Assembly: GCA_003695625.1 (NCBI GenBank)
Contig: RFIB01000100.1
Coordinates: forward strand, 1-38,450
Length of the DNA stretch: 38,450 nucleotides
Direction of reading: 5' to 3'
Source of the DNA: Acidobacteriota bacterium
Lineage (GTDB): Bacteria; Acidobacteriota; Polarisedimenticolia; J045
Within the stretch, counting starts at the first letter, position 1. Each line of letters begins with the position of its first letter. The position numbers and the translations under genes are program-made. Shown piece by piece: positions 1-38,450 of the stretch. Under the pieces are notes generated by a model that did not search any database, was not told the origin of the DNA, and saw nothing but the letters and a program-made list of their open reading frames with translations.

Positions 1-855
1 ACCGACGAGGATCCCCTGGAGCCGCTGGCGCCGCATCATGAACGTCACCGTCGAGAGCTTCGTCTCGACACCGGCCAGCACGCCGATCACCGAGATCGTG
101 CCCCCCGCCCGGGTCGCCCGGATCGAGCGTTCGAGCGTGCCGGCTCCGCCGATCTCGAGCGTGACGTCGGCGCCGAGACCGCCGGTCGCCTCGAGCACCG
201 CCGTGTCCCACTCGGGGTTCGTCGCGTAGTTGATGCCGAACTCGGCGCCCAGCTCGCGCGCCCGCGCCAGCTTGGCGTCGCTGCTGCTGGTGACGATCGG
301 GCGCGCCCCGAGGGCCGCCGCGATCTGGACACCGAACACGGACACGCCGCCCGTGCCGAGGCACAGCGCCGTTCCGCCGGGCTCGAGCCCGCCGTCCTCG
401 AGCAACCCGCACCACGCGGTCAGCGCGGCGATCGGCAGCGTCGCCGCCTGCTCGCTCGACCAGCCGTCGGGGACGGGCACGATCGCGTGCGCCGCGAGCA
501 CGACCTCCTCCGCGGCGACCCCGGGGCCGGGCAGGCCGAGCGTGCCGCCGAGGTAGCGTTCCTCGAACCGGCCGTCCTGCCAGTCGGCGATGAAATGCGT
601 CATCACGCGATCGCCGACCGCCACGTCCTCGACGCCGTCGCCGACCGCGGTGACCGTGCCGGCCCCGTCGCTGACCGGCACCGCGGGCAGCGCGAAGTGC
701 GGGTTGTACTGGCCGCGGACCACCAGCAGGTCCCGGTAGTTGAGCGAGATCGCCTCGATCCGCACGCGGACCTGACCGGGGCCCGGGTGCGGGACCGGCA
801 CGTCGCGCAACGCCAGTCCCTCGATGCCGAATCGCTCGAGCTGCCACGCCTTCAT
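1..855 (-). CDS. NAD(P)-dependent medium-chain alcohol dehydrogenase/quinone oxidoreductase family protein (3' end beyond window)
   Basis: Manual translation from ATG at 855 (GGAGG-like RBS): MKAWQLERFGIEGL...AISLNYRDLLVVRGQY...VPVSDGAGTV...ATLPIAALTAW...LGTGGVSVFGVQIA; open to position 1. Not in the ORF track because it is truncated. Confidence 0.9.
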   Translation of the reverse strand, partial: MKAWQLERFGIEGLALRDVPVPHPGPGQVRVRIEAISLNYRDLLVVRGQYNPHFALPAVPVSDGAGTVTAVGDGVEDVAVGDRVMTHFIADWQDGRFEERYLGGTLGLPGPGVAAEEVVLAAHAIVPVPDGWSSEQAATLPIAALTAWCGLLEDGGLEPGGTALCLGTGGVSVFGVQIAAALGARPIVTSSSDAKLARARELGAEFGINYATNPEWDTAVLEATGGLGADVTLEIGGAGTLERSIRATRAGGTISVIGVLAGVETKLSTVTFMMRRQRLQGILVG

Positions 856-982
856 CGGAACCGCCCTCCGTGGATTCGTTGCCGGCGTCAGCTTACCGCC
901 GATGCGACGCGCACGGCGCCGGCCCGTCGCCCATAATGGCGACAGGGAACGGGCCCCGCGAACGGGCCGGTCTCCCGGGAGC

Positions 983-1336
983 ATGACGATGGCCCGCAAG
1001 CGGCTCTACCGGGTGGTCTTCCTCGGCCGCGGCCAGGTCTACGAGCTGTACGCCCGCTCGGTCTCGCAGGGATCGCTGTTCGGCTTCATCGAGATCGAGG
1101 GGCTGACGTTCGGCGAGCGCTCGCAGGTCGTCGTCGATCCCGGCGAGGAGAGCCTCAAGCGCGAGTTCGAGGGGGTCGAGCGGATCCACGTCCCGATGCA
1201 CGCCGTGATCCGCATCGACGAGGTCGAGCGCGAGGGGGTCTCGCGGATGCGCCCGGTGGACAAGGGCGACGCGAGCGTGACCCCGTTCCCCTCCCCGATT
1301 CTCGGCGTGCCGCCGCGAGGCGGCGGCAAGGACTGA
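983..1336 (+). CDS. DUF1820 family protein
   Basis: LYRVVFLGRGQVYELYARSVSQGSLFGFIEIE...VVVDPGEESLKREFEGVERIHVPMHAVIRIDEVE matches the family as I recall it. Start is 983 or 989. Confidence 0.8.
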   Translation: MTMARKRLYRVVFLGRGQVYELYARSVSQGSLFGFIEIEGLTFGERSQVVVDPGEESLKREFEGVERIHVPMHAVIRIDEVEREGVSRMRPVDKGDASVTPFPSPILGVPPRGGGKD

Positions 1337-1344
1337 CCGGCGGC

Positions 1345-2565
1345 TCACCGGCGGCGGCGGAGCCCGTCGAGCACCGCGCGCAGCGAGAACACCTGTCGCG
1401 GATCCCGTTCCTCGGTGACGATCCGCTCGAGCCCGCGCGCGAGCCGCGGGCTGCGCGTCACGCACCACGCCGCCAGGTCGACCAGACGGGGACGCGCCGC
1501 CCAGCGCTCCGCGGCGAGAAACCCCTCGTACGCGGGACGGACCGCGCGTTCGATGCGCTCGCGATACAGCGCCGCGGCGTCGCCGTCCGGCCCCGCGGCG
1601 ACGATCGCCTCGGCCGCAATCATCCCGGTCTCGAGCGCCTTGCCGATCCCCTCGTCGGTCAGCGGCAGCGCCGCGGCCGCCGCATCGCCCACGGCGAGCA
1701 CCGGTCCGCGTGCCGCGGCGCGCAGTCCGCGCATGCCGGAGCGGATCTGCGCCGCACGCGGCCTGGCGACGAGACGCCCCCTGGCGAACAGCTCGCGGAC
1801 GGCGGGGTGCGCGGCCAGCGCGGCGAGCCGTTCGCTGACCGGAGCGCCGCGACGGCCGGCGGCGGCGTCCCACGCGACCGCGCCGACGTTGCACAGGCGC
1901 CCGCCGAGCGGGAAGACCCAGCCGTAGCCCGGCGCGAGCCCGTGCGAGAACAGGCCGAGCAGCTCGTCGGGAACCGGAGCGTCGGTCTCGAGATGGCCGC
2001 GCAGCGCGACGGCCTGGGCGACCCCGTCGACCAGCCCGAGGCGGGCACCGAGCGCCGACGCGGCGCCGGTGGCCAGGACCAGCCGACGAGCGGCCACGAT
2101 CCGCGACGCATCGTCGCCGGCCAGCTCGGCGCGCACGCCGTCCTCGCCGACGGTGACGTCCTTGACGGCGGCGCGGACGAACAGCGCCCCGCGGTCCGTC
2201 GCCCACGACGCGAGCCGCGCGTCGAACCGCGCGCGCGAGAGGGTGACGAACGGGCCCGGGACGCTGACCGCACTCCCCGACGGGGCGATCGCCCGCGCCC
2301 GGCCGACGGCGTGCCCCATGCGGGCGATCTCGTCCCACAGACCGAGCCGCTCGAGAACGCGGCGCGCTCCGTGGGCGAGCGCCTCGCCGCAGACCTTGAC
2401 CCGCGGGAATGACGCCCGGTCGACGAGAAGAACGCGCAGGCCGGCCCCGGCCAGGCTCCCGGCGGCGACCGCCCCCGCCGGCCCCGCGCCCGCGACGAGC
2501 ACGTCGGGCCGCTCGGCGCTCGGCGCGAGATCGGCGAGACCGACCTGGCGCAGCTCAGCGGCCAC
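1345..2565 (-). CDS. Geranylgeranyl reductase-family FAD-dependent oxidoreductase
   Basis: VAGAGPAG Rossmann motif, FPRVKVCGEAL, GYGWVFP, VGDAA...PLTDEGIGKALETG. Confidence 0.85.
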   Translation of the reverse strand: MAAELRQVGLADLAPSAERPDVLVAGAGPAGAVAAGSLAGAGLRVLLVDRASFPRVKVCGEALAHGARRVLERLGLWDEIARMGHAVGRARAIAPSGSAVSVPGPFVTLSRARFDARLASWATDRGALFVRAAVKDVTVGEDGVRAELAGDDASRIVAARRLVLATGAASALGARLGLVDGVAQAVALRGHLETDAPVPDELLGLFSHGLAPGYGWVFPLGGRLCNVGAVAWDAAAGRRGAPVSERLAALAAHPAVRELFARGRLVARPRAAQIRSGMRGLRAAARGPVLAVGDAAAAALPLTDEGIGKALETGMIAAEAIVAAGPDGDAAALYRERIERAVRPAYEGFLAAERWAARPRLVDLAAWCVTRSPRLARGLERIVTEERDPRQVFSLRAVLDGLRRRR

Positions 2566-2613
2566 GGCCCCCGCTCCGCGGGGCGACCGCCGCCGCCTGC
2601 GCCGGGGACGCCG

Positions 2614-3024
2614 TCAGTCCGGGGCGGGATCGCGGCCGGCGTCCCGGTCCACGGCGACGGGCGCGGAGTCCTCGTAGAGCAGCTCGCGCAGCCTGCGCCG
2701 CTCCGCCGGCGGGACCGACACGAACGACACGCCGAACGCCGCGCGCGGCGGACCTGGCGATCCCTCGGGCTCGCGCACGGCGAGCGCCTCGAGGACCAGC
2801 GGACGCGGATCCCCGGGCACGTGGATCTCCAGCTCGAGCAGCGTGCCGAGCTCGACCGCGCCGGCCAGCACGATCAGCGCGCCCGTCTCCGAGATGTTGA
2901 GCGTGTGCCCGCGCAGCGGCCGGCTGGCCGACCCCGCACGGGCGCGCAGCTCGAGCCGCAGCGCACGCCGTGCGCCTGCGCGGCGCTCTCCGCTGAGCCT
3001 GAAGTCTCTCGTCCGCGGGCCCAT
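2614..3024 (-). CDS. PilZ domain protein
   Basis: ERRAGARR (RxxxR) and NISETG (D/NxSxxG) c-di-GMP binding motifs; C-terminal FGVSF. Confidence 0.8.
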   Translation of the reverse strand: MGPRTRDFRLSGERRAGARRALRLELRARAGSASRPLRGHTLNISETGALIVLAGAVELGTLLELEIHVPGDPRPLVLEALAVREPEGSPGPPRAAFGVSFVSVPPAERRRLRELLYEDSAPVAVDRDAGRDPAPD

Positions 3025-3185
3025 CGGAGCGAACGTAGAGCCGCGGCGGACGGCACCGCAACGTCGGCCCGGCTCGACGCGCCGCGGCACCCGCCGGCCC
3101 TCCGGGACGCCGCCCGGGCCGGCCGGCTCGTGCAGAATGTTCCGTCCGGACCGCCGCCCGGAGCGCGTCCGTGGAGGTCCCCGCG

Positions 3186-6100
3186 ATGCATCGACGTCTG
3201 GCCGGCATCCCGCCCGTCCTTCTCGCGCTGGCGCTCGCGCCGGTCATTCTGGCACCGCGTGCCGCCGCCGGCGCCGCGCTGCCTCCGGCCGAGGAACTCG
3301 CCGGGCTCGCCGCCCGCGCGATCGGTCCGGCCGGGATGAGCGGGCGCGTGACCGACGTCGAGGGGGTCCCCGGCGATCCGGGGCCGCTGTGGGTCGGCAC
3401 GGCCGCCGGCGGCGTGTTCCGCTCGCGCAACGGCGGGCTGACGTTCGAGCCGGTGTTCGACGACCAGCGGTTCGCCTCGATCGGCGACATCGCGGTATTC
3501 GCGCGGGTGCCCGAGATCGTCTGGGTCGGCACCGGCGAGGCCAACGTGCGCAACTCGGTGTCGTACGGCGGCGGCGTGTACCGCTCGACCGACGGCGGCG
3601 AGACGTGGACGTTCCTCGGCCTCGGCGAGAGCGAGCGGATCGCGCGGATCGTGCTCCATCCGGACGATCCCGACGTGGCGTGGGTCGCGGCGCTCGGTCC
3701 GCTGTGGACGGGCGGCGGGCAGCGCGGCGTGTACAAGACGACCGACGGCGGCCGCTCGTGGCGGCGGGTGCTGTTCGTCGACGACGACACGGGGGCGGCG
3801 GACCTGGCCATCGATCCGTCGAATCCGAACCGGCTGCTCGCCGCGACGTGGGACCATCGCCGGACGCCGGCGTTCTTCCGCTCGGGCGGGCCCGGCTCGG
3901 GACTGTGGCGGAGCGTCGACGGCGGCGAGACGTGGACGCGGCTCGGCCCCGCCGACGGCCTGCCGGACGGCGAGCTCGGCCGGATCGGCCTCGCCTTCGC
4001 GCCGTCCGACCCGCGGATCGTCTACGCGCTGGTCGAGGCGCAGCGCAACGTGGTGCTGCGCTCCGAGGACGGCGGACGGACGTTCCGGCGCACCGCGGCG
4101 ACGCGCCGGTTCGGCAACCGGCCGTTCTACTTCTCGCAGCTCCGCGTCGATCCGGAGCGTCCGCTGCGCGTCTACAGCCTGTGGACGCTGGTCAGCGTCT
4201 CCGAGGACGGCGGCGAGAGCTGGCGCGTGCTCGTGCCGTTCCGGGACGTCCATCCGGACCATCACGCGATGTGGATCGACCCGGCGGACGGACGCCGGAT
4301 CGTCGTCGGCAACGACGGCGGCGTGGCGATCAGCCTCGACCGCGGCACGACGTGGCGCTTCGTCGAGACGCTGGCGCTGGCGCAGTTCTACCACGTCGCC
4401 GTCGACGACGACCTGCCGTACCACGTGTACGGCGGGCTGCAGGACAACGGCTCGTGGCGCGGCCCGGCGTACGTGTGGGAGAACGGCGGCATCCGCAATC
4501 ATCACTGGGACGAGGTCGGCTTCGGGGACGGCTTCGACACGCTGCCCGATCCGCGCGACTCGCGGCGCGGCTACGCGACGAGCCAGCAGGGATTCCTGAT
4601 GCGCTGGAATCTCGAGACCGGCGAACGGCGCTCGATCCGCCCCGCCCCGCCGGAGGGCGTCGAGCTGCGCGTGAACTGGAACCCGGCCGTCGCGCTCGAT
4701 CCGTTCGATCCCGACACGATCTGGTTCGGCAGCCAGTTCGTGCACCGCTCGCGCGACCGCGGCGAGACGTGGGAGATCCTCAGCGAAGACCTGACGACCA
4801 ACGACCCGCAGTACCAGCGCCAGGCCGACAGCGGCGGGCTGACCCGGGATGTCACCGGCGCCGAGAACTTCACGACACTGACCGAGATCGCGCCGAGCCC
4901 GGTGGCCCGCGGCGTCGTCTGGGTCGGCAGCGACGACGGCCGCGTGCACCTGACGCGCGACGGCGGCACGCGCTGGACCAGCGTCGAGGACCGCTTCCGC
5001 GGCGTGCCGCGCGGGGCGTGGGTCGCCGACATCCACGCTTCGGCGCACGAGCCGGGGCGCGCCTTCGTCGTGCTCGACGACCACCGCCGCGGCGATCACC
5101 GGCCGTACGTCGTGCGCACCGACGACTTCGGGCGGCACTTCGAGGCGCTCGCGCTCGAGGGCGTCGAAGGGCACGCGATGGTGATCGCCGAGCATCCGAC
5201 CGACGAGCGCGTCCTGTTCCTCGGCACCGAACACGGGCTGTGGATCTCGCTCGACCGCGGGCGGCGATGGTCGCGATTCGAGAGCGGCGTGCCGCGGGCT
5301 CCGGTCCGCGATCTGGCGATCCAGCGCCGCGAGCACGACCTCGTCATCGCGACCCACGGGCGCGGGCTGTTCGTGCTCGACGACATCCGGCCGCTCGCGC
5401 GCCTGGCCGACGGCGAGCCGGCCGCGCGGCTGACGCTGTTCGACGTGCCGCCGGCGATCGAGCACGTCGTGCGGCAGACCGGCGCCTCGCGGTTCCCCGG
5501 ACACGGCGAGTTCCGTGGCGAGAACCGGCCCTACGGCGCGCGGATCCGGTTCCGGATCGTCGACCCGGAGCTGCCCACGGCCGAGGAGCTCGCGCGGCGC
5601 GCGGCGCTGCGGCGCCAGACGGACGGCGGCCGGGACCGCGAGGAGACCGACCAGGTGCGCGCGGTCGTCACCGTCGCCGACGCCGACGGGGCCGTCGTGC
5701 GCCGCTTCGAGCGCCCGGTCCATCGCGGGATCAATCTCGTGACGTGGGACCTGCGCCGCGATCCGTGGAAGCGGCCCCGGCGCCCGGACGCGCTCGAGTT
5801 CGACCGCGGCGCCGGAGCGCCCGTCCCGTGGGGCCGGTACCGCGTGACGGTCCGCGTCGGCGAGGACGAGGCGGCGACGACGGTCGAGGTGCTGCCCGAT
5901 CCGAGGCTCGAGACCACGCCGGAGCAGCGTGCCGCGTGGTGGGAGGCGGTCGCGCGGGCCGGCGCTCTCTCCGAGCGCCTGGCCGCCGCCGTCTCGGCGA
6001 TCGACGAACTGCGCGCCGACGCGGCGGCGCTGCGGCGCAAGGCGGGCGCGCGCTGGCCCCGGCGGCTCAGGAGCGACCCGCCCGCCCCGGAGCGGAAGGA

Positions 6101-6425
6101 GATCGAGGATGCCGCGCGGGCGCTCGAGAAGCGGCTCGACGAGGTCGAGCGGCTCGTCTGGACGCCTCCGGACGCGCAGGGGATCTTCGCGCCGCATCAC
6201 GCATGGGGGCGCCTGTCCCGCGCGCTGATGATGCTCCGTTCGAGCTGGGGCCCGCCGACCGCGGCACAGCTCGCCTACCTGGCCCGGGCGGAGCGCGCGA
6301 CCGGCGAGGCGCTCGAGGCGCTGGCCTCGGTCGACGACGACGCCGCGGCGCTGCGCGAGCTGGCGGCACGGCACGGGCTCGCGCTGCTCGACGCGGCGCT
6401 GGCGGACTCAGCGCCGTCCGACTGA
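3186..6425 (+). CDS. Secreted BNR/Asp-box (VPS10/sortilin-like) beta-propeller protein, glycosyl hydrolase-like
   Basis: Signal peptide; IGPAGMSGRV; many Asp-boxes (RSTDGGETW, KTTDGGRSW, RSEDGGRTF); HPDHHAMWIDP, GGLQDNGSW, ATHGRG. GGAGG RBS before ATG 3186. Confidence 0.85.
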   Translation: MHRRLAGIPPVLLALALAPVILAPRAAAGAALPPAEELAGLAARAIGPAGMSGRVTDVEGVPGDPGPLWVGTAAGGVFRSRNGGLTFEPVFDDQRFASIGDIAVFARVPEIVWVGTGEANVRNSVSYGGGVYRSTDGGETWTFLGLGESERIARIVLHPDDPDVAWVAALGPLWTGGGQRGVYKTTDGGRSWRRVLFVDDDTGAADLAIDPSNPNRLLAATWDHRRTPAFFRSGGPGSGLWRSVDGGETWTRLGPADGLPDGELGRIGLAFAPSDPRIVYALVEAQRNVVLRSEDGGRTFRRTAATRRFGNRPFYFSQLRVDPERPLRVYSLWTLVSVSEDGGESWRVLVPFRDVHPDHHAMWIDPADGRRIVVGNDGGVAISLDRGTTWRFVETLALAQFYHVAVDDDLPYHVYGGLQDNGSWRGPAYVWENGGIRNHHWDEVGFGDGFDTLPDPRDSRRGYATSQQGFLMRWNLETGERRSIRPAPPEGVELRVNWNPAVALDPFDPDTIWFGSQFVHRSRDRGETWEILSEDLTTNDPQYQRQADSGGLTRDVTGAENFTTLTEIAPSPVARGVVWVGSDDGRVHLTRDGGTRWTSVEDRFRGVPRGAWVADIHASAHEPGRAFVVLDDHRRGDHRPYVVRTDDFGRHFEALALEGVEGHAMVIAEHPTDERVLFLGTEHGLWISLDRGRRWSRFESGVPRAPVRDLAIQRREHDLVIATHGRGLFVLDDIRPLARLADGEPAARLTLFDVPPAIEHVVRQTGASRFPGHGEFRGENRPYGARIRFRIVDPELPTAEELARRAALRRQTDGGRDREETDQVRAVVTVADADGAVVRRFERPVHRGINLVTWDLRRDPWKRPRRPDALEFDRGAGAPVPWGRYRVTVRVGEDEAATTVEVLPDPRLETTPEQRAAWWEAVARAGALSERLAAAVSAIDELRADAAALRRKAGARWPRRLRSDPPAPERKEIEDAARALEKRLDEVERLVWTPPDAQGIFAPHHAWGRLSRALMMLRSSWGPPTAAQLAYLARAERATGEALEALASVDDDAAALRELAARHGLALLDAALADSAPSD

Positions 6426-7256
6426 CCGCCCGTCGGCCGGGGATGCCCCGCCATCGCGCGCGAAGAACGCGTCCTCCCACGCGAGCTGTCGCGCGCGTGC
6501 CTCGCGCAGGGGCCGTGACCGCGCGGCCAGGCGGAGCACGGCCCGGTTCAGCGCGCGCATCGGCTGGCGCAGGGGACGCTCGAAGTCGACGAACAGCACC
6601 GCGCGCCACTCGTCGGTGTCGTTCCAGACCTCGTGGTTGTAGGTATCGTCGAAGACGAGGCTGCGCCCTTCCTCCCAGTGCAGGACCCGGTCGGCGACGC
6701 GGATCCGGCAGCGCGCACGCTCGCGCGGCACGACGAGCCCGAGGTGGTAGCGCAGCACGCCCGCGTACGGCCCGCGGTGCTGCGGGATGTGCTTTCCCGG
6801 CGCGAGGATCGAGAACATCGCGGTCAGCATTCCCGGGATCCGTTCCAGCGCGGCGACGGTCCGCGGGCAGTACGCGGCGGCGCGCGGCGAGACGAGCCCG
6901 TAGCCGGCGATGAAGAACGTCTTCCAGCGGTCATCCGACGTGATGGTCGCCACGTCCCGCGCGATCTCGTGAAAGCTCGCCAGCTCCGCCCGGCGGGCGA
7001 GCAGGACCGTGAGCTCGTCGCGGATGGCCCGCCACGACGCCTCCACCTGCGCGACCCACGGGAACGTGTCCGGCGCATAGACCGGCGGATCGCCGTGCAC
7101 CGAGGCGGCGGCGATGGCGCGCTCGAACAGGTCGCCGACGCGGCGCAGCAGCGCCTGGCGGCGCGATCGCGGCGGCGTCACGCGAACGCGGCGCGAATAG
7201 TCGAGCGTCGTCGGCGCGTCGTCATCGGGGGCAGGGTGCGCCCTGCCGTGCGGCAT
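6408..7256 (-). CDS. Aspartyl/asparaginyl beta-hydroxylase domain protein (LpxO-like Fe/2OG dioxygenase)
   Basis: AMFSILAPGKHIPQHRGPYAGVLRYHLGL and WEEGRSLVFDDTYNHEVWNDTDEWRAVLFVDFERP. Confidence 0.85.
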   Translation of the reverse strand: MPHGRAHPAPDDDAPTTLDYSRRVRVTPPRSRRQALLRRVGDLFERAIAAASVHGDPPVYAPDTFPWVAQVEASWRAIRDELTVLLARRAELASFHEIARDVATITSDDRWKTFFIAGYGLVSPRAAAYCPRTVAALERIPGMLTAMFSILAPGKHIPQHRGPYAGVLRYHLGLVVPRERARCRIRVADRVLHWEEGRSLVFDDTYNHEVWNDTDEWRAVLFVDFERPLRQPMRALNRAVLRLAARSRPLREARARQLAWEDAFFARDGGASPADGRSVGRR

Positions 7257-7361
7257 CGGTCGCCTCCCCTCGGGAACCGGGCCGGGCCGTCGTGCCCCGC
7301 GGTCAGGATACCGGAAGCCGGGACGGGAGCGGCGGCAACGCACGCTCCGGCGGGCGGAGGG

Positions 7362-8657
7362 TCAGGACTCGTCGAACGGTCGGCCGCGCCCGAGCAGGTA
7401 GCCCTGCCCGTAGTGGACGCCGAGCCGTCGCATCGTCTCGAGCTCGGCCTCCGTCTCGATCCCCTCGGCGACCACCTCGGCCCCCAGCTTGCCGGCGAGC
7501 GCGCACAGCGACGCGATCAGCGCCTGCCGGGCGACGTCGGCATCGGACGAGCGGACGAGCGACATGTCGATCTTGATCAGGTCCGGCTCGAGATCCATCG
7601 CCGCCGCCATGCTCGCGTAGCCCGACCCGACGTCGTCGAGCGCGATCCGGATGCCGATCCGCCGGAAGTGGTCGCAGGTGCGGCGCAGGATGTCGAAGTT
7701 GGTCACCGTCTCGCGCTCGGAGATCTCGAACACGAGGTCGTGGGGCTGCAGGCCGCAGCCGTCGAGCGTGCGCTGGAGTTCCGCGCCGGTGAACGCCGGA
7801 TCGTGCACGGCCGACGGCAGCGTGTTGAGGAACAGCTTGGCGCCGGCGGGCAGCCGGCCGGCGGCGCCGCGCAGCGCGGCCTTCCGGCACAGGCAGTCGA
7901 GCTCGAACGTCACGCCGGCGGTCTCCGCCACGCCGAACAGCTGGGCCGGCGAGACCCACGGCGTCGACCACGGACCGCGGGCCAGCGCCTCGAAGCCGAA
8001 CACCCTGCCCGACGCGATCTCGATCAGCGGCTGGTACACGCTCTGGATCTGCTCGGCGAAGATGATCGTCAGCAGCTCGTTCTCGGCCTCGATCGCGGCC
8101 AGCCGGGCCTTGAGCCGCGCGTGGTCGCGGGCCCGGCGGACCGCGCTGACGAACGCCTTCTCGGGTCGCGTCGCCGGATTGTGCAGCGCCAGTCCGCAGC
8201 CGACGGAGAACCGCGGCGGACGGGCCGCATACGGATAGACGATCTGCGACGCGTGCTTGGCGAGGTAGCGGTCGAGGGTCTCGCCGAGCGCGTGCGCGGC
8301 CTGGCGGTAGAACTCGAGGTCGTCGCGCGGGCGGCCGAGCCAGACGGTCAGCGAGTCGGGCTCGCCGAGGGACGTGACGATCCGGTCCTCCTCGCGCATC
8401 GCGCGTCCGAGGCAGCGGCGGACCGCATCCTCGAGCCGCTCGACGATCCGGTGCCAGGCAGGAGCGCCGAACTGGTCCTCGACGATGCCCAGCTCGGCGA
8501 GGTCGACGTAGAGCACGGCGAGCGCCCCGCACCGCGAGAGCAGTGCGGAAAGCTCCCGGGGGGTCTCCTCGGACGCGGTGCGCTCCCGCGTCCTCGTCCC
8601 CGCGGCCAGCTCGGGCTCGAGCGTCGTGCCTGGACCGGTCGACATCGGCTCCTGCAT
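7362..8657 (-). CDS. EAL-domain c-di-GMP phosphodiesterase with degenerate GGDEF-like N-terminal domain
   Basis: YQP...FEALAR, LFLN, FEISE, IALDDVGSGY, IKID, VAEGIET and YGQGY are all present; no GGDEF motif. Confidence 0.85.
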   Translation of the reverse strand: MQEPMSTGPGTTLEPELAAGTRTRERTASEETPRELSALLSRCGALAVLYVDLAELGIVEDQFGAPAWHRIVERLEDAVRRCLGRAMREEDRIVTSLGEPDSLTVWLGRPRDDLEFYRQAAHALGETLDRYLAKHASQIVYPYAARPPRFSVGCGLALHNPATRPEKAFVSAVRRARDHARLKARLAAIEAENELLTIIFAEQIQSVYQPLIEIASGRVFGFEALARGPWSTPWVSPAQLFGVAETAGVTFELDCLCRKAALRGAAGRLPAGAKLFLNTLPSAVHDPAFTGAELQRTLDGCGLQPHDLVFEISERETVTNFDILRRTCDHFRRIGIRIALDDVGSGYASMAAAMDLEPDLIKIDMSLVRSSDADVARQALIASLCALAGKLGAEVVAEGIETEAELETMRRLGVHYGQGYLLGRGRPFDES

Positions 8658-8893
8658 CCCTCCCGGCCGCGGCGGCCGGAGGCCGTCTCCCCCACGAAGG
8701 CAATCTGGGCGGCACCCGGCAGGCGGTCAACCGCTCCCCTGCCGCCCCGCCGCGACGGGCCCGGGCGGGCGACGCGGCACGCGACTGGCCGAATCCGGGA
8801 CGATCCGTATCCTGTCCTTCCGGCCCCATGACCGGCGGCGGCCGGACGGCGGACGGTGGCCGTCCGCCGGAGCTGCCGGCAGGCAATCACCGG

Positions 8894-9580
8894 ATGGATG
8901 ACCTTCGCTCGCTCGAACAGCTCGTCGAGCGCGACCGCGACACCGAGTTTCCGCCCGACGACGACCGGCTGCACGTGCGCGTCGTCGCCGTGGCGGACCT
9001 TCCCACCCGCTACGGGCGGTTCCGGGTCGTCGGCTTCTGCAACAGCCGGGACGACAAGGAGCACCTGGCGATCGTCCACGGTCCGATCGTGGGCGCGGCG
9101 GACGTGCTGACGCGGATCCACTCCGAATGCCTGACCGGGGACGCCCTCGGCTCGCTGCGCTGCGACTGCCGGGACCAGCTCGAGGCGGCGCTGCGCCGAC
9201 TGGCCAGCGCACCGCGCGGGCTGCTGCTCTACCTGCGCCAGGAGGGGCGCGGAATCGGCCTGGCGAACAAGATCCGCGCCTACTCGCTGCAGGACCGCGG
9301 GCTCGACACGGTCGAGGCGAACCTGGCGCTCGGCTTCCACGACGACGAGCGCGACTACGGCATCGCCGCGGCGATGCTGCGCAGCCTCGGCGTGCGGTCG
9401 ATCCGGCTGATGACGAACAATCCGCGCAAGATCGACCAGCTCCGCGCCCTCGGCGTCGAGGTCACGGGCCGCGAACCCCACGTGATCCCGCCCAACGAGC
9501 ACAACCGGTTCTATCTCGAGACGAAGGCGCGCCGCTCGGGCCACTTCATCGAGCTGGAAGCCGCCGCCGACGCGTCGTAG
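8894..9580 (+). CDS. ribA: GTP cyclohydrolase II
   Basis: RIHSECLTGDALGSLRCDC, YLRQEGRGIGLANKIRAY, LMTNNPRK, YLETKA...GH. Confidence 0.95.
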   Translation: MDDLRSLEQLVERDRDTEFPPDDDRLHVRVVAVADLPTRYGRFRVVGFCNSRDDKEHLAIVHGPIVGAADVLTRIHSECLTGDALGSLRCDCRDQLEAALRRLASAPRGLLLYLRQEGRGIGLANKIRAYSLQDRGLDTVEANLALGFHDDERDYGIAAAMLRSLGVRSIRLMTNNPRKIDQLRALGVEVTGREPHVIPPNEHNRFYLETKARRSGHFIELEAAADAS

Positions 9581-9594
9581 CCCGGCGGCGCGGC

Positions 9595-10665
9595 TCAGCG
9601 CTCCGCGGCGCGCGGGCGCAGGTGCCGGGCGAGAAACGCCCAGATCTTCCGCCGCGACTCGCGCGCGAGCTTCGAGTCCATCCGGTTGAAGCTGTGGCCT
9701 CCGGGAGCGTCGCGGTAGATCTCGTACTCGAATTCCCGGCCGGCCGCCTGCAGGCTCTTGATCAGGTGCTCGACCTCGACGACGTTGACGTCCCGGTCGT
9801 TCGTGTTGGCGTGGACCAGCAGCGGAACGCGCAGCTTGTGCGCGTTCCATGCGGGCGAGCGGCGGCGGTACTCGTCGACGTCCTCGTACGGCGTCCGGCC
9901 GATGTGGTAGTCGGCCGAGTAGAGCCGCCGGTAGGCGTCCGTCTGGTAGCCGAGGCGCGCCAGCAGGTCGGAGACCGGCACTCCGGCGTAGGCTGCCTGG
10001 AACGCGTCGGGGTGATCGAACGCGGCCATCAGCGCGATCAGCCCGCCGTGGGACCAGCCGAGGATCCCGACCCGCGCGCAGTCCGCCTCGGGAACCGCCT
10101 CGCACGCCCAGTCGCGCGCGGCGACGACGTCGTCGACCTCCAGGCCGCCGTAGTCGATCGCCCGCCAGTACTCGCGCCCGTACCCGGTCGACCCGCGATA
10201 CTCGGGGGCGACGACGACATAGCCCTCGGCCATCAGCTCGCGCACGACGTGCGTGTAGTACGTGTCGAAGTCACCGTGGACGCCGCCGTGGGGAAACAGC
10301 AGCAGCGGCGCCCGGGCGCCGGACGCCAGCGCGCGCGGGACGAACACGTAGGCCCACATCCGGAACGGATGGCGCTCGTTGGCGATGCCGTATGTCTGCT
10401 CGGCGCGCGGATTCGGCACCGTGGGGATGAACACCTTGTCGATCCGCGCCACGTCCCCGACGCGCTCGAACCACAGCACGTCGTCGACCTTCTTGGCGAC
10501 GCGGTCGAGCGCGAAGGAGAGTTCCTCGAGCCGGCGCTCGACGGCGGCAAGCCGCGCGTCGAGAGCGTCCGGCGATCCGTCCCCGGAGCCGGCGGCCGCC
10601 GGCGTCAGGAACCCGGCGGCAAGCAGTCCCGCAATCAGCACCGCAGCGATTCGACTCGTCGTCAT
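9595..10665 (-). CDS. Secreted S9 (prolyl oligopeptidase-family) alpha/beta-hydrolase
   Basis: Signal peptide; HGGVH, YRGSTGYG, GWSHGG nucleophile, D-x-x-V and GHSF. Confidence 0.85.
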   Translation of the reverse strand: MTTSRIAAVLIAGLLAAGFLTPAAAGSGDGSPDALDARLAAVERRLEELSFALDRVAKKVDDVLWFERVGDVARIDKVFIPTVPNPRAEQTYGIANERHPFRMWAYVFVPRALASGARAPLLLFPHGGVHGDFDTYYTHVVRELMAEGYVVVAPEYRGSTGYGREYWRAIDYGGLEVDDVVAARDWACEAVPEADCARVGILGWSHGGLIALMAAFDHPDAFQAAYAGVPVSDLLARLGYQTDAYRRLYSADYHIGRTPYEDVDEYRRRSPAWNAHKLRVPLLVHANTNDRDVNVVEVEHLIKSLQAAGREFEYEIYRDAPGGHSFNRMDSKLARESRRKIWAFLARHLRPRAAER

Positions 10666-10732
10666 CGGCCGCTCTCCTCGCGGACGCGCCGCGGGCGGGA
10701 CCGGCGGCGCCCGTCGCACGCCGGGCAGGGTA

Positions 10733-12334
10733 TCAGGGACCGGGCGGCGTCGGCGCCCCGGATCCGACCGGCTCGGGCGGCTCGTCGGACGGGCTCGTGT
10801 CGAGGGCGCGCCTGAGCACCTTCCCGGAACTCGTGTGAGGCAGCTCGTCGACGAGATGGATCGCCTTCGGCCGCGCGAACGGCTCGAGGTGGCGCGCGCA
10901 GTGCCGCCGCAGCTCCGCCACATCGAGCCCTTCTTCGCGCGGGACGACATGGGCCTCGATCGCCTGGCCGAGCAGCGGGTCGTCGACGCCGCGAACCGCA
11001 GCGAGCAGCACGCCGGGATGCTCGAGCAGGACCGACTCCACCTCGCGCGGCGCGACCTTCTCGCCACGCGTCTTGATCACGTCGTCCCGGCGGGCGACGA
11101 AGTAGTAGAAGCCGTCCTCGTCGCGCCGGAACAGATCTCCGGTGCGGCAGACCCGCTCCCCGGGCAGCGGTCCGGGAGGAAACCTCGCCGCGCTGGCCTC
11201 GGGATCGTTCCAGTAGCCGCGCATCACGTGACGCCCGCGCGCGACGAGTTCGCCGATCTCGCCGGGACCGACGGGCCGGCCCTCGTCATCCTCGAGCCAC
11301 ACCTCCGTCCCCGGAATCGCGATGCCGACCGACCCGGGCCGGCGATCGACCTCCTCGGGGGGCAGCCACAGGGTGCGCTTGGTCTCGGTCAGCCCGTACA
11401 TCTTGATCAGCCGGACCCACGGCAGCCGCTGGCGCAGCTCGCGAACATGCACCGTCGGCAGTGCCGCGGCGGTGTTCGTCATGTAGCGCAGCGAACTCAG
11501 GTCGTACTGCTCGAGATCCATGCGCAGCAGCAGCGCGAACAGGGTCGGCACCCCGGGAAGGCCGGTCACGCGCTCGCGGACGATCTCCTCGAGGATCCGC
11601 GCCGGGTACGTGAAGCCGCGCCCGAGCACGACGCGCCCGCCGACGCGGAACCCCATCAGCACCTGGTACAGGCCGTAGTCGAACGACAGCGGCAGGGCGT
11701 TGTAGATCACGTCGTCCTCGACGTTGCCGACATACTCGATGATCGAGCCGGACGCGAAGACGACGTTGTCGTGACCGCAGATCACGCCCTTGGGCCGGCC
11801 CGTCGAGCCGGAGGTGTAGATCAGGCACGCGAGGTCGAGATCGATGTTGACCCGCGGCGGGCGGTCGGCCGGCTGGCCGGCGAGCAGGTCGTCCCAGCCG
11901 ACGGCCAGCGCGGATCCGTCGGCAAGACGGCCCGCCTCGGGCCCGGCCAGCCCGACGACGCGCAGCGCCGCCCGCGAGGCGAGCACCGCTTCGAGGGCCG
12001 CGCGCGTGGGAGGAGCGGCCCAGCCGAGAAAGGCCGTCGCCTCGCAGTCGCCGAGGACGTAGCGGAGCTTGTCCGGCGGCGTGTCCGGATTGACGAACAC
12101 GAACGCCGCGCCCGCCTTGAGAGCGGCGAACAGCGCGACCGGGGCCTCGAGCACGTTCGGCATCGAGACCACGACGCGGTCGCCGCGGCGCACGCCGGCC
12201 GCGACGAGGGCGTGCGCGAGCCGGTTGGCCCGCTGCTCCACCTCGGCGTACGTCAGGCGCACGCCGTCGGCGGACAGACAGGGCTTGTCGGGAAGGCGAT
12301 CGGCCGATCGCTCGAGGAACTCCTGCACGAGCAT
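10733..12334 (-). CDS. AMP-dependent acyl-CoA synthetase/ligase (ANL superfamily)
   Basis: IYTSGSTGRPKG, LPLSFDYG, MYGLTE, RTGD, and a C-terminal SGK. Confidence 0.9.
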   Translation of the reverse strand: MLVQEFLERSADRLPDKPCLSADGVRLTYAEVEQRANRLAHALVAAGVRRGDRVVVSMPNVLEAPVALFAALKAGAAFVFVNPDTPPDKLRYVLGDCEATAFLGWAAPPTRAALEAVLASRAALRVVGLAGPEAGRLADGSALAVGWDDLLAGQPADRPPRVNIDLDLACLIYTSGSTGRPKGVICGHDNVVFASGSIIEYVGNVEDDVIYNALPLSFDYGLYQVLMGFRVGGRVVLGRGFTYPARILEEIVRERVTGLPGVPTLFALLLRMDLEQYDLSSLRYMTNTAAALPTVHVRELRQRLPWVRLIKMYGLTETKRTLWLPPEEVDRRPGSVGIAIPGTEVWLEDDEGRPVGPGEIGELVARGRHVMRGYWNDPEASAARFPPGPLPGERVCRTGDLFRRDEDGFYYFVARRDDVIKTRGEKVAPREVESVLLEHPGVLLAAVRGVDDPLLGQAIEAHVVPREEGLDVAELRRHCARHLEPFARPKAIHLVDELPHTSSGKVLRRALDTSPSDEPPEPVGSGAPTPPGP

Positions 12335-12455
12335 GGCCCGGCCTCCGGGTCACGCTCGGCCACGCCCCCCCTGCCGGGGACCGGTCGCCCCGTCCCGGCG
12401 GTGCGGGTTCGTGCGTGTTGGTACGGAGATCGTCGCCGGCTGTCAACCCCGTCGA

Positions 12456-12590
12456 GGTGCCGCGAAAAAATCGCGCCGCACCGCAGCGTGCGGCGCGGTG
12501 CGGCATGCCGTCCGGCCCTCCGCGCGATCCCCGGCGCCGGCCGCGGGATCCGGAGCATGCCGCAACGCGGCGCGATTTTTTCGAGGCACC
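12456..12590. repeat. 135-bp intergenic element with 24-bp terminal inverted repeats and nested inner inverted repeats
   Basis: GGTGCCGCGAAAAAATCGCGCCGC (12456-12479) vs GCGGCGCGATTTTTTCGAGGCACC (12567-12590), 23/24 complementary. Inner pair TGCGGCATGC (12499-12508) / GCATGCCGCA (12555-12564) is perfect. Confidence 0.85.
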
Positions 12591-12738
12591 GCCGCAGATT
12601 GCCCACGAGGGGATGACGGATCCGTCCTCGCGGGACTTGCTTGACTTGTCCGTGAAATCAGCGAAGCCTCTCCCCCGCGCGCCCGCCGGCGGGATCGCGG
12701 CTCCGGCGAGTCCCGGGCCCGGGTCGCGCGGGGAGACC

Positions 12739-13521
12739 ATGGCTCACGAGGGGGCCTCACCGAACGCCGCGCGCGACCGCGAGCTGTTCGACGCCATCGC
12801 CGACCGGTACGCGCGCAAGGACCTGCTGCCCGCCTCGCGGGCGGCCCGCCGCGAGCGGCTGCTGCGGACGCTCGCGGCGATCCCGGAGCTGCCCGAGCGG
12901 CCGGCCGTCCTCGAGATCGGCTGCGGCGCCGGGTACGCGGCGGACTACCTGGCCGGCCGCTACCGGTCGTATCTCGGCATCGATCACTCGCGACGCCTGA
13001 TCGAGCACGCCCGCCGCCGCCATGCGAACGGTGTCGCGCGCTTCGAGGTGGCCGACGCCGCGAGCCTCGACGACGGGCAGCGCTACGATCTGGTCCTGAT
13101 GATCGGCGTGCTGCACCACCTCGAGGATCCGCTCGCCGCGCTGCGGACCGCCCGCCGCCTGCTGCGGCCCGGCGGATACGTCGCGGCCAACGAGCCCCAG
13201 CCCGCCAACCCGGTGGTCCAGCTCGCCCGGGCGCTGCGCAAGCGGATCGACAGCACCTACTCCGAGGACCAGTGCACGCTGTCGTGCCGCCAGCTGCGCT
13301 CCCTGTACGAGGCGGCCGCGCTCGAGCAGATCCGGATCGTGCCCCAGGGGCTGCTCTCGACGCCGTTCGCCGAGGTCCCCGCCCCGGCACAGTGGCTCTC
13401 CGCGCCGGTCTCGCGGCTGGCCTGCCGCGCCGACCGCGTGCTCGAGCGCCCCGCCGCGCTGGCCCGCCGGCTGAGCTGGAATCTCGTCGCCGTCGGCCGC
13501 CGGCCCCCTGGCGACCGATGA
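12739..13521 (+). CDS. Class I SAM-dependent methyltransferase
   Basis: VLEIGCGAG, LGIDHS, YDLVLMIGVLHHL, LLRPGG; GGAG RBS before ATG 12739. Confidence 0.85.
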   Translation: MAHEGASPNAARDRELFDAIADRYARKDLLPASRAARRERLLRTLAAIPELPERPAVLEIGCGAGYAADYLAGRYRSYLGIDHSRRLIEHARRRHANGVARFEVADAASLDDGQRYDLVLMIGVLHHLEDPLAALRTARRLLRPGGYVAANEPQPANPVVQLARALRKRIDSTYSEDQCTLSCRQLRSLYEAAALEQIRIVPQGLLSTPFAEVPAPAQWLSAPVSRLACRADRVLERPAALARRLSWNLVAVGRRPPGDR

Positions 13522-13928
13522 GACGCCTCGCCGGCGCGTTCGGCCGCTTCGGGCTGCTCGGGCTGGTCAGCTTCGCGATCAACCTTGCCGTCACGGCCGG
13601 GCTGCACGAGATCGCCGGGCTCGCCGAGGAGTTCGCCTACGCGGTCGCGCTGGGCGTCGTCCTCGTGACGAACTTCGCGGCCTGCCGCCTGTGGGTCTTC
13701 CCCGACTCCGCCGGCAGCGTCGTCGGCCAGGGGTTCGCGTTTCTCCTCTCCTCGTTCGGCTTCCGCGGGGCCGAGTACGTCGCCTTCCTGCTCGTCCACA
13801 CCCTCGGCGGCGTGCACTACCTGCTGACGATCCTCCTCGTCACCGGCGTCTCGACCGTGGTCAAGTTCCTGCACTACCGGTTTCTCGTGTTCCGGACCGG
13901 ACGCGGCCCGCTGCCCGCCGGTCGCTGA
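13518..13928 (+). CDS. GtrA family membrane protein
   Basis: RFGLLG...NFAACRLWVF...KFLHYRFLVF; four hydrophobic segments; ATGA overlap with the methyltransferase. Confidence 0.8.
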   Translation: MRRLAGAFGRFGLLGLVSFAINLAVTAGLHEIAGLAEEFAYAVALGVVLVTNFAACRLWVFPDSAGSVVGQGFAFLLSSFGFRGAEYVAFLLVHTLGGVHYLLTILLVTGVSTVVKFLHYRFLVFRTGRGPLPAGR

Positions 13929-14033
13929 CCCGCGCCGCAACGCGGCGCGCGACGGTCACCGGCTCGCGTATAGTCGGCGCTCCATGCCGGCGCCGGTCCG
14001 CATCCCCGGCCCCCCGCCAGATGGAGAACCCGC

Positions 14034-15341
14034 ATGAAGCGCACCCCGTTTCCGCCCCTGTTCTGGATCGGCAACGTGATCGAGGTCCTCGAGCGGTTCG
14101 CCTACTACGGGCTGTACATGGGCTTCGGCATCTACGTGACCAAGGCCGTCGCCGACGGCGGCCTCGGCTGGGAGAAGGGCCAGCTCGGGGACATCCAGAC
14201 GCTGTTCCTGCTGCTCTCGTACTCGGTCCCGCTGGTTTCCGGGATCCTCGCCGACCGGTACGGATTCAAGCGGCTGCTGATGCTGTCGTACTTCCTGTAC
14301 CTGCCGGGCTTCCTGCTCCTGCTGTGGGCGCGGAGCTTCCTCGGCGTCGTCGCGGTGATGGCGCTGATCGGCATCGCGGCCGGCGTGTTCAAGCCGCTGA
14401 TCGCCGGCACCGTCCGGCTGACGACGGACCACACCAACCGCACGCTCGGCTTCGGGATCTTCTACCTGATGGTCAACGTCGGCGCGTTCTTCGGTCCGAT
14501 GACCGCGGGCGCCCTGCGCACCCATCACTGGAACTGGGCGTTCCTCGCCTCCGCCGTCGCGGTCGTGCTGATGATCGTGGTCACCGCCGTGTTCTACAGG
14601 GATCCGATCGACCCCACGGCGGCGACCGGCAAGCGACCCGAGCTGCTGGCGCAGATCAAGGAGATCTGGCCGTACCTCAAGGACCCGAAGATCCTGCTGT
14701 TCATCATCATCTTCGGCGTGTTCATCGAGATCCCGTTCTGGGCGTTCTTCAACGTCGTCGCCGTGTTCGTCGACGAGTACGTCCGCACCGACATCCTGTA
14801 CGACATGTTCTCGCGCGTGCTCGGCACGACGATCGTCGGCTGGTTCAGCACGGTCGACGAGAACGGCGTGCATCGCATTGCCGGAGAGACGCTGGCCCAC
14901 ACCGCGCTTTACATCATCATCCTGCAGATGTTCGTCACGCGGACGATGGAGCGGCTGCGCTCGGTCCCGGCGGTCGCCGTCGGGATCTTCCTGATGGTGC
15001 TCGGCTGCATCGGGCTCTACTTCTCGACCGGCCCGATGCCGCTGCTGATGTTCGTCGGCATCCTGCTGTTCGCCGTCGGCGAGATGGGCTGCATGCCGCG
15101 TTTCGAGCAGTACCTGATCTCGATGCTGCCGCCGGAGAAGACCGGCCTCGGCGGCGGCCTGCTGCGGATCCCGGTCGCGGTCGGCGCGTTCTCCGGCTCG
15201 ATCATGACGCGCATGTACGGCTGGTTCGAGAACGCGGGCAATCCGCAGGGAATCTGGCTCGTCCAGGCCGGCTGCCTGCTGCTCGGGTTCTTCGCGCTGC
15301 TGATCTACGACCGCGTGTTCCACGCGGCCGAGATCGACTGA
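14034..15341 (+). CDS. MFS transporter, POT/PTR peptide transporter-like
   Basis: EVLERFAYYG (ExxERFxYYG), GILADRYG, FKP, GFGIFYLMVNVGA. Confidence 0.9.
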   Translation: MKRTPFPPLFWIGNVIEVLERFAYYGLYMGFGIYVTKAVADGGLGWEKGQLGDIQTLFLLLSYSVPLVSGILADRYGFKRLLMLSYFLYLPGFLLLLWARSFLGVVAVMALIGIAAGVFKPLIAGTVRLTTDHTNRTLGFGIFYLMVNVGAFFGPMTAGALRTHHWNWAFLASAVAVVLMIVVTAVFYRDPIDPTAATGKRPELLAQIKEIWPYLKDPKILLFIIIFGVFIEIPFWAFFNVVAVFVDEYVRTDILYDMFSRVLGTTIVGWFSTVDENGVHRIAGETLAHTALYIIILQMFVTRTMERLRSVPAVAVGIFLMVLGCIGLYFSTGPMPLLMFVGILLFAVGEMGCMPRFEQYLISMLPPEKTGLGGGLLRIPVAVGAFSGSIMTRMYGWFENAGNPQGIWLVQAGCLLLGFFALLIYDRVFHAAEID

Positions 15342-15354
15342 CCACGCCGCGCGC

Positions 15355-16050
15355 TCAACGGATCGGCTCGCGCCAGCGGTGCGCGAAGCGGGCGCGCAGC
15401 TTCGAGAGCTTGGGCGAGATGACGAGCCGGCAGTAGCCCTGCTGCGTGTTCCTCGCGTAGTAGTCCTGGTGGTACGCCTCGGCTGCCCAGAACCGCTCGA
15501 GGGGCGCGATCTCGGTGACGATCGGCGCATCGAACACCTTCTCGTCCGTCAGCTCGCGGACCAGCGCCCGCGCCTCGTCCCGCTGCCGTTCGTCGCGCCA
15601 GAAGATCGCCGAGCGGTACTGCGTGCCGACGTCCGCACCCTGCCGGTTGAGCGTCGTCGGGTCGTGCATCGCGAAGAAGATCTCGAGGATCTCGCGATAC
15701 GAGATCCGTCCGGGGTCGAAGGTCACCTCGACCGCCTCGGCGTGCCCGGTCTCGCCCGAACAGACCTGCTCGTATGTCGGCTCGTCGACGTGGCCGCCCG
15801 CGTAGCCGACGCGGACCGCGGTCACGCCGTCGATCCGGCGGTACACCGCGTCGAGGCACCAGAAGCAGCCGCCGGCGACGACGGCCACCTCCCCGTCCGG
15901 GCGGGGCTCGTTCACCTCGGTCTCCTCGCGGGGCGCGGTCCCGCCGCGCCCGTCGCCGCAGGCCGCCGGCGGACCGGCAAGCAGCGCGACGGCCACGCAC
16001 AGGGCGGGGATCGCGGCGCCAGGTCCGGTCGACTCGGCTCGGCGGCTCAT
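15355..16050 (-). CDS. msrA: Peptide-methionine (S)-S-oxide reductase
   Basis: GGCFWC, GYAGG, GHAEAV, HDPTTLNRQGADVGTQYRSAIF, AEAYHQDY, GYC. Alternative GTG start at 15915 with GAGGAG RBS. Confidence 0.92.
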   Translation of the reverse strand: MSRRAESTGPGAAIPALCVAVALLAGPPAACGDGRGGTAPREETEVNEPRPDGEVAVVAGGCFWCLDAVYRRIDGVTAVRVGYAGGHVDEPTYEQVCSGETGHAEAVEVTFDPGRISYREILEIFFAMHDPTTLNRQGADVGTQYRSAIFWRDERQRDEARALVRELTDEKVFDAPIVTEIAPLERFWAAEAYHQDYYARNTQQGYCRLVISPKLSKLRARFAHRWREPIR

Positions 16051-16100
16051 GGGGCGATCATGCCCCCGGCCGGCCGATCCGTCACGCGGGGTGCGGCCGG

Positions 16101-16481
16101 TCAGCGCCGGGGCCGGTCCCTGAATCGGCCGGCGAGGAAGACGAGCCGGGTGTTGCCGACCTGGATCTCGTCGAGATGCTTGAGCCGCGTCCACGTCCCC
16201 GTGGCGACGGGGCGATCGTTGAGCGTCGTCCCGTTGCGCGAGGCCAGGTCGGTGATGCGGCAGATCCCGGCGTCGACCTCGATGCGGCAGTGCTCGGCCG
16301 ACACCTCCGGATCGTCGAGGCGGATCGTCGCCTGCTCGTCGCGGCCGACGATCGTCACCGGACCGTTGATCCGGAAGCTGGCCGTCACGTCGGGCCCGGC
16401 GATCGTCGCCAGCACGAACACGTGCGGCGCCGAGAACGGGATCTTCGCCTTCTCGCGGACGCGGGTGGCGACACGGCGCAT
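16101..16481 (-). CDS. FHA domain protein
   Basis: IVGR...DPEVSAEHC...DLASRNGTTLN...DEIQVG FHA signature. Confidence 0.85.
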   Translation of the reverse strand: MRRVATRVREKAKIPFSAPHVFVLATIAGPDVTASFRINGPVTIVGRDEQATIRLDDPEVSAEHCRIEVDAGICRITDLASRNGTTLNDRPVATGTWTRLKHLDEIQVGNTRLVFLAGRFRDRPRR

Positions 16482-16559
16482 GGCGGCTCTCTCCGGGGTC
16501 CGGTCCCTGCAGGCAATCTCGCCGCCACGCGCCGCGCCGTCAACACACGGCGTCCGGGA

Positions 16560-16955
16560 TCAGTCTCGGACCACCGCGCCGACGATCAGCCCGGCGACGA
16601 CCGCCTCGACGACCGTGCCGAGGAACCAGACCAGCGCCATGTGGTACGGGATCGGCATCACGGCGTACGTCCCGTAGCCCATCGACACGCCCATGCCGAT
16701 GCCCCAGACCAGCCCGAACTTCGCGCCGTTGACCGGCGTCCGGTCCGAGACGAACCAGCCCCACAGCGCGGCGAACGCCAGCGCGGCGATCAGCACGGCG
16801 ACGTACATCACGCCGATCTTCATCTCGGCCTGCGGGCGCCACAGCTCGGGCTGCTGCGCGTACGTCCCGCCGAGGATCAGCACGTGGATCACGAAGTCCA
16901 GCACGGCCCAGGCGATGAACACCAGCACGCCACCGATGACGATCTTCTTCCCCAT
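16560..16955 (-). CDS. Small hypothetical membrane protein (about 4 TM)
   Basis: MGKKIVIGGVLVFIAWAVLDFVIH...; AGGAGG RBS; hydrophobic throughout. Confidence 0.75.
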   Translation of the reverse strand: MGKKIVIGGVLVFIAWAVLDFVIHVLILGGTYAQQPELWRPQAEMKIGVMYVAVLIAALAFAALWGWFVSDRTPVNGAKFGLVWGIGMGVSMGYGTYAVMPIPYHMALVWFLGTVVEAVVAGLIVGAVVRD

Positions 16956-16996
16956 CGAGACCTCCTTTCGCGCCCCGACGCGGGCCGGGGCGATCT

Positions 16997-17866
16997 TCAT
17001 CCGCACTCGTCCGGCACCAGCGGTCGCAGGGTCACGCTGCGTCGCGAGTCGACCAGCACGAGGTGGTCGCGGGGCACGAGCCGCCAGCCCGGATCGTCCG
17101 ACAGGCGCTCGGAGCTGACCAGCACCGCGTCGTGCCCGGCCTCCGGCTCGACCATGCGGCAGCGGTCCCCCTCGCAGACGTACCGCCGTCCGGTGTGCAC
17201 GTAGAGGGTCTCGGGCACGGTGTCCGGATCGTCGGCAAAGCGGCAGGCGACCGCCTCGCGGCCGTTGCCGACCACGAGATTCAGCCGGGATACCTCGGTG
17301 CGGCCGTGCGCGCGGGCGCGCGCGAGCACCTGCGAGATCGCGGCGACGAGGGCCTCCGCCATCCGCTCGAGCGGATCCGTCGCGCGGGCTTCGGCCCATC
17401 GATCGAGGAAGACCGCAAACAGCAGTTCCGAGTCGGTGCTGCCCTGGACGACCTCGAAGCTCTCGTCGCTCAGCGAGGCGAGCAGCTCGCGCCGGATCCG
17501 CGGAAAGTGCGCCACCTGCCCGTTGTGCATGAACGCGAACGGCCCGGCGACGAACGGATGGCAGTTGACCTCGGAGACCGGGATCCGGTGGCTCGCCGCC
17601 CGGACGTGGGCGAGCACCGTCCGCGAGCGTGTCACCCGCGCCAGGTGATGCAGGTTCCGGTCGTTCCACGCCGGGCGCACGCTGCGGAACAGCGCCGGCT
17701 CGGGCGAGATCTCGTGCCGGTACCAGGCGAGTCCGAAGCCGTCGCCGTTGAGCGGCTCGCGCCGCTCGAGGCTGTGGTAGCTCTGGTGGACGAGGGAGTT
17801 CCGCGGGCGGGTGACCAGGCTGGCCAGATCGATCTCCGGGCCCTCGTACATCACGAAGCGGCACAC
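16997..17866 (-). CDS. Class II (Ntn) glutamine amidotransferase, EgtC/Dug3-like
   Basis: GTG start giving M-C-R-F (Cys2 nucleophile) with GGAGGA RBS; NGDGFGLAWY, PAWND, AHVRAA, NCHPF, FMHNG, GSTDSE, SSERL. Confidence 0.85.
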   Translation of the reverse strand: MCRFVMYEGPEIDLASLVTRPRNSLVHQSYHSLERREPLNGDGFGLAWYRHEISPEPALFRSVRPAWNDRNLHHLARVTRSRTVLAHVRAASHRIPVSEVNCHPFVAGPFAFMHNGQVAHFPRIRRELLASLSDESFEVVQGSTDSELLFAVFLDRWAEARATDPLERMAEALVAAISQVLARARAHGRTEVSRLNLVVGNGREAVACRFADDPDTVPETLYVHTGRRYVCEGDRCRMVEPEAGHDAVLVSSERLSDDPGWRLVPRDHLVLVDSRRSVTLRPLVPDECG

Positions 17867-17950
17867 GGCGGGTCCTCCCGTCGCGCAGCCTGCCACCGCG
17901 GCGACGACACGGGCAACCGGTCCGGCGTAGAGTGGGCGCGGGAGCACGCC

Positions 17951-19324
17951 ATGCCGCCCTGCGCCCGGTCAGACCGCCGTCCCGCGCGAGCCGTCGCCGC
18001 GCTCGCCGCCGCCTGCCTGCTCGCCGGGCCCGCCGCGCGCGCGGGAACATGGCTCGAGGACCAGGTCCTCCCCCACGACGGTCTCGACCGGCGCTTCCGC
18101 GTCTACGACCCCGGATTCGCCCCACCGGAGGGGATGCCGCTCGTGTTCGTCCTGCACGGCGGAGGCGGCTCGATGGCTTCGGTGACGGACAACGGGACGA
18201 TGGCCGAATGGCCCGACATCGCCGACGAGTACGGGATCCTGCTGATCGTGCCCAACGGCGTGAATCCGGCGACCGGCGATCCGGCCGGCGACGACCAGAA
18301 CTGGAACGACTGCCGCGCCGATGCGCCGGCCGTGGAGACCGGCGCCGACGACGTCGGGTTCGTCTCGGCGCTGATCGACCGGGCCGCCGCGCGCTGGCCG
18401 ATCGACCCGGCACGCGTCTACGCCACCGGGGCATCGAACGGCGGCATGATGAGCTACCGGCTCGCGTTCGAGCTGTCCGATCGCATCGCCGCGATCGCCG
18501 CCTTCATTGCCAACCTGCCCGCGGACAGCGAATGCGGGGAGCCGGAGCATTCCGTCCCGGTGTTCATCTGCAACGGCGACGCCGAAGACGACTACATGCC
18601 GTGGGACGGCGGCTGCGTGAAGGCCGCCTCGGGAACCTGCCGGCGCGGCACGGTGATCGCGGCGGAGGCGACCCGGGACTGGTGGATCGCGCACCTGAAC
18701 ACGACCCGCGAGCCAACCGACATGACCGCCTTTCCCGACCTCGACCCGTCCGACGGATCCACGGTCGAGAGCGCGCTGCACGACGGCGGGTTCGAGGCGG
18801 CCGAGGTGGCGTTCTACCGGGTTCACGGCGGCGGCCACACGACCCCGTCGATCGAGCACCATCGGCCCGCGTGGCTGCTCGCGCTGCTCGGCCTGGGCAG
18901 CCAGAACCACGACATCGAGGGCGCGCGCGAGGCGTGGGCGTTCCTCGCGCGGCACCGGCTCGACGAGCCGGGGGCCGGCACGGCGCCGGGCATCGCGGGT
19001 TTCCTGCGCGTGGCACGGACCGGCGACGGACAGTTGCGACTGACGTTCTCGGGCGACTGCGGCTCGGCAGCGCGGTCGGCGGTCTACCGGGGCGATCTCG
19101 TCGCCGGCTGGGATTCCGTCGCGCCGGAGCCGGGGGCGTGCGATCTCGCCGGGCACGAGGCCCTCGTCCCGGAAGGAACGCGCCCCGCGGAGTTCTTCGT
19201 CGTCGTGCCCCACGACGGCGTGACCGAAGGCTCCTACGGCCGCGAAAGCGACGGCACGCCTCGACCGCCGGCCACCCCGGCATGCCTTCCGCCGGGAGAA
19301 CCCGACGCCTGCGCCGCACGCTGA
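17951..19324 (+). CDS. Secreted PHB depolymerase/LpqC-family esterase with an extra Cys-containing C-terminal domain
   Basis: Signal peptide; PLVFVLHGGGG, DDVGF, IDPARVYATGASNGG, GGGHT. Confidence 0.8.
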   Translation: MPPCARSDRRPARAVAALAAACLLAGPAARAGTWLEDQVLPHDGLDRRFRVYDPGFAPPEGMPLVFVLHGGGGSMASVTDNGTMAEWPDIADEYGILLIVPNGVNPATGDPAGDDQNWNDCRADAPAVETGADDVGFVSALIDRAAARWPIDPARVYATGASNGGMMSYRLAFELSDRIAAIAAFIANLPADSECGEPEHSVPVFICNGDAEDDYMPWDGGCVKAASGTCRRGTVIAAEATRDWWIAHLNTTREPTDMTAFPDLDPSDGSTVESALHDGGFEAAEVAFYRVHGGGHTTPSIEHHRPAWLLALLGLGSQNHDIEGAREAWAFLARHRLDEPGAGTAPGIAGFLRVARTGDGQLRLTFSGDCGSAARSAVYRGDLVAGWDSVAPEPGACDLAGHEALVPEGTRPAEFFVVVPHDGVTEGSYGRESDGTPRPPATPACLPPGEPDACAAR

Positions 19325-19341
19325 TCCGGCCTCCCGGACGA

Positions 19342-19418
19342 TGGTCGGGGCGACTGGATTCGAACCAGCGACCCTCTGCTCCCAAAGCAGATGCGCTACC
19401 AGGCTGCACCACGCCCCG
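19342..19418 (-). tRNA. tRNA-Pro (anticodon TGG), 77 nt, CCA encoded
   Basis: CGGGGCGTGGTGCAGCCTGGTAGCGCATCTGCTTTGGGAGCAGAGGGTCGCTGGTTCGAATCCAGTCGCCCCGACCA folds into a cloverleaf with a TTCGAAT T-loop. Confidence 0.97.
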
Positions 19419-19475
19419 ACCGAAGACGGATGGTAGCCGCGCGCCGCGGGCTCCGCACCCGCGGCGCCGACGGTC

Positions 19476-19931
19476 TCAGCGGTCGCGCCGCTCCCAGTCG
19501 AACGGGATCTCGTTGACCAGCGGATCCCAGCGCTCCTCGTCGGGGACCAGCGGGTTGTACGCCTCGTCGGTCCACACCACGACGAGCGACTCTCCCTCGG
19601 CGATCCCCTTGAGCCCGAACCAGACCCGCGGCGGGATCAGCACCCGGTACGGCGATTCCGGTGCGAGGAACAGCTCGTTGACCTCGAGGTGCGTCGGCGA
19701 CTCCTCGCGCGGATCGTAGAGGCCGAGCCGGACGAGGCCCTGCACGCAGGCCAGCACGTCGGTGCGCTTTCGGTGACGGTGCCAGGCCTTGATCGCCCCG
19801 CCGCGCACCGTCGAGACGTGCACCTGCCCGAAGGCGGGCAGCGTGTCGTCGTCGGCGCGGAACAGCTCGACCACGCGGCCCCGCTCGTCGAGGTGGTTTG
19901 CGAGCGTGAGCAGCCTGACTCCGTCGATCAC
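19476..19931 (-). CDS. dTDP-4-dehydrorhamnose 3,5-epimerase (RmlC)-like cupin
   Basis: IDGV...DERG...KAWHRH...LYDPREESPT...IPPRVWFG. Confidence 0.75.
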   Translation of the reverse strand: MIDGVRLLTLANHLDERGRVVELFRADDDTLPAFGQVHVSTVRGGAIKAWHRHRKRTDVLACVQGLVRLGLYDPREESPTHLEVNELFLAPESPYRVLIPPRVWFGLKGIAEGESLVVVWTDEAYNPLVPDEERWDPLVNEIPFDWERRDR

Positions 19932-20077
19932 GACCCCGCTCCCTTCCCGCGTCGCGCGCGGGCGCGATGGTAGGGAGCGCGCCGCGACGGCGTCAACCGC
20001 GACCGCCTTGCGCCCCGGCACGGGTCGCGCTGCAATGACCGCCGCCCGGATCTTGCGGCCGGGCGGGAGCCTGACGG

Positions 20078-21154
20078 ATGGAGATCGCCCTCTGCGGCCT
20101 GGGCCGCGCCGGAAAGACGACGCTGTGGTCGATCCTGACCGGGCGCGAGGTGCCGCCCGGGGCAAAGCCGGAAACGCGCCGCGGCGTCGCCCGGGTCCCC
20201 GATCCGCGCCTCGATCGGCTGACCGCGCTGTTCGAGCCGAAGAAGCACACGCCGGCGACGGTGACCTACGTCGACGTGCTGGCCCTCGAACGCGGGACCG
20301 GCCGGACGGACAACCCGGTGCTCGCCGAGCTGCGCCCGGCCGACGCACTGATGCTCGTGCTGCGCGCGTTCGACGACCCGGCCGACCCTCACCCCGAGGG
20401 CTCGATCGATCCGGCACGCGACCTCGAGCTGATGGAGACCGAGTTCCTGCTCGCCGACCTGGCCGTGGCCCAGCGCAGGATCGAGCGGCTCGACGCGCTG
20501 ATCCCCAAGACCAACCGCCCCGAGGACCGCGCCGAGCGCGAGCTGATGCACAAGGTCGTCGCCTCCCTCGAGTCGGAGCAGCCGCTGCGCGAGGCGGAGT
20601 TCACGGCAGACGAGCGCAAGGCGCTGCGCGGATTCGCGTTCCTGACCGCCAAGCCGCTGCTCGTCGCGGTCAATCTCGGGGAGGACGACACGACGAAGAT
20701 CGGCGCCCCGCCGGCCGAGCTGGGCCTCGGCGCGCTCGAGGGCCGGTCACAGGTCGACGTCGTCGCGCTGTCGGCACGGATCGAGGAGGAGATCGCCGCG
20801 CTCTCGCCCGAGGACGCCGAGGCGTTCCGCCGCGAGCTGGGCATCGCCGAACCCGCGCTCGACCGGCTGATTCGCGCCAGCTACCGGCTGCTCGGGCTGA
20901 TCTCGTTCTTCACCGTCGGCAAGGACGAGTGCCGCGCGTGGACGATCCGCGAAGGCACCGACGCGCGGACGGCCGCCGGGACGATCCACACCGACCTCGA
21001 GCGCGGGTTCATCCGGGCCGAGGTGATCGAATGGGACCGGCTGCTCGAGGCCGGCTCGCTCGCCGCGGCGCGCGAGCGGGGGTGGCTGCGGCTCGAGGGG
21101 CGCGACTACGTCGTCCGCGACGGCGACGTGCTGCACGTGCGGCACGCGTCCTGA
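20078..21154 (+). CDS. ychF: YchF/Ola1-like P-loop ATPase (DUF933/TGS C-terminus)
   Basis: GLGRAGKTT, VPDPRLDRL, FLTAKP, LISFFTVG...RAWTI, AGTIHTDLERGFIRAE, RLEGRDYVVRDGD. Confidence 0.8.
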   Translation: MEIALCGLGRAGKTTLWSILTGREVPPGAKPETRRGVARVPDPRLDRLTALFEPKKHTPATVTYVDVLALERGTGRTDNPVLAELRPADALMLVLRAFDDPADPHPEGSIDPARDLELMETEFLLADLAVAQRRIERLDALIPKTNRPEDRAERELMHKVVASLESEQPLREAEFTADERKALRGFAFLTAKPLLVAVNLGEDDTTKIGAPPAELGLGALEGRSQVDVVALSARIEEEIAALSPEDAEAFRRELGIAEPALDRLIRASYRLLGLISFFTVGKDECRAWTIREGTDARTAAGTIHTDLERGFIRAEVIEWDRLLEAGSLAAARERGWLRLEGRDYVVRDGDVLHVRHAS

Positions 21155-21315
21155 GCCGGCCGCGGGTTCCGCTTGCGGAAGGAAGAATCCGTCCGGCCGG
21201 GCGCTGCGGGCGCTCCGCGGCCGCCGCCCGGAGCCGCTCGACATACGCGCTCGCAGGGGCCATTTTGTAGGAACGGGGAGTCCGGGCGGGGCCCGACCGC
21301 GCGGGGAGAATCGAG

Positions 21316-22248
21316 ATGACGACGGTCGAGCTCGCCGCCCAGCCGGCCGGGGCGCCACGTGTGCCGTTCCGTACGCGGCTGTTCCGTGTCGTGCACCGGA
21401 TGTTCGCGACAGTCCTGTTCGGGTTGCCCGTGCTCGTCATTGCGTGGGGGCTGCCCTACTACACGGCCCCGCTGGCCGAGCGCGTGCGCCATCCGGCCCA
21501 TCGCGTGCTCAACCCGGCCGGGGACATCGGCCAGGCGTTCGGCGTGCTGGCGTTCGCGCTGTTCCTGTTCCTGTGGCTCTACCCGCTGCGCAAGCGTGTC
21601 GGCCGGGCCCCGTGGCTCGGCCCGGTCCGCGGCTGGCTCGACGTGCACATCGTCGCCGGGCTGGCGGTCCCGCTGATCGGCGCGGTCCATGCGACGTTCC
21701 GGTTCCAGGGCGTCGTCGGCCTCGGCTACGCGGCGATGCTGGTCGTCGCGCTGTCGGGGGTCGTCGGCCGCTACCTCTACGTGCGGATTCCTCGCGGAGT
21801 GAGCGGACTGGCGGCGTCGCGGGAGGAGATCGCCCGCCTGCGGGACGCGATGCTCGCGGAGCTCGCGGGACGCACGGGAATGTCCGCAGACGAGCTGTCG
21901 CGGGCGCTGATCGTCAGCGAGCCGGTCCCGCCCAGGCTCGGGATCGTCGCGACCTTCACCCGGCTGATCCGCGACGACCTGCGCCGCCGGCGGGCCGCCC
22001 GCAGGCTCGTGCGCGAGTGGCGGCGATCCGGCGCGGGCAGCCGCGCCGAGCGCGACGCCGCGCGGAGCGTTCTCCGCCTCGCCCGCCGGCAGATGGCGCT
22101 CGCGCAGCAGATCCGGATGCTCGAGGCGACGCAGCGCGTCTTCGGCTACTGGCATGCCGCACACCTCCCGGTCGCGATCACCGCGATGATCGCCGTGCTG
22201 ATCCACGTCGCGGTCGTCGTTTCCCTCGGGGTCACCTGGTTCTACTGA
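21316..22248 (+). CDS. Polytopic inner-membrane protein with TM histidines, putative b-type cytochrome
   Basis: About 5-6 hydrophobic segments; YPLRKR, WLDVHIVAG, GAVHATF, SGVVGRYLY, YWHAAHLP, VLIHV. Confidence 0.65.
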   Translation: MTTVELAAQPAGAPRVPFRTRLFRVVHRMFATVLFGLPVLVIAWGLPYYTAPLAERVRHPAHRVLNPAGDIGQAFGVLAFALFLFLWLYPLRKRVGRAPWLGPVRGWLDVHIVAGLAVPLIGAVHATFRFQGVVGLGYAAMLVVALSGVVGRYLYVRIPRGVSGLAASREEIARLRDAMLAELAGRTGMSADELSRALIVSEPVPPRLGIVATFTRLIRDDLRRRRAARRLVREWRRSGAGSRAERDAARSVLRLARRQMALAQQIRMLEATQRVFGYWHAAHLPVAITAMIAVLIHVAVVVSLGVTWFY

Positions 22249-22309
22249 CGGTCCGGTGGTACCGGCGCGCCCAGCCGGCTTCCATGCGTTCGACGGGAGA
22301 GACCGATCG

Positions 22310-23755
22310 ATGGAGATGCTGCTGACCACGGCCGGCTTCCTGGCGATCACGGCGCTCGCCGTGCTGTGGCATCTGCGACGCACCGGCCCGCCCGCGGCGG
22401 CGGCCAGCGCACCGACGGGGGAGCCCTGCCCCCGCTGCAGCACGCCGATCGTGCGCGGTGCGACGTTCTGTCCGGGCTGCGGCGTTCCGGTGCAGGTCTG
22501 GGACGTCGTGCGGGCCCCGACGCGGGACCCTGCGACCGCCGGCGCGGACGACGGCGCAGCGAAGCACGCCGTGGTGCGCGCGGATGCGTGTGTCGGCTGC
22601 GGCACGTGCGTCGACGCCTGCCCGGAGGACGGCGCGATCCGCCTCGAGGGCAAGCTGGCGGTCGTCGACCAGCAGAAGTGCGTCGTCCACGGTGCCTGCG
22701 TGAGCGCCTGCCCCGTCGGCGCGATCGTGATCACCACCGGCGAGGCGGTCCAGCGCGTCGAGGCGCCGGAGATCGGCGACGGCTTCGAGTCCAACGTGCC
22801 GGGCGTGTACATCGTCGGCGAGCTCGGTGGCCGCGGCCTGATCAAGAACGCGATCAACGAGGGCAAGATTGCCGTCGAGCACATCGCGGGCCGCATCGCG
22901 CAGTCGCCGCGCCCGGACGAACCGGACGTCCACGACATCGTGATCGTCGGGTCGGGTCCCGCCGGCCTGAGCGCCGCCCTCGAGGCCCGGCGGCAGAAGC
23001 TGTCCGCCGTGGTGCTCGAGCAGGGTTCCCTGGCCGAGAGCATCCGCAAGTATCCGCGCCGCAAGCTGCTGCTCGCCGAGCCGGTCCGGATCCCGCTCTA
23101 CGGCGACCTGTGGGTCGCCGACGCCTCCAAGGAGACCCTGCTCGAGGTGTGGGAGACGATCGTCGCCAACTCGGGCATCACGCTCGAGACGCACTGCCGG
23201 GTCGAGAACGTCGCGCGTCACGGCGACCTGTTCGAGGTGCGCGCGGGCGAGCGTGCCTTTCGCGGGCGGTTCGTCGTGCTTGCGATGGGCCGCCGCGGCA
23301 CGCCGCGCAAGCTCGGCGTTCCGGGCGAAGAGCTCGACAAGGTGTTCTACGACGTGGTCGAGATGGACATGTTCCGCGGCCGGCGCGTGCTCGTCGTCGG
23401 CGGCGGGGACAGCGCCGTCGAGTCGGCGCTCGGGGCGGCCAACCAGGAGGGTGCGACGGTCACGCTGAGCTACCGCGGCGAGCGGATCACGCGCGCCAAG
23501 CCGCGCAACATCGAGAAGCTCGAACGGGCCGTCGCCGAAGGGCGCATCGAGCTGCTCTGCCCGAGCCAGGTGGTCCGAATCCTGCCCGACTCGGTCGAGC
23601 TCCGCGTCGGAGGCGCGACCCGGACGATCCCCAACGACGACGTCGTGATCCGCATCGGCGGCGAGGCCCCGTACGCGTTTCTCGAGCGGATCGGCGTGCG
23701 GATCGTCACCAAGGACGTCCCGCTGGCCACGGAGCTCGAGGGTGTCGGTGCCTGA
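22310..23755 (+). CDS. Membrane-anchored zinc-ribbon + 2x[4Fe-4S] + FAD/NAD(P)H oxidoreductase (TrxR/FNR-type fold)
   Basis: N-terminal TM; CPRC/CPGC; CVGCGTCVDACP; CVVHGACVSACP; VGSGPAG; LAMGRRG; VVGGGDSAVE; LSYR. Confidence 0.85.
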   Translation: MEMLLTTAGFLAITALAVLWHLRRTGPPAAAASAPTGEPCPRCSTPIVRGATFCPGCGVPVQVWDVVRAPTRDPATAGADDGAAKHAVVRADACVGCGTCVDACPEDGAIRLEGKLAVVDQQKCVVHGACVSACPVGAIVITTGEAVQRVEAPEIGDGFESNVPGVYIVGELGGRGLIKNAINEGKIAVEHIAGRIAQSPRPDEPDVHDIVIVGSGPAGLSAALEARRQKLSAVVLEQGSLAESIRKYPRRKLLLAEPVRIPLYGDLWVADASKETLLEVWETIVANSGITLETHCRVENVARHGDLFEVRAGERAFRGRFVVLAMGRRGTPRKLGVPGEELDKVFYDVVEMDMFRGRRVLVVGGGDSAVESALGAANQEGATVTLSYRGERITRAKPRNIEKLERAVAEGRIELLCPSQVVRILPDSVELRVGGATRTIPNDDVVIRIGGEAPYAFLERIGVRIVTKDVPLATELEGVGA

Positions 23756-25841
23756 CGCGCTGCTTCCCGGCCGCCGGGCCGCCCTGACGACGTTCCTGCT
23801 GCTGCTCGCGCTCGCCGGCGCAGGGGCGGCGCACGGCCAGGTGTCCCCCGGGCCGCTGTCCGCCCCGCATGCGGAGCTCGAGGGCAACCGCAACTGCACG
23901 AAGTGCCACGGCGGCGGCGAGGTCGGACAGGACCGCCGCTGCCTCGAGTGCCACCGCGGCATCGCGTCGCTGGTCGAGCGGCGGCGCGGGCTGCACGGAC
24001 TCGAGGGCCGCACGCGGTGCGGCCACTGCCACCCCGAGCATGCCGGCGTCGACTTCGAGCTCGTCGACTGGGGCGTGCCGGGCCGCGAGAAGTTCGACCA
24101 TGGACGCACCGGCTGGCCGCTCGAGCAGAAGCACGCCGCGGCCGCCTGTGACGCCTGTCACCGTCCCGACCGCATCGCCGATCCGGCCCATGCCCTGGAG
24201 CCGAAGCCCGAGGCCCTGGCCCACGTCGGCCTCGACCCGCGCTGCACCACATGCCACGAGGACGCCCACCGCGGCGCGCTCGGCGACGACTGCGCCCGTT
24301 GTCACGACGCGCAGGCGTTCCGTCCGGCGCGCAACTTCGACCACGCGAAGACGGCGTTTCCGCTCACCGGGCGCCACGTCAAGGTCCGCTGTGACGACTG
24401 TCACCTGGCCGACCGGCTGCGCCCGGCGCGCGACGCGCAAGGCCGGCCGGTCCCGGTCTACAAGCCGGTCCCGCACGCCTCGTGCGCGGACTGCCACCGG
24501 GACGTGCACCGCGGGCGGCTCGGGACGGACTGCGCCCGCTGCCATGTCACGGACGGGTTCCGCGTCATCCGGCGCGGCGCCTTCGACCACTCGCGGACCC
24601 GGTTCCCGCTGCGCGGCGCCCACGCCCGGACGAAGTGCGCGAAGTGCCACGGCGAGGGCGAGCGCCGCGTCGCCGCTCCGCGGTTCGACGCGTGCGCGAT
24701 CTGCCACCGCGATCCGCACGACGGCAAGGCGACGATCGCCGGGCGCGTGGCCCACGACTGCATCGTCTGCCACGACGAGCGCGCCTTCAAGCCGTCGACG
24801 TTCACCGTCCGTGACCACGCGAAGACCGGCTATCCGCTCGAGGGGGCCCACGCCCGCACCGCGTGCGCGGCGTGCCACAGGCCCGCCGTGTCGCCCGCGG
24901 GTGCGCCGCGCGCCCCCGGATCGGACGTCAGGTTCCGGATGGACCACGCGCGCTGCACCGACTGCCACGAGGATGCGCATGGCGGACAGCTCGCGAGCGA
25001 CGGCCGGCCGGCACCCGACTGCGCCGAGTGCCACGACGTCGCCGCATTCCGGCCGTCGCGCTTCGGCCGCGCGGAGCACGCCCGCCTCCGGCTGCCGCTC
25101 GAGGGGCGGCATGCCGAGATCGAATGCCGCGCCTGCCACGGTCCGGACCGCCGGGGTCTGCCCGCGCTGCCGGGCCGCGACGTGCTGGGCCGCGCGGGCG
25201 TCGCCGTCCGGCTCGACGACGCGCGCTGCGCCTCGTGCCACGCCGATCCGCACGACGGCCGGCTGACACCCACGGGCACCGACTGCGCGGCCTGCCACGA
25301 CGCCTCGACGTTCCGCCCGTCCCGCTACGACTCCGAGCGCCACCGCGAGGCGCGCTTCCCGCTCGAGCAGGCCCACCGCACGGTCCCGTGCGTGCTGTGC
25401 CACCGCGAGCTCGAGAACCGCGCCCGGCCGAAGAGCACGCTCGTCGCCGCACCGGGCCGGCCCGCGGGAGGCCTGACGTTCGCGGTTGCGAAGCAGGAGT
25501 GCCGCGACTGCCACGACACGCCCCACGGCAGCCAGTTCGACACGCGGGAGGGAGGCGCCGCCTGCTCGACCTGCCACGACCAGGGTGCGTTCCGGCCCGC
25601 GAGCCGGTTCGACCACGACCGGGACGCCCGGTTTGCACTGGGCAAGGCGCACCGAAAGGTGGCCTGCGCCGAGTGCCACAAGGCTCCGGCCGAAGGCCGG
25701 CCGGTCGTCTACCGCCCGCTGGACGGCCGCTGCCGCGCGTGCCACGGCCCGGGGCGCGGCGCGCCCGCGCTCCCCGACGACGCGGAGGGCGCGGACGCGC
25801 GGAGCGGCCGCGGTCAGAAACGCCAGCTCAGCGTCAGGTAG
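23742..25841 (+). CDS. Exported multiheme cytochrome c, 23 CxxCH motifs
   Basis: Manual count of 23 CxxCH; Sec-type signal ending GAAHG/Q; SPGPLSAPH N-terminus; repeating FDH-x-T-xFPL-G-xH units. Confidence 0.93.
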   Translation: MSVPDALLPGRRAALTTFLLLLALAGAGAAHGQVSPGPLSAPHAELEGNRNCTKCHGGGEVGQDRRCLECHRGIASLVERRRGLHGLEGRTRCGHCHPEHAGVDFELVDWGVPGREKFDHGRTGWPLEQKHAAAACDACHRPDRIADPAHALEPKPEALAHVGLDPRCTTCHEDAHRGALGDDCARCHDAQAFRPARNFDHAKTAFPLTGRHVKVRCDDCHLADRLRPARDAQGRPVPVYKPVPHASCADCHRDVHRGRLGTDCARCHVTDGFRVIRRGAFDHSRTRFPLRGAHARTKCAKCHGEGERRVAAPRFDACAICHRDPHDGKATIAGRVAHDCIVCHDERAFKPSTFTVRDHAKTGYPLEGAHARTACAACHRPAVSPAGAPRAPGSDVRFRMDHARCTDCHEDAHGGQLASDGRPAPDCAECHDVAAFRPSRFGRAEHARLRLPLEGRHAEIECRACHGPDRRGLPALPGRDVLGRAGVAVRLDDARCASCHADPHDGRLTPTGTDCAACHDASTFRPSRYDSERHREARFPLEQAHRTVPCVLCHRELENRARPKSTLVAAPGRPAGGLTFAVAKQECRDCHDTPHGSQFDTREGGAACSTCHDQGAFRPASRFDHDRDARFALGKAHRKVACAECHKAPAEGRPVVYRPLDGRCRACHGPGRGAPALPDDAEGADARSGRGQKRQLSVR

Positions 25842-27433
25842 ACCTGGTCGTACTCCTGGCCTTCACCCGTCGATCGCTCGGCGTCGAGAAGCAGGTAGAT
25901 CGAGCGCGTGACGAGCAGGTCGATGTCGAAGCCGTACCACGGCAGGCTGCGCGGCTCCCCGACACCGTCGACCGGCTCGTCGTCGCGTCGGCCGGCCTCG
26001 AGGCCGACCCGCAGCCGCTCGCCGAACGGCACGTCGACACCCAGCACGTGGAGCCAGCCGTCGTACAGGGCGTTCGTGTAGCGCGTCGAGCGCGTGCGCA
26101 GCCCGAGCCGGGCCGCCGTCAGGCGCTCGAGCCGGGTCGTCAGCGTCCAGCTGTCGGAACTTCCCGCGGCGCCTCCGTTCGCGCCGCGGAAGCGCAGTCC
26201 GACACGAAAGCGCTCGAACGGGCGGACGTTGACCCCGGCCCAGTAGCCCTGGCGGCTGCTGTCGTCGAACTCGGTCTCCGGCGTCGTGCGGTCGCGATAC
26301 AGCCGCACGTTCTGGCGGTCGTCCCAGCCCGCGTCGACCACGATCCGGTCCGACAGCCTGTATCGCCCGAAGACGAACGTCGACGTCGGTTCGAGCGTGC
26401 TCTGGCCCGAAGCCGCGCGCCAGCCGCGGTTGATGTCGATCTCCTGGATCAGCGAGACGAACAGCCGCTGCGTCCGGTAGCGGCCCTGGAGGTACAGGAA
26501 CTCGCGGTTGATCTCCCCGCCGACGTACGAGCCGATCACCCCCGCGGTGCCCTCCCACCCGCGACGCGGGTCGCGCTCCGAGCGCGCCTGCAGGTACGCG
26601 CCGTACTGCCGCGTCCCGGTCGACACGGACATCGTGGCGGGATCGGGTTCGGAGCCGACGAAGGCGCCGGCCCCCCAGCGCGGCCGCTGGTACTCGGCCA
26701 GCGCGCCGTCGAACAGGCTGATGCCGGCCAGTGCCTGGGAGAACTGGCGTCCGACGGAGACCCGCCACGGCGTGCCCGCGGGATACCACTCGACGGACGC
26801 GCGATAGACGCGCGTGCGATTGACGGTCTCGTCCGTTGCGTCCCGGTACGTGCGGCGCACGCGCGTGTCGAGATGCACGCCGAGGCCGCTGCCGCCGACG
26901 TCGCTGCCGTCGAGGCGCACGGTCAGGGCCGGCTGCGAGAATCCGCCGCCGGTGTCGGCGCGGTCACGGACCGCCAGCCAGGCGAGGCCGACCCGCCCGC
27001 GCAGACCCGCCTCGCGCAGGCGTTCGCGCAACGGCGTGCGTGGCGCACGGGGCGGCGGCGGAGCCGGCGGGGCCGGCTCCGGCGGGGCGACGACGGGCGT
27101 GACGCTCTTCCGGGCGACGAGGCGGACCTCGTCGCCGATCGCGACGCGCTCGCCGACGGGGGCGCCGTCCTGGGGCACCAGCACCGCACGGTGTCCCGAG
27201 ACCTCGCGCACCTCGAGCACCAGCACCACGTGGCCGTCCCGCACGACGTCCACCCGGTCGCCGACGACGACGCCGGACCGGGCGCCGGCGTCGATGTAGA
27301 CCGAGCTGCCGCTGACGTACGTCACGCGGGCCCGGTAGGTGGCGAGCTGTTCCTCCGCGCGCGACGGCGCGCCAGGCGCGAGCGCCAGCGCGAGCGCGAG
27401 CGCGAGCGCGACGGACCTCCCCCGGCCCGTCAC
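25814..27433 (-). CDS. Outer-membrane beta-barrel (putative cytochrome-associated porin)
   Basis: GTG start overlaps the upstream cytochrome stop (GTGA); signal peptide; amphipathic strands; C-terminal YLTLSWRF beta-signal ending in Phe. Confidence 0.8.
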   Translation of the reverse strand: MTGRGRSVALALALALALAPGAPSRAEEQLATYRARVTYVSGSSVYIDAGARSGVVVGDRVDVVRDGHVVLVLEVREVSGHRAVLVPQDGAPVGERVAIGDEVRLVARKSVTPVVAPPEPAPPAPPPPRAPRTPLRERLREAGLRGRVGLAWLAVRDRADTGGGFSQPALTVRLDGSDVGGSGLGVHLDTRVRRTYRDATDETVNRTRVYRASVEWYPAGTPWRVSVGRQFSQALAGISLFDGALAEYQRPRWGAGAFVGSEPDPATMSVSTGTRQYGAYLQARSERDPRRGWEGTAGVIGSYVGGEINREFLYLQGRYRTQRLFVSLIQEIDINRGWRAASGQSTLEPTSTFVFGRYRLSDRIVVDAGWDDRQNVRLYRDRTTPETEFDDSSRQGYWAGVNVRPFERFRVGLRFRGANGGAAGSSDSWTLTTRLERLTAARLGLRTRSTRYTNALYDGWLHVLGVDVPFGERLRVGLEAGRRDDEPVDGVGEPRSLPWYGFDIDLLVTRSIYLLLDAERSTGEGQEYDQVYLTLSWRF

Positions 27434-29190
27434 GGCTTGCGCCCGTCCGGATGGCAGGAGTAGCAGGCCTGGCTGTCGTACCGGTAGCCCGCGACGTCCT
27501 TGTGCTGGTTGTCGGTCTTGTTGCGGTCGGAGTGCGGGTGGCAGCCGAAGCAGGAGAACACCGCGAAGTTGTTGGGCTGCACGTGGCAGTCGCTGCAGCG
27601 ATCCCACTTGCCGCGGTGCTTGCCGGAGTAGATCGGGAACCACGGGTCGTGGTCGAAGTTCGCCCCGGCCCAGCCGCTCGTCGTGTGGCACTGGGTGCAG
27701 TCGGTCGGGAAGCCCGCCGCGGCGTGGTTCGGGTCGGTCGTCCGCTCGTAGTCGTCCCGGTGGCACGCGTAGCAGTCCGTCGGCGTGCCGGCGTAGACGC
27801 CGCCGGCATGGCACGCGGTGCAGTCCAGCGCACGGTGGGCGCCGGTCAGCGGGAAGTTCGTCGCGTCGTGGTCGAAAGTCGCTCCGGCCCAGCTGGAGGT
27901 GTCATGGCACGCGACGCAGTCGGTCGGGAACCCCGCCGTGACGTGGTTCGGGTCGGTCGTCCGCTCGTAGTCGCCCTGGTGGCACGCGTAGCAGTCCGTC
28001 GGCGTGCCGGCGTAGACGCCGCCGGCGTGGCACGCGGTGCAGTCCAGCGCACGGTGGGAGCCGGTCAGCGGGAAGTTCGTCGCGTCGTGGTCGAAGTTCG
28101 CTCCGCCCCAGCCGCTCGTCGTGTGGCACTGGGCACAGTCGGTCGGGAACCCCGCCGTGACGTGGTTCGGGTCGGTCGTCCGCTCGTAGTCGCCCTGGTG
28201 GCACGCGTAGCAGTCCGTCGGCGTGCCGGTGTAGACGCCGCCGACATGGCAGCGGGTGCAGTCCACCGCGAGATGGGCGCCGGTCAGCGGGAAGTCCGTC
28301 AGCGCGTGGTCGAAGTCGGCATCCTTCCAGCCGGTCGGACCGTGACACAGGGCGCAGTCGGTCGGGAATCCCGCCGCACCGTGGTCGGGGTTCGTCGTCC
28401 GCTCGTAGTCGGCCTGGTGGCACGAGAAGCAGTCGACGCTCGTGCCGCTGAACGTGTCGCCGACATGGCACTGCGCGCAGTCGAGCCCGCGGTGGGCACC
28501 GACGAGCGGGAAACCGGTCAGCGCGTGGTCGAAGCGGGCGGTCGTCCAGCCGATCGGCGTGTGGCAGGCCCCGCAGTCGGTCGGGAAGCCGCTGTTCACG
28601 TGGTCCGGATCGGTCGTCGCCCGGTAGTCGTCGATGTGGCACGTCTCGCATTCCGGTGCCAGCCCGACCCAGCGACGCGCGCCCGCCGGCTGGGGCGTAT
28701 GACACGCCTCGCAGTCGGCCGCGAGATGGCTGCCGACCAGCGGAAAGCGCGTCTCGGTGTGCATCTGCACGAAGTTGCGCCGGTCGATGAACGAGCGCGG
28801 CACGTGGCAGCGCGCGCAGTCCGGTCCGAGCTCGCCGAGGTGCACGTCCTGGTGACAGGCGTTGCAGTCGGTCGGCGCGTCGGCGAAGACCAGCGACGCG
28901 TGACACGCCCGGCAGTCCGCGGTGCGGTGCGCCCCGACCAGTTCGAAGCGCGACAGCCGCCCGTGGTCGAACTCGGGACTGATCCGCGCCGGCTTCCAGC
29001 CGTCGTCGCCGTGGCACAGCGCGCAGTCCTCGATGAAGTCGCCGTGCGGGTAGTCCTCGTCGTCGTCCTGCGCCGCGGAGATCCGGCCCGCGGCCGAAAG
29101 ACAGCACGCGATCACGGCGAGCGCGACGACCGGACCGCGGAACGCGACGACGCGGCCGCACCCGGTTTCCCGGGTCCGTTTCGCTGACAT
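27430..29190 (-). CDS. Exported (possibly lipoprotein) multiheme cytochrome c, 22 CxxCH motifs
   Basis: Manual count of 22 CxxCH; hydrophobic leader with possible lipobox VIA/C; 73-aa triheme repeats. Confidence 0.93.
   Translation of the reverse strand: MSAKRTRETGCGRVVAFRGPVVALAVIACCLSAAGRISAAQDDDEDYPHGDFIEDCALCHGDDGWKPARISPEFDHGRLSRFELVGAHRTADCRACHASLVFADAPTDCNACHQDVHLGELGPDCARCHVPRSFIDRRNFVQMHTETRFPLVGSHLAADCEACHTPQPAGARRWVGLAPECETCHIDDYRATTDPDHVNSGFPTDCGACHTPIGWTTARFDHALTGFPLVGAHRGLDCAQCHVGDTFSGTSVDCFSCHQADYERTTNPDHGAAGFPTDCALCHGPTGWKDADFDHALTDFPLTGAHLAVDCTRCHVGGVYTGTPTDCYACHQGDYERTTDPNHVTAGFPTDCAQCHTTSGWGGANFDHDATNFPLTGSHRALDCTACHAGGVYAGTPTDCYACHQGDYERTTDPNHVTAGFPTDCVACHDTSSWAGATFDHDATNFPLTGAHRALDCTACHAGGVYAGTPTDCYACHRDDYERTTDPNHAAAGFPTDCTQCHTTSGWAGANFDHDPWFPIYSGKHRGKWDRCSDCHVQPNNFAVFSCFGCHPHSDRNKTDNQHKDVAGYRYDSQACYSCHPDGRKP
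27650..28533 (-). repeat. Intragenic tandem repeat, 219-bp period (73 aa, 3 hemes), four full periods
   Basis: TGGTCGAA anchors at 27650, 27869, 28088, 28307, 28526; GTAGCAGTCCGTCGGCGTGCCGG at 27769, 27988, 28207. Confidence 0.92.
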
Positions 29191-29424
29191 GGGAAGCCCT
29201 CTTGGTTCGCCGCGCGGCGCCGGGCATGCGCCACGCGTTCCCTCCATCCCTCGTCCCGCGGGGGTCCGGACCGCGGCGAGCGCCTCGGGGACCGGTCCGG
29301 CCGAACCCTTCGGGACGACAGGATTATCCCCCGGGGTAACGTGGCGTGTCGAGCCGGTCCGGGCAAGCGGGGGCCGGCCGTGGCGGCCGCACGCGGCCCG
29401 GCGGGACGGCCGCGACCGCCCGCA

Positions 29425-30816
29425 CTAGTCCGCGACGATCCGCCGCACTGCGGAGACGACGATCTCGTCCTCGCCTTCGAGCAGGGTCCGCGGATCGAGC
29501 AGCACGCGGCCCGCCTCGACGCGCGCGACGACCGGCGGCTCGTGCCCGCGAAGCCGGCGGGCCAGCTCCTGCTCGTCGAGCCCGTCGACGCCGAGCGCGA
29601 CGAGCCGCGTGGGCAGCGCCTGCTCGGGTGCCGCCCCGCCGCCGACGCGGCCTTCCCCGTCGATCACCGCCGCCCGGACGCGGTTGCCGAGCGCCAGGAG
29701 CGCGTCCGCGAGCCGGACGGCGCGCGTCTCGAGCTGTTCGGGCGACGCGGCGAGCATGCGCGCCACCGGCGGGCCCTGCGCCCCGGGGTCGGGGACGAGC
29801 CACGCGCGGCAGGTCCACGACAGCGCGGCGAGCGTCAGCTTGTCGCAGCGCAGCGCGCGCGCGAGCGGATTGCGCGCGCAGCGGGCGACCAGCTCCCGCC
29901 GTCCGACGAGGATCCCCGCCTGCGGTCCGCCGAGCAGCTTGTCGCCGGAAAAGCAGACCAGGTCGGCTCCGTCGGCGAGCAGCTGCTCGACCGACGGTTC
30001 GCTGTCCGGCCCGGGTGCGTCGCGATACAGGCGTCCGCAGCCCTGGTCGACGACGAGCGGCAGTCCGTGGTCCGCGGCGATCGGAGCCAGCTCGCGCACG
30101 CCGACCTGCCGCGTGAACCCGACGATCCGGTAGTTGCTCGGCCACACCTTGAGCAGCAGCGCGACGTCACGGCCGCAGACGCGTGCGTAGTCGTCGGGAT
30201 GCGTCCGGTTGGTCGTGCCGACCTCGACCAGGCGCGCCCCGGAGCGCTCGAGGATCTCCGGCACGCGGAAGCTGCCGCCGATCTCGACCAGCTCCCCGCG
30301 GCTGATCGCCACGCCGCGGCCGAGCGCGAGCGTGTTGAGCGCCAGCAGCAGCGCCGCGGCGTTGTTGTTCACCGCGAGCACGCCGTGGTCAGGAAACAGC
30401 AGCTCGAGCCACGGCGCGACGTGGGCCTGCCGGCTGCCGCGCCGTCCCGAGCCGAGGTCGAACTCGAGATCCGAGTAGCAGGCGGCGACCCGTGCGACGT
30501 GCTCCGCCGCCGCCGGCGCCAGCGGAGCGCGCCCGAGGTTGGTGTGCACGACCACGCCGGTGGCGTTGACGACGCGCCGCGGCCCCGGCCGGTCGAGCCG
30601 CTCGAGCCGCGCCCGCACGGCGCGGGCGAGTTCCTCGTCGGCGGGCGGAGGCGCGCCGTCCGCGACCCGGCGCCGCGCGCGCTCGAGCTCCGCGCGGGCC
30701 GCGTGGACGATCGCGCGATGCGCCCAGCGCTCCGCCAGCTCCCGGACCTCCGGCCGCGCGAGCAGCCGGTCGACACCGGGCAGGCCGGCGCGGCGGTCCC
30801 CGGCGGCGCGGCTCAT
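29425..30816 (-). CDS. selA: L-seryl-tRNA(Sec) selenium transferase
   Basis: VVNATGVVVHTNLGRAPL, VNNNAAA, SRGELVEIGGSFRVPEI, EVGTTNRT, FSGDKLLGGPQAG (PLP lysine), RALRCDK. Confidence 0.95.
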   Translation of the reverse strand: MSRAAGDRRAGLPGVDRLLARPEVRELAERWAHRAIVHAARAELERARRRVADGAPPPADEELARAVRARLERLDRPGPRRVVNATGVVVHTNLGRAPLAPAAAEHVARVAACYSDLEFDLGSGRRGSRQAHVAPWLELLFPDHGVLAVNNNAAALLLALNTLALGRGVAISRGELVEIGGSFRVPEILERSGARLVEVGTTNRTHPDDYARVCGRDVALLLKVWPSNYRIVGFTRQVGVRELAPIAADHGLPLVVDQGCGRLYRDAPGPDSEPSVEQLLADGADLVCFSGDKLLGGPQAGILVGRRELVARCARNPLARALRCDKLTLAALSWTCRAWLVPDPGAQGPPVARMLAASPEQLETRAVRLADALLALGNRVRAAVIDGEGRVGGGAAPEQALPTRLVALGVDGLDEQELARRLRGHEPPVVARVEAGRVLLDPRTLLEGEDEIVVSAVRRIVAD

Positions 30817-32870
30817 CGGGCGTTCTCCAGCGTCCGGGCGGTGCGCTCGAGGAACGGATCGCCCGGCGCCCGGCCCCGCAGCGTGGCGAGCAGGCGCCGC
30901 GCCTCGTCGTCGCGCCCCTGCTCGCGCAGCAGGGCCAGCGCCCCCTCGACCGCGTCGCGGCGCGTCGGTGCGAGCGCGAGGGCCTGGCGGAACGCGGCGA
31001 GCGCGGCGTCCGCGTTGCCGCGGGCGCGCTCGACGCGACCGAGCAGCTCCCACCCCTCGGCGTCGTCGGGACGGCGCTCGAGGTACCGCCCGAGGCGCGC
31101 CGCGGCCTCGTCCTCGAGACCGGCGCCGAGTTCGGCCGCGGCCAGCCGCGTCTCGAGCCCGACGTATCCCGGCAGCAGACCGGACAGGCGGAGCCACAGG
31201 TTGCGCGCCTCGAGGTGGCGGCCCCGCTCCTCGAGGAACGTCGCGTAGAGCCGGTAGCCGAGATAGAACGTCGGCTGGACCTCGATCAGCCGGCGGAACA
31301 CCTGCTCGGTGCCGGGATCGTCGCCGAGCGCCTGGCGTGCCCGCGCCAGCCGGAGCAGGAACTGCGGATTGTCGGGATCCCGCTCGAGCAGGCGCTCGAC
31401 GAGCCGGGCGGCGGCCTCGGCCTGTCCGGCGAGCAGCAGCTCGCGCGTGCGCTGGAACCGGTCGTAGTCGTCGATCGCCTCGCGCGGCGAGCGCCCTTCA
31501 CGCGCGGGCAGCGGGTCGTCGTCGCTGCCGGCCTCGCCGCGATCGGCCCCGCCGCCGCCGGCGACGTAGCCGAGCGACTCGAGCCGGGCGATCGTCTCCG
31601 GATCGGTCCCGCCGCCGAAGCCCGCCGCGGCCGCGAGCCGCGTCGTGTCGACGATCCGCCGCGCGATCTCGCGCAGGGTCGCGCCGAGCCGCGCGACGTC
31701 GTCCGGCCGCGCGCCCGAGAGGTCGCGTCCCTCGCCCGGATCGTCGGCGAGGTCGTAGAGTTCCGGGCGGGTCCCCTCGATCAGCTTGAGGTCCGCCTCG
31801 CGCAGCGCGTAGAGCGCCGACCAGCCGAACTCCTCGTGCGGGTAGAGTGTCTCGGCGTAGACCGGACCGGCGGCGCCTTCGGCCAGCAGGTCGCGTCCGT
31901 GCAGGCCGGCCGGCGGCTCGAGCCCGAGCAGCCCCAGCGCCGTCGGCAGCACGTCGACGAGGCTGGCCGGCCCCTCGATCACGGTCCCGGGAGCGATCCG
32001 TCCGGGCGCGCGCAGCAGGAACGGGACGTGCAGCGCCTCCTCGTAGAGCAGCAGTCCGTGTTCCTGCTCGCCGTGGGTGCCGAGCCCCTCGCCGTGGTCG
32101 GCGATCGCGATCACGACCGTGCGGTCCGCGATCCCCAGCTCGTCGAGCGCATCGAGCAGGCGGCCGACCATCGCGTCGGTGAACTCGATCTCCCCCGAGT
32201 ACGGATCGCCCCGGTGACGCCGCGCGTACTCGGCCGGCGGCGCCCACGGCGTGTGCGGATCGTACAGATGCACCCAGAGCAGGAACGGCTCGTCGGCGTG
32301 CCCGCGCAGCCAGGACAGCGCCCGCGCGACGACCTCGTCCCCGCGCCGCGTGTTGCGCCGGCGTCCGTCGGGCGCGTGGCCGTAGTCGTCGTCGTACAGC
32401 TCGAAGCCCTGCGCGAGGCCGAACATGCCGGCCGTCGTGAACGACGCCGAGACGGCCGCCGTGCGCCGGCCGTGCCGGCGGACGATCTCGGCCAGCGTGG
32501 TCACGTCGTCCGGCAGCCGGAAGCGCGCGTTGTTGCGCACCCCGTGGCCCGGCGGGTACAGGCCGGTCAGGATCGACGCGTGCGCCGGCGTGGTCAGCGG
32601 AACGGTGCTCCAGGCGCGACGCACGAGCGCCCCCTCGCGCGCGAGCCGTTCGAGCGCGGGGGTCGATGCGGGCGAGTCCGGCGCGTACGCGCTGACATGG
32701 TCGGCCCGCGTCGTGTCGAGCGTCACGAGCAGCACCGAGTCGAGCCCGCGCGGGCGCGACGCGCCGCCGCAGCCTGCGGCGGCGATCGCGAGCAGGATGA
32801 GTGCGGCGCCGCGCGCGGCGCGCGGGCCGGCCGGGCGGCGCGCGGCCGGAATTCCGTTCTCGTTCGGCAT
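30813..32870 (-). CDS. Lipoprotein sulfatase-like hydrolase with C-terminal TPR repeats
   Basis: Lipobox AAG/C; LLVTLDTTRADH, TVPLTTPAHASILTG, HLYDPH, ADHGE, LESLGY, then helical TPR repeats; ATGA overlap with selA. Confidence 0.85.
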   Translation of the reverse strand: MPNENGIPAARRPAGPRAARGAALILLAIAAAGCGGASRPRGLDSVLLVTLDTTRADHVSAYAPDSPASTPALERLAREGALVRRAWSTVPLTTPAHASILTGLYPPGHGVRNNARFRLPDDVTTLAEIVRRHGRRTAAVSASFTTAGMFGLAQGFELYDDDYGHAPDGRRRNTRRGDEVVARALSWLRGHADEPFLLWVHLYDPHTPWAPPAEYARRHRGDPYSGEIEFTDAMVGRLLDALDELGIADRTVVIAIADHGEGLGTHGEQEHGLLLYEEALHVPFLLRAPGRIAPGTVIEGPASLVDVLPTALGLLGLEPPAGLHGRDLLAEGAAGPVYAETLYPHEEFGWSALYALREADLKLIEGTRPELYDLADDPGEGRDLSGARPDDVARLGATLREIARRIVDTTRLAAAAGFGGGTDPETIARLESLGYVAGGGGADRGEAGSDDDPLPAREGRSPREAIDDYDRFQRTRELLLAGQAEAAARLVERLLERDPDNPQFLLRLARARQALGDDPGTEQVFRRLIEVQPTFYLGYRLYATFLEERGRHLEARNLWLRLSGLLPGYVGLETRLAAAELGAGLEDEAAARLGRYLERRPDDAEGWELLGRVERARGNADAALAAFRQALALAPTRRDAVEGALALLREQGRDDEARRLLATLRGRAPGDPFLERTARTLENAR

Positions 32871-33046
32871 CGGTCGCTCCCGTGCGCACGCCGCGGCGGA
32901 ACGCACGGGCGGGATTGTAGCGCGGCCGCGCGTCCCGTCCCCCGGCCGGGTGCGCGCCGCGCGCCCGCGTGGCCGCCACGGCGGCGCGGGCCCATCTTCT
33001 GCGGGGGAGACCGCCCTCCACGCGGCGGGCGGCCGGAGAGCGCCAC

Positions 33047-33655
33047 GTGAGCGACACCCGTTTCACGCCGACGAACATCCGTGCCGATCTCGACACGCTG
33101 ACCAAGCTGATGAAGCGCCTGTCGGTCGAGTACGAGATGTTCTTCAGCCAGCAGGTGCGCTGGCCTCCGTGGCAGCGTCAGGCCGAGTGCGACGCGATCA
33201 TCCGCCACTACCAGAAGAACCCGCCGCGCCAGACCGCCGACCGGTTCCGCTTCAACACGCTGGTCCACCGCTACCGCACCACCCTCGAGCGGTTCTCGCG
33301 CCGGCGCCGGCAGCTCGAGGAGAAGGGCATGATCGAGCGGCGCGGCCAGCGTCGCTCGGCGCTCGCCGAGCGGGAGAGCGTCGACGTCCACCGTCCGCAG
33401 ACGCTCGTCTCGCAGACCGCCCGCGCCGGCCGGGCCCAGGGCGACCAGGTGCGCGACCTGTACCGCGCCTACCGCGACGCGCGCCGCGCACGCGGCCAGG
33501 AGATCCGCAAGCTGACCTACGCGCCGTTCGCGGAGAAGATCGAACGGCTGCTGAGCAAGGCCCGGGCGCAGGCCGGCGGCCGGGACGTCGAGCTGCAGCT
33601 GACCGAGGCCGACGGCCGGGTCACCGTCGCGGTCCGGCCGGTGCGGCGCAAGTAG
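33047..33655 (+). CDS. Hypothetical protein, MXAN_5187 C-terminal domain-like
   Basis: EYEMFF...PP...RFRFNTL and LYRAYRDAR...DVELQLTEADGRVTV resemble that family from recall; GTG start with GGAG RBS. Confidence 0.55.
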   Translation: MSDTRFTPTNIRADLDTLTKLMKRLSVEYEMFFSQQVRWPPWQRQAECDAIIRHYQKNPPRQTADRFRFNTLVHRYRTTLERFSRRRRQLEEKGMIERRGQRRSALAERESVDVHRPQTLVSQTARAGRAQGDQVRDLYRAYRDARRARGQEIRKLTYAPFAEKIERLLSKARAQAGGRDVELQLTEADGRVTVAVRPVRRK

Positions 33656-33725
33656 CCCGGAACGGCGTATCCTTGGTCCGGCCCGGTCCCCGCCGCGCGG
33701 GCGGGGCCGACGCCCGGAGGTTCCG

Positions 33726-34376
33726 ATGCGCCGACTCGCCACCGTCCCGCTGATGATCGCGCTCGCGCTGGCCCTCGGCTGGCCCGCCGAAGGCCGCTCG
33801 AAGCGGCGGGAGGCCGCACCGACGGGCACGTTCCAGCTCGAATCGAAGCTGCTGGCCCGGATGCCGGACGTCGCCGAGGCGCTCGAGCAGACGCGGGCCC
33901 GGCCGAGCGACGCCCACGCCTGGCGCCACCTCGGGACGGTTCTCTCGCGCCGCGGCGCCCATGACGACGCGCTGCGGGCGTTCGACCGGGCGATCCGGCT
34001 CGACCGCCGCAACGCCGACGTGTGGACCGACCTCGGCGCGGCGCACATCCGCGCCGGGTCGCTCAGGGACGCGATCGAGGCCCTCGAGACCGCACTCGAG
34101 ATCGAGCCGTTCCACGCGCTGGCGCACTACAACCTCGGCCTGGCCTACCAGGCACGGAAGCGCTACGACGACGCCCTCGAGGAGTTCAAGGCCGCGCTGC
34201 TGCTCGAGCCGGACCTCGGCGACCCGCAGAAGAACCCGGCGGCGGCGATCAACCCGGCGCTGCCGTACGTGCGCCTGGCGGTCTACCTCGAGACGACCGG
34301 CGCCACGCCGTCGCTGTTCTCGTCGGACGTCGCGGAGCAGACCGAGGGCGAGCCCGGGCAGGGCGACGGGCGCTAG
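33726..34376 (+). CDS. Exported TPR protein
   Basis: Signal peptide; AWRHLG, VWTDLG and AHYNLG TPR motifs; GGAGG RBS. Confidence 0.85.
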   Translation: MRRLATVPLMIALALALGWPAEGRSKRREAAPTGTFQLESKLLARMPDVAEALEQTRARPSDAHAWRHLGTVLSRRGAHDDALRAFDRAIRLDRRNADVWTDLGAAHIRAGSLRDAIEALETALEIEPFHALAHYNLGLAYQARKRYDDALEEFKAALLLEPDLGDPQKNPAAAINPALPYVRLAVYLETTGATPSLFSSDVAEQTEGEPGQGDGR

Positions 34377-35002
34377 CCCGCGTCCTGCGCGGCGGCGTCC
34401 GGCTCGCGCGTCTCGAGCCCGTAGAGCACGAGGTCGAAGAACGCGTCGCGCAGGCCCGACCGGTCGCGCGCGCGGCCGGGCGCGGTGTCGTCGCGGCCGA
34501 ACAGCTCGGGAACCGTCAGCGCGTGGATCATCGCCTGGATCGCGGCGGCGACCGCGCGGCGCGGCCCGCGCGGGGCGAACACGCCGCGGCGCTCGCCGTC
34601 CTCGAGGATCTCCGCGATCAGGTCGCGCTCGCGGCGCCGGAAGCTCCGCTCCTGGGCCAGCGTCAGCGCCGAGATCTCCTCGCCGATCTCGCGGCGGACC
34701 CCGTGCAGGTCCTTGAGGTCGCGCAGCACCTCGAGTCGCGCGTCGAACACCGCGCGCAGCGCCTCGCGCGGGTCGCGGGCCCGGCGCGCGGCGCGGCGCA
34801 TCGCCGCGAGCATCCGCTGCTCCTCGCGCTCCATGACCGCGTTGAACAGCGCGAGCTTCCCGCCCGGGACGTGGTAGTAGAGTGCGCCCTTGACGACACC
34901 GAGTTCGCGGGCGATCTCGACGAGCGACGCGCGACGGTAGCCGTCGCGGGCGAAATGGCTGCGTGCCACGTCGAGAATCCGCTCGCGGGTGAGCTTGGCC
35001 AT
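34373..35002 (-). CDS. TetR/AcrR family transcriptional regulator
   Basis: TRERILDVA...FARDGY...EIARELGVVKGALYYH helix-turn-helix. Confidence 0.9.
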   Translation of the reverse strand: MAKLTRERILDVARSHFARDGYRRASLVEIARELGVVKGALYYHVPGGKLALFNAVMEREEQRMLAAMRRAARRARDPREALRAVFDARLEVLRDLKDLHGVRREIGEEISALTLAQERSFRRRERDLIAEILEDGERRGVFAPRGPRRAVAAAIQAMIHALTVPELFGRDDTAPGRARDRSGLRDAFFDLVLYGLETREPDAAAQDAG

Positions 35003-35037
35003 CGGTTGTCCTCGCCCTCGCCCGAGCCCCGGGCCAT

Positions 35038-35064
35038 TTTGACCGATGGCAGACAGGAGTCAAA
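35038..35064. promoter_or_regulatory. Inverted repeat TTTGAC-N15-GTCAAA, candidate TetR operator or divergent promoter
   Basis: AT-rich palindrome in the short gap between tetR and the M14 gene. The minus strand reads TTGACT-N16-CAAAAT. Confidence 0.4.
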
Positions 35065-35068
35065 TCCG

Positions 35069-36955
35069 GTGCACGCTGCGCTCTCCCGTTTCGGACGGAT
35101 GTCCCTGGCCGCCGCCGCGCTGACGGTGGCCGTCGCCTACGGCGTGTCGCCCGGCCCCGCCGCCGTCGCGGCGGACGAGGCGTGGGCGGCCCCGCTGCCG
35201 CCCGCCCTGCCGTGGGACGGTGCCAGCCGGTCGCTGGTCCGGCCCCCCGGCGATCCGTGGCTCACCCCCGCCGAGGCGAGCGGATTCGCCGAGTCGGCCG
35301 GTCTGGACGGTGCGCGGGCGTTCCTCGCCCGCCTCGACGCGGCCAGTCCCGACCTGCGCGTGCTGCCGCTCGCCCACAGCGCCGGCGGGCGGCGGCTCGA
35401 CGTCGTCCTCGCGACCCGCGGCCTGGCCGACGGAGGGCTCGAGGCGCTGCCGCCGGGCCGGCCGGTGGTGCTCGTCCAGGCCGGGATCCACGCCGGGGAG
35501 ATCGACGGGCTCGACGCGGGGCTGATGCTGCTGCGGGACCTTGTCCCGGACCACGGCGCCGACGACCTGCTCTCCCGCGTCACGCTGGTCTTCGTGCCGG
35601 CGCTCAACGTCGACGGACTGGCCCGCCCGTCGCGCTGGGGGCGGATCAACCAGCGCGGCCCGCGGCATGCCGGCTGGCGGACCAACGACCGGAACCTGAA
35701 TCTCAACCGCGACTACACGAAGCTCGACACGCCGGAGGTGCGGGCGGTCGTGGGGCTGCTCGACGCGCTCGACCCGCTGCTGTACCTCGACCTCCACGTG
35801 ACCGACGGCGCCGACTACCGCTACGACATCACGTTCGGCTGGAACGGTCCGCACGGCTGGTCGCCCGGGACGGCGCGCTGGCTCGACGCCGTGCTGCGGC
35901 CCGCCGTATCGGCCGACCTCGAGCGGGCGGGACACGTTCCCGGGCCGCTGATCTTCGCCGCGGACCGGCTCGACATCCGGCGCGGCGTCGTCGCGTGGAC
36001 CGCCTCGCCGCGCCTTTCCAACGGCTACGGCGATGCACGGCACGTGCCGACGATCCTGGTCGAGAACCACTCGCTCAAGCCGTTCGGGCAGCGGGTGCTC
36101 GGCACGCGCGTGCTGCTCGAGAGCGTGCTGCGGCTCGTCGCCGACCGGGGCGCCGGCCTGGCCGCGGCCCGTGACGCCGACCGCGCCCTGCGCCGCTCGC
36201 CGCTGCCGCTCGGCTTCGCCCGGCGCGACGAGCCCGCGGGCACGATGCGCTTTCTCGGCGTCGCGCAGCGCATCGAGCTGTCCGCGATCACCGGCGCGCC
36301 CGTGGCACGCTGGACCGGGAAGCCCTGGGACGGCGAGGTCCCGGTCGTCGCGATCGACGTGCCGCGCCCGGTCGCCGAGCGTCCCTCGGCGTACTGGATC
36401 CCGCCGGCGTGGACCGAGGCGATCGAGCGGATCCGCCTGCACGGGATCCGCCACGAGGTCGTGGACGCCGAGCGGCAGCTCGACGCACAGGTCGCCCGGC
36501 TCGAGGACGCCAGGCTCGACGGCGAGGTCTACGAGGGGCGCGTGCGGGTCCGCGCCGGCGTCACGTGGACCGCCCGCCGCGTCGTGCTGCCCGCAGGGAC
36601 CGTGCGCGTCCCCACCGATCAGCCCCTCGGCGACCTGGCGATGCTGCTGCTCGAGCCCGAATCGCCCGACTCGCTGTTCGCGTGGGGGTTCTTCCCCGGC
36701 GTGCTCCAGCGGACCGAGTACGCCGAGGCCTACGTGATGGAGCCGCTCGCCGCGCGGATGCTGGCCGCCGACCCCGCCCTCGCCGACGAGTTCCGGCACA
36801 GGCTGGCCACCGATCCCGAGTTCCGCGGCAGCCCGCGCGCCCGGCTCGAGTTCTTCTATCGCCGCACACCGTACTGGGACGAGCGCTACATGGTCTACCC
36901 GGTGGTGCGCACCATGCCGTCGCGAACACCCGAGGCGGGACCCGGCCTGCGGTGA
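35069..36955 (+). CDS. Secreted M14 family zinc carboxypeptidase
   Basis: IHAGE (HxxE), NLNRD, LDLH, VENH. Start is GTG 35069 (AGGAG RBS) or ATG 35099. Confidence 0.85.
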   Translation: MHAALSRFGRMSLAAAALTVAVAYGVSPGPAAVAADEAWAAPLPPALPWDGASRSLVRPPGDPWLTPAEASGFAESAGLDGARAFLARLDAASPDLRVLPLAHSAGGRRLDVVLATRGLADGGLEALPPGRPVVLVQAGIHAGEIDGLDAGLMLLRDLVPDHGADDLLSRVTLVFVPALNVDGLARPSRWGRINQRGPRHAGWRTNDRNLNLNRDYTKLDTPEVRAVVGLLDALDPLLYLDLHVTDGADYRYDITFGWNGPHGWSPGTARWLDAVLRPAVSADLERAGHVPGPLIFAADRLDIRRGVVAWTASPRLSNGYGDARHVPTILVENHSLKPFGQRVLGTRVLLESVLRLVADRGAGLAAARDADRALRRSPLPLGFARRDEPAGTMRFLGVAQRIELSAITGAPVARWTGKPWDGEVPVVAIDVPRPVAERPSAYWIPPAWTEAIERIRLHGIRHEVVDAERQLDAQVARLEDARLDGEVYEGRVRVRAGVTWTARRVVLPAGTVRVPTDQPLGDLAMLLLEPESPDSLFAWGFFPGVLQRTEYAEAYVMEPLAARMLAADPALADEFRHRLATDPEFRGSPRARLEFFYRRTPYWDERYMVYPVVRTMPSRTPEAGPGLR

Positions 36956-37283
36956 TCATCCACGGCCCGTCCCCGGCGCCGCCTGCCGCGCGTCCGCCCC
37001 CCTTCGATTGCCTTCAGCCGGTCCGCCCTCGACAGTCCTTGCAGGGGGGAGGAGTGTCTCACGGACGTTGGCAGAGAGGGATCCTCCTCCTGACGACCGC
37101 ACAATTATCTCAGCCGAAGAGTGTCAACCTCGAGAGCGGGAACGGGCCACGGCCGGCGTGCCCCGGGGGGGCCGCGTCAGGCCAATCGCTTCCCCGACGG
37201 TGAAGGCCCGGAGCGCCCGTAGGCGCAGAGGGGCTTCGTCCGGCGAAGATCCGATTAGACTGAGCCGATCGACAGCAGCCTCC

Positions 37284-37670
37284 TTATTCCTTATCCGAAC
37301 TCCGATTCTGCTCCAAAGCGTCGACGCGTGGCTCCAGCACTCGACCTCCACGCAGGCCTATCACGCGTCCGTTGAAGAAGTTATAGTCGAGATCTCTCGG
37401 CTGAACGGCGCTTCCATCCGATCTTAAGACATACAGGCCCGACGCCCAGACATCACCTGTGCGCTCGTAGAACACCGTGCATCGATTCGCGTTATTCGAC
37501 CTGTCAAGTTCGCACTTGATCCAACAGCCTCCCTTCTCCCCGCCCACCCACGTGGCGTCCTGTGGCACCTTCGATGGGCGCTGAGGAGCTTTCGGCCGCT
37601 GACACGACAGCGCGGTAAGGAGCCCAAGAAGAATTACGATGTGCAACGGGAGTCGATACCGCATGATCAC
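37284..37670 (-). CDS. Putative lipoprotein immunity protein
   Basis: Lipobox-like LTALS/C; overlaps the RHS stop codon (GTGA); several Cys; lower GC. Confidence 0.65.
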   Translation of the reverse strand: MIMRYRLPLHIVILLGLLTALSCQRPKAPQRPSKVPQDATWVGGEKGGCWIKCELDRSNNANRCTVFYERTGDVWASGLYVLRSDGSAVQPRDLDYNFFNGRVIGLRGGRVLEPRVDALEQNRSSDKE

Positions 37671-38450
37671 TCCTCCTCATCAGGAGGCTCATAGCGATAA
37701 ACGGTGTCCGCGATCTCCTGCAGCTCCTCGATTACGTTGCGGGGAGAGTTGATGAGCGTAACCGGCGTGTCGACGCCGCCAGCTTCTAGGACATCTTCAC
37801 AGAACGTTGCGCAGTTGTTGCCGGTGAGAGAATACGGTTCGCCTTGACCGGCCTCGGTAGTTGCCTGCAGCCCTTCGGCGTACTCAAGCATCGACGCGAA
37901 GTCCGCGTCTTGGAAGTCGGCCCCCTCGACCGCGCCTCGTTGTCCGAATTTTTTCGACAAGGCCTGCATGAGATTGTCCATCGACTCCTGGGTTGGACGC
38001 TTGTCCTCGCCCATGACCACGTCCGGAATTGTATCGGTTTGGACCAAGCCATGCTCTTCTGCGTCGTATCGACCGTACTCAAAGTACCTCGTAAGCCCGG
38101 AGTCAGGGTCAATGAGCACAACCCCCGAGTGCCCGAGTCGTCGACGCCCGACAGGCGTCTTTACCATGTAGTCTGGATACGTCACGATGAGAGCGGCGCG
38201 ACCGTCGGGATCAATGAAGCCAATGGGATTGTTGAACGTGTAGGTGTAGCGATTCCAGGATTGTGGCGATCCTGGTCGAGCGCTGCTGGCGAGAGGATCG
38301 ACACTCAGGAACCGCCCGAGACTGCTCCCGCAATACCTCGCCACCATATAGTCCAGCCCGAGCACCTCATCCCGCTCGTGTCCCGTGAACTTCATCCGCC
38401 CGGCAGCAGGTCCCGCCAGCTCGACCCCGAACGGCGTGAACTTCACCTCC
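37667..38450 (-). CDS. RHS repeat-associated core protein with C-terminal toxin domain (5' end probably beyond window)
   Basis: FTGHERD...GLDYMVARY...GRFLSVDP...SWNRYTYTFNNPIGFIDPDG core, followed by a 177-aa tip. Confidence 0.9.
   Translation of the reverse strand, partial: EVKFTPFGVELAGPAAGRMKFTGHERDEVLGLDYMVARYCGSSLGRFLSVDPLASSARPGSPQSWNRYTYTFNNPIGFIDPDGRAALIVTYPDYMVKTPVGRRRLGHSGVVLIDPDSGLTRYFEYGRYDAEEHGLVQTDTIPDVVMGEDKRPTQESMDNLMQALSKKFGQRGAVEGADFQDADFASMLEYAEGLQATTEAGQGEPYSLTGNNCATFCEDVLEAGGVDTPVTLINSPRNVIEELQEIADTVYRYEPPDEEE

Follow-up and report, generated by a model that had tools for sequence, protein, structure and literature searches.

A five-gene cluster in a hot-spring acidobacterium, a candidate trans-envelope electron conduit of the PCC3 kind with a putative NAD(P)H input module

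The window analysed here is the whole stretch of 38,450 nucleotides formed by positions 1 to 38,450 of contig RFIB01000100.1 (assembly GCA_003695625.1), which comes from a hot-spring acidobacterium. A cluster of five neighbouring genes fills positions 21316-29247. All five are real genes, with a GC3 of 0.92-0.93, and they are given here together with one promoter-like site.

mem, 21316..22248, plus strand: 310 aa, inner-membrane protein, candidate diheme b-type cytochrome of the PCC3/PCC4 IMP kind
flav, 22256..23755, plus strand: predicted membrane-anchored zinc-ribbon / 2x[4Fe-4S] / TrxR-like FAD-NAD(P)H oxidoreductase, probable start at 22310
cytA, 23742..25841, plus strand: 699 aa, 23-heme c-type cytochrome with a Sec-type signal peptide, candidate periplasm-spanning wire
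barrel, 25814..27433, minus strand: 539 aa, predicted outer-membrane beta-barrel of 22 strands, with a small periplasmic beta domain at the N-terminus
cytB, 27430..29247, minus strand: 605 aa, 22-heme c-type cytochrome with an alternative start at 29190, candidate barrel-inserted or outer cytochrome
sigma-70-like promoter match, 29323..29352, minus strand: consensus match upstream of cytB, in the 177-nt gap after selA

The genes form two convergent units, mem-flav-cytA on the plus strand and cytB-barrel on the minus strand. The 3' ends of cytA and barrel overlap by 28 nt at 25814-25841, and the start of barrel overlaps the stop of cytB by 4 nt. The preliminary description of this DNA had reported a contiguous gene set, which is right as far as the filling of the interval is concerned; however, the genes lie on two strands and are not one transcription unit or operon here. 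Since the strand junction is bridged by contigs of four sequencing runs (20900-27061, 21097-27069, 25217-27071 and 25548-25927), the convergent arrangement is not an assembly error, and no inverted repeats were found at the ends of the inverted cytB-barrel segment. The five genes and 45 c-heme motifs announced at first were recovered when counted in the translations, with 23 CxxCH in cytA and 22 in cytB; by chance, far less than one motif per protein would be expected.

Concerning mem, the AF2 model (pLDDT 78) contains five long membrane helices and a helical cytoplasmic insert at residues 158-270; this insert of about 110 residues is conserved. The residues invariant among 23 sequences are W107, H111, H125, S147, G148, G151, W279, H280, H283 and H297, and they compose the motif W-x3-H-x13-H twice (W107-H111-H125 and W279-H283-H297) and SGxxG once. 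One of the two invariant H-x13-H pairs, H111/H125, is on helix 3 and the other, H283/H297, on helix 5. The protein had been called His-rich, a label that does not suit its 8 His in 310 residues, five of them invariant and placed within helices 3 and 5 or at their ends. On the basis of these motifs, mem is a candidate binder of two b hemes. Searches for a named family gave no match in Pfam or NCBIfam, including the ferric-reductase Pfam PF01794 at E<=10, and no relative was found in the PDB by fold (Foldseek, best E 0.31) or by profile (best E 0.81). In the ESM Atlas both mem and barrel match only unnamed 'hypothetical protein' clusters. The mem profile collects 3193 cluster representatives at E<=1e-3; the best 150 of these matches are all close relatives, and ten clusters that were looked up yielded one name, Fidelibacterota. 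When mem and flav were modelled as a complex, together with two hemes and two 4Fe-4S clusters, the prediction reached 0.01 (mark 0.32), a value that gives no answer either way.

For flav, the proposal of a membrane-anchored Fe-S/FAD/NAD(P)H oxidoreductase agrees with our searches. Pfam returns Pyr_redox_3 (E 1.7e-41), Fer4_10 (6.3e-10) and DZR (2.8e-6), two [4Fe-4S] clusters are predicted, and the N-terminus carries a conserved hydrophobic anchor helix followed by basic residues, with no twin-arginine leader; therefore the cofactor domains should be cytoplasmic. The anchor is kept in the divergent Gemmatimonadales form of flav, and the FNR-type reductases described below also have N-terminal hydrophobic segments. 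A database protein 100% identical to flav has 481 aa, therefore the start is probably the ATG at 22310. Among solved structures, flav comes closest to YpdA/Bdr 7a7b (4e-42), followed by the TrxR-type ferredoxin-NADP reductase 3ab1 (3e-23), and the score against the YpdA model, 165 bits, is under the equivalog cut-off of 340. The zinc-ribbon Cys are invariant in the alignment, in which CxxCxxCxxxCP, GSGPAG, GGGDSA and a CxxHxxCxxxCP motif with a nearly invariant His are also seen; the flavin domain has no conserved redox-active CxxC. By its dinucleotide motifs, its family match and the absent CxxC, flav qualifies as a predicted TrxR-like NAD(P)H flavoenzyme.

The two cytochromes are densely packed with hemes (about 30 residues per heme in cytA and about 27.5 in cytB), and their number of His, 53 in cytA next to 1 Met and 45 in cytB, suffices for bis-His ligation of every heme. 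Pfam assigns Cytochrome_C7 (1.5e-27) and Cytochrom_c3_2 to cytA and Cytochrome_C7 (7.9e-29) to cytB, in which a 73-residue triheme repeat is visible at motif positions 257 to 517. The triheme repeat had been described earlier as unlike MtrA, and rightly: the repeats are c7-type, and both proteins remain under the cut-off of the MtrA/DmsE model TIGR03508 (42.8 bits for cytA and 23.2 bits for cytB, cut-off 192.2). Neither of them matched a PDB sequence at E<=0.001. Exactly 23 motifs are found in 35 of 48 complete ORFs orthologous to cytA and also in the orthologue of Emticicia, whereas cytB orthologues carry from 9 to 61 hemes; judging from these counts, the fixed and the variable number fit a putative periplasm-spanning part and a variable outer part, respectively. 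The idea of cytB as a possible lipoprotein lost ground, because its lipobox-like VIAC is not conserved and such a motif occurs in 6 of 61 complete orthologous ORFs.

The beta-barrel noticed at first sight is also present in the AF2 model of barrel (mean pLDDT 84.5), where residues 145-538 form 22 strands and a small beta domain lies at the N-terminus; the C-terminus reads ...SWRF. A Pfam scan (E<=10) gave a weak FlgT_C match only, MtrB_PioB (PF11854) being absent, and the top 50 Foldseek matches in the PDB are generic barrels, the best of which is the PapC usher (TM 0.38). If the shear number is assumed to be 24, the standard formula for barrel geometry gives an estimated backbone diameter of about 40 A. 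With its 22 strands, the barrel has fewer than MtrB, which has 26.

Linkage between the genes was counted in 80 barrel-anchored loci, 48 of which are informative (at least 7 kb of flank). In 40 of these 48, the 10 kb upstream of the barrel gene contain all four partner genes, collinear in 25 loci and with the flav gene divergent in 15; these 40 loci span Acidobacteriota, Gemmatimonadota, Eisenbacteria, Latescibacteria and Binatia. Six more hold cytB and barrel only, and two are without flav. In 76 of the 80 loci, the gene immediately upstream of the barrel gene is cytB-like. Gaps inside the clusters contain no conserved extra gene family, and the longer ones hold more cytochrome-like sequence. 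Across 301 Acidobacteriota genomes, mem is present in 15 of the 16 that have barrel and in 24 of the 28 that have flav (E<=1e-60), mostly adjacent. The same five-gene set, adjoining ccsA, is carried by plasmid pEMTOL02 of the cultured Emticicia oligotrophica (Bacteroidota, DSM 17448). Whether flav and mem accompany the cytochromes and the barrel elsewhere had been raised as a question about the cluster, and the answer from the 40 of 48 loci, from several phyla and from the Emticicia plasmid is that they do.

More distant mem relatives were examined through the 20 loci that surround them. In 19 of these, mem has a neighbouring cytochrome ORF with 8-51 CxxCH, and 15 have a reductase nearby: seven of TrxR-type with 4Fe-4S, four with Pyr_redox_3 - 2x cNMP - Fer4 and four of FNR-type (FAD_binding_6, NAD_binding_1 and 2Fe-2S), that is, three architectures and two unrelated folds, each with an Fe-S domain. 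No reductase was seen in the five remaining loci, three of which are short contigs or have mem at the contig edge. A plasmid of Acetobacter aceti has three genes in a row, coding for an FNR-type reductase, for a mem-like protein and for a 7-heme cytochrome. Because the NAD(P)H flavo-Fe-S reductases that adjoin mem relatives belong to unrelated folds, the swapping of reductases beside mem (non-orthologous displacement) favours, as far as gene neighbourhoods can indicate, direct feeding by NAD(P)H over the published quinone link. The path NAD(P)H-FAD-FeS-heme b drawn in the preliminary description thus receives indirect support from these neighbourhoods, while its single electron steps are what we infer.

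The cluster was compared with PCC3, a porin-cytochrome c complex predicted by He et al. in 2017 (PMC5566968) and still referred to as 'functionally unverified' (bioRxiv 10.1101/2025.02.27.639646). According to the description in the former paper, PCC3 comprises four genes in Alpha-, Beta- and Gammaproteobacteria, with no reductase and with a proposed quinone link; the periplasmic cytochrome has 21-27 hemes and the outer one varies widely, at 22-39 residues per heme, and the porins have up to 42 predicted strands (PMC5566968). The IMP of PCC3/PCC4 is described as having about 300 aa, five TM, SGxxG on TM4 and W-x3-H-x13-H on TM3 and TM5, and the bis-heme arrangement of the PCC3 IMP is likened to ferric-reductase/NOX domains (PMC5566968). 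As far as this description goes, our cluster shares with PCC3 a porin and two very large cytochromes (here 23 and 22 hemes, at 30 and 27.5 residues per heme), and mem, with 310 aa and five helices, has the full IMP motif set, invariant in 23 sequences. It differs from what is described in adding a flavo-Fe-S reductase gene, in cluster at 40 of the 48 informative loci, and in its gene order, its 22-strand barrel and the phyla in which it occurs. Because mem carries the published PCC3/PCC4 IMP signature, the cluster is, by motifs and described composition, a putative variant of the conduit kind predicted in 2017.

A comparison with PCC3 had already been drawn at the outset; the exact motif set of mem places the locus closer to PCC3 than was then allowed. 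The accompanying remark that no characterised system has this composition stands, since no characterised match was found. Our literature searches brought up no description of the five-gene composition or of a flavoprotein in PCC3; such reductases may, however, be recorded in the supplementary tables of PMC5566968, where the redox genes neighbouring PCC4 and further IMP clusters are tabulated. PCC4, as described in the same paper, lacks an outer cytochrome and has three small periplasmic ones with 4, 5 and 10 hemes; next to the IMP of PCC4 or of other IMP clusters, the authors mention a gene for an Fe-S protein (pfam13247) or 'another redox protein' (PMC5566968). The mem motif set is what our cluster has in common with PCC4 and with the other 'multiheme cytochrome + IMP' clusters described there.

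The order from a periplasmic multiheme cytochrome to an outer-membrane barrel and an outer cytochrome, as proposed here, is that of MtrCAB/MtoAB (Shewanella, Sideroxydans) and of Geobacter Pcc/Ext. However, different from MtrCAB/MtoAB, the MtrB_PioB match is missing, the DmsE/MtrA score is below the cut-off and the cytochromes are chains of c7-type triheme units. MtrCAB/MtoAB and Geobacter Pcc/Ext draw electrons from quinol dehydrogenases and, to our knowledge, every characterised porin-cytochrome route (Mtr, Mto, Pcc/Ext) draws on the quinone pool. Tandem triheme units forming a long heme chain are known from the polymeric c7-type cytochromes of Geobacter, for example the dodecaheme GSU1996; cytA and cytB have similar c7-like units in tandem, but they are longer, belong to a porin cluster and, as said, match no PDB sequence at E<=0.001. 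In the NADPH oxidase / ferric reductase (FRD) superfamily, and in E. coli MsrQ with Fre, electrons pass from NAD(P)H through a flavin to two stacked bis-His b hemes, with H-x13-H pairs on two helices, a far-side acceptor (O2, Fe(III) chelate or MsrP) and no quinone. The two H-x13-H pairs on two transmembrane helices are shared by mem, whereas the dehydrogenase is here separate, membrane-anchored, of another fold and equipped with Fe-S clusters, mem has five helices and not six and no Ferric_reduct match, and the proposed acceptor is a heme wire.

From the gene content, cofactor motifs, conservation and linkage reported above, we infer electron-transfer steps, a direction, a location for cytB and an acceptor. 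The reading that we prefer, to which we give a probability of about 0.5, is that the cluster is a trans-envelope conduit of the PCC3 kind, which has a cytoplasmic input module of its own and carries electrons outwards. NAD(P)H would reduce the FAD of the membrane-anchored flav, and the two Fe-S clusters of flav would pass the electrons to a cytoplasmic-side heme b of mem (ligands H111/H283), from which they would cross the membrane to a periplasmic-side heme b (ligands H125/H297). They would then be taken over by the 23-heme cytA, spanning the periplasm, and would leave via the 22-heme cytB in or at the 22-strand barrel, possibly towards Fe(III) or Mn(IV) minerals, humics or a partner cell. 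Such a scheme would work without quinone and build no proton-motive force, and its role would be the dumping of reducing equivalents. Against this reading count the quinone link proposed for PCC3, the informative loci that lack flav or hold cytB and barrel only, the distant mem loci in which no reductase was seen, the lack of a match between mem and the ferric-reductase model or any PDB entry, the strand number of the barrel, lower than that of MtrB, and the rarity of a lipobox among cytB orthologues. Since complex I, heme-copper oxidases and about 24 further multiheme ORFs are encoded in the host genome as well, the cluster would be one route among several. A wider formulation, which we put forward more tentatively, regards the system as a 'split NADPH oxidase' on a 45-heme conduit, where electrons would go from flav to the diheme mem and to the surface, with no part for quinones or complex I; extended to the entire IMP family of PCC3/PCC4, this would mean that pyridine nucleotides drive it and that non-energy-conserving redox balancing is widespread in major soil and sediment phyla.

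Among the alternatives, the one that survives best, and which we nevertheless consider unlikely, is that the conduit is real but linked to quinones, with mem acting as a quinol-oxidising or quinone-reducing cytochrome b and with flav reducing quinone like a type-2 NADH dehydrogenase or being an accessory. This is the model published for the motif-identical PCC3/PCC4 IMPs, the clusters of which are described without a reductase gene (PMC5566968). Given the complex I in the genome, a quinone pool is moreover to be expected. However, the three reductase architectures found beside mem relatives all have an Fe-S domain, which suggests a hand-over to a protein-bound centre, and we know of no Fe-S chains as a feature of type-2 NADH:quinone reductases. 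Also the conserved cytoplasmic insert of mem, of about 110 residues, could dock a partner.

It is improbable, in our opinion, that the system is not extracellular at all, with both cytochromes periplasmic, where they would store electrons or reduce a soluble substrate admitted by an ordinary porin. Such a view could call on the 55 of 61 cytB orthologues in which the lipobox-like motif is missing, on a barrel of only 22 strands with a Foldseek likeness to generic porins and ushers, and on the many mem and cytochrome loci without a barrel detectable at E<=1e-10, but it has to face the cytB-like gene placed directly upstream of the barrel gene in nearly all loci, with a 4-nt overlap in the window, and a cluster that encodes no catalytic domain besides the hemes, 45 of which are costly for a soluble substrate. 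Slightly less probable still is an inward conduit, by which electrons from Fe(II) outside the cell, from reduced minerals, from a cathode or from a partner cell would directly reduce NAD(P)+: a heme wire can in principle work both ways, Fe(II) oxidisers were the first organisms in which PCC3 was found (PMC5566968) and the PCC3 inner-membrane gene rose in the iron-oxidising Sideroxydans CL21 (bioRxiv 10.1101/2025.02.27.639646), but no energy-coupling subunit is encoded in the cluster, the reduction of NAD(P)+ (about -320 mV) from Fe(II) is uphill and inward electrons would oppose the inside-negative membrane potential, so that the flow 'in either direction' suggested at first appears doubtful.

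The new element of the cluster is the reductase. The pairing of mem with an NAD(P)H flavo-Fe-S protein offers a testable answer to the question of the metabolic link of PCC3/PCC4, open since 2017, and, if the outward reading is true, a direct outlet for NAD(P)H would change the modelling of energy yield and redox balance in extracellular electron transfer. The cluster is carried by Acidobacteriota, Gemmatimonadota, Eisenbacteria and Bacteroidota, abundant soil and sediment groups to which metal respiration is rarely attributed, and the cultured Emticicia oligotrophica DSM 17448 with its plasmid-borne set makes the question experimentally approachable.

Two minor points concern the region around cytB. 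A link with selenite reduction, suggested by the adjacency of selA and by weak ExtN/ExtO matches, was rejected: selA and ychF have no match in any of the 80 related loci, and the ExtN/ExtO model scores of about 16 bits (cut-off 200) reflect heme motifs only. The promoter-like site upstream of cytB, a consensus match alone, reads TCGACA-18-GATAAT (10/12) and is the sole one in 20900-29600, where 0.2 would be expected from shuffles.

The G+C content is 72-78% across most of the window, so that long open frames occur in every reading frame, and real genes were chosen among them by codon-position G+C. Five such genes fill positions 21316-29247:

21316-22248, + strand: mem, inner-membrane protein, 310 aa
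22256-23755, + strand: flav, membrane-anchored flavo-Fe-S NAD(P)H oxidoreductase, 499 aa counted from GTG
23742-25841, + strand: cytA, cytochrome, 699 aa, 23 CxxCH
25814-27433, - strand: barrel, outer-membrane beta-barrel, 539 aa
27430-29247, - strand: cytB, cytochrome, 605 aa, 22 CxxCH, alternative start at 29190

The five genes and 45 c-heme motifs (23 + 22) of the preliminary description are real, and its end coordinate, 29190, is the alternative start of cytB. The genes that it described as contiguous form two convergent units, mem-flav-cytA (+) and cytB-barrel (-), whose 3' ends share 28 nt (25814-25841). A database protein with 100% identity to flav has 481 aa, suggesting that this gene really begins at the ATG at 22310. 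The long + strand ORFs across 24863-29187 were rejected as Arg-rich shadow frames. Misassembly at the convergent junction was ruled out, since 25814-25841 is spanned by contigs of four other hot-spring metagenome runs, two of them 6.0-7.6 kb long and ~1% divergent. Contigs of all four runs end within the 73-residue triheme repeats of cytB (27100-28200), so cytochrome genes of this type are likely to be under-assembled in metagenomes. The flanks (ychF, selA, a sulfatase-TPR gene and various housekeeping genes) are unrelated to the cluster; selA (selenocysteine synthase) and the sulfatase-TPR gene share the strand of cytB and lie immediately upstream of it (29425-32906, -), and the sole sigma-70-like site of the region is inside the 177-nt gap upstream of cytB.

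The conservation of the set was evaluated by scanning the barrel alignment over one genome per species, which gave 80 loci (the best 80 of 146 matches), and by using the five window proteins as queries on them; these relatives are not independent, and the counts describe linkage and are not statistics. In 48 of the 80, here called informative, the sequence upstream of the barrel gene extends for 7 kb or more; in the other 32 the flank is too short to judge. The order mem-flav-cytA-cytB-barrel on one strand was found in 25/48, and the full set with flav divergent from mem in 15/48, every one titled Gemmatimonadota or its subgroups; flav is missing in two informative loci and cytB and barrel stand alone in six. 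Titles of the 80 loci name Acidobacteriota, Gemmatimonadota, Eisenbacteria, Latescibacteria and Binatia, and none of these loci has selA or ychF as a neighbour. Among 301 sampled Acidobacteriota genomes, mem is present in 37, barrel in 16 and flav (counted at E<=1e-60) in 28; 15 of the 16 barrel genomes and 24 of the 28 flav genomes possess mem, the latter two genes mostly a few kb apart on one contig. A tblastn search of plasmids also recovered the whole set on pEMTOL02 of Emticicia oligotrophica DSM 17448, in the order ccsA, mem (with both motifs), flav, cytochromes of first 23 and then 40 hemes, and a barrel-like protein. The co-occurrence of all five families across genomes is confirmed by these 25 + 15 loci and pEMTOL02. 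The plasmid location suggests that the set moves horizontally, and the species is a tractable cultured host in which the system can be tested. In this member of the Bacteroidota the set occupies 78197-89995 of the 100-kb plasmid (NC_018749.1), right after the cytochrome c biogenesis gene ccsA.

The mem protein has no match in Pfam, NCBIfam or PDB and, with 8 His in 310 residues, is not the His-rich protein first described. Alignment and model give five membrane helices and a helical, Arg-rich insert of ~110 residues, with invariant W107-x3-H111-x13-H125 in helix 3, S147-G-x-x-G151 in helix 4 and W279-x3-H283-x13-H297 in helix 5. By the positive-inside rule H111 and H283 would lie toward the cytoplasm and H125 and H297 toward the periplasm, a layout matching the geometry expected of two stacked b hemes. 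These are exactly the features (five helices, SGxxG, two W-x3-H-x13-H motifs) given by He et al. 2017 (PMC5566968) for the membrane protein of PCC3, a predicted porin-cytochrome cluster. [quoted passage not shown] In PCC4 and further clusters the paper notes an Fe-S gene or "another redox protein", with details in its supplements, and passages of later work keep PCC3 at four genes, its function untested (PMC9900912; bioRxiv 10.1101/2025.02.27.639646). No description of the present composition was found in the article texts covered by full-text literature searches. The system is new as a variant, of a kind predicted before but uncharacterised.

The membrane-anchored Fe-S/FAD/NAD(P)H oxidoreductase proposed at first is borne out by flav, which has in order a conserved N-terminal hydrophobic helix, basic residues, a four-Cys zinc ribbon, a two-cluster ferredoxin domain and a TrxR-like flavin domain (GSGPAG and GGGDSA motifs) in which the alignment shows no redox-active CxxC. 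Among solved structures it is closest to YpdA/Bdr and to TrxR-type ferredoxin-NADP reductases. Since flav carries no twin-arginine leader, its cofactor domains should be cytoplasmic. The second cluster motif is CxxHxxCxxxCP (22610-22730, residues ~124-134 when numbered from the ATG), where a nearly invariant His, kept also in the divergent Gemmatimonadales form, replaces the second Cys; it recalls His-ligated distal clusters that serve as electron exits.

Reductases were also found beside distant mem relatives. Mem without a barrel match occurs in 22 of the sampled Acidobacteriota genomes, and 20 of these loci were retrieved: an ORF with 8-51 CxxCH adjoins mem in 19, and a reductase gene of one of three architectures is beside or near it in 15. 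Seven of the 15 resemble flav, four (792-796 aa) join a flavin to a 4Fe-4S domain and also carry two cyclic-nucleotide-binding domains, and four are FNR-type (FAD_binding_6, NAD_binding_1, 2Fe-2S) with N-terminal hydrophobic segments. An Acetobacter aceti plasmid has three genes in succession, for an FNR-type reductase, a mem-like protein in which both H-x13-H pairs are present, and a cytochrome with 7 hemes. Two unrelated flavoenzyme folds, both ending in an Fe-S domain, recur beside mem-type proteins, and no other finding argues as strongly that a cytoplasmic NAD(P)H dehydrogenase would supply mem with electrons. The conduit may instead be linked to quinones, as was proposed for PCC3 even though the resemblance of its membrane protein to ferric reductase/NOX domains was remarked (PMC5566968).

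Both cytochromes are chains of c7-type triheme units with enough His for bis-His ligation of all hemes; cytA has one Met and a Sec-type signal peptide. The cluster belongs neither to the MtrB/PioB nor to the MtrA/DmsE family, in agreement with the distinction from MtrA already drawn. Heme number is 23 in 35/48 complete cytA orthologues and ranges from 9 to 61 among 61 cytB orthologues. A comparable motif to the lipobox-like VIAC of cytB is present in only 6 of these 61, so that its lipidation, suspected earlier, is doubtful. In the barrel model (pLDDT 84.5) 22 strands are preceded by a small N-terminal beta domain, and Foldseek returned generic barrels only. For some barrel relatives (P0106, P0078 and two Atlas clusters) the annotation gives an AMIN, SPOR or FlgT_C domain; this domain may replace the small one and suggests that the anchor, periplasmic or peptidoglycan-facing, is variable.

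Electrons would pass from NAD(P)H to the FAD of flav, its two Fe-S clusters, the two b hemes of mem, cytA, cytB, which would sit in or beside the barrel, and finally an external acceptor. Comparative data strengthen this interpretation, which is partly supported. Redox potential and membrane potential would both favour outward flow; less probably, the conduit may run inward, or the system may be purely periplasmic. Outward flow would dissipate, not build, proton-motive force, and disposal of reducing power is therefore its likely role. The source genome also encodes complex I and cytochrome c maturation, has three genes for heme-copper oxidases, and contains 26 ORFs with at least three CxxCH. 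In an organism so rich in cytochromes the conduit would be one route, and an accessory one. Large multiheme ORFs occur on two other contigs of this genome, C189 (5655-8953 and 14485-15672; 26, 16 and 6 CxxCH) and C4 (17336-25340; 19, 9 and 8 CxxCH).

Four loci deserve further mention. In L119 (6444-8822) and L130 (9835-12225) the two cyclic-nucleotide-binding domains lie between the flavin and Fe-S domains, beside mem relatives and 10-heme cytochromes, a hint of cNMP control of electron export. In L115 (8938-11007, -) a mem relative of 29% identity shares a 689-aa open frame with an N-terminal Ser/Thr protein kinase domain, possibly as a fusion, possibly as two genes read as one. The A. aceti version (NZ_AP023328.1, 55193-57915) is minimal, with an FNR-type 2Fe-2S reductase and no barrel; the plasmid is conjugative, and the genes lie inside its copper-resistance region.
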